Shown here one piece after another: positions 1 to 64,000 of a stretch of 64,000 nt of DNA. The DNA comes from Escherichia coli (GTDB lineage: Bacteria > Pseudomonadota > Gammaproteobacteria > Enterobacterales > Enterobacteriaceae), in the NCBI RefSeq assembly GCF_036507355.1, contig NZ_AP027877.1; one strand, given 5' to 3'. The translations under genes were made by a program, and so were the position numbers. How positions within the stretch are numbered: the stretch's first letter is position 1; each line of letters begins with the position of its first letter. Below the pieces are notes generated by a model. The model did no database searches and had not been told where the DNA came from. It worked only from the letters and a program-made list of their open reading frames with translations.

Positions 1-864
1 TACAGCTTCATCCAGCGCGCACGGGACAGAGGCCGCAGAGGTATTACCGTGGCGATCCAGCGTCACCACGACATTGTCCATCGACATACCGAGTTTTTTC
101 GCCGTTGCACTGATAATACGCAGGTTTGCCTGATGCGGAACCAGCCAGTCCAGTTGAGAACGGTCAAGATTATTCGCCGCCAGCGTCTCATCAACGATGT
201 GCGCCAGTTCCGTTACCGCAACCTTGAAGACTTCGTTGCCCGCCATCGTCAGATGAATTGAATTCTCTGGATTCACACGGTCAGCATTAGGCAGCGTCAG
301 CAACTCACCATAGCTACCGTCGGCATGCAGATGGGTGGAGATGATTCCCGGCTCTTCAGAGGCAGCCAGCACCGCAGCGCCCGCGCCATCGCCAAAAATA
401 ATAATAGTCCCACGGTCTGTTGGATCGCAGGTGCGCGCCAGTACATCGGAACCGACGACCAGAGCATACTTCACCGCCCCAGATTTCACGTATTGATCGG
501 CTACGCTTAATGCATAGGTGAAACCTGCGCAGGCTGCTGCAACGTCAAATGCCGGGCAACCTTTAATGCCCAGCATGCTTTGAATCTGACAAGCTGCGCT
601 CGGGAAAGCGTGCGTAGCAGAAGTCGTTGCCACAACGATCAGGCCAATCTGGTCTTTCTCAATGCCCGCCATCTCAATTGCGCGTGTCGCCGCTTCAAAG
701 CCCATGGTTGAAACGGTTTCGTTTGGCGCAGCAATGTGGCGTTCGCGGATACCGGTACGAGTGACAATCCACTCGTCAGAGGTGTCCACCATTTTTTCCA
801 AATCGGCGTTTGTCCGCACTTGTTCGGGCAGATAGCTGCCAGTACCAATAATCTTCGTATACAT
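1..864 (-). CDS. fabH: 3-oxoacyl-ACP synthase III, C-terminus lies beyond window start
   Basis: Minus-strand ATG at 862-864; translation begins [38 protein letters not shown]; position upstream of plsX fits the fab cluster. Confidence 0.92.
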
Positions 865-931
865 GTACGCTCAGTCACTTTTCGGTTATATACCGTCACT
901 TGCAAACTGCGAGTTCGCTGGCAGCGTCCTG

Positions 932-2002
932 CTACCGCAGAGTTCCGCTTTTGCCACCGTCCAGCAGCTCAAAACCAGCTGGGTATACAGATTCCAGGCG
1001 AGCGGCAATTCGCTGAGGAACTTGTCGCTGCACCGCCTGCACTGCCTGTTCAATCGCGACCGCAAAAGCTCGCTGATTGGCTGCACCATGACTTTTTATC
1101 ACCGTGCCGCGCAATCCTAACAGACAGGCGCCGTTATACTGGTCGGGGTTGAGGTGACTGAATCGCCTCGTCAGGCTCTTTTGTAGCCAACGCTTTAATA
1201 ACAGTAGCCACCACGACCGTTTTTTCCCTTCACCCTGAGATTTCAGCAGAGAAAGGAACATCCTGACAACACCTTCCATCGTCTTTAATGTGACATTTCC
1301 TGTAAAGCCGTCACAAACCAGCACATCTGTCTTGCCAGTTAACAACTCATTGGCTTCAAGATAGCCGATATAATTGATAGAAGGGATTGTTTTAAGCACC
1401 GCTGAGGCATCCCGAATACTATCGAGACCCTTTACTTCTTCTTCACCAATATTGAGCAACGCCACGCGAGGATTGGGAATTTCCACCACCTCTTCAGCCA
1501 GAACTGAGCCCATAATGGCAAATTGCACCAACATTGTGCTGTCACAATCGACGTTGGCCCCTAAGTCAAGGACCACCGTTTTGCCCTTTTGCTGATGTGG
1601 TAATACCGTCACCAGCGCCGGACGCTCAATCCCCTCCAGGGGCTTGAGTAATAATTTTGCCAGCCCCATCAGTGCCCCGGTATTACCGGCACTGACACAG
1701 GCTTGCGCTCGACCTTCTTTCACCAGCTCCAGGGCCACGCGCATTGAACTCCCACGACTGGCGCGGATAGCTTGCGAAGGCCGGGCATCACTGGCGATAA
1801 CTGACTGCGCAGGAATAATCTGCAGACGCGAACGTTGTTCAAAATCAGCTTTAGCAAGTAATGGCGTGATGGCGTCGGGATTGCCGACTAAAAGAAGAGT
1901 GAGTTGCGAATTAGAATTCAGTGCCTGCAATGCTGCAGGCACTGTCACGGAAGGGCCAAAATCCCCTCCCATGACATCTAACGCCAGGGTTAGACGTGTC
2001 AA
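932..2002 (-). CDS. plsX: Phosphate acyltransferase PlsX
   Basis: ORF track 356 aa, [18 protein letters not shown]-terminus; sits between rpmF and fabH. Confidence 0.95.
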
Positions 2003-2082
2003 GGTATCGTCGCCGCCCGGTTTGGTCTTTCCCCAGTTGCCTGGGGAAAATCCTCACTAAGCTTCATCACGCAGACGCGTGA

Positions 2083-2268
<186 letters not shown>

Positions 2269-2307
2269 TCAATTACGGTTTATCCCCGATCCAACGGGGA
2301 GCACCAA

Positions 2308-2841
<534 letters not shown>

Positions 2842-3027
2842 TTAACTTTGTAACGTCATAGAGTCAAAGAAAAAGGCAGCCTGTGGTTGCCTTTTGCCAA
2901 TAATTCGCACACATTGCGGGTTACTGCTTTATTTTCGTTCAGTGCTGATAACGAACATCAACCTGCAAAACGAAGCGCATAGTTTAAAATGGCTATCATC
3001 AATACGCTATATCTGATGGAAAAAAAT

Positions 3028-3612
3028 ATGCCTAAACTTATTTTAGCCTCCACCTCGCCCTGGCGTCGCGCTCTTCTGGAAAAACTGCAAATCTCTTTTG
3101 AATGTGCAGCACCCGAGGTCGACGAAACTCCACACAGCGACGAATCACCGCGACAGTTGGTGCTTCGACTGGCACAAGAAAAAGCGCAATCTCTGGCGTC
3201 ACGTTATCCGGATCATTTAATTATTGGTTCAGACCAGGTATGTGTTCTTGATGGCGAAATCACCGGTAAACCGTTAACGGAAGAAAATGCCCGTCTGCAA
3301 TTACGCAAAGCCAGCGGCAATATCGTCACCTTCTATACTGGACTGGCGTTGTTTAATTCGGCGAATGGGCATCTACAAACAGAAGTGGAGCCTTTTGACG
3401 TCCATTTCCGTCACCTGAGCGAGGCGGAGATTGATAATTACGTGCGTAAAGAGCATCCCCTGCACTGCGCGGGTAGCTTTAAGAGTGAAGGATTTGGCAT
3501 TACTCTGTTTGAGCGTTTAGAGGGGCGTGATCCTAACACGCTGGTTGGTTTACCGCTAATCGCGCTGTGTCAGATGTTACGTCGGGAAGGGAAAAACCCG
3601 CTGATGGGATAG
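3028..3612 (+). CDS. yceF: Maf-like nucleotide pyrophosphatase
   Basis: ORF track 2989..3612; start moved to the internal [20 protein letters not shown], giving 194 aa. Confidence 0.88.
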
Positions 3613-3620
3613 TTTTTTGC

Positions 3621-3692
3621 GCCGGATGTGGTTACTTCGCATCCGGCAATCGGTGCTGGCGGCCTGATGCGGCGTAAACGCCTTATCAGGCC
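3621..3692. repeat. REP/BIME-type palindromic elements in the convergent yceF-rluC gap
   Basis: gccggatgtggttacttcgcatccggc followed by ggcctgatgcggcgtaaacgccttatcaggcc, both imperfect palindromes of the classic REP pattern. Confidence 0.6.
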
Positions 3693-3723
3693 AACCGCCC
3701 ATTATCAGGTTTATATGCTTGTA

Positions 3724-4683
3724 TTAGCGCGCGTTACGCAGCTTTTGCAAACAACGCTTCAAACCTTCATCCATCGGCGCTTCGATACGCATCACCTCAC
3801 CGGTCCCCGGATGGGTAAACTTCAACGCTGCGGCGTGCAGGAACAGACGATTTAATCCCGTGCCTGCTTCAGTGAGCTGTCTGTCAAATTCACGGTCACC
3901 GTAGCGATCGTCAAAGGCAATCGGATGACCCGCATACTGTGTATGCACACGGATCTGATGAGTACGCCCTGTTACCGGGCTACAACGCACCAGGGTGGCA
4001 AATACATAGCGTTCTTCCACTTTAAAGCGTGTTTCCGACGGTTTGCCTTCCTGACTTACACGCACGATACGTTCGCCGCTTTGCAGAATATTTTTCAGTA
4101 ACGGCGCTTGAACGCTCTTCACATGCGACTGCCACTGACCACGCACCAGCGCCAGGTAATCTTTTTGCATCCCTTTTTCACGTAATTGCTCATGCAGAGA
4201 ACGCAACGCCGAGCGTTTTTTCGCTACCAGCAACACACCTGAAGTGTCCCGGTCGAGACGATGAACCAGTTCAAGGAACCGCGCTTCCGGGCGCAACGCC
4301 CGCAAACCTTCAATAACGCCGAAGCTTAAACCACTGCCGCCATGTACCGCCGTACCGGAAGGTTTATTCAGCACCAGGATATGATCATCTTCATATAAGA
4401 TGACGTCCGCCAGCGCCGCCACCTTTTGCAGATGTGGCGAAACCGCCTCTTCTTCCCGCTCAGCAACGCGAACCGGTGGGATACGCACCTCATCACCCGC
4501 TTCGAGTTTATATTCAGGCTTAATACGTTTTTTGTTCACCCGCACTTCGCCTTTACGCAAAATACGGTAAATCATACTTTTTGGTACGCCTTTCAATTGG
4601 GTACGCAAAAAGTTATCGATACGTTGCCCCGCTTCGTCAGCGGTGATAGCAACAATTTTTACGGATGGAGTCTCTGTTTTCAT
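3724..4683 (-). CDS. rluC: 23S rRNA pseudouridine synthase RluC
   Basis: ORF track 319 aa, MKTETPSVKIVAITADEAGQRIDNFLR; RluA-family core. Confidence 0.95.
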   Translation of the reverse strand: MKTETPSVKIVAITADEAGQRIDNFLRTQLKGVPKSMIYRILRKGEVRVNKKRIKPEYKLEAGDEVRIPPVRVAEREEEAVSPHLQKVAALADVILYEDDHILVLNKPSGTAVHGGSGLSFGVIEGLRALRPEARFLELVHRLDRDTSGVLLVAKKRSALRSLHEQLREKGMQKDYLALVRGQWQSHVKSVQAPLLKNILQSGERIVRVSQEGKPSETRFKVEERYVFATLVRCSPVTGRTHQIRVHTQYAGHPIAFDDRYGDREFDRQLTEAGTGLNRLFLHAAALKFTHPGTGEVMRIEAPMDEGLKRCLQKLRNAR

Positions 4684-5255
4684 GGTTGGCGATTCTAATT
4701 AGCCAACAGGATTCGCGCCACTCATTTTTCTATGCTTATATTTACTTTTGCACCTTATTACTTCACTGCGTGATCACTTTATTGATGGTTATTAAACCAA
4801 TCACCAGCAAGAAGTGAAAAAACTGTGAGTAAGCGGGTGATAAATGGTAAAAGTCATCTTGCTATAACAAGGCTTGCAGTGGAATAATGAGGCCGTTTCC
4901 GTGTCCATCCTTGTTAAAACAAGAAATTTTACGGAATAACCCATTTTGCCCGACCGATCATCCACGCAGCAATGGCGTAAGACGTATTGATCTTTCAGGC
5001 AGTTAGCGGGCTGCGGGTTGCAGTCCTTACCGGTAGATGGAAATATTTCTGGAGAGTAATACCCAGTCTGTTTCTTTGATAATTGCGCTGTTTTTCCGCA
5101 TGAAAAACGGGCAACCGACACTCTGCGCCTCTTTGAGCTGACGATAACCGTGAGGTTGGCGACGCGACTAGACACGAGGCCATCGGTTCACACCCGGAAA
5201 GGCGTTACTTTGCCCGCAGCTTAGTCGTCAATGTAAGAATAATGAGTAAGTTACG
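4684..5255 (+). promoter_or_regulatory. rne promoter region and long 5' leader
   Basis: 570-bp non-coding gap upstream of rne; established knowledge that the rne leader is long, structured and autoregulated; promoter positions not determined here. Confidence 0.55.
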
Positions 5256-8200
5256 ATGAAAAGAATGTTAATCAACGCAACTCAGCAGGAAGAGTTGCGC
5301 GTTGCCCTTGTAGATGGGCAGCGTCTGTATGACCTGGATATCGAAAGTCCAGGGCACGAGCAGAAAAAGGCAAACATCTACAAAGGTAAAATCACCCGCA
5401 TTGAACCGAGTCTGGAAGCTGCTTTTGTTGATTACGGCGCTGAACGTCACGGTTTCCTCCCACTAAAAGAAATTGCCCGCGAATATTTCCCTGCTAACTA
5501 CAGTGCTCATGGTCGTCCCAACATTAAAGATGTGTTGCGTGAAGGTCAGGAAGTCATTGTTCAGATCGATAAAGAAGAGCGCGGCAACAAAGGCGCGGCA
5601 TTAACCACCTTTATCAGTCTGGCGGGTAGCTATCTGGTTCTGATGCCGAACAACCCGCGCGCGGGTGGCATTTCTCGCCGTATCGAAGGCGACGACCGTA
5701 CCGAATTAAAAGAAGCACTGGCAAGCCTTGAACTGCCGGAAGGCATGGGGCTTATCGTGCGCACCGCTGGCGTCGGCAAATCTGCTGAGGCGCTGCAATG
5801 GGATTTAAGCTTCCGTCTGAAACACTGGGAAGCCATCAAAAAAGCCGCTGAAAGCCGTCCGGCTCCGTTCCTGATTCATCAGGAGAGCAACGTAATCGTT
5901 CGCGCATTCCGCGATTACTTACGCCAGGACATCGGCGAAATCCTTATCGATAACCCGAAAGTGCTCGAGCTGGCACGTCAGCATATCGCTGCATTAGGTC
6001 GCCCGGATTTCAGCAGCAAAATCAAACTGTACACCGGCGAGATCCCGCTGTTCAGCCACTACCAGATCGAGTCACAGATCGAGTCCGCCTTCCAGCGTGA
6101 AGTTCGTCTGCCGTCTGGTGGTTCCATTGTTATCGACAGCACCGAAGCGTTAACGGCCATCGACATCAACTCCGCACGCGCGACCCGCGGCGGCGATATC
6201 GAAGAAACCGCGTTTAACACTAACCTCGAAGCTGCCGATGAGATTGCTCGTCAGCTGCGCCTGCGTGACCTCGGCGGCCTGATTGTTATCGACTTCATCG
6301 ACATGACGCCAGTACGCCACCAGCGTGCGGTAGAAAACCGTCTGCGTGAAGCGGTGCGTCAGGACCGTGCGCGTATTCAAATCAGCCATATTTCTCGCTT
6401 TGGCCTGCTGGAAATGTCCCGTCAGCGCCTGAGCCCATCACTGGGTGAATCCAGCCATCACGTCTGCCCGCGCTGCTCCGGTACCGGTACCGTGCGTGAC
6501 AACGAATCGCTGTCGCTCTCTATTCTGCGTCTGATCGAAGAAGAAGCGCTGAAAGAGAACACCCAGGAAGTTCACGCCATTGTTCCTGTGCCAATCGCTT
6601 CTTATCTGCTGAATGAAAAACGTTCTGCAGTGAATGCGATTGAAACTCGTCAGGACGGCGTGCGCTGTGTGATTGTGCCAAACGATCAGATGGAAACCCC
6701 GCACTACCATGTGCTGCGCGTGCGCAAAGGGGAAGAAACCCCAACCTTAAGCTACATGCTGCCGAAGCTGCATGAAGAAGCGATGGCGCTGCCGTCTGAA
6801 GAAGAGTTCGCTGAACGTAAGCGTCCGGAACAACCTGCGCTGGCTACCTTTGCCATGCCGGATGTGCCGCCAGCACCAACCCCAGCTGAACCTGCCGCGC
6901 CTGTCGTAGCCCCAGCACCTAAAGCTGCACCGGCAACACCAGCAGCTCCTGCACAACCTGGGCTGTTAAGCCGCTTCTTCGGTGCACTGAAAGCGCTGTT
7001 CAGCGGTGGTGAAGAAACCAAACCGACCGAGCAACCAGCACCGAAAGCAGAAGCGAAACCGGAACGTCAACAGGATCGTCGTAAGCCTCGTCAGAACAAC
7101 CGCCGTGACCGTAATGAGCGCCGCGATACCCGTAGTGAACGTACAGAAGGCAGCGATAATCGCGAAGAAAACCGTCGTAATCGTCGCCAGGCACAGCAGC
7201 AGACTGCCGAGACGCGTGAGAGTCGTCAGCAGGCTGAGGTAACGGAAAAAGCGCGTACCACCGACGAGCAGCAAGCGCCGCGTCGTGAACGTAGCCGCCG
7301 CCGTAATGATGATAAACGTCAGGCGCAACAAGAAGCGAAGGCGCTGAATGTTGAAGAGCAATCTGTTCAGGAAACCGAACAGGAAGAACGTGTACGTCCG
7401 GTTCAGCCGCGTCGTAAACAGCGTCAGCTCAATCAGAAAGTGCGTTACGAGCAAAGCGTAGCCGAAGAAGCGGTAGTCGCACCGGTGGTTGAAGAAACTG
7501 TCGCTGCCGAACCAATTGTTCAGGAAGCGCCAGCTCCACGCACAGAACTGGTGAAAGTCCCGCTGCCAGTCGTAGCGCAAACTGCACCAGAACAGCAAGA
7601 AGAGAACAATGCTGATAACCGTGACAACGGTGGCATGCCGCGTCGTTCTCGCCGCTCGCCTCGTCACCTGCGCGTAAGTGGTCAGCGTCGTCGTCGCTAT
7701 CGTGACGAGCGTTATCCAACCCAGTCGCCAATGCCGTTGACCGTGGCGTGCGCGTCTCCGGAACTGGCCTCTGGCAAAGTCTGGATCCGCTATCCAATTG
7801 TACGTCCGCAAGATGTACAGGTTGAAGAGCAGCGCGAACAGGAAGAAGTACATGTGCAGCCGATGGTGACTGAGGTCCCTGTCGCCGCCGCTATCGAACC
7901 GGTTGTTAGCGCGCCAGTTGTTGAAGAAGTGGCCGGTGTCGTAGAAGCCCCCGTTCAGGTTGCCGAACCGCAACCGGAAGTGGTTGAAACGACGCATCCT
8001 GAAGTGATTGCTGCCGCGGTAACTGAACAGCCGCAGGTGATTACCGAGTCTGATGTTGCCGTAGCCCAGGAAGTTGCAGAACAAGCAGAACCGGTGGTTG
8101 AACCGCAGGAAGAGACGGCAGATATTGAAGAAGTTGTCGAAACTGCTGAGGTTGTAGTTGCTGAACCTGAAGTTGTTGCTCAACCTGCCGCGCCAGTCGT

Positions 8201-8441
8201 CGCTGAAGTCGCAGCAGAAGTTGAAACGGTAGCTGCGGTCGAACCTGAGGTCACCGTTGAGCATAACCACGCTACCGCGCCAATGACGCGCGCTCCAGCA
8301 CCGGAATATGTTCCGGAGGCACCGCGTCACAGTGACTGGCAGCGCCCTACTTTTGCCTTCGAAGGTAAAGGTGCCGCAGGTGGTCATACGGCAACACATC
8401 ATGCCTCTGCCGCTCCTGCGCGACCGCAACCTGTTGAGTAA
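5256..8441 (+). CDS. rne: Ribonuclease E
   Basis: ORF track 1061 aa; N-terminal S1/catalytic region then Arg-rich, Pro/Ala-rich and acidic low-complexity C-terminal half. Confidence 0.97.
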
Positions 8442-8461
8442 TAATTAGCTCAAGTAATCAA

Positions 8462-8489
8462 GCCCTGGTAACTGCCAGGGCTTTTTTAT
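8462..8489 (+). terminator. Intrinsic terminator after rne
   Basis: gccctggtaactgccagggc hairpin followed by a T-run. Confidence 0.6.
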
Positions 8490-8635
8490 TTCATCTTTGA
8501 ATCAACATATTAAAATTCATCGAATGGCATCCTTGCTAACCAACAATGCAAAATAGGCAAAAAAATGCCCGCCCCGGCGATCCCAGAGCAGGCAGACAAA
8601 ACATACCCAGTTTCATGATATGTTTTAAAGCGAAA

Positions 8636-9589
8636 TTATTTGTTGAGCTGGAAGAGCGACAATCCCTGCATATCGGTAAATGCTTTATACGATGCCTGCA
8701 ATGCCGTTTGCTGCATGATGTAAGATGAAATAGTTGCATTCCAGTCCACATCAACCAGATCGCTCATCTGCTGCGTTTGCCCTAAAGCGCGATCGCTACC
8801 TAATGAATCCAGCGACTCCAGTTCGTTCAGCTGCGTGCCTAATTCCGCGCGAACAGTCAGCACATTGTTCAGCGAGTTTTTCAGTCCGCGGTTGGTTTTA
8901 TCTAACGCCGCAGCGGCGGTTTCTTTATCCGCTTCGCTATCCGCGACCGGCGTTTTCAGGGCTGCGATGGCACTATCCAGCATGGCAAAAAGATTGGTTT
9001 CAGAAGCGCTACCGTCTGGTTCCGCTACCGCGTTGCTGGTAATACTGTCGAAAATTTTGTCACCCGTGTGCCCTATCACCATCGAACGCGAAGCATCGAC
9101 CTGTTGTTTAATACTTTCTGCTCCACCGACGTATTTCCCTTTCTCTTCGCTAAACGGCGCAGTCTCTGTTTTATAACCGGCAAAAATGTAGCGCCCGTTA
9201 CCGTCAGTGGTGTTCGCCAGATTCAGCAACTGGTCACGAAGCCCCTGAATATCCGTAGCCAGCGAGGCCCGGTCATCGTCACTCAAGGTGCCATTGCTGG
9301 CGTAGACAATTTTTTCCTGAGCATTCTGGATAGCAGTGGTGACCTGGCTAAGTACACTCTCTTCCAGTGACACTTTTTGAGTGGCGAAAGTACGTGCCAG
9401 CGTGTACTGGCTGTTTTGCGCCTGTGCCTGGGAGAGAACTACGGCTTGTGATGCTGCAATGGGATCGTCAGAAGGGTTAACGACTCGCTTACCCGTCGAC
9501 ATCTGCTCGCCGTACTTCATCCATTCTGCCTGAGAATTGGTGATGCCGCGCATGTTTTGCTCGTACATCATCTGGGTACTGAAACGCAT
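8636..9589 (-). CDS. flgL: Flagellar hook-associated protein 3
   Basis: ORF track 317 aa; flagellin-like N and C termini; follows flgK. Confidence 0.95.
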   Translation of the reverse strand: MRFSTQMMYEQNMRGITNSQAEWMKYGEQMSTGKRVVNPSDDPIAASQAVVLSQAQAQNSQYTLARTFATQKVSLEESVLSQVTTAIQNAQEKIVYASNGTLSDDDRASLATDIQGLRDQLLNLANTTDGNGRYIFAGYKTETAPFSEEKGKYVGGAESIKQQVDASRSMVIGHTGDKIFDSITSNAVAEPDGSASETNLFAMLDSAIAALKTPVADSEADKETAAAALDKTNRGLKNSLNNVLTVRAELGTQLNELESLDSLGSDRALGQTQQMSDLVDVDWNATISSYIMQQTALQASYKAFTDMQGLSLFQLNK

Positions 9590-9600
9590 TTTATCTCCCC

Positions 9601-11244
9601 TTAGCGAATGTTAATCAGCGCATCAAAAATCGCGTTTGCCGTCTGCAGAACCTGCGCATTCGCCAGGTAATACTGCTGAAAACGTTGCAGATTTCCGTAC
9701 TCCTCATCGAGATTGACACCGGAAATCGACTGCTGCTGATTGGAAAGCTGCGTCACCACATTACCTTGCGTGGTGCTACTGGTTTTCAACGTCGCGGTTT
9801 TATTACCGATATCACTCACTAACGAGGCATAAGCGTCGTTAAAGGATTTCGCACCGCCCACCGTTTTACTGTTGCTTTGCAGATCCAGCAGGGCCTGACC
9901 GTTGCGGTTGTCGCTATCACCCGCATCTTCTTCGCTCGCCATCGCGATTTTCGCTTCGTCGGTGATTAATACATCCATGTTGACGATGGCGTCACTTACT
10001 GGTTTCAGCGTGAAGCTGTCGTTAACGGCAGGCGTTCCTGTAAACGTCAACTCCAGACCATCAAATGCCACTTTACCGTTGGCATCTGGTGTCACCGTAA
10101 AAGTGGTATTGCTGGCAAGGCGGGTGACCTGCCACTGATTATTATCGAACGAGATTTTGTAATCTGTCGCCAGTACCGCGGAGGCATCAGTTACCGTGGC
10201 ACCGATCGCAACGTTACCGTTGTTTTTAGTGTTTTGCAGAACCGCGGGCTTACCGATAGCAAAGAAATCTTCACCCTCATCGCCGTTGGCATCAAATCCG
10301 GCTTTGTGTTGGGTGTTGAAAGCCTCAGCAAATGCCAGCGCCAGTTGTCCAAGCGTATTACGCGTCTGGTCCAGATCCTGAGAACGGAATGTCAGAATGC
10401 CGCCCAGCGACCCGGTATTCAGTAATTTCTCCGGGATCTCAATATTGCCTGCCGTCCCATCAACATAAGCGACAGTCGTACGAGAAGGGTCGGCGCTGGA
10501 AGGAACTGCCGCCAGTTGCCGCGCCGTACTTCCCTGAACCAGTGAGTAACCATTGGCCATCGTGATGTTATAAGTGCCGCCATCCTGAACGCTGACTTCT
10601 ACACCAACAATCTGGTTTAATTCGCTCACCAGTTGATCGCGTTGATCCAGCAGATTGTTAGGTGACGCCCCTGCCCCCACGCCTGTCAGACGCGAGATTT
10701 GATCGTTCAGGCTGGCAATTTGTTTAGCGTAATTGTTGATCTGATCAACGCTGGCACCTATCGCGATATTGACCTGTTTGTCCTGGTCACGAAGATACTG
10801 ATCGGTGGTTTTAAACTGATTCACCAACCCTTCTGATTTCCCAATCAGCGCCTGGCGCGCTGCCGGGTCTTCCGCGTTACTCACCAGCGTTTGCAGGCTG
10901 GTGAAGAAATCCTGCATCTGTGTTGCCAGCGAAGAGGTACTGGTGGAGAGCATATTGTCGATTTTCGACATCTGCTCATAGCGGGCAGTCAGGCCGCTAC
11001 TTTGCGTCTGCGCCGCACGTAACTGGTTGGTAATAAACGCATCATACTCACGCTGCACACCAGAAACGTAGACACCATTACCAACCCAGCCGCCAGCGCC
11101 CAACGTGCTATTGGCCTGCGCCATAATAGTGGTTTGGCGGGTATATCCGGCAACGTTATAGCTGGAGATATTATTACTTGCCGTATTTAACGCCGCCTGG
11201 GCCGCGTTCAGTCCGCTCATGGCGTTATTGATCAAGCTGGACAT
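9601..11244 (-). CDS. flgK: Flagellar hook-associated protein 1
   Basis: ORF track 547 aa, MSSLINNAMSGLNAAQAALNTASNNISS. Confidence 0.95.
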   Translation of the reverse strand: MSSLINNAMSGLNAAQAALNTASNNISSYNVAGYTRQTTIMAQANSTLGAGGWVGNGVYVSGVQREYDAFITNQLRAAQTQSSGLTARYEQMSKIDNMLSTSTSSLATQMQDFFTSLQTLVSNAEDPAARQALIGKSEGLVNQFKTTDQYLRDQDKQVNIAIGASVDQINNYAKQIASLNDQISRLTGVGAGASPNNLLDQRDQLVSELNQIVGVEVSVQDGGTYNITMANGYSLVQGSTARQLAAVPSSADPSRTTVAYVDGTAGNIEIPEKLLNTGSLGGILTFRSQDLDQTRNTLGQLALAFAEAFNTQHKAGFDANGDEGEDFFAIGKPAVLQNTKNNGNVAIGATVTDASAVLATDYKISFDNNQWQVTRLASNTTFTVTPDANGKVAFDGLELTFTGTPAVNDSFTLKPVSDAIVNMDVLITDEAKIAMASEEDAGDSDNRNGQALLDLQSNSKTVGGAKSFNDAYASLVSDIGNKTATLKTSSTTQGNVVTQLSNQQQSISGVNLDEEYGNLQRFQQYYLANAQVLQTANAIFDALINIR

Positions 11245-11277
11245 GGAGGTTCCTTATAAGCCTTCAATTACAGAGTA

Positions 11278-11304
11278 TTATCGGCAGCGACCCGCCGGAC
11301 TTGA
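11278..11304 (-). promoter_or_regulatory. Candidate sigma28 promoter for flgKL
   Basis: Minus strand reads GCCGATAA (-10 match) with a weak TCAAGTCC -35-like element 11 nt upstream, in the flgJ-flgK gap. Confidence 0.4.
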
Positions 11305-11309
11305 GTTAT

Positions 11310-12251
11310 TCAGAACAGATTATCAATGTTCATGCTGTAGGTTTTGCTCACCTTGTCGCTTATCGATTTCATCTGCTGAATCATGTTGGTGAGTTTACGG
11401 GCATAGTGAGGATCGGTGGCATAGCCCGCGTCCTGTAGGGCCTGCGCCCCCTGTTCCGCACTCGCGGCGGTCGTCACGGCAGCGTAGCGCGGGTTACGTG
11501 TTAACAGCCCAACGTAATCCGACAATGCTTCCAGATACGAGCTGTAGACCCGAAATTTCGCTTTTACTTTCTTCGCTTCGCCATTTTCATATTCAGTCGT
11601 GGTGATTTCAGTAACTGGCCCTTTCCAGTTGCCAGAGGCTTTGACGCCAAACAGGTTATAGCTCGGCTCGCCGTTTTCGCGGCGGATTTGCCGTTGCCCC
11701 CAACCAGATTCCAGCGCCGCCTGAGCGAGGATCAAATGATGTGGCACACCGCTTTGCTGGCTTGCCAGTTGGGCGGGCAGCGAGAGTTGCGCGAGGAATG
11801 CTTTACTGTCACCCGGCAGCGAATCATCGTAGTTACGTGGCACGGCTTTTTGCACCAGCTGCGAAAGCGCCTGGTTTTGATAACGCACCACGGTTTCGAG
11901 CGGGAATTTCATCGGTGCTGCTGACGTGGGCTCCTCTGGCAATGGTTGTTCTGGCGTCATCTGTTTAACCATCATCTCTGCAAGCCCCAGACCTTTGCCC
12001 GCCGTCATCTGTTGGGCAATCTGCTGGTCATACATACTGGTATACAGGCGAGTGTGCTCGCTGCTGAACAGGCCATCTTTTGGTAAAGCGTCGCGCATGC
12101 TTTTCAACATCATCTGCACGAACATCCCTTCCACCTGACGGGCCACCGGACGGATATTTGCCGCCGGGTCTTCGCCCGCTTTCGCCTTTAGTTCGTTGAG
12201 TGATTGCGCATCCCAGGCCGCACTTGCCAGTAGTTTGCTGTCGCTGATCAT
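11310..12251 (-). CDS. flgJ: Flagellar rod assembly protein / peptidoglycan hydrolase FlgJ
   Basis: ORF track 11310..12281; start placed at MISDSKLL, whose ATG overlaps the flgI stop by 1 nt. Confidence 0.9.
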   Translation of the reverse strand: MISDSKLLASAAWDAQSLNELKAKAGEDPAANIRPVARQVEGMFVQMMLKSMRDALPKDGLFSSEHTRLYTSMYDQQIAQQMTAGKGLGLAEMMVKQMTPEQPLPEEPTSAAPMKFPLETVVRYQNQALSQLVQKAVPRNYDDSLPGDSKAFLAQLSLPAQLASQQSGVPHHLILAQAALESGWGQRQIRRENGEPSYNLFGVKASGNWKGPVTEITTTEYENGEAKKVKAKFRVYSSYLEALSDYVGLLTRNPRYAAVTTAASAEQGAQALQDAGYATDPHYARKLTNMIQQMKSISDKVSKTYSMNIDNLF

Positions 12252-13351
12252 CAGATGATTTCCAGTTTTGCCCGCAGACATCCCGCACTTTGCATTGATT
12301 GCAAAATAGACATCAGATCCATCGGCGTAGCGCCCAGCGCATTGAGCGCGCGCACCACGTTATTGAGGCTGGCGCTGGAACGTACGCTTTGCAGCGAACC
12401 GCCGCTCTGGCGTAAATCGATCTGCGTTTGTGGAGTAACCACAGTCTGTCCACCACCAAACGGTGTATCTGGCTGGCTGACATTGGCCTGACGATTGACT
12501 GTAACTGAGAGATTCCCCTGCGCTACCGCGCAGCTGTCGAGGGTCACTTCGCGATTCATCACCACCGAACCGGTGCGCGAGTTAATCACTACTTTAGCGT
12601 CCTGCGGGGTGACATTAACCTGCATATTCTGGATATCGGCAAGGAAACGGACCTGGGAACTGTTGCCACTCGGTACGCGCACCTGAATAGTCCGCGCATC
12701 TAACGCGGTGGCGCTGCCATATCCACGCACGCGGTTGATGGTGTCAGCGATTTGCTGCGCCATGCTGAAATCTTCGTCGTTAAGTTGCAAATTAAGGGTA
12801 TTCCCGACGCCAAACTGGCTGGGCAATTCACGTTCAATAACCGCACCATTGGTGATCCGTCCACCGTTCAGTTGGTTCACCTGAACACTGCTACCGCCAG
12901 CGGAGGCTCCTGCGCCGCCAACCAGAATATTGCCCTGCGCCAGCGCATACACCTGACTGTCAACGCCCTTAAGCGGTGTCATCAACAACGTACCTCCACG
13001 CAAGCTTTTGGCATTACCCATGGAAGAAACCACCACATCGATGGTTTGCCCCTGACGTCCAAACGGAGGAAGTGACGCTGTCACCATTACCGCAGCGACG
13101 TTTTTTAGCTGCATATTGGTGCCCGTCGGAACGGTAATTCCCAGCTGTGAGAGCATGTTATTAAGCGTTTGTGTGGTAAACGGCGTCTGGGTTGTCTGGT
13201 CACCGGTGCCATCCAGCCCCACTACCAGGCCATAGCCAATCAGTGAGTTTTGCCTTACCCCCTGAACACTGGTGAGATCGCGAATACGCTCAGCCTGAGC
13301 CGCCGTCGTAACCAGTAGAAGAATTAATGCAGAGAGAAATTTAATCACCAC
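12251..13351 (-). CDS. flgI: Flagellar P-ring protein
   Basis: ORF track 366 aa with signal peptide. Confidence 0.95.
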
Positions 13352-13359
13352 AGCCTCAC

Positions 13360-14058
13360 TTACATTGGCGACAGGTTAAGGAAGAAACGCTGCAACCAGC
13401 CCATATTTTGCGCTTCGTTAATGTAGCCATTGCCTACGTATTCAATGCGCGCATCCGCCACCTGAGTAGACGGTACGGTATTGCTGCCGCTGATAGTGCG
13501 TGGATTAACCACGCCCGAGAAGCGAATAAATTCGGTACCCTGATTAATGGCAATCTGTTTTTCACCCACCACATGCAGGTTGCCGTTGACCAGTACCTGG
13601 TCAACCGTCACCGTCAACGTGCCGCTAAAGGTATTGCTGGCATTGGCCCCGCCCTTTCCGTTGAACGTGTTACCACCGGAGGCTTCGACATCGGCACGAG
13701 CGTTACCAAACAGCCCCTGCAAATAGCGCGGCACAGTATCAAAGCCAAAATTAGTTTTACCGTCACGGCTGGCATTCGCAGAGGAGCTTTTGCTGGCGCT
13801 GACGTTCTCCTGCAACACGATGGTCAGCGTATCGCCAATATTGCGTGGTCGACGATCTTCAAACAGCGGTTGATAGCCATAGTTAATCGGCTGAGCAGAC
13901 TGGAAAATAGAACCGTTGGCGACGGGCGTCGGACCGGGAACCGGTTGTGCACTGGTCGCCCCCTGCACCAGCGGCGTGGAGGGTATCCAGGCGCAGCCGG
14001 TTAGTGAAAGCACCAACAAGCTGGAAATGGCATAAGTATGCGCAGCGTTTTTTTGCAT
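13360..14058 (-). CDS. flgH: Flagellar L-ring lipoprotein
   Basis: ORF track 13360..14073; start at [22 protein letters not shown], a lipobox signal peptide. Confidence 0.92.
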
Positions 14059-14110
14059 GGCTATCATCTTCAAAAATCAATAAACCGGTGTACCTGCCAC
14101 CGGTTATGCC

Positions 14111-14911
<801 letters not shown>

Positions 14912-14938
14912 TTAGTGACAAAGTGCATATGTCTTCTT

Positions 14939-14973
14939 GCCGGATGCGGCGTAAACTCCTTATCCGACCTACA
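14939..14973. repeat. REP element with adjacent IHF-like motif in the flgF-flgG gap
   Basis: tgccggatgcggcgtaaactccttatccgacctaca, then caaaatcgataaattgcg. Confidence 0.55.
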
Positions 14974-15064
14974 AGTGCTCGCAAAATCGATAAATTGCGA
15001 TTGCCCCCATAGACCCGATAAACTTGCGCATCGGGTAACTTATACTTGTCATGTATCCTTTCAA

Positions 15065-15820
15065 TTAACTCATCGACAGCAGTTGGTTGGCACGGCCTGC
15101 GTTATCATCGACGCTGCTGATCACCTTCATCTGCATTTCAAAACGCCGCGCGCTGGCAATCATGTCGCTCATTGCCGCAACGGTATTGACATTACTGCCT
15201 TCCAGAACACCCGACATCACACGCAAGGTTGGATCTGCCTGCAGTACAGGCCCACGCGTGGCCTGGGTTTCTGCGCTTAAACGAAAAATGCCGTCGTCAC
15301 CGCGCTGCACTTCGCTGCCCGTGGCTTTCACCAGTTTAAGACGCCCTACTGGCGCAACCGTATTTGCCGGATCGCCCGGATTCAGCGCCGAGATTGTGCC
15401 ATCGGCAGCTATCGTGATTTCCGCCCCTTCCGGCACAGCAATTGGCCCCGCCTCGCCTATCACCGGATGCCCCTGAATTGTCAGTTGCCCGGTGGGATCA
15501 ACCTGAATGCTGCCATTACGCGTATACCCTTCGCTGCCGTCAGCGGTCTGCACGGCCAGCCAGCCATCCTGCTGCAACGCAACGTCCAGCGGGCGCGAGG
15601 TGTAATCCATCTTGCCGGGCGTCATGTCTGCACCCGGTGTTGACGCCGTTACCAGCGTGCGCGTAGGCAGTGAAAGCCCTTCCACCGGCACTGCGCGCAA
15701 GGCGTTTAACTGCGCACGAAAACCGGGCGTAGAGGCATTGGCCAGATTACTGGCGGTTACCGCCTGTTGATTCAGCGTCTGGCTGGCTGCTCCCATCGCG
15801 GTATAAATTGCGTGATCCAT
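15065..15820 (-). CDS. flgF: Flagellar proximal rod protein
   Basis: ORF track 251 aa. Confidence 0.95.
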   Translation of the reverse strand: MDHAIYTAMGAASQTLNQQAVTASNLANASTPGFRAQLNALRAVPVEGLSLPTRTLVTASTPGADMTPGKMDYTSRPLDVALQQDGWLAVQTADGSEGYTRNGSIQVDPTGQLTIQGHPVIGEAGPIAVPEGAEITIAADGTISALNPGDPANTVAPVGRLKLVKATGSEVQRGDDGIFRLSAETQATRGPVLQADPTLRVMSGVLEGSNVNTVAAMSDMIASARRFEMQMKVISSVDDNAGRANQLLSMS

Positions 15821-15839
15821 TGAGCTATCCCGTCAGCGA

Positions 15840-17045
15840 TTAGCGTAAGTTAACCAGCGTGTTGAGGATCTGGTCCTGGGTTTTGATGGTCTGGGCGTTA
15901 GACTGATAGTTACGCTGGGCAACGATCATATTGACCAGTTCTTTACTGAGATCGACGTTGGACGCTTCCAACGCACCGTTGGTCAGGGTGCCAAAGTTGC
16001 CCGTCCCGGCTGTCCCCAACAGCGCCACGCCAGAAGATTGCGTCGCAGACCAGACGTTGTCGCCTTCGGATGCCAGACCTTCGTTGTTGGCAAAGTTCGC
16101 CAGTACAATCTGCCCCAGCAGTTGGGTTTGTTCGTTGGAATAGTTGCCGACAACCGTACCGTCATCATTGATTTGATAACTCACGAGATCGCCCGGTTTG
16201 TAGCCGTTCTGGGTGGTTGCCACAATGTTGTTAGCGCCGGTATTTTGCTGCATGGAGTTGAGGAAGCTCAGGCTAAACGTGGCGGGATCTGCGCCGTTAA
16301 TTGCGCCAGTGGTAATATTCTCTGTTGGATTTGAGGTCAGAACGCCATTGGAATTAAACACCAGCGTCATTGCATGGTCAGCTGTGCCTGTTGGATCACT
16401 GCTATCCTGGGTGTAGACCTGCCAGTTATTATCCCCGGTCTTCACAAAGTACACGCTCATGTCATGAGCATTACCCTGACTATCGAAAACAGTCACCGAA
16501 CCTTTTTTGTTATAGCTATCCGCATTGCTGGCATCAAATGTGTTAACAGTAGGAAGCGGATCACTGGAATTCAGGTTGATCTGCATCGACGCCGTGGTGG
16601 TAGTTTTCGCTGCCATCAGGGTATTCGGGATCGAAATATTGGTCGGATTCGCCCCTTGCTGAATAGTCGGCGGCGTACCGGTTGCCGGGTAACCCGTCAG
16701 CTGTAAACCTTGCATATTCACCAGGTTACGGTTTTCATCCAGCTTAAATTGTCCGTTACGGCTGTAGAACACCGAACCGTTGCTGTCTACCAGACGGAAA
16801 AAACCGTTCTGGCTGATAGCAACGTCCAGACCACGCCCGGTGTTGGTGGTCGTGCCATCGGTAAAGTCCTGAGTGATACCGGCAACTTTTACCCCCAGTC
16901 CCACTTTCGAACCGGCAAACATATCGGCAAAAGAGGCCGTGCCTGATTTAAAGCCGTAGGTGGCGGAGTTGGCGATATTGTTGCCAATAACATCGAGGTT
17001 GGTGGCGGCAGCGTTTAATCCGCTAACCGCTTGAGAAAAGGCCAT
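15840..17045 (-). CDS. flgE: Flagellar hook protein
   Basis: ORF track 401 aa. Confidence 0.95.
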   Translation of the reverse strand: MAFSQAVSGLNAAATNLDVIGNNIANSATYGFKSGTASFADMFAGSKVGLGVKVAGITQDFTDGTTTNTGRGLDVAISQNGFFRLVDSNGSVFYSRNGQFKLDENRNLVNMQGLQLTGYPATGTPPTIQQGANPTNISIPNTLMAAKTTTTASMQINLNSSDPLPTVNTFDASNADSYNKKGSVTVFDSQGNAHDMSVYFVKTGDNNWQVYTQDSSDPTGTADHAMTLVFNSNGVLTSNPTENITTGAINGADPATFSLSFLNSMQQNTGANNIVATTQNGYKPGDLVSYQINDDGTVVGNYSNEQTQLLGQIVLANFANNEGLASEGDNVWSATQSSGVALLGTAGTGNFGTLTNGALEASNVDLSKELVNMIVAQRNYQSNAQTIKTQDQILNTLVNLR

Positions 17046-17069
17046 GACTGACTCCTGAAATGTGAAGGC

Positions 17070-17765
17070 TTAAATTATCTGCCGTACTTCGTCGAGGGTG
17101 GTGGTGCCGTAAGTGCCGAGATCCAGCGTATTACCGTTGTTGCCGCGGATCACACCCTGCACCAGAGCAAACTGCAGCGGCTGGGCAACCAATTGTGTAC
17201 CACCGTTACTGGCGCTAATCGCTACGTTGTAAGAACCGTTCGGCGCAGTGCTGCCGTCAGTCAACGTACCGTCCCAGGTGAAACTGTGGACTCCGGCGGT
17301 CAGTTCACCGATATCAATGGTGCGCACAACCGCGCCATTTTTATCGGTGATGGTGGCCGTCACTTTGTCTGCCGCCTGTTGCAGCTCAACACCAAACGGC
17401 GTGGTCGTGGTCACAGCCCCTTCTTCACTGCCGGTTCCCGCAAGAACTGTGGTGCCGGGGATCATCACGCCGTGACCGATCAGGTTACTGGCCTGTAACG
17501 ACTGGCTGTTATCAATCTGTCCGGAAATAGATCCGAGCGTGGTATTGAGTTTTTCAATCCCGCTGACCGTGCTGATTTGTGCCAATTGCGACGTCAGCTC
17601 GTTGTTTTCCATTGGATTTGTTGGGTCCTGGTTTTTCAGCTGCGCCACCAGCAAAGTCAGAAAACTGCTTTGTAAATCTGCGGCGTTGCTGCCCGTCAGC
17701 GAACTACTGCTGGTGGTACTGACGCCGGTATTTGTCGGATCGGTGGTGGTTACCGCAATGGACAT
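17070..17765 (-). CDS. flgD: Flagellar hook capping / assembly protein
   Basis: ORF track 231 aa. Confidence 0.95.
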   Translation of the reverse strand: MSIAVTTTDPTNTGVSTTSSSSLTGSNAADLQSSFLTLLVAQLKNQDPTNPMENNELTSQLAQISTVSGIEKLNTTLGSISGQIDNSQSLQASNLIGHGVMIPGTTVLAGTGSEEGAVTTTTPFGVELQQAADKVTATITDKNGAVVRTIDIGELTAGVHSFTWDGTLTDGSTAPNGSYNVAISASNGGTQLVAQPLQFALVQGVIRGNNGNTLDLGTYGTTTLDEVRQII

Positions 17766-17776
17766 AGCTTTCTCCT

Positions 17777-18181
17777 TTATTGACCGAGCGTAAGGGTTTT
17801 CAGCATCATGCTTTTCACCGTGTTGAGCACTTCAACATTGGCCTGATAGCTGCGTGACGCCGACATGGTGTTAACCATCTCTCCGACAACATCAACGTTC
17901 GGCATTTTTACGTAGCCCTTTGCATCAGCCAGCGGATTACCCGGTTCATAAACCAGTTTGTCCGGGGCCTGACTTTCTATAACATCGGCAACCTTTACGC
18001 CGCCTGTCGCAGCACCTGGTGCAGCGTTAACCTGGAATACCACCTGTTTTGCCCGATATGGCTGTCCATCGGGACCGGTCACGCTATCAGCATTCGCCAG
18101 ATTACTGGCCGCCACGTTCAGGCGCTGGGACTGGGCAGTTAACGCCGACCCGGCGATATCAAAAATATTCAGCAGTGCCAT
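17777..18181 (-). CDS. flgC: Flagellar basal-body rod protein
   Basis: ORF track 134 aa. Confidence 0.95.
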
Positions 18182-18184
18182 CCG

Positions 18185-18601
18185 TTAATTTCCGCTCTGT
18201 AAAACGTTCATCATGCCCTTGATTTGCCCGCTCAACGCACTAAGGCTCATCTGGTATTGCAGGCTGTTATCGGCAAACTGGGTGCGTTCGCGATCCATAT
18301 CGACGGTATTACCGTCAAGCGAAGGCTGGTCCGGAATACGGTATTGCAGTTCTGCGGTAGGAGGCGTCAGCGCCTGCGCCGGAATGTGTTGCATTGAGGT
18401 CATCGTCAGAGCAACCACACTGGTTGCATCCCGTCCACGTTGCATGACTTTTTTAAGTTCACTGGCAAAATCGATATCGCGCGCCTGATAACCAGGGGTA
18501 TCGGCATTGGCGATGTTTGCTGCCAGCACTTCCTGACGCTGGGCGCGCAGATTGAGCGCCTCTTGTTGAAAACGTAAGGCGGCGTCGAGCTTATCGAGCA
18601 T
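18185..18601 (-). CDS. flgB: Flagellar basal-body rod protein
   Basis: ORF track 138 aa. Confidence 0.95.
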
Positions 18602-18755
18602 ATCTCCTCCGCAGGTATCAAAATTCTGCCATCAGCTTAAATGCCTTTACGCGCGCGTTATCGGCGGAATAAACGCAAAATGGGTCGCTATTTATGCCGT
18701 TGATGGTCATTGCGGACAGGTACAATTCACGTTGTAGAAATGGCTGGGGGCGAAA
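18602..18755. promoter_or_regulatory. Divergent flgB / flgA promoter region
   Basis: 154-bp gap between divergent operon starts; exact promoter boxes not resolved by eye. Confidence 0.6.
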
Positions 18756-19415
18756 ATGCTGGCAATAAAACGTAGCGTGGCGATCATCGCGATACTGTTC
18801 AGTCCGTTAAGTGCGGCGAGCAATCTCACATCGCAATTGCACAACTTTTTTAGCGCCCAGCTCGCAGGGATAAGTGATGAGGTTCGTGTTTCTATTCGTA
18901 CAGCGCCCAATCTACTACCGCCGTGCGAGCAGCCATTGCTTTCGATGAGCAATAATTCCCGCTTGTGGGGCAATGTGAATGTGTTGGCACGCTGCGGTAA
19001 CGACAAACGATATTTACAGGTTAATGTGCAGGCCACAGGAAATTATGTGGTTGCCGCGATGCCCATTGTGCGAGGAGGAAAGATGGGAGCTGGCAATGTC
19101 AAACTGAAACGCGGACGGCTGGATACCCTGCCGCCGCGTACGGTGCTGGATATCAATCAACTTGTTGATGCCGTTAGCCTGCGCGATCTATCACCCGATC
19201 AACCTATCCAGTTAACCCAGTTTCGCCAGGCATGGCGGGTAAAAGCGGGACAACGCGTCAACGTGATCGCCAGCGGTGATGGGTTTAGCGCCAACGCAGA
19301 AGGTCAGGCGCTGAACAATGCAGCCGTCGCACAGAATGCGCGGGTGCGCATGGTATCTGGACAGGTAGTCAGCGGCGTTGTTGATGCAGATGGGAATATT
19401 CTTATAAACCTGTAA
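18756..19415 (+). CDS. flgA: Flagellar P-ring assembly chaperone
   Basis: ORF track 219 aa with signal peptide. Confidence 0.93.
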   Translation: MLAIKRSVAIIAILFSPLSAASNLTSQLHNFFSAQLAGISDEVRVSIRTAPNLLPPCEQPLLSMSNNSRLWGNVNVLARCGNDKRYLQVNVQATGNYVVAAMPIVRGGKMGAGNVKLKRGRLDTLPPRTVLDINQLVDAVSLRDLSPDQPIQLTQFRQAWRVKAGQRVNVIASGDGFSANAEGQALNNAAVAQNARVRMVSGQVVSGVVDADGNILINL

Positions 19416-19420
19416 GCTGT

Positions 19421-19447
19421 TAAAGATTACTCGTCCCTTGCCGATAA
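19421..19447 (+). promoter_or_regulatory. sigma28 promoter for flgMN
   Basis: TAAAGATT - 11 nt - GCCGATAA, a near-perfect match to the sigma28 consensus TAAAGTTT-N11-GCCGATAA, about 45 nt upstream of flgM. Confidence 0.78.
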
Positions 19448-19490
19448 ATAAGCAACACATGATAAAAGCGCCCTCAATGAGGAATAAACC

Positions 19491-19784
19491 ATGAGTATTG
19501 ATCGCACTTCGCCTCTGAAGCCCGTAAGCACCGTTCAACCGCGCGAAACCACTGACGCGCCGGTAACGAACACCCGAGCGGCAAAAACAACAGCATCCAC
19601 CAGCACCAGTGTGACGTTAAGCGACGCGCAAGCAAAACTGATGCAACCCGGCAGCAGTGATATCAATCTTGAACGTGTCGAAGCGTTAAAACTGGCGATT
19701 CGTAACGGTGAACTAAAAATGGACACCGGCAAAATTGCCGATGCGCTGATCAACGAAGCGCAGCAAGACTTGCAGAGTAATTAA
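19491..19784 (+). CDS. flgM: Anti-sigma-28 factor
   Basis: ORF track 97 aa. Confidence 0.95.
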
Positions 19785-19788
19785 TCGT

Positions 19789-20205
19789 ATGACGCGTCTT
19801 GCAGAGATCCTCGACCAGATGTCCGCTGTGCTTAACGATCTCAAAACGGTAATGGATCAAGAGCAGCAACATCTCTCTATGGGGCAGATCAACGGCAGCC
19901 AGTTGCAATGGATTACAGAACAAAAAAGCTCACTGCTGGCAACGTTGGATTACCTCGAACAGTTACGCAGGAAAGAACCCAATACAGCAAATAGCGTTGA
20001 TGTTAGTCAACGCTGGCAGGAAATTGCTGTGAAAACGCAGCAACTACGCCAAATGAATCAACATAACGGCTGGTTACTGGAAGGACAGATTGAGCGCAAT
20101 CAACAGGCGCTGGAAATGTTGAAACCGCATCAGGAACCGACGCTATATGGGGCGAACGGTCAGACCTCAACAACCCATCGCGGCAGTAAAAAGATTTCGA
20201 TCTGA
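19789..20205 (+). CDS. flgN: Flagellar export chaperone for FlgK/FlgL
   Basis: ORF track 138 aa. Confidence 0.93.
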   Translation: MTRLAEILDQMSAVLNDLKTVMDQEQQHLSMGQINGSQLQWITEQKSSLLATLDYLEQLRRKEPNTANSVDVSQRWQEIAVKTQQLRQMNQHNGWLLEGQIERNQQALEMLKPHQEPTLYGANGQTSTTHRGSKKISI

Positions 20206-20214
20206 AGATTATCT

Positions 20215-20235
20215 CCGGCCTGCACTGCAGGCCGG
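20215..20235. terminator. Palindrome between convergent flgN and murJ, candidate bidirectional terminator
   Basis: ccggcctgcactgcaggccgg, a perfect 21-bp palindrome inside a 39-bp convergent gap. Confidence 0.55.
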
Positions 20236-20244
20236 AATGCATTG

Positions 20245-21867
<1,623 letters not shown>

Positions 21868-21889
21868 CTACCGCCAGATGTTACAGGGT

Positions 21890-22813
21890 TTATTCACTCA
21901 TCGCATCGCGCCAGATCTTGTCAACGATACGTTGCGCCAGCACTGCCTGTTCGCCGGCGGTTTGCGGAACTGTCTGATTTTGCACACATTCAATGAAGTG
22001 CCGCGCACAGCCGACAAATCCACGTTGCTCAAGCGTGCTCTGCCAACCAGGAATCGGTTTATTCACTACACCCTGCCCACGCTCCTCACGCCATTCGCGC
22101 ATTTCCGTAATGTCGATGAGCGCACCGTCAGTCACGGCCTGCACGGTTTCACGCTGACTTCCGGCACGGCGATGCATACAAGTGGTGATCTGCAAAGGAC
22201 CGGCCGAAAAATGGTGCTCGGCAAACAGCATTTCGCCAGCATCGTTAGTCAGTAGCGTACCGCCATCCAGAGAGGCTTTGCCGCCCGACAACCACAGCGC
22301 GGTATCCACCACATGCAGATAATCATCCAGCAACGTGAAATAAAGATCGTGTGGCCCGACGCTATTGCTACGATGTTTATCCATTCTTAGCGAGGCTGCG
22401 GTGGCGAGTTGCTTTTTTAACTCACCGTAGAGTGGTGCGAAACGACGGTTAAAACCGACCATCAACGTCAGTTTTTTCCGCGCCGCCAGTTCCACCAGCC
22501 GTTCAGCATCGCGCAGATTTTCTGCCAGCGGTTTATCGACACAGACATGTACCCCCGCATTGAGTAACGTACTGACCACGTCAAAGTGGCTGGCGGTGCT
22601 GGAATGCACAAAAACCGCATCGCAACTGGCAGCAAGGCTGGATAACGAATCGGCATAAGGAATGCGCCAGCTTTCACAAATTGGCAGGGCTTTCGCGCGT
22701 GTAGGCGACCAGGCTCCTTGTAACATCCAGTCAGACGCTGCCGCCAGCACCGGTAACCACGCTTTTTGCGCAATGCCGCCTAATCCCACTACGCCGATAC
22801 GTAATTTTTTCAC
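21890..22813 (-). CDS. yceM: Gfo/Idh/MocA-family oxidoreductase
   Basis: ORF track 21890..22846; likely GTG start at VKKLRIGVVGLGGIAQKA, a Rossmann fold motif. Confidence 0.85.
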   Translation of the reverse strand: MKKLRIGVVGLGGIAQKAWLPVLAAASDWMLQGAWSPTRAKALPICESWRIPYADSLSSLAASCDAVFVHSSTASHFDVVSTLLNAGVHVCVDKPLAENLRDAERLVELAARKKLTLMVGFNRRFAPLYGELKKQLATAASLRMDKHRSNSVGPHDLYFTLLDDYLHVVDTALWLSGGKASLDGGTLLTNDAGEMLFAEHHFSAGPLQITTCMHRRAGSQRETVQAVTDGALIDITEMREWREERGQGVVNKPIPGWQSTLEQRGFVGCARHFIECVQNQTVPQTAGEQAVLAQRIVDKIWRDAMSE

Positions 22814-22814
22814 T

Positions 22815-24057
<1,243 letters not shown>

Positions 24058-24292
24058 TCTATACCTACTCCTTCCCGTAACGTCTTTAATACGCTGTAAG
24101 TATTACTATACCTGCGCAACCAGACCCTGTGAAAAGTCCAAAATGCCATTTTCTGCATTATTCACATATTTGATAAAAACTCTCTATCAAAGCGACGTTT
24201 TGATAAAAAAATATTGTCCCCGAAGTGATGGGAAAAGTCTTAGCGGCAATGCAGAATAGAAAGTGCTCATCTTTTATTTCCCAGGAGGGGAA

Positions 24293-25501
24293 ATGTCCCG
24301 CGTGTCGCAGGCGAGGAACCTGGGTAAATATTTCCTGCTCATCGATAATATGCTGGTCGTGCTGGGGTTCTTTGTTGTCTTCCCGCTGATCTCTATCCGC
24401 TTCGTTGATCAAATGGGCTGGGCCGCCGTCATGGTCGGTATTGCTCTCGGTCTACGCCAGTTTATTCAGCAAGGTCTGGGTATTTTCGGCGGCGCAATTG
24501 CCGACCGCTTTGGTGCCAAACCGATGATTGTTACCGGTATGCTGATGCGCGCCGCCGGATTCGCCACAATGGGTATCGCCCACGAACCGTGGCTATTGTG
24601 GTTTTCATGCCTGCTCTCGGGACTCGGCGGCACGTTGTTTGATCCGCCGCGTTCGGCGCTGGTGGTGAAACTAATCCGTCCACAACAGCGTGGTCGTTTT
24701 TTCTCGCTGTTGATGATGCAGGACAGTGCCGGTGCAGTCATTGGCGCATTGTTGGGGAGCTGGCTGTTGCAATACGACTTTCGCCTGGTCTGCGCCACAG
24801 GGGCAGTTTTGTTTGTGCTCTGTGCAGCGTTCAATGCGTGGTTGTTACCGGCATGGAAACTCTCCACCGTACGCACGCCCGTTCGCGAAGGCATGACCCG
24901 CGTGATGCGTGACAAGCGTTTTGTCACCTATGTTCTGACGCTGGCGGGTTACTACATGCTGGCTGTACAAGTGATGCTGATGCTGCCAATTATGGTCAAC
25001 GACGTGGCGGGCGCGCCCTCTGCCGTTAAATGGATGTATGCCATTGAAGCGTGTCTGTCGTTAACGTTGCTCTACCCTATCGCCCGCTGGAGTGAAAAGC
25101 ATTTTCGTCTGGAACACCGGTTGATGGCTGGGCTGTTGATAATGTCATTAAGCATGATGCCGGTGGGCATGGTCAGCGGCCTGCAACAACTTTTCACCCT
25201 GGTTTGTCTGTTTTATATCGGTTCGATCATTGCCGAGCCTGCGCGTGAAACCTTAAGTGCTTCGCTGGCGGACGCAAGAGCACGCGGCAGCTATATGGGG
25301 TTTAGCCGTCTGGGTCTGGCGATTGGCGGTGCTATTGGTTACATCGGTGGCGGCTGGCTGTTTGACCTGGGCAAATCGGCGCACCAGCCAGAGCTTCCGT
25401 GGATGCTGCTGGGCATTATTGGCATCTTCACTTTCCTTGCGCTGGGTTGGCAGTTTAGCCAGAAACGCGCCGCGCGTCGTTTGCTTGAACGCGACGCCTG
25501 A
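24293..25501 (+). CDS. mdtH: MFS multidrug transporter
   Basis: ORF track 24263..25501; start at [14 protein letters not shown] gives 402 aa. Confidence 0.92.
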
Positions 25502-25564
25502 TTTGATACTCCCCCCTGACTCCTCCATACTGAAAGTGAACTGACAGCCAAATGGAGGAGTCAC

Positions 25565-26212
25565 GTGAAGCTATACATTTACGATCACTGCCCTTACTGC
25601 CTCAAAGCCCGCATGATTTTCGGCCTGAAAAATATCCCCGTCGAATTACATGTTCTGCTCAACGACGACGCAGAAACACCCACCCGGATGGTCGGTCAAA
25701 AACAGGTTCCCATTCTGCAAAAAGATGACAGCCGCTATATGCCAGAAAGCATGGATATCGTTCACTATGTCGATAAACTCGACGGCAAACCGTTACTGAC
25801 CGGCAAACGTTCCCCTGCAATTGAAGAGTGGCTGCGCAAGGTCAATGGCTACGCCAACAAACTGCTGTTGCCGCGTTTTGCCAAATCGGCATTTGATGAG
25901 TTTTCTACTCCCGCCGCGCGCAAATATTTCGTCGACAAGAAAGAGGCCAGCGCGGGTAATTTTGCCGACCTGCTGGCCCACTCTGACGGTCTGATTAAGA
26001 ATATCAGCGATGATTTACGTGCGCTGGACAAACTGATCGTCAAACCGAACGCCGTGAATGGCGAACTTTCAGAAGATGATATTCAGCTATTTCCGCTACT
26101 ACGTAATCTGACGCTGGTAGCCGGAATCAACTGGCCAAGCCGCGTTGCTGATTACCGCGATAATATGGCGAAACAGACACAAATCAATTTGTTATCATCA
26201 ATGGCGATTTAA
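25565..26212 (+). CDS. grxB: Glutaredoxin 2
   Basis: ORF track 215 aa, CPYC active site near the N-terminus; start codon reads GTG. Confidence 0.93.
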   Translation: MKLYIYDHCPYCLKARMIFGLKNIPVELHVLLNDDAETPTRMVGQKQVPILQKDDSRYMPESMDIVHYVDKLDGKPLLTGKRSPAIEEWLRKVNGYANKLLLPRFAKSAFDEFSTPAARKYFVDKKEASAGNFADLLAHSDGLIKNISDDLRALDKLIVKPNAVNGELSEDDIQLFPLLRNLTLVAGINWPSRVADYRDNMAKQTQINLLSSMAI

Positions 26213-26345
26213 TCCTGACTCGCCGCGGCAGCCTGTATTCGCGGGTTGCCGCCGTTTTCAGTTTTTTCTGCTGGCGAGTTTATCGCTGGTGACACATGCT
26301 GCGTTGTGTCAGGATATTGACGCAGATTTCATGTCGAGGACTACC

Positions 26346-26906
26346 ATGAACAAGTTTTTATTTGCCGCTGCATTGATCGTCAGTGGCCTGCTCGTTGGCT
26401 GTAATCAACTCACCCAATACACCATCACCGAACAAGAAATTAACCAGTCGCTTGCGAAACATAATAATTTCTCAAAAGATATCGGTTTACCCGGTGTGGC
26501 TGACGCCCATATTGTTCTGACAAACCTGACCAGCCAAATTGGTCGCGAAGAGCCGAATAAGGTTACCCTAACCGGAGACGCCAATCTGGACATGAACTCC
26601 CTGTTCGGTAGCCAGAAAGCGACCATGAAACTGAAGCTGAAAGCGCTGCCCGTGTTTGATAAAGAAAAAGGCGCGATCTTCCTGAAAGAGATGGAGGTGG
26701 TCGATGCGACGGTACAACCGGAAAAAATGCAAACGGTGATGCAAACGTTGCTTCCCTATCTGAACCAGGCATTACGCAATTACTTTAACCAGCAACCTGC
26801 TTACGTCCTGCGCGAAGATGGCAGCCAGGGCGAAGCAATGGCGAAAAAACTGGCGAAAGGCATTGAAGTGAAGCCAGGCGAAATTGTCATTCCATTTACT
26901 GATTAA
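26346..26906 (+). CDS. yceB: Lipoprotein YceB
   Basis: Internal start MNKFLFAAALIVSGLLVGC (lipobox) within ORF track 26145..26906; 186 aa. Confidence 0.88.
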   Translation: MNKFLFAAALIVSGLLVGCNQLTQYTITEQEINQSLAKHNNFSKDIGLPGVADAHIVLTNLTSQIGREEPNKVTLTGDANLDMNSLFGSQKATMKLKLKALPVFDKEKGAIFLKEMEVVDATVQPEKMQTVMQTLLPYLNQALRNYFNQQPAYVLREDGSQGEAMAKKLAKGIEVKPGEIVIPFTD

Positions 26907-26945
26907 TCACGAGGGCGCATTCGCGCCCTTTATTTTTCGTGCAAA

Positions 26946-26961
26946 GGAAAACGTTTCCGCT
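26946..26961. promoter_or_regulatory. PurR-type operator upstream of pyrC
   Basis: ggaaaacgtttccgct, palindromic core AAACGTTT matching the PurR box; about 50 nt upstream of the pyrC start. Confidence 0.55.
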
Positions 26962-27011
26962 TATCCTTTGTGTCCGGCAAAAACATCCCTTCAGCCGGAG
27001 CATAGAGATTA

Positions 27012-28058
27012 ATGACTGCACCATCCCAGGTATTAAAGATCCGCCGCCCAGACGACTGGCACCTTCACCTCCGCGATGGCGACATGTTAAAAACTGTCGT
27101 GCCGTATACCAGCGAAATTTATGGACGGGCTATCGTAATGCCCAATCTGGCTCCGCCCGTGACCACCGTTGAGGCTGCCGTGGCGTATCGCCAACGTATT
27201 CTTGACGCCGTACCTGCCGGGCACGATTTCACCCCATTGATGACCTGTTATTTAACAGATTCGCTGGATCCTAATGAGCTGGAGCGCGGATTTAACGAAG
27301 GCGTGTTCACCGCTGCAAAACTTTACCCGGCAAACGCAACCACTAACTCCAGCCACGGCGTGACGTCAATTGACGCAATCATGCCGGTACTTGAGCGCAT
27401 GGAAAAAATCGGTATGCCGCTACTGGTGCATGGTGAAGTGACACATGCAGATATCGACATTTTTGATCGTGAAGCGCGCTTTATAGAAAGCGTGATGGAA
27501 CCTCTGCGCCAGCGCCTGACTGCGCTGAAAGTCGTTTTTGAGCACATCACCACCAAAGATGCTGCCGACTATGTCCGTGACGGAAATGAACGGCTGGCTG
27601 CCACCATCACTCCGCAGCATCTGATGTTTAACCGCAACCATATGCTGGTTGGAGGCGTGCGTCCGCACCTGTATTGTCTACCCATCCTCAAACGCAATAT
27701 TCACCAACAGGCATTGCGTGAACTGGTCGCCAGCGGTTTTAATCGAGTATTCCTCGGTACGGATTCTGCGCCACATGCACGTCATCGCAAAGAGAGCAGT
27801 TGCGGCTGCGCGGGCTGCTTCAACGCCCCAACCGCGCTGGGCAGTTACGCTACCGTCTTTGAAGAGATGAATGCTCTGCAGCACTTTGAAGCATTCTGTT
27901 CTGTAAACGGCCCGCAGTTCTATGGGTTGCCGGTCAACGACACATTCATCGAACTGGTACGTGAAGAGCAACAGGTTGCTGAAAGCATCGCACTGACTGA
28001 TGACACGCTGGTGCCATTCCTCGCCGGGGAAACGGTACGCTGGTCTGTTAAACAATAA
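27012..28058 (+). CDS. pyrC: Dihydroorotase
   Basis: ORF track 348 aa, [23 protein letters not shown] metal-binding motif. Confidence 0.96.
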
Positions 28059-28092
28059 AAATCGTAGCTTCCTGTTGTCATTAGGTTATTTT

Positions 28093-28112
28093 ACCTGTGT
28101 AAATAACCAGTA
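28093..28112. promoter_or_regulatory. LexA (SOS) box upstream of dinI
   Basis: ACCTGTGTAAATAACCAGTA, CTGT-N8-CCAG pattern about 20 nt upstream of the dinI start. Confidence 0.72.
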
Positions 28113-28131
28113 TATTCAACAGGGGGCTATT

Positions 28132-28377
28132 ATGCGAATTGAAGTCACCATAGCGAAAACTTCTCCATTGCCAGCTGGGGCTATTGACGCCCTGGCTGGC
28201 GAACTTTCCCGCCGTATTCAGTATGCGTTTCCTGATAATGAAGGCCACGTATCGGTACGTTACGCCGCAGCGAATAATTTATCGGTTATTGGCGCGACAA
28301 AAGAAGATAAACAGCGCATTAGCGAAATTCTCCAGGAAACGTGGGAAAGCGCCGATGACTGGTTTGTCAGCGAATAA
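28132..28377 (+). CDS. dinI: DNA damage-inducible protein I
   Basis: Internal start MRIEVTIAKTSPLPAGAIDALAGEL within ORF track 28000..28377; 81 aa. Confidence 0.92.
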   Translation: MRIEVTIAKTSPLPAGAIDALAGELSRRIQYAFPDNEGHVSVRYAAANNLSVIGATKEDKQRISEILQETWESADDWFVSE

Positions 28378-28398
28378 TATGCAGTGATTTTTGTTTTT

Positions 28399-28424
28399 GC
28401 CGGGTCGCCCCGGCTTTTTTATTT
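28399..28424 (+). terminator. Intrinsic terminator after dinI
   Basis: gccgggtcgccccggc hairpin plus a T-run. Confidence 0.6.
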
Positions 28425-28666
28425 TACTTACGAATTTTGAGTACAAAATTTCTACACTACCTCAAAATAATTGCACAATTTGCTAAAAAAATATGAATGA
28501 CATGCTGTTTTATTGTTCATATAAATCTTAAAAGCAGAAATTTATCTGTTCCCCCCTTTAAAAATTCGGTGAATACCCTTACTTATTGGTATACTGAAGT
28601 TGCTTCAGATAAAAACGCATTGAACCTCGAATAACGTTGTCTAGTAACACGAATTAGGGGGCCATG

Positions 28667-28921
28667 ATGGAAAAAAATAATGAAGTCATTCAGACTCATC
28701 CGCTCGTAGGGTGGGACATCAGCACCGTTGATAGCTATGATGCGCTGATGTTGCGTTTGCACTACCAGACCCCAAATAAGTCCGAGCAGGAAGGGACTGA
28801 AGTTGGTCAGACGCTCTGGTTAACCACTGATGTTGCCAGACAATTTATTTCGATATTAGAAGCAGGAATCGCCAAAATTGAATCCGGTGATTTCCAGGTA
28901 AACGAGTATCGGCGTCATTAA
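28667..28921 (+). CDS. bssS: Biofilm regulator BssS
   Basis: ORF track 28664..28921, MEKNNEVIQTHPLVGWDISTVDSYDALMLRLHYQ. Confidence 0.9.
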   Translation: MEKNNEVIQTHPLVGWDISTVDSYDALMLRLHYQTPNKSEQEGTEVGQTLWLTTDVARQFISILEAGIAKIESGDFQVNEYRRH

Positions 28922-29035
28922 CATGACATGACCATCCACCCAAAAGGCACCTCACCGGTGCCTTTACCATTTCTGGGTTGTATATCTGCATTCAGTTAAT
29001 TACTCTGCTTAAACCATGAGAGCAGAGAGAAAAAA

Positions 29036-30154
29036 ATGAAATACGATCTCATCATTATTGGCAGCGGTTCCGTAGGCGCTGCCGCCGGGTATTATGCAAC
29101 CCGCGCCGGTTTAAACGTGCTAATGACCGACGCCCATATGCCACCGCATCAACACGGCAGCCACCACGGCGATACGCGATTAATTCGCCATGCTTATGGT
29201 GAAGGCGAAAAGTATGTCCCACTGATCCTCCGCGCGCAAACGCTGTGGGATGAGCTCTCCCGCCACAACGAAGATGATCCCATTTTTGTACGCTCTGGTG
29301 TCATTAACCTCGGCCCGGCTGACTCCGCATTTCTCGCCAACGTCGCCCACAGCGCCGAACAGTGGCAACTCAACGTTGAAAAGCTCGATGCGCAAGGGAT
29401 TATGGCCCGCTGGCCAGAAATACGCGTCCCGGACAACTACATCGGCTTATTTGAGACTGATTCCGGTTTTTTGCGCAGCGAACTGGCGATTAAAACCTGG
29501 ATCCAACTGGCGAAGGAAGCGGGCTGTGCGCAACTGTTCAACTGCCCGGTCACCGCAATTCGTCATGAGGATGATGGCGTAACTATTGAAACGGCTGATG
29601 GTGAGTATCAAGCGAAAAAAGCGATTGTCTGCGCGGGAACATGGGTAAAAGACCTGCTCCCGGAGCTGCCTGTCCAGCCCGTACGTAAAGTATTTGCCTG
29701 GTATCAGGCCGATGGCCGCTATAGCGTGAAGAATAAATTCCCGGCGTTTACCGGTGAACTGCCCAATGGCGATCAATATTATGGTTTTCCGGCAGAAAAC
29801 GACGCGTTGAAGATTGGCAAACATAACGGAGGCCAGGTTATCCATTCAGCGGATGAACGTGTTCCGTTTGCGGAAGTGGCCAGTGATGGGTCAGAAGCCT
29901 TCCCGTTCTTGCGCAATGTATTGCCGGGTATCGGTTGCTGCCTGTACGGCGCTGCCTGCACCTATGATAATTCGCCTGACGAAGATTTTATTATCGATAC
30001 CCTACCCGGCCACGATAATACACTGCTCATTACCGGCCTGAGTGGGCACGGTTTTAAATTTGCGTCAGTTTTAGGGGAAATAGCTGCCGATTTTGCGCAA
30101 GACAAAAAAAGCGATTTTGATTTGACGCCATTCAGGCTTTCCCGCTTCCAATAA
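29036..30154 (+). CDS. solA: N-methyl-L-tryptophan oxidase
   Basis: ORF track 372 aa, GSGSVG FAD-binding motif. Confidence 0.94.
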
Positions 30155-30174
30155 TCATCATTACGGCCTCCAGA

Positions 30175-30315
30175 ATGAGGCCGTTTTTACAGGAGTATTT
30201 AATGCGTCGGCTGTTGCACTATCTCATCAATAATATTCGCGAGCATCTGATGCTTTATCTTTTTCTCTGGGGATTGTTGGCAATTATGGATCTGATCTAT
30301 GTGTTTTATTTTTAG
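30175..30315 (+). CDS. yceO: Small membrane protein, 46 aa
   Basis: Not in the ORF track; hand translation [46 protein letters not shown]. Confidence 0.7.
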
Positions 30316-30575
30316 TTTTCCGCACTGACATAAACTGACAAATATTTAATCTCCCTTTCATTTAGCGTGAAAAATTGAATGAGATTATTCCTGTTTCTAC
30401 AGCACTCACCAGACATCTCTGATGCTGAACCCACTAAACTTATGAAGATTCTTTCATTATTAATTCAAAATTATTGAAATAAAAATAAATATCATTCAAT
30501 TTGTTATTTTTGTGTTGCAATTCATTCTCCGACACGCCATTTTCTTTCTCTCGCAAATTCGTTTTGGATGCACTT

Positions 30576-31142
30576 ATGTCATTCACAAATACCCCTGAAC
30601 GCTATGGTGTTATATCTGCGGCCTTCCATTGGCTAAGCGCAATTATTGTCTACGGCATGTTTGCTTTAGGTCTGTGGATGGTCACGCTCAGTTATTACGA
30701 TGGCTGGTATCACAAAGCACCCGAACTGCATAAAAGCATCGGTATTTTGTTAATGATGGGGCTGGTTATTCGCGTTCTGTGGCGTGTCATATCTCCACCG
30801 CCGGGTCCGCTGCCGAGTTATTCGCCCATGACTCGTCTTGCCGCAAAAGCTGGACATCTCGCATTGTACCTATTGCTGTTCGCCATCGGCATCAGCGGTT
30901 ATCTCATATCAACTGCCGATGGTAAACCGATCAGCGTTTTTGGCTGGTTTGACGTCCCCGCGACCCTCGCCGACGCTGGCGCACAGGCTGACTTTGCCGG
31001 TGCCCTGCATTTTTGGCTCGCGTGGAGCGTCGTAGTACTGTCCGTTATGCACGGATTTATGGCCCTGAAACATCATTTCATCGATAAAGACGACACTCTG
31101 AAGCGCATGCTGGGAAAGTCGTCATCTGACTATGGAGTATAA
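30576..31142 (+). CDS. yceJ: Cytochrome b561-family protein
   Basis: Internal start MSFTNTPERYGVISAAFHWLSA within ORF track 30501..31142; 188 aa. Confidence 0.88.
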   Translation: MSFTNTPERYGVISAAFHWLSAIIVYGMFALGLWMVTLSYYDGWYHKAPELHKSIGILLMMGLVIRVLWRVISPPPGPLPSYSPMTRLAAKAGHLALYLLLFAIGISGYLISTADGKPISVFGWFDVPATLADAGAQADFAGALHFWLAWSVVVLSVMHGFMALKHHFIDKDDTLKRMLGKSSSDYGV

Positions 31143-31145
31143 AAA

Positions 31146-31721
31146 ATGAAAAAAAGCCTGCTTGGTTTAACCTTCGCGTCCCTGATGTTCTCTGCCGGTT
31201 CAGCGGTTGCCGCCGATTACAAAATTGACAAAGAAGGTCAGCACGCCTTTGTTAACTTCCGCATCCAGCATCTTGGCTATAGCTGGTTATATGGCACCTT
31301 TAAAGATTTCGACGGTACTTTTACCTTTGATGAAAAAAATCCAGCTGCCGATAAAGTGAATGTGACAATTAACACCACCAGCGTCGATACTAACCACGCC
31401 GAACGCGATAAACATCTTCGCAGTGCGGATTTTCTCAATACCGCAAAATATCCACAGGCAACATTCACCTCCACCAGCGTGAAGAAAGACGGTGACGAAC
31501 TGGATATTACCGGCGATCTGACGCTGAATGGCGTAACCAAACCCGTCACGCTGGAAGCGAAATTAATTGGTCAGGGCGACGACCCATGGGGTGGTAAACG
31601 TGCAGGCTTCGAGGCCGAAGGCAAAATTAAGCTCAAGGACTTCAATATCAAGACAGATTTAGGTCCAGCTTCTCAGGAAGTGGATCTGATTATTTCAGTG
31701 GAAGGCGTACAGCAGAAGTAA
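31146..31721 (+). CDS. yceI: Periplasmic YceI-family protein
   Basis: ORF track 191 aa with signal peptide. Confidence 0.92.
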
Positions 31722-31732
31722 GAGTGAAATGT

Positions 31733-31757
31733 TGCCGGATGGCACGCATCCGGCAAT
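31733..31757. terminator. Hairpin between convergent yceI and trhO
   Basis: tgccggatggcacgcatccggca palindrome. Confidence 0.5.
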
Positions 31758-31762
31758 GATAT

Positions 31763-32815
31763 TTATTCTGTTGGATCAGGAATGCCCAGTGTTGTATTCA
31801 GACGTCCACGAGACTTATTAAAGATCTTATTGCCATTTTCACGTCCTGCCCGACGGCGTCGCTGTTCTTCTGGCGGTAACGCGCTTTCTTCGCAGCAAAT
31901 CTCACTACAACAACCTTTGTATTTTTCCGCACATACTGGACACTGAATAAACAGCAGGTGGCAGCCATCATTTTTACAGTTGGTATGGCTGTCGCACGGC
32001 GCACCGCACTGGTGGCAATGCGCAATAATCTCATCAGATATACGTTCGCCCATCCGCTCGTCAAAAACAAAATTTTTGCCAATAAAACGCACCGGCAAGC
32101 CCTGCTCGCGCGCCCTACGGGCGTATTCAATAATTCCGCCCTCGATATGCCAGACTTTATTGAATCCGTTATGTTTCATCCAGGCACTGGCCTTTTCACA
32201 ACGAATGCCGCCGGTGCAGTACATGACGATTTTTTTATCTTTATGTGCCTGCATCATCTCGACTGCTTTTGGCAGCTGCTCACGGAAGGTATCTGCCGGA
32301 ATTTCCAGCGCGTTTTCAAAGTGCCCCACTTCATACTCATAGTGGTTACGCATGTCGATAAACAGTGCATCGGGATCGTCAAGCATGGCGTTCACTTCCG
32401 CCGCTTGCAGATACTCACCAACATTGCTGGCATCAAAGTGAGCATCGTCAATACCGTCGGCAACGATACGATCGCGGACCTTCATGCGCAGTACCCAGAA
32501 GGATTTCCCGTCATTATCCAACGCGATATTCAGGCGTAAGCCATCTAAAGCCGGGTCGAAGGCATAGAGCTGCGCGCGAAATGTTTCAACATTGCTCGCA
32601 GGTACGCTGATTTGCGCGTTAATGCCCTCATGCGCCAGATACACTCGCCCAAAAACATTCAGCGCGGTAAACAGCTGATATAAAGCGTCACGGGTCGCCT
32701 TAGGATCGGCGATGTGGAAATACTTGTAAAACGAAATGGTGGTTCGCGGTTCGCTCTCAGCCAACATTTTGGCTTTTAACGCGTCGTTGGAAATGCGGTT
32801 GTGTAACACTGGCAT
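31763..32815 (-). CDS. trhO: Rhodanese-domain tRNA uridine(34) hydroxylase
   Basis: ORF track 31763..32869; start at [16 protein letters not shown]; rhodanese region and C-terminal Cys cluster. Confidence 0.88.
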
Positions 32816-33039
32816 GGTGTACGGTTCCTGCGAGATGGGAAAGTAAAAATCCGCGGCATGATATAGCAATTATCGATAATTAACATCCACACATTTTACG
32901 CTACATTTGCGCATTAAAAATTATTTGTTATTTACAAGCGCGGCAATTTCGCCCAGTCTTCAGTCACAAATTTTGGTTGCGGACGAAAAAATGCGACAAT
33001 ACATACAATTGCCCGTATAGGTTGAAAAACAGGATTGAT

Positions 33040-33960
33040 ATGACGAATCTACCCAAGTTCTCCACCGCACTGCTTCATCCGCGTTATTGGTTAACCTGGT
33101 TGGGTATTGGCGTACTTTGGTTGGTCGTGCAATTGCCCTACCCGGTTATCTACCGCCTCGGTTGTGGATTAGGAAAACTGGCGTTACGTTTTATGAAACG
33201 ACGCGCAAAAATTGTGCATCGCAACCTGGAACTGTGCTTCCCGGAAATGAGCGAACAAGAACGCCGTAAAATGGTGGTGAAGAATTTCGAATCCGTTGGC
33301 ATGGGCCTGATGGAAACCGGCATGGCGTGGTTCTGGCCGGACCGCCGAATCGCCCGCTGGACGGAAGTGATCGGCATGGAACACATTCGTGACGTGCAGG
33401 CGCAAAAACGCGGCATCCTGTTAGTTGGCATCCATTTTCTGACACTGGAGCTGGGCGCGCGGCAGTTTGGTATGCAGGAACCGGGGATTGGCGTTTACCG
33501 CCCGAACGATAATCCACTGATTGACTGGCTACAAACCTGGGGCCGTTTGCGCTCAAATAAATCGATGCTCGACCGCAAAGATTTAAAAGGCATGATTAAA
33601 GCCCTGAAAAAAGGCGAAGTGGTCTGGTACGCACCGGATCATGATTACGGCCCGCGCTCAAGCGTTTTCGTCCCGTTATTTGCCGTTGAGCAGGCTGCGA
33701 CCACGACCGGAACCTGGATGCTGGCACGGATGTCCGGCGCATGTCTGGTGCCCTTCGTTCCACGCCGTAAGCCAGATGGCAAAGGGTATCAATTGATTAT
33801 GCTGCCGCCAGAGTGTTCTCCGCCACTGGATGATGCCGAAACTACCGCCGCGTGGATGAACAAAGTGGTCGAAAAATGCATCATGATGGCACCAGAGCAG
33901 TATATGTGGTTACACCGTCGCTTTAAAACACGCCCGGAAGGCGTTCCTTCACGCTATTAA
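33040..33960 (+). CDS. lpxL: Lipid A lauroyltransferase
   Basis: Internal start [17 protein letters not shown] within ORF track 32977..33960; 306 aa. Confidence 0.92.
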
Positions 33961-34131
33961 ATCTCCCATGCCGGATGCTTCAGAATGGCATCCGGCATTA
34001 CCACAGCAAATCCCCCTGATTTAGCGATAAAAGCTCTCTGGATTGCGCCCCCTGGAAGTCGGGCGCATAATTAGTGTGCTTATCTTTTCTTCTTATGTTC
34101 ACCGCGCCTGGCGCACCAACAGCGGATTGCT

Positions 34132-35358
34132 ATGTCACCCTGTGAAAATGACACCCCTATAAACTGGAAACGAAACCTGATCGTCGCCTGGCTAGGCTGT
34201 TTTCTTACCGGTGCCGCCTTCAGTCTGGTAATGCCCTTCTTACCCCTCTACGTTGAGCAGCTTGGCGTTACCGGTCACTCCGCCCTGAATATGTGGTCCG
34301 GTATTGTCTTCAGCATTACATTTTTATTTTCGGCCATCGCCTCACCGTTTTGGGGTGGACTCGCCGACCGTAAAGGCCGAAAACTCATGCTATTACGCTC
34401 TGCTCTCGGCATGGGCATCGTGATGGTGTTGATGGGACTGGCACAAAATATCTGGCAGTTTTTGATCCTGCGGGCGCTTCTTGGTTTACTTGGCGGATTT
34501 GTCCCCAATGCTAATGCTCTTATCGCCACACAAGTACCGCGTAATAAAAGCGGCTGGGCGCTGGGTACGCTCTCCACAGGCGGCGTTAGCGGCGCGTTGC
34601 TCGGCCCAATGGCTGGCGGTTTGCTTGCCGATAGCTACGGCTTACGTCCGGTATTCTTTATTACCGCCAGTGTGCTCTTACTCTGCTTTTTCGTCACCCT
34701 GTTCTGCATCAGAGAAAAATTCCAGCCGGTCAGCAAAAAAGAGATGCTGCACATGCGGGAAGTGGTGACATCACTTAAAAACCCGAAACTGGTACTCAGC
34801 CTGTTTGTCACTACGTTAATCATCCAGGTGGCGACGGGCTCAATTGCCCCCATTTTGACGCTGTATGTCCGCGAACTGGCGGGTAACGTCAGTAACGTCG
34901 CCTTTATCAGTGGCATGATCGCCTCGGTGCCAGGCGTGGCGGCTCTGCTAAGTGCACCACGACTCGGCAAACTTGGCGATCGAATCGGACCCGAAAAGAT
35001 CCTGATTACGGCGCTGATCTTTTCTGTACTGCTGTTGATCCCAATGTCTTACGTTCAGACGCCATTGCAACTTGGGATTTTACGTTTTTTGCTCGGTGCC
35101 GCCGATGGTGCACTACTCCCCGCCGTACAGACACTGTTAGTTTATAACTCGAGCAACCAGATCGCCGGGCGTATCTTCAGCTATAACCAATCGTTTCGTG
35201 ATATTGGCAACGTTACCGGACCATTGATGGGAGCAGCGATTTCAGCGAACTACGGTTTCAGAGCGGTATTTCTCGTCACCGCTGGCGTAGTGTTATTCAA
35301 CGCAGTCTATTCATGGAACAGTCTACGTCGTCGTCGAATACCCCAGGTATCGAACTGA
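34132..35358 (+). CDS. mdtG: MFS multidrug transporter
   Basis: ORF track 408 aa. Confidence 0.92.
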
Positions 35359-35440
35359 TTTTTCGCCTTTCATACTTGCAAAAGCGGAGAATCAGCTATC
35401 CTTTTCCCTGAAACCTCATCAACTCAAAGGGAGAATCGTG

Positions 35441-35815
35441 ATGACCATGTACGCAACGCTTGAAGAAGCCATTGACGCTGCACGCGAAGAATTTCTTGCA
35501 GACAACCCCGGCATCGACGCCGAAGATGCGAATGTGCAACAGTTCAATGCCCAAAAATACGTTTTGCAGGACGGCGACATCATGTGGCAAGTTGAGTTTT
35601 TTGCCGACGAAGGGGAAGAAGGTGAATGTTTACCTATGCTTAGCGGTGAAGCCGCGCAAAGTGTTTTTGACGGCGACTATGATGAGATAGAGATCCGCCA
35701 GGAGTGGCAAGAAGAGAATACATTACATGAATGGGACGAGGGGGAGTTTCAGCTTGAGCCACCGCTGGATACCGAGGAAGGACGCGCAGCAGCTGATGAG
35801 TGGGATGAACGTTAA
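35441..35815 (+). CDS. msyB: Acidic protein MsyB
   Basis: ORF track 35438..35815, very acidic 124-aa protein. Confidence 0.9.
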   Translation: MTMYATLEEAIDAAREEFLADNPGIDAEDANVQQFNAQKYVLQDGDIMWQVEFFADEGEEGECLPMLSGEAAQSVFDGDYDEIEIRQEWQEENTLHEWDEGEFQLEPPLDTEEGRAAADEWDER

Positions 35816-36043
35816 TCACTCATACGGGCCATGATGAATGTCGATCGGCAGCAGTAAAGTATCAAAAACCAGGGAGAATGGCAGATCAAGGATTGTGACA
35901 TAACGCCAGGCGGAGTCACGCACATCCCATTGCACACCGGGATAATATTGGTTGCCATGCCCCTGCCCCGGTATAGTGCGGCTAATGATGCTGCCACAGC
36001 CACTCAGCAAGGTCACCATGATGCTCACCACAATTAAACGCAT
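35816..36043 (-). CDS. yceK: Lipoprotein YceK
   Basis: ORF track 75 aa, MRLIVVSIMVTLLSGC lipobox; stop abuts the msyB stop. Confidence 0.88.
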   Translation of the reverse strand: MRLIVVSIMVTLLSGCGSIISRTIPGQGHGNQYYPGVQWDVRDSAWRYVTILDLPFSLVFDTLLLPIDIHHGPYE

Positions 36044-36106
36044 TTGATACCTCTTCCGTAAAAAAATACCGGCATAACGCCGGTATTTTTATTGGCTCGT
36101 TGTTTT

Positions 36107-36215
36107 TGCCAGATGCGACGTGAACACCTTACCTAACCTACAAAATCTCGCAAAATCAATAAATTGCAGGAACGATGTAGGCCTGATAAGCGTAGCGCAT
36201 CAGGCAACTACGTTT

Positions 36216-36236
<21 letters not shown>
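36107..36236. repeat. REP/RIP-like cluster at the opgH 3' end
   Basis: Two REP-like palindromes (tgccagatgcgacgtgaac..., gtaggcctgataagcgtagcgcatcaggca) flanking an IHF-like aaatcaataaattg core. Confidence 0.55.
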
Positions 36237-40398
<4,162 letters not shown>

Positions 40399-40680
40399 TC
40401 AGCACGCTGGCTCATGGATTAAGCACCTGATTGCAACCGTTTTCACTTTCCGTGCTTCTCCTAAAGACAGAAGCATCGACTTCGTGTAGGGTTTGCCAGC
40501 AAATTTATTTATCAACCGTCTTACAGACGCTTCCATTCTGGTTAGTGGTAGCGATGATGCTATGCATAAAAACCTTGAAGCCTGCGCCTGGCGCGGTCAG
40601 GTAGGTGTCGCTATGGCAACAAGCCTAAAGGCATAACCCGACAGGGATAAGACGAAAAATCCGAGATTAGTTAACCATAT

Positions 40681-41838
40681 ATGAATCCAGTACCCGCGCA
40701 ACGTGAATATTTCCTCGACTCCATCCGCGCCTGGCTGATGTTGTTAGGGATCCCTTTTCATATTTCTTTAATCTATTCGAGCCATACATGGCATGTGAAT
40801 AGCGCCGAACCGTCATTGTGGCTGACCCTTTTTAATGACTTCATCCACTCGTTCCGCATGCAGGTATTTTTCGTTATATCCGGGTACTTTTCCTACATGC
40901 TTTTTTTACGCTATCCCTTGAAAAAATGGTGGAAAGTACGTGTCGAACGTGTAGGGATCCCGATGTTAACAGCCATCCCCTTACTGACATTGCCGCAATT
41001 TATTATGCTGCAATACGTCAAAGGGAAAGCGGAAAGTTGGCCTGGGCTGTCATTGTATGACAAATATAATACGTTAGCCTGGGAATTAATATCACACCTG
41101 TGGTTTTTACTGGTGTTAGTGGTCATAACGACGCTGTGCGTATGGATATTTAAACGCATCAGAAATAATTTAGAAAATTCTGATAAAACGAATAAAAAAT
41201 TCTCGATGGTAAAACTATCGGTGATTTTTTTGTGCCTCGGCATCGGTTATGCGGTAATAAGAAGAACGATTTTTATTGTGTATCCGCCCATTCTGAGTAA
41301 TGGCATGTTCAATTTTATTGTCATGCAAACGCTATTTTATTTACCGTTCTTTATCCTCGGCGCACTGGCTTTCATTTTCCCTCATCTTAAAGCCTTGTTT
41401 ACCACGCCGTCTCGTGGCTGTACCCTCGCAGCAGCATTGGCATTTGTCGCTTACTTACTCAACCAGCGCTATGGCAGTGGCGATGCCTGGATGTACGAAA
41501 CCGAGTCTGTGATCACCATGGTCCTCGGTCTGTGGATGGTGAATGTGGTCTTCTCCTTCGGCCACCGTTTGCTTAACTTCCAGTCAGCGCGGGTGACTTA
41601 CTTTGTTAACGCATCGCTATTTATCTATCTGGTTCACCACCCGTTAACGCTGTTTTTCGGCGCATACATTACACCGCACATCACCTCCAACTGGCTTGGT
41701 TTTCTCTGTGGCCTGATATTCGTAGTAGGGATTGCGATAATTCTGTATGAAATTCATTTACGCATCCCGTTACTGAAGTTTTTGTTTTCTGGTAAACCGG
41801 TTGTTAAGCGTGAGAACGATAAAGCACCAGCCCGTTAA
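40681..41838 (+). CDS. opgC: OPG succinyltransferase
   Basis: ORF track 385 aa, polytopic membrane acyltransferase. Confidence 0.92.
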
Positions 41839-41845
41839 GCCACAT

Positions 41846-43276
41846 TTACAATAACCATTCCACGGGCAATATCGACGCCAGTCTGACCATAACCCGCTTC
41901 CAGAAACTGGTGGCGGGTTCTTTTTTGAGAATAATCTCTTTCTTTGCATGACGATCAACCCAGTTGATCCGTCCCCACCGGTCCAGACGGAGCTGCCAGG
42001 CCGCATCATACTGGCTCTGAATAAAGCGTTTATCAATTAACTGTGCCAGCGTTTCGCTCTCTATCACAAAGCCCATTTCAGTATTGAGCAATGTTGAACG
42101 CGGATCGAAATTGAAAGAGCCGATAAACACCGTTTTACCATCGATGCTAAAGGTTTTAGCATGCAGGCTGGTACCGGAATTACCGGTTATGCCGCGATCG
42201 TGTAACGTACTACTTTGTTCACGCGTCGGCTTGAGTTCATATAATTCCACGCCATAGCGGAGCAATTTTTTGCGCCAGCGCGCGTATCCGGCATGGACGA
42301 CAGCAACATCGTTAGCGGCAAGAGAATTGGTTAGGATCGCAATCTTTACCCCTTTTCTCACCATCCGTAAGAGTTGCGCCACACCTGCGCGTGTCGGTAC
42401 AAAATAGGAAGAGATAATATCGATGCGTTCACTGGGTGAGCCCATGATATCGAACAGGCGCTGCGGTAACAGTGAATGCCGTTTTGCCTTGCCCTCCCCT
42501 TTCGCCGGATCATCACTTAATAAACGTGTTTTCGCCCAGATAAGCGGCAACGTTCCATCAACCAGATGATTTATAAACGGACTGGATTCCATTTTGCGTA
42601 AGTAACAATGCGTCATGGCATCGTTATGCCAGGAGGCGGGTAACTCGATGCGATCCGCCATTTCACCTTCCGGGACATCCAGCACCTGCTGTAAGGGTGA
42701 AACCGATTTGCAATACCAGTAGCGGGCGAAATCATCGGCAACGTCCTCTACTACGGGTCCTATTGCCATGACATCTAAATCCGAAAAAAGTGGCTCTTCC
42801 CCTGCCCCAAAATAGGCATCACCAATATTTCGCCCCCCTACCAGCGTCACCACGCCATCGACAGTGAAACTTTTATTGTGCATACGGCGATTGAGACGGG
42901 AAAAGTCGGTGATATAACCAAGCGGACGCAGCAAGCGAAACGAGAAAGGATTAAAAAGCCGGACTTCAATGCGGGGATGGCTGTCAAGCAAGCGTAAAAT
43001 GTCGTCAAGTCCGGGCGTATTGTTGTCGTCCAGCAACAAACGGACGCGAACGCCACGCTTTGCTGCGGCTAACAGGGCGGAAAACAGTAACCGACCCGAC
43101 ATATCGTCCTGCCAGATGTAATACTGAACATCCAGCGTATGCTCTGCCATTTCGGCCAGACGATACCGGGCGGCAAACGCATCCAGACTTTTCTCCAGAG
43201 GGAAAAGACCACACTGACCGGGATGTTGCGAACACAGTGGCAGCACCGCGCTCGCCAGCCGGGGCAAATCATTCAT
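41846..43276 (-). CDS. clsC: Cardiolipin synthase C, two PLD/HKD motifs
   Basis: ORF track 41846..43336; start tentatively at [11 protein letters not shown], overlapping ymdB by 8 nt. Confidence 0.85.
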
Positions 43277-43802
43277 CTCCTTGTTGGGTAAGGAGTCTTT
43301 CGTAGAGGTGGGCGTTTTCTTCATCATAACAGACAAAGTATACCTGTTCGGGTAAAGCGTGACGGGTAATAAATTCTGAAACGGTTTTTACTGCGATTTC
43401 AGCCGCTGCCGCACGAGGGTAACCATAAACCCCAGTACTGATTGCAGGAAAAGCCACTGACGTATAGCTGTTTGCCGCCACCAGTCGTAGGCTATTGAGA
43501 TAGGCATCCTGCAAAAGCTGGTCTTCGTTTTGTTCACCACCACGCCAGACTGGCCCGACGGTGTGCACTACGGCTTTAGCAGGAAGATCGCCTGCAAGCG
43601 TAATAACGGCATGCCCCGTAGGGCAATCGCCCTGCTGTTGCCTGACTTTTAAACAAGCATCCAGCAGGGCCGGACCCGCTGCGCGATGAATGGCCCCATC
43701 GACGCCGCCGCCTCCCATTAATGACGGATTAGCCGCATTCACAATCACATCAACGGCCAGTTTGGTAATATCACCCTGCACAACATGAATACGCGTTTTC
43801 AT
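43269..43802 (-). CDS. ymdB: Macrodomain protein (O-acetyl-ADP-ribose deacetylase)
   Basis: ORF track 177 aa, [43 protein letters not shown]. Confidence 0.93.
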
Positions 43803-43896
43803 AACGCCTCCTTACACCTTCTTGTTTCTTAAGTGTACAGCAGGCTTTTTGGTTAAATCGCATTTTTCTGCTCAGCAACGTGAGTTGTTCAGAAAC

Positions 43897-44661
<765 letters not shown>

Positions 44662-44719
44662 ATTCTTCTCCCGAAAAAAAACAGGGCTTGCGCCCTGTTT
44701 CTTTAATACAGATGATGTA

Positions 44720-45178
44720 TTAGTACTGATGAGCGGTCGCGTTGTTACCAAAGCCAACCTGAGTTACGTTGACGGTGGAATTAGATGCAGTCTGGTCAAC
44801 CGCTGCACCGTTGCCGCCACCGAACTGTTTAACTGTCATATGAGAGTCTTTACCGTTCCACTGATCAAGAGTGGCGCTGTTACCAAAGCCACGTTGGGTC
44901 AGATCGATTGAGCTGTCATCTGAGCCCTGACCAACATCTGCACCGTTACCACCACCATGCTGGGTAATAGTAAGATCAGAGTTACGAGCATCAGCTTGCA
45001 GAGCAAGTGCAGAGTTACCACCACCGTACTGATAAATATTCAGCTCTGAATTCGGGCCGCTGTTATTACCGCCACCACCGTGGTTACCGCCACCGCCGCC
45101 GTACTGAGGAACAACACCTGCCAGAGCGCTACCGGAGAATACGATTGCTGCAATTGCTGCTACTTTTAAAAGTTTCAT
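44720..45178 (-). CDS. csgA: Major curlin subunit
   Basis: ORF track 152 aa; signal peptide, Gly-rich N22 segment, five imperfect repeats. Confidence 0.95.
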   Translation of the reverse strand: MKLLKVAAIAAIVFSGSALAGVVPQYGGGGGNHGGGGNNSGPNSELNIYQYGGGNSALALQADARNSDLTITQHGGGNGADVGQGSDDSSIDLTQRGFGNSATLDQWNGKDSHMTVKQFGGGNGAAVDQTASNSTVNVTQVGFGNNATAHQY

Positions 45179-45218
45179 GTAAAACCCCCATCGGATTGAT
45201 TTAAAAGTCGAATGGAAA

Positions 45219-45674
45219 TTAACGTTGTGTCACGCGAATAGCCATTTGCGACTGTCTCTGCACTACAATTGCCGTTTTTTGAGTACCATACTGTGTAATA
45301 TTTGCTTTATTACCAGAACCTTTCTGGATAATCATCGCTGTATTACCATAAGCACCTTGCGAAATACTGGCATCGTTGGCACTGCCCGCCTGATCAATAT
45401 ATGCAAGGTTATAATCTCCTGTCTGGTCAATCTTTGCCCGGTTGCTACTACCTTCTTGCGCAACAACCGCCAAAAGTTTTGAGCCTCCCTGCCGTAACTG
45501 AGCACTATTATTAGTCCCAGCTTGACCAATTATGGCTGCCTGATTAAATGAAGACTTACTCAATTCATTTACCGCGAAGTTATATTCTGAATTAGCTAAA
45601 TCATAACCTGCTGCGGCTGCAATCCCAGGCGCACCCAGTATTGTTAACATCATAAATAACAATTTGTTTTTCAT
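45219..45674 (-). CDS. csgB: Minor curlin / nucleator
   Basis: Internal start MKNKLLFMMLTILGAPGIAAA within ORF track 45219..45701; 151 aa. Confidence 0.94.
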   Translation of the reverse strand: MKNKLLFMMLTILGAPGIAAAAGYDLANSEYNFAVNELSKSSFNQAAIIGQAGTNNSAQLRQGGSKLLAVVAQEGSSNRAKIDQTGDYNLAYIDQAGSANDASISQGAYGNTAMIIQKGSGNKANITQYGTQKTAIVVQRQSQMAIRVTQR

Positions 45675-46427
45675 GTTGTCACCCTGGACCTGGTCGTACA
45701 TTTAAGAAATTAAATCATTTCAACTTGGTTGTTAACGCAACCTGTATTTTGTTAACGCTGCGTTACGATGGAAAGTATGTCTGCGGAAATATTTTTAATA
45801 ACTCACCCGCGCGTTGTATTTTTCTTTTTTTGTTCATACCAAAGTATTAAAACCCACGTAAATACGCTGTTATCTACGCAAAAAATATTTTGTTTTCTTT
45901 TAAATCTCCGTTTTCCGCTAGCAAAAAACACCAGACAGTCATTCTTCTTGCCCGTCGCTGATTGCTGCGATATGTCTTGCGCACAAGCCGTGACAAACCT
46001 CGTCTTTTTGCAGTAAAAAATTGTCCACGGTGGTGTGGAGAAAAAACAAGAACGTTTTACATGACGAAAGGACTACACCGAAATATTTTTTATATGCATT
46101 ATTAGTAAGTTAGCACCATTTGTATGATTTTTTAAAATTGTGCAATAAAAACCAAATGTACAACTTTTCTATCATTCCTAAACTTAATAAAACCTTAAAG
46201 TTAACATTTTAATATAATGAGTTACATTTAGTTACATGTTTAACACTTGATTTAAGATTTGTAATGGCTAGATTGAAATCAGATGTAATCCATTAGTTTT
46301 ATATTTTACCCATTTAGGGCTGATTTATTACTACACACAGCAGTGCAACATCTGTCAGTACTTCTGGTGCTTCTATTTTAGAGGCAGCTGTCAGGTGTGC
46401 GATCAATAAAAAAAGCGGGGTTTCATC
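45675..46427. promoter_or_regulatory. Divergent csgB / csgD intergenic control region
   Basis: 753-bp non-coding, strongly A+T-rich gap between divergent curli operons; individual binding sites not resolved. Confidence 0.8.
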
Positions 46428-47078
<651 letters not shown>

Positions 47079-47082
47079 AGCC

Positions 47083-47472
47083 ATGAAACGTTATTTACGC
47101 TGGATTGTGGCGGCAGAATTTCTGTTCGCCGCAGGGAATCTTCACGCCGTTGAGGTAGAAGTCCCGGGATTGTTAACTGACCATACTGTTTCATCTATTG
47201 GCCATGATTTTTACCGAGCCTTTAGTGATAAATGGGAAAGTGACTATACGGGTAACTTAACGATTAATGAAAGGCCCAGTGCACGATGGGGAAGTTGGAT
47301 CACTATAACGGTGAATCAGGACGTTATTTTCCAGACTTTTTTATTCCCGTTGAAAAGAGACTTCGAAAAAACTGTCGTCTTTGCACTGATTCAAACTGAA
47401 GAAGCACTAAATCGTCGCCAGATAAATCAGGCGTTATTAAGTACGGGCGATTTGGCGCATGATGAATTCTAA
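47083..47472 (+). CDS. csgE: Curli secretion specificity factor
   Basis: ORF track 129 aa. Confidence 0.94.
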
Positions 47473-47496
47473 ATAAAAAATTGTTCGGAGGCTGCA

Positions 47497-47913
47497 ATGC
47501 GTGTCAAACATGCAGTAGTTCTACTTATGCTTATTTCGCCATTAAGTTGGGCTGGAACCATGACTTTCCAGTTCCGTAATCCAAACTTTGGTGGTAACCC
47601 AAATAATGGCGCTTTTTTATTAAATAGCGCCCAGGCCCAAAACTCTTATAAAGATCCGAGCTATAACGATGACTTTGGTATTGAAACGCCCTCAGCGTTA
47701 GATAACTTTACTCAGGCCATCCAGTCACAAATTTTAGGTGGGCTACTGTCGAATATTAATACCGGCAAACCGGGCCGCATGGTGACCAACGATTATATCG
47801 TTGATATTGCTAACCGCGATGGTCAATTGCAGTTGAACGTGACAGATCGTAAAACCGGACAAACCTCGACTATCCAGGTTTCGGGTTTACAAAATAACTC
47901 AACCGATTTTTAA
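47497..47913 (+). CDS. csgF: Curli nucleation / assembly factor
   Basis: ORF track 138 aa. Confidence 0.94.
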
Positions 47914-47939
47914 GCCCCAGCTTCATAAGGAAAATAATC

Positions 47940-48773
47940 ATGCAGCGCTTATTTCTTTTGGTTGCCGTCATGTTACTGAGCGGATGCTTAACCGCCCCGC
48001 CTAAAGAAGCCGCCAGGCCGACATTAATGCCTCGAGCTCAGAGCTACAAAGATTTGACCCATCTGCCAGCGCCGACGGGTAAGATCTTTGTTTCGGTATA
48101 CAACATTCAGGACGAAACCGGGCAATTTAAACCCTACCCGGCAAGTAACTTCTCCACTGCTGTTCCGCAAAGCGCCACGGCAATGCTGGTCACGGCATTG
48201 AAAGATTCTCGCTGGTTTATACCGCTGGAGCGCCAGGGCTTACAAAACCTGCTTAACGAGCGCAAGATTATTCGTGCGGCACAAGAAAACGGCACGGTTG
48301 CCATTAATAACCGAATCCCGCTGCAATCTTTAACGGCGGCAAATATCATGGTTGAAGGTTCGATTATCGGTTATGAAAGCAACGTCAAATCTGGCGGGGT
48401 TGGGGCAAGATATTTTGGGATCGGTGCCGACACGCAATACCAGCTCGATCAGATTGCCGTGAACCTGCGCGTCGTCAATGTGAGTACCGGTGAGATCCTC
48501 TCCTCGGTGAACACCAGTAAGACGATACTTTCCTATGAAGTTCAGGCTGGGGTTTTCCGCTTTATTGACTACCAGCGCTTGCTGGAAGGGGAAGTGGGTT
48601 ACACCTCGAACGAACCCGTTATGCTGTGCCTGATGTCGGCTATCGAAACAGGGGTCATTTTCCTGATTAATGATGGTATTGACCGTGGTCTGTGGGATTT
48701 GCAGAACAAAGCAGAACGGCAGAACGACATTCTGGTGAAATACCGCCATATGTCGGTTCCACCGGAATCCTGA
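47940..48773 (+). CDS. csgG: Curli secretion channel lipoprotein
   Basis: ORF track 277 aa, MQRLFLLVAVMLLSGC lipobox. Confidence 0.95.
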   Translation: MQRLFLLVAVMLLSGCLTAPPKEAARPTLMPRAQSYKDLTHLPAPTGKIFVSVYNIQDETGQFKPYPASNFSTAVPQSATAMLVTALKDSRWFIPLERQGLQNLLNERKIIRAAQENGTVAINNRIPLQSLTAANIMVEGSIIGYESNVKSGGVGARYFGIGADTQYQLDQIAVNLRVVNVSTGEILSSVNTSKTILSYEVQAGVFRFIDYQRLLEGEVGYTSNEPVMLCLMSAIETGVIFLINDGIDRGLWDLQNKAERQNDILVKYRHMSVPPES

Positions 48774-48836
48774 CAGATAAAAAAGCCGGAATTATCATCC
48801 GGCATTTTACTGTTTAAGCGAAAGCGTGAGTGCCCC

Positions 48837-49328
48837 TCACGCTTTATTTTTGATTTCCTGCTCACGGTGCGCCGTCTTTGCACTACGCGCCGCCAGCCAC
48901 AGGCCGCTGTTTTTCATTGCGTAACCAAATATCAACCCAAGCGCCAGCGAAGGTAACACCAGTTTCCAGTCACCCTGCCCGGCAAACGTCGCGCATGCGC
49001 CTATAAACGTTCCCGGAACAAATGAAAGCAGCAGCTGTTTGGCCTGAATACACATCAGAAACGCGACAATACCGGTTATGACATAACCGAGAATTTCCAG
49101 ATGTGGTGCCAGTGCACTACCGTAAATAATGACCATCGCCCACACCACGCCACTAAGCAGGGTTGCAGCGGAGATCGCCAGCCCTTTCAGCCCACCTTGC
49201 GGGCAGGCAAAGTAGGCCGTACAGCCCAGGAAGCCCGCCCAGCTTAGTAAGCCCAGGGAAACAGCCACCCATCCCCAGATACCGGAGAGAATGCCTGTTG
49301 TGATTGCAATAGAGAGAAGTATGTTCAT
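48837..49328 (-). CDS. ycdZ: Inner membrane protein YcdZ
   Basis: Internal start MNILLSIAITTGILSG within ORF track 48837..49376; 163 aa. Confidence 0.85.
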   Translation of the reverse strand: MNILLSIAITTGILSGIWGWVAVSLGLLSWAGFLGCTAYFACPQGGLKGLAISAATLLSGVVWAMVIIYGSALAPHLEILGYVITGIVAFLMCIQAKQLLLSFVPGTFIGACATFAGQGDWKLVLPSLALGLIFGYAMKNSGLWLAARSAKTAHREQEIKNKA

Positions 49329-49429
49329 GCCGCGCATGATAGCAGAAAACGCGTCCATGAATGAGATCGAGCACACATTTTATGCAACAGCAAATTATCT
49401 GTTGCAGTTATGAGTGACGCAGATCACAT

Positions 49430-49984
49430 TTACTCTTCAGAATCTTCTTCCAGCTCGTCCCACATTGCACTAATGGCATCGCGGGTTAGCGGTGCCATGG
49501 TGCGCCAGAAAGGCGTGGTTGCATGGGCCTCCACTTTGCCAAGGAACGCACCACACCAGGGTAACAGATACTCACTGAACAGTGTTTCCAGTGCTTCGCT
49601 CTCATCTTCCGTTGACTGATCTTCCAGCCAGGAAGCCGCAAGCAGCAATGTGCCGATGTGATCGGCAGGCGTATCCGCTAATGGCATCCCTCGTTCAGAA
49701 AGAAAAGCGCGCACTTCCGCTTCCGTTGCGTCCTCAACCCATGCGCTACGATATGGCGGCACGGCACATTCATCGCCGATAAACAACGCATTGTAATCGG
49801 CAGAGACTTGCGTCATATCACAGCTTTTCTGCAAACGTGTCAGCAACTCATCCTGCTCCAGTGGCCAGTTCGCAGCCAGTTTCCCCTCACGAATCAGGGT
49901 AAACAGCGGCACCAGTAAAGGATCTTGTGGTTGGCGGTAATAGAGCGAACCCAGCACACGACAGAGGATAGAAAACTCGTTCAT
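49430..49984 (-). CDS. ycdY: TorD-family chaperone YcdY
   Basis: ORF track 184 aa. Confidence 0.9.
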   Translation of the reverse strand: MNEFSILCRVLGSLYYRQPQDPLLVPLFTLIREGKLAANWPLEQDELLTRLQKSCDMTQVSADYNALFIGDECAVPPYRSAWVEDATEAEVRAFLSERGMPLADTPADHIGTLLLAASWLEDQSTEDESEALETLFSEYLLPWCGAFLGKVEAHATTPFWRTMAPLTRDAISAMWDELEEDSEE

Positions 49985-50007
49985 TAATATATTTCCATTA
50001 CTAGTAA

Positions 50008-50745
50008 TTAAAGGTCTGCAAATTCCGCAATCGGTGCCATACCGCGAGATTCAAGGAAGTTCAGTAAGCGGCGCGGAGAAACATTCAAAATGCGCTCTGG
50101 CGGAAAATCTACCGCGTCGAGGATTTTAAGACACTCTTCAAATTCCCCCATGGTAAACGCGGTGTGAGAATCCGAGCCTAATGCCACCCAACCTCCAGCA
50201 TCACGTACCGCTGCGGCTACCGCACGACAGTTGTCTTCACTGCCCTTACGTGAGTGTAAAAATGAGGAATTATTGATTTCCAGCGCCACCTGATGTTTCG
50301 CGGCTGCTTCAGCAACGGCTTTAACATCTATTTCATATTTCGGATTTCCGGGATGGCTTATTATATGCACATTGCCGCTGGCGATAGTGGCGATCATCGC
50401 TTGTGTATTGGTCGCTTTGTCATGTGGTGCAAAAACCGGCTCATGAAAACCGGCAATAATCAGATCCAGCGAGTCAAACATTTTACCGCTGCAATCAATT
50501 TCACCATCAACATTTTTAATGTTAGCTTCGATGCCGCGCAGGATCCCTACCCCATCAACCACTCGCGGCCAGATACGCATGTTAATGAAGTGCCAGTGAT
50601 GCGGCGCATCTTCCATGTCCGGGCCATGATCGGTAATCGCAAAAAGTTTAATGCCCTTTTGTTTGGCCTGGGCAATGTAATCACTCAATGTGCTATATGC
50701 ATGTGTGCTGGCAACAGTATGCATATGAAGGTCGACGGGATACAT
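50008..50745 (-). CDS. ycdX: PHP-family phosphatase YcdX
   Basis: ORF track 245 aa, [21 protein letters not shown] motif. Confidence 0.92.
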
Positions 50746-50799
50746 AACTCTCTCCTCTATTCAATTCCCGCCAAGGATAGCAGGAATCCTGATGCTTTA

Positions 50800-51777
<978 letters not shown>

Positions 51778-51971
51778 TTATCGTTATGATCTACAAAGAC
51801 CACCAGCATAACAAATCCGTGGTCGGTGGCAAAAAAAGCAGATTTCGCTTATTAAAACTGCATATTGATTGAAGTTTGAATAAACGCGCGATTTTTTAAA
51901 AAAGTTTGTTGACCTCAGGTCATGATTTCCCTAAATTAGCGCCCGTTCCAGCAAGACAGGAACGACAATTT

Positions 51972-52059
51972 GGTGAGGTGTCCGAGTGGCTGAAGGAGCA
52001 CGCCTGGAAAGTGTGTATACGGCAACGTATCGGGGGTTCGAATCCCCCCCTCACCGCCA
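51972..52059 (+). tRNA. serX: tRNA-Ser (anticodon GGA)
   Basis: 88-nt sequence ggtgaggtgtccgagtggctgaaggagcacgcctGGAaagtgtg...ggttcgaatccccccctcaccgcca with long variable arm and T-loop GTTCGAATC, followed by a hairpin plus T-run terminator. Confidence 0.92.
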
Positions 52060-52251
52060 TATTTAAAGAAGAGCTCGTACGAAAGTACGGGCTTTTTTTT
52101 CGTATATTGCACACACCGGGTGCCCCCGCCCACGTCTGTTAGGGCGAGGGGAAATCGTGCACATCAACTGTCTGGTTACTCAGTCAACAATCAAAATGCG
52201 CAAGAGAGTACAGAACATATATGTATTATCTGGTCACTTCCTATCACTTCC

Positions 52252-53238
52252 TCACTTATTAAAATGCCCCCAACGGAAATACATGTCACATGCCATCATA
52301 AAATCGTTATGCCAGAGGAATCGACAATAGAAAAAATAGTAAATTAAGCACGGTACATAGCAGAGTAAAAAATAGGCTTCAAACCAAATCCGCCATTCCA
52401 CAAGCGTTGCCAATACCGACACCAGCGTAATCCACATCACTTCAATAACCAGCAATATGAATAACCGAAGCCAAAGCGGCTTGGCAAAAAAGGTCGACAA
52501 CACATTTTCACTGGAGAAAAAGAGATCGATTTCCTGCAAAAAAAGCCTGCCCAAAAAAGCGTACCGCCTGGAGAAGCGCAGAAAAAACAGATTAATCGCC
52601 AACACTACGCCACAAAGAATGAGCAATGCAATTATCGATTTAAACGTTAACCACTGCCCCTCTATCACAAAAGAATCACTGTTACGCAACGGGCTGATAG
52701 TAAGCAGGTTAACAACCGTTGAGATGCACACCGAAAGCAGCACATAGCGAGTCAGACTTCTATATTTTACTTTTTTCGCTACTGAAATAGCGACCTGCTT
52801 GACATAACTGGTGCGGATCATCCGAAACAGCAGAAAGATAACCAACGGCCCAAGTAACGAAATCAGGAACAGCGTATATAACGAGGGTAGAAGCTGGTAT
52901 AGCCCCCAACTCATTGCACTCAACATGATTAACGACAGAAATCCTGCCACCAGAGGTTGTGTAAGAAATAATTCTATTTTGTGGTTCTGCTTTTTCTTAA
53001 ACCACGAAAAATCGATATTCTTCGTGACGCATTTATAAGCCCAGTACGCCTTGAGATCAAAAATAAAATTATACAGCACCAGGGCCAGAATCCCACTAAC
53101 GACACCAATATCCTCTGATGGAAAAGTAAATCCTGCATTTTTCCAATAAAAGCCTATCAGAATAAGTCCAATAGCATAAATGTATATCAGACTTCGTTTA
53201 TCCTGAAAGCGAATAAAAGTTAAATAATCAGGAATCAT
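52252..53238 (-). CDS. ycdU: Polytopic inner membrane protein YcdU
   Basis: ORF track 328 aa; very hydrophobic and A+T-rich; start overlaps the stop of the upstream acyltransferase gene by 4 nt. Confidence 0.85.
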
Positions 53239-54179
53239 TTGAATACCTTCGCATCACTAAATGCTTTACGACAATGCATAACTCGTTGCTGATCCACGCC
53301 AGCGAAATCATTTAACATATTCCCCAAATAGGGCTTATTACTTATTTCAAGGAAAGCTACCGAGGTTGGCATATTCAGAAATGTATCGAGAGATTCAGTC
53401 CATTTCACCGTATGAGTTAAGTGTAATGAGAGATTTTCTTTGATAATTGACGGAGCGACCTCGCTTTTTGCTGTTACGTTCATCAGAACCTGATGCTCTG
53501 GCGAAGCGATATCCAGTCCGGCAAGATAATCGCGCATTGCCTGAACGCCGTCTTCCATCAAACGCGTGTGCCAGGCACCGCTCACACCGAGTTTAACCGG
53601 TTCGTATCCAGCGGCCATCAGCAGCGTGGCAAATTCATTCAACGCAGCCTGCGTTCCCCCAATAACCTGCTGGCGCGGCGTGTTATCACAGCTAATATCC
53701 AGCGCAATGCCTGATTCCGTAATCATCGTCTGCAGTTGTTCGCGGTTGATGCCTTTAACCGCCAGCATTGCGCCTTTATTTCTCTGGCTTTCATCATGCA
53801 TCAGGCTGGCTCTGAAGTGAATCATGCCAAATAGCGTCTCAAGAGAAATAGCTCCAGCGGCGTAGAGCGCACTGTATTCACCAACGCTGTGTCCGCAGGA
53901 GCCCACAACCGTTAAATTCTCAAGACGCTCGCGGCACAGGGTATAGAGCGTTACATTAATTGCGGTCACCGCCAGTTGTTGTACCGTCGTTTGAATAAGG
54001 CGATTCATCGGCCCTTTCTGACACAGGCGACGCAGGTTCAGTCCGGAAATATCGCTGGCACAATCCCAGATATGTTTTGTACTGGCGTTGAGATCCCAAA
54101 GATCGCTGCCCATACCAATAACCGGATTACCCTGACCGGCAAAAAGCAGTACTGTCGGTTGTGAAGCATTATTCATCAT
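53235..54179 (-). CDS. FabD-like acyltransferase (malonyl-CoA:ACP transacylase family)
   Basis: ORF track 314 aa; [15 protein letters not shown]-terminal motif and [14 protein letters not shown] active-site Ser motif typical of the acyltransferase-1 fold. Confidence 0.75.
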
Positions 54180-54189
54180 CTCTTTATCC

Positions 54190-55578
54190 TTATAGATAGT
54201 ATTTAAAGCCCAAATAAAGGCCTAACGTGTCGCCAAAAAGCGCAAATTCAGAATACCGACTTCCCAGCGCGCTATAGCCACCGGCATAGGCTTCAAGCTG
54301 GTTACTGATAGCACTGAGCGGCGTGGAATAATGCAGGCCCAGCAACGTGCTGCCATCAATGAGATTGACCACCAGCGAAGGCTGCAGCGTCGACTCTCCC
54401 GACAGCGGCAGACTGACCCAGGCGTTCAGATAGTGCTTACCCTGCAGCATCCCCTGATTGGCGGTATTGCTGATTTCTGAAGCCATCAGGTATTTGTAAG
54501 AATCAAATGCCTGATCCAGTGGCGCATAGCCGGTTGTGGTATTGAGGAAGTCAATTAACTCGCGCTGCTGACGCTGTTCAGCGCGCGAATAACCCTCGCT
54601 CTGAAAGTAATACTCAACGCCAAACACGCTGAAATTATCACTGGTGTACTGCCCACCCAGCGCCAGCTCCACGCCGCTTTCATCTTTCGTTTCATAGAGC
54701 GAATCCGGAAACTGATATTCCTCGACCTGCGCCGTCTCACGGTGGGAAAGATGCCGCCATTGCTGGGAGCGGTGGTAGGCTGCGTCGACATTCAGCGTAA
54801 GCTGCGGGGTGTAGTGATAACTGTCAGACAGCGCGAGTGACGGCGATGGTCCGAGCCGCACATTGACTGTCGGCGTGTGCTCACCAAAGCGATGATCGCT
54901 GAAGCTCAGCAGATAGGCTTCGTCGCTGTTTCCCTGCTGATTAGCCGACCAGTTGCCAGACGTCACATAGCGTTTGTCGATGGTGGCTAACTTCGGTATG
55001 ACACTCGCCGAAAACGCATAATCGCGTGTATCCACGCTCATTTTTGCGCCCCACGATGACGCCTGATACGCCGATGTCATTTTGGGATCGTGCAAACGCG
55101 TCGACTGGAATCCGGTGTAATAATGCGTTTGCAAATCAGAAGGCGAACGCAAAAAGAACATTCCTGACGGCGCGGCAAATTTGCCTGCTTCAAATTGAAT
55201 GCTGTCCGAGGCACTATAGACCAGACTGAGGCGGTTAATTAACGCACGCGTGCGGCTATCATCCGTTTCGAATTTCCCTGCGGGTTTAAGCGCATATTCG
55301 TTTATTCCATACAGATTGAGCTTAAGGTCCAGCGTATTGTCGATTATCGAACAACCACTGTTGATGCCAATCCCCGCCTCCTGATAACCGTTGTGACGAG
55401 TGTAGGGATTTTTGCCTGCAATCTGCCAGGCCGAAGCCTGTTTATTGACATAAGACACCTGCTCGTAAAGCGTCACATCGCTGTTTTGTGCCACCTCGTC
55501 ACCTGACAGGCAATCCGCCTGTACCGTCAACGGCAGCGCAACACACAGCAACGAAGAGATCTTCAGCGTACGTTTCAT
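54190..55578 (-). CDS. Putative outer-membrane protein, function unknown
   Basis: ORF track 462 aa; signal peptide MKRTLKISSLLCVALPLTVQA; Tyr/Gly/Ser-rich, no long hydrophobic helices, consistent with a beta-barrel. Confidence 0.55.
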   Translation of the reverse strand: MKRTLKISSLLCVALPLTVQADCLSGDEVAQNSDVTLYEQVSYVNKQASAWQIAGKNPYTRHNGYQEAGIGINSGCSIIDNTLDLKLNLYGINEYALKPAGKFETDDSRTRALINRLSLVYSASDSIQFEAGKFAAPSGMFFLRSPSDLQTHYYTGFQSTRLHDPKMTSAYQASSWGAKMSVDTRDYAFSASVIPKLATIDKRYVTSGNWSANQQGNSDEAYLLSFSDHRFGEHTPTVNVRLGPSPSLALSDSYHYTPQLTLNVDAAYHRSQQWRHLSHRETAQVEEYQFPDSLYETKDESGVELALGGQYTSDNFSVFGVEYYFQSEGYSRAEQRQQRELIDFLNTTTGYAPLDQAFDSYKYLMASEISNTANQGMLQGKHYLNAWVSLPLSGESTLQPSLVVNLIDGSTLLGLHYSTPLSAISNQLEAYAGGYSALGSRYSEFALFGDTLGLYLGFKYYL

Positions 55579-56233
55579 TTCGCACCTCGCTGAATATACT
55601 CTTTGGTGAAATGAAACTCCTGCAGCGATTCCAGACGAACATCGCTGTACTCCATCACTGAATAGTTATTGCCGTGACGGACGTCGGTAACGGTTATTTT
55701 CATGGGTCGCGTTTTCCCCAACACCGGCTGGAAATCCTGATACAACACTTCTTTTATTAACTGGTCATCCTGCGAGTAATAGGCTGCCTTCCACGGGCGA
55801 TTATCACCGTCTTTTTCAACGTAATAGATAACCTTCGGCCAGGTGATATCCGCCGATTTACGCACCAGCGCCAGCTTGTAACACTGCTTTTCAGCACACG
55901 TGACTTCCCCCACCAGGGTCGAGTCATAGGCATATTCAAAGTTAGTGACAATGACATCGCCGTTAGAGATTTGCCCAATTAATCTTTGTTGCCGTGAAAT
56001 AGGCATAGGACGTCGCAGTTCCGGCGTGTAAAACCATAAATCGTACCAGTCGGAAAGCATGATTTTTCCTTTATCTCGCGGCGGATAAATAAAACGCACC
56101 AGCGAGCGTGCATCCGCTTTTTCATTACCCTGCGGTTTCATAAAGCGCATGGAAATATCGAGGACCTGTTTATTCTCTGGCTGGGTTGTGCCCGCTTTAT
56201 ATTCCGTTACCGTCAGCGTGTAACGAAACGGTT

Positions 56234-56242
56234 TATTCGGCG
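56234..56242. repeat. Left 9-bp target-site duplication of IS1 copy 1 (TATTCGGCG)
   Basis: Identical 9-mer directly flanks both IS1 ends. Confidence 0.9.
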
Positions 56243-56297
56243 GGTGATGCTGCCAACTTACTGATTTAGTGTATGATGGTGTTTTTGAGGTGCTCCA

Positions 56298-56573
56298 GTG
56301 GCTTCTGTTTCTATCAGCTGTCCCTCCTGTTCAGCTACTGACGGGGTGGTGCGTAACGGCAAAAGCACCGCCGGACATCAGCGCTATCTCTGCTCTCACT
56401 GTCGTAAAACATGGCAACTGCAGTTCACTTACACCGCTTCTCAACCCGGTACGCACCAGAAAATCATTGATATGGCCATGAATGGCGTTGGATGCCGGGC
56501 AACAGCCCGCATTATGGGCGTTGGCCTCAACACGATTTTACGTCACTTAAAAAACTCAGGCCGCAGTCGGTAA
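56298..56573 (+). CDS. insA: IS1 InsA
   Basis: ORF track 91 aa, zinc-finger CxxC...CxxC. Confidence 0.93.
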
Positions 56574-56995
56574 CCTCGCGCATACAGCCGGGCAGTGACG
56601 TCATCGTCTGCGCGGAAATGGACGAACAGTGGGGCTATGTCGGGGCTAAATCGCGCCAGCGCTGGCTGTTTTACGCGTATGACAGGCTCCGGAAGACGGT
56701 TGTTGCGCACGTATTCGGTGAACGCACGATGGCGACGCTGGGGCGTCTTATGAGCCTGCTGTCACCCTTTGACGTGGTGATATGGATGACGGATGGCTGG
56801 CCGCTGTATGAATCCCGCCTGAAGGGAAAGCTGCACGTAATCAGCAAGCGATATACGCAGCGAATTGAGCGGCATAACCTGAATCTGAGGCAGCACCTGG
56901 CACGGCTGGGACGGAAGTCGCTGTCGTTCTCAAAATCGGTGGAGCTGCATGACAAAGTCATCGGGCATTATCTGAACATAAAACACTATCAATAA
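56492..56995 (+). CDS. insB: IS1 InsB (transposase made as an InsAB' frameshift fusion)
   Basis: ORF track 167 aa, overlaps insA in the -1 frame. Confidence 0.93.
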
Positions 56996-57010
56996 GTTGG
57001 AGTCATTACC

Positions 57011-57019
57011 TATTCGGCG
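57011..57019. repeat. Right 9-bp target-site duplication of IS1 copy 1 (TATTCGGCG)
   Basis: Identical to 56234..56242. Confidence 0.9.
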
Positions 57020-57148
57020 AACGAATTTCGTCAGCGCGACGAATTATCTCCAGCGCCTTATCATCTGTGCTCGCCGCCTGAACGCACGACGTAGCGAGCC
57101 ACAGGCAAGCAAACCACTTGCCGTAAAAAGCCATATTCATAATTAGCC

Positions 57149-64000: not shown

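What the first reader, a model, noticed from the sequence alone, without database searches (positions are those of the whole stretch)
45675..46427. Very long A+T-rich csgB-csgD intergenic region
At 753 bp it is far longer than typical divergent promoter regions. It contains long A/T tracts (for example 46100..46330) typical of curved, nucleoid-protein-bound DNA. One 82-codon ORF (45768..46016) lies inside it but looks spurious.
Basis: partly seen in the sequence, partly recalled or inferred. Interest (0 to 1): 0.35.

Follow-up and report, generated by a model that had tools for sequence, protein, structure and literature searches.

The report
Curli csgB–csgD control region
This is the well-studied 753-bp non-coding control region between the two divergent curli (biofilm fibre) operons of Escherichia coli; it is real and unusually long and A+T-rich, but already thoroughly described, and the ORF inside it is spurious.

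Summary
Window 45675..46427 is the csgB(-)/csgD(+) intergenic region: 753 bp and 65.5% A+T, against 50.4% for the window. It differs from the 754-bp E. coli K-12 region by 8 substitutions and 1 indel, and at least 80% of it is present in 5329 of 5426 complete E. coli genomes.

Published work already calls it the 5th-longest divergent intergenic region in K-12. That work describes it as curved, H-NS/IHF-bound, and bound by at least 12 proteins and 5 sRNAs.

The published architecture is recoverable in the window:
- the csgD promoter and its 147-nt leader (Rfam ES056, 119.7 bits; stem-loop II with compensatory changes);
- the OmpR repeat and the MlrA palindrome;
- a degenerate IHF site;
- the CsgD box over the csgB -35, and an invariant csgB -10.

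The 82-codon ORF is frame-shifted in K-12 and closed or start-less in most other species, so it is spurious.

One addition comes from 76 enterobacterial species. The region's length is conserved (IQR 754-765 bp) although its central ~260 bp is at random-level identity. A conserved distal island sits at a nearly fixed distance from the csgD-proximal sites. The strongest predicted bend in the 64 kb lies at ~46009, not in 46100..46330.

Verdict: already known; low interest.

The parts
45675..46427 (.). Complete csgB-csgD (csgBAC/csgDEFG) intergenic control region: 753 bp, 65.5% A+T.
   Evidence: It is 98.8% identical to K-12 NC_000913.3 1103197..1103950. At least 80% of it is present in 5329 of 5426 complete E. 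coli genomes.
45675..45767 (-). Inferred csgB 5' leader, about 93 nt. It has a conserved ribosome-binding block CCAGGTCCAGGGTGACAAC (45693..45675). It also carries two conserved GCGTTAAC repeats (45758..45751 and 45738..45731). The first repeat lies in GTAAC-N5-GTTAA, which resembles a CpxR box.
   Evidence: Cross-species alignment. The start point is inferred from the position of the invariant -10 and was not verified in a paper. The CpxR-box resemblance rests on my own knowledge of the GTAAA-N5-GTAAA consensus. A CpxR site at the csgB promoter is mentioned in PMC13304067.
45774..45779 (-). Probable csgB promoter -10 hexamer, CATACT.
   Evidence: CATACT is present in all 33 representative species aligned, within a conserved GACATACT block. 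Its function as the -10 is inferred.
45799..45809 (-). CsgD box CGGGTGAGTTA, overlapping the weak -35 position (GTTATT, 45802..45797) of the csgB promoter.
   Evidence: The sequence was read directly and is nearly invariant across genera. CsgD directly activates csgBAC by binding a specific promoter motif (PMC13304067). The 11-bp consensus CGGGKGAGNKA is from my own knowledge.
45814..45848 (-). Two further conserved blocks upstream of the csgB promoter: AAAAATACAAC (45824..45814) and TAATACTTTGGTATGA (45848..45833). No factor is assigned.
45768..46016 (+).
   Evidence: In K-12 the A6/A7 indel shifts the frame, giving a 64-aa product with an unrelated C-terminal half. Only 44 of 76 sequences have ATG, GTG or TTG at the aligned start. 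The frame closes after 9 codons in E. albertii and most other genera. It is not annotated in K-12 or A30.
45851..46110 (.). Central segment: 61.5% A+T and poorly conserved in sequence (34% identity to other genera), but conserved in length (median 267 bp).
45986..46009 (.). Conserved distal island AAGCCGTGACAAACCTCGTCTTTTT, at about -295..-272 from the csgD start site. In other genera it reads CGTGACA or TGTCAC, then N9-10, then TTTTCTTAAG. No factor is assigned. The strongest predicted intrinsic bend of the 64-kb window lies at its 3' edge (46008-46010).
   Evidence: The distance to the MlrA right arm is 165-170 bp in 57 species by an alignment-free motif search.
46015..46039 (-). Weak terminator-like element on the - strand: stem TCCAC/GTGGA at 46039..46024, then a T6 run at 46020..46015. 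It overlaps AAAATTGTCCA (46017..46027), which repeats the MlrA left arm 117 bp away.
   Evidence: family D5. It is conserved only in Escherichia and Citrobacter. It is probably not a functional terminator.
46100..46112 (+). Upstream IHF-type site, at -181..-169. In the window it is the degenerate TATTAGTAAGTTA. In most other genera it is the consensus AATCAA-N4-TTA.
   Evidence: There is no exact WATCAANNNNTTR match inside the window's region. IHF binding upstream of the MlrA site is described in PMC3913822 and PMC4894380.
46134..46167 (.). MlrA palindrome AAAATTGTGCA-N12-TGTACAACTTT, at -147..-114.
   Evidence: The sequence was read directly, and the arms are highly conserved. A 33-bp palindromic MlrA site between the IHF and OmpR sites is described in PMC3913822.
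46191..46202 (.). AACCTTAAAGTT, a variant of the K-12 MqsA palindrome AACCTTAAGGTT. The difference is G to A at 46199, position -82. It lies between the published CpxR boxes.
   Evidence: and PMC4894380. The exact 30-mer of the window allele occurs in 34 of 5426 genomes, against 2154 for the K-12 allele. The palindrome is not conserved outside E. coli.
46221..46240 (+). OmpR activating site, the tandem repeat GTTACATTTA GTTACATGTT, centred at -50.5.
   Evidence: The OmpR D1 site at -51 is described in PMC13304067. Its spacing to the -10 is 46 bp in nearly every one of the 76 species (range 46-47).
46247..46274 (+). csgD core promoter: -35 TTGATT (46247..46252), a 16-bp spacer, and -10 TAGATT (46269..46274).
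   Evidence: The -10 and -35 blocks are highly conserved across genera. The assignment is by position relative to the mapped start site. The match to consensus is weak (8 of 12), so the consensus scan missed it. Conservation of the promoter and +1 is reported in PMC6061853.
46281..46427 (+). csgD 5' untranslated leader, 147 nt. It contains an A/U-rich Hfq and cleavage region (~46298..46308), stem-loop I (~46309..46320), stem-loop II (~46347..46397) and a Shine-Dalgarno GGGG (46417..46420). It is the target of the sRNAs OmrA/B, McaS, RprA, GcvB, RydC and RybB.
   Evidence: Rfam RF02752 ES056 matches 46281..46372 at 119.7 bits, E = 9.8e-23. The MFE z-score is -2.39. Eleven pairs show compensatory changes across 19 species. 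See also PMC6061853. The segment is identical to K-12.

Best explanation
This is the canonical curli control region of Escherichia coli: the non-coding DNA between the divergently transcribed csgBAC operon (fibre subunits) and csgDEFG operon (master regulator and secretion).

Its length is accounted for by five parts:
1. A csgB leader of about 93 nt.
2. About 83 bp of csgB promoter. CsgD binds a box over the -35, next to a conserved -10.
3. About 260 bp of A+T-rich central DNA. Its sequence is free to vary, but its length is held. It contains one conserved island and a predicted bend.
4. About 170 bp of very A+T-rich DNA (76%) upstream of the csgD promoter, densely packed with sites for IHF, MlrA, CpxR, MqsA, OmpR, RcdA, RstA and BasR. 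H-NS coats this DNA, and the activators and IHF compete with it.
5. A 147-nt csgD leader. Hfq-dependent sRNAs pair with it to block translation or trigger RNase E cleavage.

The region therefore integrates many environmental signals into an on/off decision for biofilm matrix production.

Shown here: the coordinates, composition, identity to K-12, phylogenetic footprints, leader structure and non-coding status. Taken from the literature: which proteins and sRNAs bind where. Inferred: the csgB start point, and the idea that the fixed spacing reflects IHF-mediated looping.
For: Flanking genes and synteny.

The region is 753 bp against 754 bp in K-12, with 8 substitutions and 1 indel. Positions 46219..46427 (core promoter, OmpR site and leader) are identical to K-12.

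At least 80% of the region is present in 5329 of 5426 complete E. coli genomes at 95-99.9% identity.

Rfam ES056 matches the first 92 nt of the csgD leader. Leader stem-loop II has 11 covarying pairs.

Phylogenetic footprints across 76 species coincide with the published OmpR, MlrA, IHF, promoter and CsgD-box positions.

The most A+T-rich 231 bp of the 64 kb (46071..46330) coincides with the published H-NS footprint, -201 to +28.

Literature: PMC5745457 (754 b, 65.5% AT, curved, at least 12 proteins and 5 sRNAs); PMC12713406; PMC13304067; PMC12388358; PMC4894380; PMC6061853; PMC3535384; PMC4769171.
Against: Nothing contradicts the identification. There are four caveats.

- The consensus promoter scan finds neither mapped promoter, because both are weak and activator-dependent.
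- Mean predicted curvature of the region is not clearly above composition-matched shuffles: 33 of 200 shuffles reach it in the Bolshoy-Trifonov model and 5 of 200 in the AA-wedge model. The wedge parameters were recalled from memory.
- The upstream IHF site and the MqsA palindrome are degenerate in this strain.
- No binding was measured here. A 2025 deletion study found that several reported binders (BasR, RcdA, RstA, BtsR, MqsR, CpxR) had no effect on csgBA expression in planktonic culture (PMC12713406).
Confidence: 0.96

Rival explanations
1. The 82-codon ORF at 45768..46016 (+) is a real small-protein gene embedded in the intergenic region.
For: The ORF has an ATG start and is open for 82 codons in this strain. 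It stays open for 87-122 codons in four other Escherichia lineages.
Against: K-12 has a 1-bp indel inside it, which gives a different 64-aa product. E. albertii and most Citrobacter, Enterobacter and other genera have a stop after 9 codons. Thirty-two of 76 sequences lack any start codon at the aligned position. Its conserved 5' third is the csgB promoter (CsgD box and -10) on the opposite strand, which explains that conservation. It is not annotated in K-12 or A30.
Confidence: 0.02
2. The long A+T-rich stretch is a remnant of horizontally acquired or mobile DNA rather than an ancestral regulatory region.
For: A+T-rich, H-NS-bound DNA is typical of acquired islands. In some strains IS elements do insert in or next to the region.
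Against: The same region, with the same flanking genes and nearly the same length (IQR 754-765 bp), is present in 76 enterobacterial species of many genera. No IS-like or long repeats occur within it. It is present in 98% of complete E. coli genomes.
Confidence: 0.02
3. The Rfam ES056 match marks an independent small-RNA gene rather than simply the 5' part of the csgD mRNA leader.
For: There is a full-length, high-scoring match to an Rfam family typed 'Gene; sRNA' at 46281..46372. sRNA-stimulated RNase E cleavage of the leader is documented, so stable 5' fragments may accumulate (PMC6061853).
Against: The match begins at the mapped csgD start site and lies wholly in the 147-nt leader. No terminator-like element follows 46372. 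The conserved structure (stem-loop II, 46347..46397) runs past the end of the match.
Confidence: 0.1
4. The central ~260 bp is functionless filler, and its conserved length is only a by-product of low indel rates rather than of a geometric (looping or phasing) requirement.
For: Identity to other genera is 34%, close to random. Two Kosakonia species make do with a 586-589-bp region. The predicted bend position is conserved only in Escherichia and some Citrobacter. Most mapped binding sites lie within 200 bp of the csgD start site (PMC5745457).
Against: The spacer between the distal island and the IHF/MlrA block is 100-103 bp in 74 of 76 species, and 101-102 bp in 69, although its sequence is essentially randomised. 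An alignment-free measure gives 165-170 bp in 57 species. Such small length variation is hard to reconcile with unconstrained drift at saturating divergence; this step is inference, as no neutral control region was available.
Confidence: 0.35

Closest known systems
E. coli K-12 MG1655 csgD-csgB intergenic region (NC_000913.3 1103197..1103950, 754 bp)
   Same: The flanking genes, orientation, length (753 against 754 bp) and A+T content (65.5%) match. Identity is 98.8%. The core csgD promoter, OmpR site, MlrA palindrome, the whole csgD leader, the CsgD box and the csgB -10 are all identical.
   Different: There are eight substitutions, at 45831, 45921, 45928, 46031, 46113, 46177, 46199 and 46218. 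There is one A-run indel (A6 against A7 at 45880..45885). The 46199 G-to-A change breaks the MqsA palindrome. The closest complete genome is strain A30, at 99.9%.
Salmonella enterica csgD-csgB (agfD-agfB) intergenic region (755 bp)
   Same: The architecture and length are the same: 760 bp in S. enterica subsp. diarizonae, locus L022. OmpR D1 lies at -51. There are IHF, MlrA and H-NS regions, and the DNA has intrinsic curvature.
   Different: The central segment and the first ~50 nt of the leader have diverged. H-NS and RcsB are reported to act with opposite sign. McaS is absent in Salmonella. SsrB anti-silencing is specific to Salmonella.
Rfam RF02752 (ES056 sRNA)
   Same: There is a full-length match (model positions 1-92 of 92) at 119.7 bits, against a gathering score of 43, at 46281..46372.
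   Different: Here it is the 5' two-thirds of the csgD mRNA leader, not a free-standing gene.
Other long divergent H-NS/IHF-controlled regulatory regions of E. coli, for example nanC-fimB (1455 bp)
   Same: These are very long, A+T-rich divergent intergenic regions that integrate many regulators. They are listed together in Table S6 of PMC5745457.
   Different: They have different genes and regulators. According to PMC5745457, the csg region has the highest density of mapped sites within 200 bp of a start site. nanC-fimB was not examined here.

Membership tests
Curli csgDEFG/csgBAC intergenic control region (Enterobacteriaceae) | Lies between divergently oriented csgB and csgD start codons. 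| tested here: met
   The csgB ATG is at 45674..45672 (-) and the csgD ATG is at 46428 (+). CsgB is 100% and CsgD 99.1% identical to K-12.
Curli csgDEFG/csgBAC intergenic control region (Enterobacteriaceae) | Length of about 750-760 bp and about 65% A+T. | tested here: met
   It is 753 bp and 65.5% A+T. K-12 has 754 bp. The median over 78 sequences (76 species) is 760 bp and 65.2% A+T.
Curli csgDEFG/csgBAC intergenic control region (Enterobacteriaceae) | csgD promoter with a start site about 148 nt upstream of the ATG, and an OmpR site centred near -50. | tested here: met
   The sequence is identical to K-12 from 46219 to 46427. The Rfam leader match begins at 46281. The GTTACA tandem repeat is centred at 46230.5, which is -50.5.
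Curli csgDEFG/csgBAC intergenic control region (Enterobacteriaceae) | MlrA palindrome between the IHF and OmpR sites. | tested here: met
   AAAATTGTGCA-N12-TGTACAACTTT lies at 46134..46167 and its arms are conserved across genera. It is described in PMC3913822.
Curli csgDEFG/csgBAC intergenic control region (Enterobacteriaceae) | CsgD-binding box at the csgB promoter. | tested here: met
   CGGGTGAGTTA lies at 45809..45799 (-) and is nearly invariant in 33 representatives.
Curli csgDEFG/csgBAC intergenic control region (Enterobacteriaceae) | Actual occupancy by H-NS, IHF, OmpR, MlrA, CpxR and others, and dependence on RpoS. | not testable with these tools
   This is known only from the literature on K-12 and Salmonella.
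csgD mRNA 5' leader / Rfam RF02752 ES056 | Match to the covariance model above its gathering score. | tested here: met
   The match scores 119.7 bits against a gathering score of 43, and covers the full length of the model.
csgD mRNA 5' leader / Rfam RF02752 ES056 | Conserved stem-loop II supported by covariation. | tested here: met
   Of 22 predicted pairs, 11 have compensatory double changes in 19 species. The MFE is -40.1 kcal/mol with a z-score of -2.39.
Intrinsically curved (phased A-tract) DNA | Predicted curvature above that of composition-matched sequence. | tested here: inconclusive
   The single highest predicted bend of the 64 kb is at 46008-46010 in both wedge models. The region-wide mean exceeds all but 33 of 200 shuffles (Bolshoy-Trifonov) or 5 of 200 (AA-wedge). 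The peak position is conserved only in close relatives. The parameters were recalled from memory.
Protein-coding gene (ORF 45768..46016) | Start codon and reading frame conserved in relatives. | tested here: not met
   The frame is shifted in K-12. It stops after 9 codons in most species, and 32 of 76 sequences have no start codon.
Intrinsic terminator or hairpin at the central island (45986..46012, + strand) | Conserved stem supported by covariation, followed by a T-run. | tested here: inconclusive
   RNAalifold predicts no consensus pairs. A named 5-bp helix is paired in only 64% of cells, and 9-19 of 500 shuffles do as well. The single-sequence stems are weak, at -0.6 to -9.4 kcal/mol.

The most novel reading that the evidence does not exclude
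The csg control region may be built to a fixed geometry, not merely long. A conserved but unassigned distal element lies at window 45986..46009 (K-12 1103615..1103638), about -295..-272 from the csgD start site. It carries the strongest predicted intrinsic bend in the 64 kb. In at least 57 enterobacterial species it is held 165-170 bp from the MlrA right arm. In 74 of 76 species it is held 100-103 bp from a conserved IHF site. The intervening DNA has drifted to random-level identity.

On this reading, an IHF-induced U-turn at about -175 would fold the distal element back onto the OmpR/-35 region of the csgD promoter. Helical phase and loop length, rather than sequence, would then be under selection. 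If so, the far-upstream half of the region has an architectural role and a binding factor that have not been defined.
Probability: 0.2. Interest if true: 0.45.

Novelty: already known. Interest (0 to 1): 0.15.

Why it matters
The region controls the switch to curli and biofilm production in E. coli and Salmonella. It is one of the most densely regulated promoter regions known, so correct annotation matters for interpreting strain differences in biofilm phenotype.

As a finding it adds nothing new. Its length, A+T content, curvature and binding-site map are published.

Two modest points of added value come from this work. First, the length and internal spacings of the region are conserved across many genera despite a randomised central sequence, which points to a testable architectural constraint. 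Second, this strain carries a minority allele (34 of 5426 genomes for the exact 30-mer) at -82 that breaks the K-12 MqsA palindrome.

Tried and rejected
1. The ORF as a gene: rejected.

2. A hairpin plus T-run (intrinsic terminator or unannotated sRNA 3' end) at the central island. RNAalifold finds no consensus structure. The named helix is only weakly supported. Single-sequence stems are weak and fall in different registers. I did not adopt this reading.

3. Two CTTAAG elements (at -80 and at the distal island) placed symmetrically about the IHF bend. This was dropped because the -80 CTTAAG/MqsA palindrome is specific to E. coli, while the distal CTTAAG is absent from Escherichia, Citrobacter and Salmonella.

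4. Conservation of the position of the predicted bend across genera. It holds only for Escherichia and some Citrobacter.

5. A consensus sigma-70 scan. It does not detect the real promoters, and its count is not above shuffles: 3 found against 3.6 expected.

6. An exact IHF consensus search. There is no match inside the region in this strain.

7. Assigning the distal island to a factor. The resemblances to a CRP half-site and to an OmpR half-site are weak. The papers that would settle it were not held: Ogasawara 2010 and 2011, Hufnagel 2016, and Thomason 2015 for the csgB start site. One lookup retrieved an unrelated paper.

8. Repeat search: only short two-copy A/T-rich matches were found.

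Full report
**Observation.** The window around the finding carries, on the minus strand, csgC, csgA and csgB, with the csgB start codon at 45674..45672. On the plus strand it carries csgD (ATG at 46428) followed by csgE, csgF and csgG. The gap 45675..46427 is therefore exactly 753 bp, as reported.

It is 65.5% A+T, against 50.4% for the 64-kb window, and only 1.7% of 753-bp windows are as A+T-rich. The stretch 46100..46330 is 76.2% A+T. All 231-bp windows of the window that are at least as A+T-rich (0.03% of them) fall within 46071..46330. Homopolymer runs are short: twelve runs of 5-7 bp.

In 40.7 kb of the near-identical strain A30 this is the longest intergenic gap. The next longest are 612 and 526 bp, and the other divergent pairs are 224-393 bp apart. 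The 82-codon ORF at 45768..46016 exists.

**Identity.** The region matches complete E. coli genomes almost universally. 5371 of 5426 genomes have a hit, and 5329 cover at least 80% of it at 95-99.9% identity. The best hit is strain A30, at 99.9%.

The K-12 MG1655 counterpart is NC_000913.3 1103197..1103950. It is 754 bp, has nothing annotated inside it, and lies between csgD (b1040) and csgB (b1041). The alignment shows eight substitutions, at window 45831, 45921, 45928, 46031, 46113, 46177, 46199 and 46218. It also shows one A-run indel (A6 here, A7 in K-12, at 45880..45885). Everything from 46219 to 46427 is identical to K-12.

**What is already published.** Smith et al. [quoted passage not shown] They also report that 26 of 32 mapped sites lie within 200 bp of the csgD start site (PMC5745457). 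The same description recurs in PMC12713406 and PMC13304067.

Published positions relative to the csgD P1 start site are:
- H-NS, -201 to +28;
- CpxR, -68 to -80 and -90 to -102;
- IHF, -37 to -96, plus an upstream site;
- the MqsA palindrome near -78 (PMC4894380);
- RcsB, -31 to +54 (PMC12388358);
- RcdA, -192 to -20 (PMC3535384);
- OmpR D1 at -51;
- a 33-bp MlrA palindrome between the IHF and OmpR sites (PMC3913822).

H-NS filament formation on the 755-bp Salmonella region, and its relief by a DNA-bending protein, were shown by AFM (PMC4769171). The csgD leader is a hub for OmrA/B, McaS, RprA, GcvB, RydC and RybB. It has an A/U-rich Hfq and RNase E region and three stem-loops (PMC6061853).

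**Mapping that architecture onto the window.** Rfam's ES056 model matches 46281..46372 full-length at 119.7 bits. That is the first 92 nt of the csgD leader, which places the start site at 46280/46281 and gives a 147-nt leader. With +1 at 46281:
- the -10 TAGATT is at 46269..46274;
- the -35 TTGATT is at 46247..46252, with a 16-bp spacer;
- the OmpR tandem GTTACA repeat is at 46221..46240, centred at -50.5;
- the MqsA-type palindrome is at 46191..46202;
- the MlrA palindrome AAAATTGTGCA-N12-TGTACAACTTT is at 46134..46167;

The generic promoter scan misses both real promoters because they match consensus poorly. That fits their dependence on activators.

The leader folds with a z-score of -2.39. 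In a 19-species alignment, stem-loop II has 11 pairs with compensatory changes.

**Cross-species evidence.** A scan of one genome per species with CsgD returned 80 loci. In 75 of them both csgB and csgD starts were found. With the window, K-12 and A30 this gives 78 sequences, with a median length of 760 bp (IQR 754-765, range 586-802) and a median A+T of 65.2%. Only two Kosakonia species (586-589 bp) and one Escherichia sp. (733 bp) depart from this length.

Excluding K-12 and A30, 76 sequences were aligned. The alignment gives a clear footprint:
- the csgB-proximal 176 bp are 68% identical to other genera;
- the central 260 bp (45851..46110) are 34% identical, near random;
- the 170 bp upstream of the csgD start site are 72% identical and 76% A+T;
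- the leader is 68% identical.

Individual blocks coincide with the published sites. Most genera also have a consensus IHF site (AATCAA-N4-TTA) at the position of window 46100..46112. There the E. coli sequence is degenerate (TATTAGTAAGTTA), and the region holds no exact consensus match.

On the csgB side, CATACT at 45779..45774 is present in all 33 representatives, which makes it the probable -10. The CsgD box CGGGTGAGTTA at 45809..45799 overlaps the -35 position. Two conserved GCGTTAAC repeats lie in the leader. The csgB start point near 45767 is my inference; I could not retrieve the primary mapping papers.

**The ORF.** In K-12 the A-run indel shifts the frame, giving 64 residues with an unrelated C-terminal half. 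Across species, 32 of 76 sequences lack a start codon at the aligned position. Most others, including E. albertii, stop after nine codons. The conserved 5' part of the ORF is simply the csgB promoter on the other strand.

**Curvature.** I computed helix-axis paths with two wedge models, using parameters recalled from memory, so only relative values are meaningful. In both models the highest predicted bend of the whole 64 kb is at 46008-46010. There T5 (46005..46009) and A6 (46015..46020) are about one helical turn apart.

The mean over the region ranks in the top 2-4% of 753-bp windows. It exceeds composition-matched shuffles only modestly: 33 of 200 shuffles reach it in one model and 5 of 200 in the other. 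The bend position is conserved in Escherichia and some Citrobacter only. The 'curved' label is therefore reasonable, but the main predicted bend is not in 46100..46330.

**Something beyond the literature I could read.** Spacings are conserved far more tightly than sequence:
- OmpR site to -10: 46 bp (range 46-47);
- MlrA right arm to OmpR site: 65 bp (range 64-66);
- the T-run of a central conserved island (45986..46009; CGTGACA, then N9, then a T-run or TTTTCTTAAG) to the MlrA left block: 116-117 bp (IQR; sd 1.8).

The spacer 46012..46112 is 100-103 bp in 74 of 76 species. Its ungapped identity between genera is 0.38, against 0.30 for shuffles, and most of that excess comes from the IHF site at its 3' end. 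An alignment-free motif search gives 165-170 bp between the island and the MlrA right arm in 57 species.

I could not assign the island to a factor. A hairpin or terminator reading is not supported. An IHF-mediated loop with a fixed geometry is a plausible but untested explanation. Neutral filler with few indels remains a live alternative. It gains some support from the two Kosakonia species with a shorter region.

**Strain-specific details.** The G-to-A change at 46199 (-82) breaks the K-12 MqsA palindrome AACCTTAAGGTT. The exact 30-mer of this allele occurs in 34 complete genomes, against 2154 for the K-12 allele. The palindrome itself is not conserved outside E. coli, so the functional weight of the change is uncertain. 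Some strains have lost the region through IS activity.

**Verdict.** The finding is accurate, and its interpretation is supported, but it describes one of the best-known regulatory regions of E. coli. Novelty: already known. Interest is low. The only lead worth a follow-up is the rigid spacing around the unassigned distal island.

Noticed in passing
window 45986-46112: There is a conserved distal island (CGTGACA, N9, then a T-run or CTTAAG). It is kept 100-103 bp from a conserved IHF-type site in 74 of 76 species, although the intervening DNA is at random-level identity. The strongest predicted bend of the 64 kb lies at 46008-46010. No factor is assigned.
   Followed up: partly
window 46017-46027 and 46134-46144: AAAATTGTCCA repeats the MlrA left arm AAAATTGTGCA at a spacing of 117 bp, about 11 helical turns. 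It is conserved in Escherichia and Citrobacter only, and may be a chance match.
   Followed up: no
window 46199 (also 46177 and 46218): There are substitutions relative to K-12 in the csgD upstream region, at -82, -104 and -63. The -82 G-to-A change breaks the MqsA palindrome (also a BasR-like CTTAAGGTT). This exact 30-mer occurs in 34 of 5426 complete genomes, against 2154 for the K-12 allele.
   Followed up: partly
window 44720-45178 (-): csgA encodes 152 aa, against 151 aa in K-12. The differences are an extra Gly in the N-terminal glycine run and several substitutions. Strain A30 has the same csgA length (459 nt).
   Followed up: no
window ~62368-63120: This is the most A+T-rich 753-bp stretch of the window, at 67.6% A+T. 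It was not examined. In strain A30 a tRNA-Ser-associated island with CbtA/CbeA toxin-antitoxin genes lies downstream of ghrA.
   Followed up: no
L003 (E. coli S1-CAM-01-A, NZ_CP145714.1): The curli locus is disrupted by IS elements. ISKpn26 replaces most of the intergenic region, csgD and the 5' part of csgE. IS903B lies between csgA and csgC. In all, 55 of 5426 complete genomes have no match to the region.
   Followed up: partly
(E. coli genome search): Six matches to the intergenic region lie on records labelled as plasmids, and 17 records match at only 80-90% identity. These were not inspected.
   Followed up: no
L082, L083 (Kosakonia pseudosacchari and K. quasisacchari); L067 (Escherichia sp. 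MOD1-EC7003): These are exceptions to the conserved length, at 586-589 bp and 733 bp. The two Kosakonia sequences also lack the MlrA right-arm motif GTACAAC.
   Followed up: no
window 45731-45767 (-): The csgB leader carries two conserved GCGTTAAC repeats 20 bp apart. The first lies in GTAAC-N5-GTTAA, which resembles a CpxR box. A small palindrome, GGTTGCGTTAACAACC, was flagged as terminator-like on the + strand by the scan.
   Followed up: partly

Follow-up and report, generated by a model that had tools for sequence, protein, structure and literature searches.

Accessory DNA that starts directly behind a tRNA gene raises the question of whether the gene was its point of entry. An earlier note on the 64,000-nucleotide stretch of Escherichia coli DNA analyzed here (the window) took the tRNA-Ser gene serX for the boundary between the conserved backbone and an A+T-rich accessory segment reaching to dgcT, and proposed an old, eroded islet with serX as its insertion point. 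We compared the locus with 5,426 complete E. coli genomes and with 80 species loci from other Enterobacteriaceae (reaching up to 10 kb from serX). We consider it probable that serX edges a set of nested modules and that the block from ycdU to pdeT is a derived insertion or replacement that did not involve the tRNA and decayed later.

The serX Edge and the Downstream Genes

The features of the region are listed in Table 1. Both the tRNA-Ser gene and the terminator reported behind it were recovered: the gene was called by ARAGORN and Rfam alike, and the hairpin at 52065–52100 folds strongly (−24.3 kcal/mol, z = −5.95, no shuffled sequence being equally stable). With an A-tract on its 5′ and a U-tract on its 3′ side, the hairpin reads as a terminator on the minus strand too. 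This bidirectional terminator lies within a 61-nt tail that corresponds to the first part of a 181-bp RtT-like unit, and the putative promoter of serX ends 35 nt 5′ of the tRNA. The flank that follows the tail contains an imperfect GC-rich hairpin (~52122–52152) and had no match downstream of ycdU in the clusters of other hosts. ycdU, the last gene of a lipid/polyketide-like cluster, shares 4 nt with the gene before it; YcdU and the cluster proteins of 462, 218, and 317 aa matched no family in Pfam or NCBIfam.

Table 1. Features of the window from the serX promoter region to pgaA
Feature	Position	Strand	Basis
Promoter-like site of serX (TTGACC, 17 nt spacer, TAAATT)	51909-51937	+	Consensus scan alone, 9/12 matches
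serX, tRNA-Ser(GGA), intact, without an island in the gene	51972-52059	+	ARAGORN; Rfam tRNA, 53.8 bits
61-nt tail after serX, common to all serX alleles	52060-52120	+	Homology to ST131, K-12, TB06052, and B379 up to 52120
Flank specific to the ycdU-type allele	52121-52251		Diverges from the RtT B-part at exactly 52121 vs. K-12 and ST131
ycdU, 328 aa, inner-membrane protein in others' annotation	52252-53238	-	ORF list
Full-length ACP S-malonyltransferase, intact form of the K-12 pseudogene ymdE	53235-54179	-	Pfam Acyl_transf_1, E = 1e-24; RefSeq annotation in TB06052 and K-12
Conserved 462-aa cluster protein	54190-55578	-	Position in cluster kept in L087, L089, and L091
LolA-like (TP_0789-like) gene, 3′ part, cut by IS1	55575-56242	-	Pfam LolA_like, E = 6e-36; collinear with TB06052 to 56242
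IS1 copy 1, 768 bp, terminal inverted repeats	56243-57010	+	Simple insertion, 9-bp target duplication
LolA-like gene, 5′ part (signal-peptide end)	57011-57140	-	Translation starts MNMAFYGKWF...; collinear with TB06052
MacB/FtsX-type ABC transporter permease	57149-58459	-	Pfam FtsX, MacB_PCD
Conserved 218-aa cluster protein	58460-59116	-	Position kept in L087, L089, and L091
ABC transporter ATPase gene, 3′ fragment, truncated by IS1 copy 2	59100-59426	-	Translation has LSGGQQQRVAIARAL; TB06052 homology stops at 59426
IS1 copy 2	59427-60194	-	Pfam DDE_Tnp_IS1; inverted vs. copy 1, 767/768 identical
Truncated CSS-EAL c-di-GMP phosphodiesterase gene (pdeT/vmpA type)	60195-61389	-	Pfam CSS-motif and partial EAL; N-terminal 399 codons left
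dgcT (ycdT), MASE4-GGDEF diguanylate cyclase	61487-62845	-	Pfam MASE4, GGDEF
pgaA, 5′ part, runs off the window; in the wider serX–phoH variable interval	63433-64000	+	tblastn, 99.5% identity to TB06052 PgaA residues 1-189

Composition Does Not Identify the Boundary

The sharp turn to A+T-rich sequence that had been seen after serX is real for ycdU, whose GC content is 0.404 in comparison with 0.505 in positions 1–51971 of the window, but it does not extend to the segment as a whole: the cluster genes at 53.2–59.1 kb have a backbone-like GC content of 0.47–0.53. Values as low as that of ycdU occur in 5.9% of windows of the same length and in 2% of those inside the backbone part. Broken down by codon position, GC1/GC2/GC3 are 0.41/0.32/0.48 in ycdU and 0.63/0.42/0.47 in ghrA, and 52% of the YcdU residues are F, I, L, M, N, K, or Y; ycdU homologues from three other hosts have the same pattern. 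Because the third-position GC of ycdU is normal, the drop reflects the amino acid content of a membrane protein and gives no sign of foreign origin, and for the same reason composition is not valid evidence for acquisition here. A low third-position GC is found at 60.2–62.8 kb, beyond the positions given in the earlier note, in the truncated pdeT (GC3 0.33) and, less marked, in dgcT (0.41). Across the block, GC3 spans 0.29–0.62, a compositional mosaic, so the block may have been built in several steps rather than one.

These numbers could be read to mean that there is no boundary at all, the GC drop being ordinary gene-to-gene variation within a backbone region. The normal GC3 of ycdU fits this reading, as do the backbone genes csgD, csgE, and csgF, likewise at ~42% GC, and earlier literature takes ycdU for the chromosomal flank of O-island 48 (OI-48) (PMC3064760). 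Against it, everything beyond position 52120 is variable among the 5,426 genomes and the 80 species loci, which refutes the reading and leaves it hardly credible. At this locus, the drop in GC beside a tRNA gene only mimics a textbook island; the actual proof of accessory status is comparative.

A Variable Interval between serX and phoH

On its ghrA side, serX has a fixed context: it lies upstream of ghrA in 76 of the 76 Enterobacteriaceae species loci reaching that far, mostly at a distance of ~230–270 bp. Downstream of serX, three main alleles account for all but ~5% of the 5,426 E. coli genomes. ycdU is present in 2,662 of them (49%), 1,452 (27%; the ST131 type) join serX directly to dgcT, and 1,032 (19%) have the order serX–DUF2726–phoH and lack pga and dgcT. 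The full block of ~33 kb is kept in only 7% of the genomes, the middle of the cluster (KS852) in 383 of the 2,662 ycdU-positive genomes, 86% of which are without the cluster interior, and pdeT in 414 genomes; K-12 holds an IS3-truncated version of the block.

Outside E. coli, neither ycdU nor any other cluster gene was found within reach (up to 10 kb) of serX in the 80 species loci. In the simplest of these loci, phoH follows ~200 bp from serX, and in several Citrobacter, Escherichia, and other loci it lies 111–240 bp from a copy of tRNA-Ser. phoH and efeB were found on the far side within 10 kb in 37 loci. The cargo between the flanks differs by genus, including type I-F cas genes, nanE, or pirin/isochorismatase/LysR genes, and some loci are nearly empty. 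The serX–phoH interval is a chromosomal hotspot, with conserved flanks and a cargo that varies by strain and species.

The segment from serX to dgcT, not conserved in related genera, is on this comparative evidence truly accessory. The claim of the earlier note needs adjusting at both ends. serX does form a fixed edge of the backbone, but neither as an insertion site nor by composition; and the variable segment does not stop at dgcT, since dgcT itself varies, as does pgaABCD, and the conserved flank on the far side is reached only at phoH (PMC4951805). We propose an old variable interval in the chromosome of Enterobacteriaceae, extending from serX to phoH, whose fixed left edge would be serX with its terminator. 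In the window, this interval would consist of nested accessory modules, pgaABCD–dgcT on the outside and the ycdU-to-pdeT block, ~33 kb if intact, on the inside.

The Block Begins and Ends Outside the tRNA Gene

The junction on the serX side falls at 52120/52121, 61 nt past the tRNA, beyond the terminator and inside the RtT-like unit, and the far junction falls within the coding sequence of dgcT. Comparison with ST131, the divergent Escherichia lineage L008, and database variants assigns the last 10 codons of dgcT (tail RDVVNFCESP, within 61487–61520) to the inserted block; DgcT acquired its alternative C-terminal tail as a side effect of that insertion. There is no clean empty site: the empty allele differs by replacement and carries, in place of the block, ~43 nt of RtT unit and the last ~43 nt (~13 codons) of dgcT. 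Searches for direct or inverted repeats joining the two ends of the intact 33-kb block gave only chance-level 7–9-mers.

The earlier note had seen neither an integrase nor a repeat of the tRNA 3′ end, and mismatch-tolerant searches of the 64 kb agree: the terminal 25-mer (≤3 mismatches) and 14-mer (≤2 mismatches) match only the tRNA itself, and an integrase domain is absent among the window ORFs. The annotation of the intact 33-kb version also lacks an integrase or integrase fragment. The positions of the two junctions indicate that the block did not enter through the tRNA gene, and serX does not stand as its insertion point. Because the tRNA gene is not the integration site, no integrase or tRNA repeat would be expected.

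The contrast with islands that do use serX is direct. P4-type integrase islands, namely OI-48/SpLE1 (the tellurite resistance and adherence island), SRL-PAI-like, and CP4-like elements, make serX a proven integration site (PMC3064760), and like the window segment they place accessory DNA directly downstream of the gene. They carry an integrase and 14-bp repeats of the tRNA 3′ end, neither of which the window segment has. The OI-48-like and CP4-like islands that we saw in other strains break at or within the last 14 nt of the tRNA (window 52046–52063), between serX and ycdU, whereas the window segment starts at 52121; these true serX islands leave the 61-nt tail and ycdU on their far side. Among the 80 species loci, a tblastn query with the OI-48 integrase matched one (L028, Salmonella enterica diarizonae) and, weakly, another (L017).

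Given this precedent, the block could be an old integrase-mediated island at the 3′ end of serX that has since lost its integrase and the flanking tRNA repeat. The segment is accessory and heavily eroded, and in K-12-type alleles each 181-bp RtT unit before the ycdU flank ends in the last 19 nt of the tRNA, which hold the 14-nt att core. The junction, though, lies 61 nt past the tRNA or its 19-nt copy, and those 61 nt follow serX in every allele; the far end is within dgcT; the intact 33 kb has no integrase annotation and no repeat linking its ends; and the OI-48-type islands between serX and ycdU reveal the real att position. We regard integrase-mediated entry as quite unlikely.

In other Enterobacterales (L087, L089, and L091), ycdU closes this cluster in every case. 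The cluster itself is mobile: its gene order recurs at unrelated sites, some by conjugation genes or on a plasmid. None of these copies adjoins a tRNA. No donor with the whole 33-kb block was found.

Probable Insertion Rather than Loss

The same junctions can be approached from the other side, with the ycdU–pdeT block ancestral to E. coli, the ST131-type serX–dgcT allele a secondary deletion, and serX the scar of that deletion. Losses occur often here (the IS1 deletion of the window, the IS3-linked truncation of K-12, and the many ycdU-positive genomes without the cluster interior), and the partial RtT unit and altered DgcT tail of the ST131 junction could also come from a deletion. The distribution of the two DgcT tails argues otherwise. 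L008, with a DgcT only 78% identical, shares with ST131 both the RtT-B(~41–43)/dgcT junction and the KEAE...KDD tail. Tails of this type are found in DgcT variants of 76% to 99% identity, among them variants of 88–90%, and vary along with the protein, as old sequence would, whereas the RDVVNFCESP tail is invariant. Also against a deletion are the absence of the block from all 80 species loci and the absence of even pga and dgcT from E. albertii and from 19% of the E. coli genomes. We therefore assign ancestral presence with secondary deletion a small probability, and the polarity appears to be that of insertion.

The polarity argument draws mainly on L008 and the tail diversity in databases, and an ancient transfer of a B2-type pga–dgcT allele into the L008 lineage is possible. 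One candidate for counter-evidence, P0144, has the RDVVNFCESP tail on a DgcT of 75% identity; in nearly every segment its nearest match is the window type, and the sequence looks error-laden, so we set it aside.

With insertion as the preferred polarity, the block would have been gained by one E. coli lineage, through insertion or replacement, and would have displaced the first ~43 nt of an RtT-like unit behind serX and the final ~13 codons of dgcT. The likely route would be a single illegitimate recombination, after which homologous recombination in the conserved flanks would have spread the block.

IS1-Associated Decay of the Block

That the accessory operon is IS1-damaged and the segment an eroded remnant, as the earlier note had it, could be confirmed in detail. 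IS1 copy 1 is flanked by a target duplication (56234–56242 and 57011–57019) that corresponds on both sides to positions 4565–4573 of TB06052, a relative with the intact block. IS1 copy 2 lacks a target duplication; its flanks correspond to TB06052 (L006) positions 6980 and 32371, a deletion of 25,390 bp between 59426 and 60195. What remains of pdeT in the window is 99.5% identical to the EAL gene region of TB06052. The double-IS1 layout was matched by no complete E. coli genome.

Direct sequence comparison shows the course that this decay took in the window: one IS1 went into the LolA-like gene, and a second lies at the 25.4-kb deletion reaching from the ABC ATPase gene into pdeT. The block decayed separately in different lineages, with IS elements pruning the acquired DNA differently in each.

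Relation to Known Islands

The locus has been described before, both as O-island 47 (OI-47) and as the pga–ycdU "genome island". OI-47 of E. coli O157:H7 EDL933 comprises z1528–z1556, 31,727 bp, with grvA (Perna et al. 2001; PMC8565820), and it occupies the same place as the window segment, between dgcT (ycdT) and ycdU; the same gene order was found in TB06052 and in an O157-type strain. The intact TB06052 block encodes a CSS-EAL phosphodiesterase, a ToxR-like wHTH regulator, chaperone-usher fimbriae, a two-partner secretion pair, and the fatty-acid/polyketide-like cluster. We take the inner block to be probably OI-47 together with a tail shared with K-12, ycdU and ymdE; it would consist of a 15-gene lipid/polyketide-like synthesis/export cluster ending in ycdU, the two-partner secretion pair, the chaperone-usher fimbrial operon, the grvA regulator, and pdeT. 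Window positions 55900–59426 are 98.5% identical to O157:H7 genomes other than EDL933 (PA20, 86-24 derivatives, and FDAARGOS_293). Whereas OI-47 has a full content of 27 ORFs (grvA, fimbriae, and two-partner secretion among them), the window is a remnant missing 25,390 bp and keeps only its ends, ~7 kb of cluster genes, ycdU included, and 1.2 kb of pdeT. The reference used to define OI-47 was K-12, hence ycdU and ymdE passed for backbone; in our comparison both fall in the same inserted block and are better annotated as the tail of OI-47.

The pga–ycdU island was described as flanked by efeB/phoH and ghrA/ycdXYZ, and the IS3-truncated ymdE of K-12 was noted with it (Goldstone et al. 2016, PMC4951805). 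That study concerns the same interval and reached the same conclusion of variability; it dealt with gene carriage in phylogroup A, in contrast to the junctions, polarity, RtT array, and other genera considered here. The hotspot takes up acquired DNA of both kinds, at the tRNA att site (OI-48-type islands, in other strains) and away from it (the OI-47-type block). The current view of E. coli genome plasticity is unchanged by these findings.

RtT-Like Repeats after serX

The serX array resembles the RtT repeats of the tyrT operon (RF00391): K-12 has four tandem 181-bp units after serX (46.3 bits each; gathering score, 45). The window retains no unit past the first 61 nt, and an Rfam search of positions 50500–54000 gave no RtT match even at E ≤ 1, only chance-level matches overlapping the tRNA. 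The literature on RtT contained nothing about serX, and the array matters here only as the place where the allele junctions fall. RtT-like arrays follow serX in most of the Enterobacteriaceae genera sampled. The joins of the three E. coli alleles to the array lie at unit positions 61, 83, and ~104; in other genera, the arrays break off within a unit, at positions that vary. It is conceivable, if unlikely, that the array with its copies of the tRNA 3′ end is the actual recombination substrate, a family-wide, integrase-independent landing pad; the expansion to four units in K-12 and the collapse to zero in the window would then be by-products.

serX as the Edge of an Accessory Segment

The window holds the E. 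coli csg–serX–pga region, in which csgDEFG, ycdZYX, and ghrA lie on one side of the sole tRNA gene, serX (ARAGORN, with Rfam concordant), and ycdU, a lipid-type gene cluster, dgcT, and pgaA on the other. Both the locus and the fact that it varies have been published: Goldstone et al. (PMC4951805) described pgaD–ycdU as an apparent genome island, with efeB/phoH and ghrA/ycdXYZ as its flanks. To this we add incrementally the exact junctions with an array of RtT repeats (Rfam RF00391) as their context, an apparently replaced DgcT tail, a census of three E. coli alleles, and the placing of ycdU and ymdE in the block of O-island 47 (OI-47). The interpretation in the earlier note was half right: serX does lie at the edge of acquired and decayed DNA, but the arguments from composition and tRNA entry, and the extent given to the segment, did not hold.

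A promoter-like site ends 35 nt before the tRNA, and an A-tract/hairpin/U-tract starts six bases past it (−24.3 kcal/mol, z = −5.95 in comparison with shuffled sequences). Since the minus strand, too, reads as a terminator here, the structure can close both serX and the convergent operon ending in ycdU. We mapped the remaining segment by comparison with TB06052, a strain in which the interval is intact.

Features of the serX–pgaA segment in window coordinates
Feature	Position	Strand
serX, tRNA-Ser(GGA)	51972–52059	+
A-tract/hairpin/U-tract	52065–52100	
ycdU	52252–53238	−
Full-length malonyltransferase (intact ymdE)	53235–54179	−
462-aa protein, no known family	54190–55578	−
LolA-like gene, split by IS1 copy 1	55575–56242 and 57011–57140	−
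IS1 copy 1, 9-bp target duplication	56243–57010	+
MacB/FtsX permease	57149–58459	−
218-aa protein, no known family	58460–59116	−
ABC ATPase gene, 3′ fragment	59100–59426	−
IS1 copy 2, inverted, 767/768 identical to copy 1, without target duplication	59427–60194	−
CSS-EAL phosphodiesterase (pdeT/vmpA type), first 399 codons	60195–61389	−
dgcT	61487–62845	−
pgaA, runs off the window	63433–64000	+

The operon is indeed damaged by IS1, as had been noted: one copy splits the LolA-like gene and the other sits at a 25.4 kb deletion, the two bracketing 2.4 kb of cluster genes (57011–59426). The flanks of copy 2 correspond to TB06052 positions 6980 and 32371, so that 25,390 bp have been lost between them. 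In its intact form, the interval spans ∼33 kb and holds the remaining lipid-cluster genes (ketosynthases, a GcvT-like protein, ACP, FabZ, an SDR, and AcpS), together with a two-partner secretion pair, a chaperone-usher fimbrial operon, an SDR, a ToxR-like regulator, and full pdeT. The double-IS1 layout was found in no complete E. coli genome of the collection, and the erosion events are thus specific to the lineage of the window; the K-12 version is cut by IS3 inside ymdE. The lineage of the window may fall outside the collection and could be one rich in IS1, such as Shigella. The interior of the interval is the counterpart of EDL933 O-island 47, a 31,727-bp block covering z1528–z1556 and including grvA (PMC8565820). 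The cluster genes of the window match O157:H7 genomes at 98.5%, and our analysis assigns ycdU and ymdE to the same block.

Base Composition

The drop in GC after serX is real, from 0.505 upstream to 0.404 in ycdU, a level as low being reached in only 5.9% of windows of the same length. It is limited to ycdU, the cluster genes at 53.2–59.1 kb having a GC of 0.47–0.53, so the accessory segment as a whole is not A+T-rich. The deficit lies in the first and second codon positions (GC1/GC2/GC3 of 0.41/0.32/0.48 in ycdU vs. 0.63/0.42/0.47 in ghrA) and therefore reflects amino acid content, 52% of YcdU residues being F, I, L, M, N, K, or Y. In three homologous clusters of other hosts, ycdU is similarly 3–9 GC points below its neighbors with normal GC3. 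Given this pattern and a third-position GC at backbone level, composition is no evidence for foreign origin here. Low GC3 was seen in truncated pdeT (0.33) and, less so, in dgcT (0.41), both outside the part that the earlier note had singled out.

Distribution of Alleles

That the segment is accessory is established by comparison. Among 5,426 complete E. coli genomes, 2,662 (49%) contain ycdU; of these, 383 (7% of all genomes) retain the large ketosynthase gene and 414 (7.6% of all) full pdeT. Another 1,452 genomes (27%) are of the ST131 type, in which 61 nt and then 43 nt of an RtT unit separate serX from dgcT. In a third allele, present in 1,032 genomes (19%; L093 7001–8700), the order is serX–RtT–DUF2726–phoH, without pga, dgcT, and ycdU; E. 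albertii (L011) has the same layout.

A GhrA scan with one genome per species gave 80 Enterobacteriaceae loci. A tRNA lies upstream of ghrA in all 76 loci reaching far enough, mostly at 230–270 bp, and neither YcdU nor any cluster gene was found near serX in the 80 loci within reach (up to 10 kb). pga and dgcT occur at serX in just one other lineage, a divergent Escherichia (L008). In 37 loci, phoH is 111–9,223 bp from a tRNA-Ser copy, the gap being ∼200–240 bp in one Escherichia species (L012) and several Citrobacter (L030, L031, and L034). The census and the species loci together place the variable interval between serX and phoH; the segment is accessory as proposed, but it does not end at dgcT.

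The cargo of other species is unrelated to that of the window: type I-F CRISPR-associated genes (Csy3 and Csy4) and a chaperone-usher fimbrial operon downstream of serX in E. whittamii (L010 1–9100), nanE and a symporter in S. enterica arizonae, and, in Enterobacter and Klebsiella, isochorismatase, pirin, and LysR genes lying between two complete copies of tRNA-Ser. Such a pair of full-length tRNA-Ser(GGA) genes, oriented alike, encloses 0.4–5.7 kb of cargo of this kind in 34 of the 76 species loci, from Enterobacter, Klebsiella, Leclercia, Lelliottia, Raoultella, and others (within L032–L086, e.g., L038 6595–9771).

Junctions and Mode of Entry

The sequence is common to all alleles as far as 52120, comprising the tRNA and 61 nt. 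K-12 has four copies (L002 5477–6200; corresponding window tail 52060–52120) of a 181-bp unit made up of these 61 nt, a further 101 nt, and the final 19 nt of the tRNA, and each copy is an RtT match that scores 46.3 bits (gathering score, 45). The ycdU flank starts after the last 61-nt copy, exactly as in the window, which has no RtT unit. The ST131 allele passes 43 nt into an RtT unit and continues with the 3′ end of dgcT; the DUF2726 allele, like E. albertii, ends at unit position 83. In most of the sampled Enterobacteriaceae genera, serX is followed by RtT-like arrays, which have long been part of this locus.

The tRNA, suggested earlier as the insertion point, is not the insertion site of the ycdU block. 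CP4-like islands of other strains start right after the tRNA, the homology with the window stopping at 52063. In an O157-type strain, the 61 nt and ycdU come after a tyrosine integrase and a tRNA remnant of 14 nt, CCCCCTCACCGCCA, in agreement with the P4-family integrase and the 14-bp direct repeats published for OI-43/48 (PMC3064760). As these integrase islands lie between serX and ycdU, their att site is the tRNA end, and the ycdU block begins 61 nt past it. The window has no integrase and no second copy of the tRNA end, as the earlier note had observed, and the intact block likewise lacks an integrase and terminal repeats. An integrase island that entered at serX and then eroded is an improbable source of the block, since sequence would have to have been lost at each end, leaving junctions that are not att sites.

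At the other end of the block, the ycdU and ST131 types become homologous again inside dgcT, giving two different DgcT ends (window 61487–61520): RDVVNFCESP in the window, K-12, and TB06052, and KEAEILINRKDDE in ST131. The RtT(∼41–43)|dgcT junction of ST131 is also present in L008, which has a 78% identical DgcT with a homologous tail, TEAENLMNWKDDD. Among database proteins, the KEAE...KDD tail is found on DgcT variants of 76% to 99% identity and varies along with them, whereas RDVVNFCESP is invariant. The apparent exception, a DgcT database sequence of 75% identity (P0144), looks like an error-laden window-type sequence and was set aside. From the L008 junction and tail and the unequal tail diversity, the ycdU–pdeT block is most likely a derived insertion or replacement, a polarity that we infer mainly from this one deep outgroup. 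The block would have taken the place of the first part of an RtT unit and of about 13 dgcT codons, and the DgcT tail appears to have been swapped through its insertion.

The ycdU Cluster in Other Hosts

YcdU homologues are limited to Enterobacterales. The E. coli copies are 97–98% identical and, after a gap, the next relatives follow at 63–72%, with those in Mixta, Enterobacter, Kosakonia, and Klebsiella at 40–54%. In three contexts examined, ycdU is the final gene of the same cluster with different neighbors in each; none has a tRNA nearby, two adjoin conjugation genes, and one homologue is annotated on an Enterobacter plasmid. The shared cluster at differing sites, the conjugation genes, and the plasmid indicate that ycdU arrived within a mobile cluster. 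No named family was matched by YcdU or by three further proteins of the cluster; judging from the domains, a reasonable guess is that the cluster may make a type II fatty-acid/polyketide-like lipid, for whose export a MacB-type ABC system and a LolA-like partner would serve. In metagenome-derived relatives with 63% YcdU identity (L089 and L090 11133–17825), the cluster adjoins genes for TraG_N and a type IV coupling protein, which suggests carriage on an integrative conjugative element or plasmid.

Follow-up and report, generated by a model that had tools for sequence, protein, structure and literature searches.

In Escherichia coli O157:H7 EDL933, the interval between dgcT (ycdT) and ycdU/serX holds O-island 47 (OI-47), a 31.7-kb island spanning z1528-z1556 (PMC8565820). 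EDL933 also has the phosphodiesterase PdeT/VmpA, which is absent from K-12 (PMC5635171). The K-12 arrangement reads dgcT-IS3D-ymdE'-ycdU, and all that is kept there is ymdE', a short 3' piece of a FabD-like gene, together with ycdU (PMC4951805, PMC5635171). For OI-47, a review of the O islands discusses GrvA alone.

The gene order of the intact island can be followed in strains XJ34 and Sakai. It opens with an EAL phosphodiesterase gene, fidL and grvA, an SDR oxidoreductase gene, a fimbrial operon and a two-partner-secretion pair. A same-strand run follows, which consists of acpS and genes for a FabG-like reductase, a FabZ-like dehydratase, an ACP, a GcvT-like aminomethyltransferase, a double-KS protein, a KS, an ATP-binding protein, a LolD-like ABC ATPase, a 218-aa protein, a MacB/LolC-like permease, a LolA-like protein, a 462-aa protein and a FabD-like transacylase, and finally ycdU. 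From ECs_1282 to ycdU, the genes of intact strains lie on one strand with gaps of at most 73 bp and several start/stop overlaps. From its position, the EAL phosphodiesterase of the island may be PdeT/VmpA. The LolA-like, ABC and 462-aa proteins have a presumed role in export, and family membership and neighbours suggest that the LolA-like protein may bind and shuttle a hydrophobic cargo.

IS1 produces its transposase, InsAB', through a -1 frameshift, for which the AAAAAAC motif in the insA/insB' overlap is the site. The transposase makes staggered 9-bp cuts at the target, and their repair yields the target-site duplication. IS1 insertions are classically polar, and IS elements are known to move in stored cultures. 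Here, we analysed a 64,000-nucleotide stretch of an E. coli genome (contig NZ_AP027877.1 of assembly GCF_036507355.1; hereafter, the window), in which an IS1 element interrupts the LolA-like gene of an OI-47-type island.

Results

A simple IS1 insertion at the LolA-like gene

The element that separates the two LolA-like fragments (IS1 copy 1) has the features of the IS1 family throughout, namely the length, imperfect inverted repeats of ~23 bp, insA and insB' with the frameshift motif, a 9-bp duplication and identity to reference copies (Table 1). It starts with GGTGATGCTGCCAACTTACTGAT and ends with the reverse complement of GGTAATGACTCCAACTTATTGAT, with 18 of the 23 terminal bases pairing, and its RefSeq annotation includes the programmed frameshift. 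Compared with K-12 IS1A, it shares the 768-bp length, the 23-bp imperfect terminal repeats, insA, insB' and AAAAAAC, and the 9-bp target duplication, but differs by three nucleotides (765 of 768 identical); two of these substitutions are common to a second IS1 copy nearby, while one is private (T486G, synonymous). We compared the window with a set of 5,426 complete E. coli genomes from which its source genome is absent and whose closest member is 99.2% identical over 25 kb of core genome. Many copies annotated there as "IS1-like element IS1A family" match the element at 99.9%, and IS1 matches as such were found in 4,970 of the 5,426 genomes, at a median of 11 places per genome.

Both sides of the element carry the same nine bases, TATTCGGCG. 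The bases directly outside these two copies differ (CGAAACGGTT versus AGTCATTACC; GGTGATGCTG versus AACGAATTTC), so the repeat is exactly 9 bp long, and the chance of such a 9-mer match at a fixed position is ~4e-6. The preliminary description of this DNA had proposed a simple transposition of IS1 flanked by a perfect 9-bp duplication; a script check bore out its exact coordinates, and the anatomy of the element, its direct 9-bp repeat and the collinearity of its flanks together demonstrate that the event at 56243-57010 is a simple IS1 insertion.

Table 1 Features of the island remnant and its two IS1 copies in the window.
Feature	Position	Strand	Basis or remark
ycdU, 328 aa	52252..53238	-	start overlaps FabD-like stop (ATGA, 53235-53238)
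FabD-like ACP S-malonyltransferase, 314 aa	53235..54179	-	full-length form of K-12 pseudogene ymdE (PMC4951805)
462-aa protein, ECs_1296 orthologue	54190..55578	-	start overlaps LolA-like stop (ATGA, 55575-55578)
LolA-like gene, 3' fragment, codons 41-262	55575..56242	-	entire PF17131 domain; without signal peptide or native start codon
Target-site duplication, copy 1	56234..56242		TATTCGGCG; direct reading and script check
IS1 copy 1, IS1A type, 768 bp	56243..57010	+	IRL 56243-56265, IRR 56988-57010; antisense to interrupted gene
insA, 91 aa, intact	56298..56573	+	ORF list, comparison with K-12 IS1A
insB' frame, 167-aa ORF, intact	56492..56995	+	ORF list, comparison with K-12 IS1A
AAAAAAC motif	56549..56555	+	within insA/insB' overlap, where the IS1 -1 frameshift site sits
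Target-site duplication, copy 2	57011..57019		TATTCGGCG; direct reading and script check
LolA-like gene, 5' fragment	57011..57140	-	43 native residues (...VQA/AS; putative signal peptide) followed by R and two stops within the IS1 end
MacB/LolC-type ABC permease, 436 aa, intact ORF, ECs_1294 orthologue	57149..58459	-	profile match, Sakai annotation
218-aa protein, no family assignment, ECs_1293 orthologue	58460..59116	-	profile search, Sakai annotation
LolD-like ABC ATPase, 3' remnant, last 108 of 235 codons (327 nt)	59100..59426	-	LolD profile positions 119-220; first 381 nt deleted
IS1 copy 2	59427..60194	-	flanks TTCAGTGGC / CATTTTTAA, no target duplication; same transcription direction as operon remnant
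EAL phosphodiesterase, 3'-truncated, 398 of 536 residues, ECs_1272 orthologue	60195..61389	-	profile match, alignment to XJ34 and Sakai

The interrupted gene reconstructs in frame

Deleting 56243-57019 (i.e., the element and one copy of the duplication) from the window by script left a minus-strand ORF of 789 nt running from 57140 to 55575, with 262 codons, a stop and no internal stops, in which the duplicated 9 bp are CDS nucleotides 122-130. This confirms the uninterrupted 262-aa protein that had been predicted for the joined fragments. The reconstructed protein matches the Pfam family LolA_like PF17131 (E = 1.9e-35, model positions 2-184 of 184) and, over residues 29-259, the PDB entry 3BUU, 'LolA superfamily protein NE2245' (E = 4e-33). 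With NE2245 and PF17131 it thus shares homology over residues 29-259 and a full-length Pfam match; it differs from NE2245 in that its gene pairs with a MacB/LolC-type ABC system in a fatty-acid/polyketide-like cluster, and neither protein has a demonstrated cargo. RefSeq names the uninterrupted allele "outer membrane lipoprotein-sorting protein". At the N-terminus, K8 is followed by a hydrophobic stretch (residues 9-20) and by VQA/AS; this looks like a Sec signal peptide, which would make this a putative periplasmic protein.

The gene is the orthologue of Sakai ECs_1295, which it equals in length and matches at 98.9% DNA identity. Like ECs_1295, it lies in the ECs_1292-1298 gene neighbourhood between dgcT and ycdU/serX, and the surroundings of the reconstructed gene are syntenic with both XJ34 and Sakai. 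The window differs in that its copy is split by IS1 and its island is without an equivalent of ECs_1273-1291. No exact match to the reconstructed 262-aa sequence was found in a collection of 15 billion proteins, owing to its private substitutions A59T and P248Q. Look-ups for contigs that encode exactly the truncated EAL protein, the 191-aa 3' fragment or the 462-aa protein also came back empty.

From established IS1 biology, we propose that an IS1A-type element transposed into codon 41-44 of this ECs_1295 orthologue, where a staggered cut at the target would have given the usual 9-bp duplication. The split gene would then consist of a 44-residue signal-peptide stub that stops just inside the IS1 end, and of a 3' part predicted to be promoterless, start-less and non-exportable. 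Because neither piece is expected to yield a working protein, the LolA-like gene is predicted to be dead (i.e., knocked out, with a presumed loss of expression), in line with the inactivation of one gene that the preliminary description had put forward.

Uninterrupted alleles and a lineage-private insertion

That description had also suggested a search of related genomes for an uninterrupted allele. The 789-nt reconstruction had matches in 389 of the 5,426 genomes; in 383 of these the match covered at least 80% of it, with identities of 97-99.2%. In addition, a permease identical to that of the window is encoded in 23 further contigs. The eight of these that were inspected individually all have the intact 262-aa gene alongside, with blastn continuous across the insertion site; the other 15 were grouped as having largely the same gene neighbourhood. 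In all intact references aligned by blastn, the two flanks from the window overlap by exactly the 9 duplicated bases.

Among the 5,426 genomes, the IS1 insertion is private to the lineage of the window: a 1,651-nt query made up of the element with its two flanks found IS1 at the same site in none of them (at least 80% coverage). Against 10 reference sequences, the window has eight nonsynonymous and six synonymous private substitutions over ~6.4 kb, and the remnant ORFs contain no stops and no frameshifts. So few changes since the insertion, in a single lineage, fit a fairly recent event, as had been proposed, although they imply no date.

Since the insertion was seen in no other genome examined, and since IS elements can move during storage, we considered whether it arose in laboratory storage or passage of the isolate, or as an assembly artefact. 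Misassembly would not yield a perfect 9-bp direct repeat together with an in-frame reconstruction. Moreover, IS1 copy 1 carries one change that is absent both from its neighbour and from the best-matching IS1 copies of the genome collection (all at 99.9%), which suggests some age or a different donor. We therefore regard a storage or assembly origin as very improbable, and favour transposition in the natural history of the lineage.

We also rejected recombination linked to IS1 at the insertion. SNP density relative to the closest contigs changes within window 57233-57908, from ~1 SNP per 1.5 kb on the upstream side to ~1 per 100 bp on the downstream side; this shift lies upstream of the insertion and off the IS1 site. 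It points to a boundary of allelic recombination in the 3' portion of the permease gene.

The window carries a remnant of an OI-47-type island

The DNA to either side of the island aligns collinearly to K-12, XJ34 and Sakai, which places the island between dgcT and ycdU/serX. Within it, three collinear blocks follow Sakai ECs_1272 and ECs_1292-1298 in gene order at 97.2-99.2% DNA identity. The full gene set of OI-47 (27 ORFs in EDL933) is not present, with 25,388 bp missing relative to Sakai. On this comparison, the segment at 52.2-61.4 kb is a remnant of an OI-47-type island and not a complete island. Window positions 27100-52000 align with E. coli genomes as a single collinear piece without any IS; on this ground, and because exactly matching proteins carry E. 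coli labels, a Shigella origin, which the IS1 copies and the 99.2% ceiling had brought to mind, was rejected. Neither the 462-aa nor the 218-aa protein matched a Pfam or NCBIfam family; in one database source, a member of the cluster of the 462-aa protein bears the label DUF3570. At the other edge of the remnant, between ycdU and tRNA-Ser (serX), an 80-bp unit at window 52041-52120 matches three places in K-12 (near 1,097,142, near 1,097,323 and at the collinear position), and K-12 is ~460 bp longer between ycdU and serX; this region looks like a case of copy-number variation of a ~180-bp repeat.

The missing DNA coincides with the second IS1. IS1 copy 2 lies ~2.4 kb upstream of the insertion and fuses the EAL gene, which lacks its 3' end, to the ABC-ATPase gene at codon 128, a junction found in none of the 5,426 other complete E. 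coli genomes. At this point 25,388 bp are missing relative to O157:H7 Sakai (1,338,620-1,364,007) and 26,156 bp relative to XJ34. Relative to Sakai, the deletion removed the equivalent of ECs_1273-1291 and parts of ECs_1272 and ECs_1292, and with them regulators, the fimbrial and two-partner-secretion genes, all of the fatty-acid/polyketide-like biosynthetic genes and half of the ABC-ATPase gene. The one intergenic region of appreciable size ahead of the transport genes was lost with it. From the usual layout of ABC ATPases, the ATPase remnant is expected to have lost its Walker A motif. The EAL protein encoded beside dgcT lacks its final 138 residues, and dgcT and pgaA appear intact (window 60195-62968); loss of this phosphodiesterase might shift the c-di-GMP balance in the pga/csg neighbourhood. 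IS1 copy 2 could have reached its present state by an adjacent deletion or by recombination between two IS1 copies.

These two are the only IS1 copies in the window. They are inverted relative to each other, lie 2,416 bp apart and differ at one nucleotide (IS1 position 486, window 56728; ACG versus ACT in the synonymous Thr79 of insB'). Because IS1 copy 1 equals IS1 copy 2 plus one substitution, it could be a local hop from copy 2. The same arrangement could be read as a composite transposon, or as an inversion produced by intramolecular replicative transposition, in which the two IS1 copies and the 2,416 bp between them belong together; their inversion, proximity and near identity speak for such an origin. 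The intervening segment, however, is ordered and oriented as in XJ34, Sakai and eight other contigs. Its junction with the downstream flank falls exactly on the 9-bp duplication, a direct and not an inverted repeat. IS1 copy 2 is without a duplication and borders, on its outer side, the native neighbour towards dgcT. Because 57011-59426 keeps its native order and orientation, we rejected a composite-transposon or inversion origin, the chance of which we consider negligible, and retain two separate events, a simple insertion at copy 1 and a deletion junction at copy 2.

Polarity is largely moot in a truncated operon

According to the preliminary description, the insertion is probably polar on the downstream outer-membrane, acyltransferase and ycdU genes. 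On that account, IS1 copy 1 would be the primary lesion of an otherwise functional operon and would act mainly by polarity on the 462-aa, FabD-like and ycdU genes. These genes are indeed tightly spaced and overlapping (Table 1), which fits co-transcription, the polar effect of IS1 insertions is well established, and the account would once have been true if the insertion came before the deletion. Against it, the operon is cut 2.4 kb upstream by IS1 copy 2, and the ~25.4 kb missing there held all biosynthetic genes, the first 127 codons of the ATPase and the sole large upstream intergenic region. We therefore found no support for this account as stated, and consider a primary polar lesion unlikely.

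Given the one-strand run with gaps of at most 73 bp in intact strains, the 25.4-kb deletion would have removed the upstream promoter region along with all biosynthetic genes. What survives without a pathway, a complete ATPase or that promoter region is the permease, 218-aa, LolA-like, 462-aa, FabD-like and ycdU genes. In principle, a polar effect on the genes downstream is plausible; given the upstream deletion, it would be largely moot. With neither a substrate pathway nor an ATPase left to the transport genes, the insertion would have had little or no further functional consequence. A consensus scan for promoters and terminators found no outward-facing promoters and only an inward-facing promoter-like site in each IS1; its counts were no higher than in shuffled sequence, and it is weak evidence. 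Internal promoters, or read-through from IS1 copy 2 (which has the same orientation as the remnant), could still transcribe the remnant, and the insertion could be the older of the two events, in which case it may for a short time have been polar on a live operon.

IS elements bound independent truncations of the island

The island is broken at IS elements in other strains as well. In K-12, IS3D lies exactly at both homology break points (window 61476 and 53578; the IS at 4246-5503 of the extracted K-12 locus). The K-12 junction thus resembles that of the window in having an IS element at a deletion junction of the same island, but the element is of the IS3 family in K-12 and IS1 in the window, the end points are different and K-12 lost more. 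In Combat11I9 and L26, IS1B joins the LolA-like gene to grvA (5776-7571 of the extracted Combat11I9 locus). A contig of SRR14994016 has an IS1 end 72 nt from the ATPase junction of the window (IS1 at 1-30 of extracted locus L011). XJ34 carries IS1 in its haemagglutinin gene (6555-7323 of the extracted locus), and O157:H16 Santai has IS1 inside the FabD-like/ycdU stretch. Furthermore, a ycdU/FabD-like query had matches in 2,667 of the 5,426 genomes, whereas the full FabD-like gene was present in only 389, with at least three distinct truncation end points among the matches listed (query positions 1512, 1327 and 1159).

Judged from these junctions, the island is eroded independently by IS elements in K-12 and in other strains. 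Such repeated IS-bounded truncations could also reflect selection to lose the island (e.g., its EAL phosphodiesterase and GrvA beside dgcT-pga), or a hot spot for IS1 targeting, rather than neutral decay, but we consider this quite unlikely.

Discussion

Together, these data support an IS1 insertion that killed the LolA-like gene of an island in decay through IS elements, an explanation to which we assign a probability of about 0.93. The insertion is textbook IS1 biology in a degraded copy of a known accessory island, and represents no new kind of feature; beyond annotation, it is of little importance. For annotation, the two LolA-like fragments are best treated as one pseudogene disrupted by IS1, and the segment at 52.2-61.4 kb as a degraded OI-47-type island with a truncated EAL gene, a truncated ABC-ATPase gene and orphan transport genes. 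The insertion is usable as a lineage marker, and the dgcT-ycdU island of the window adds one more case to a recurrent site of IS-mediated erosion in E. coli.
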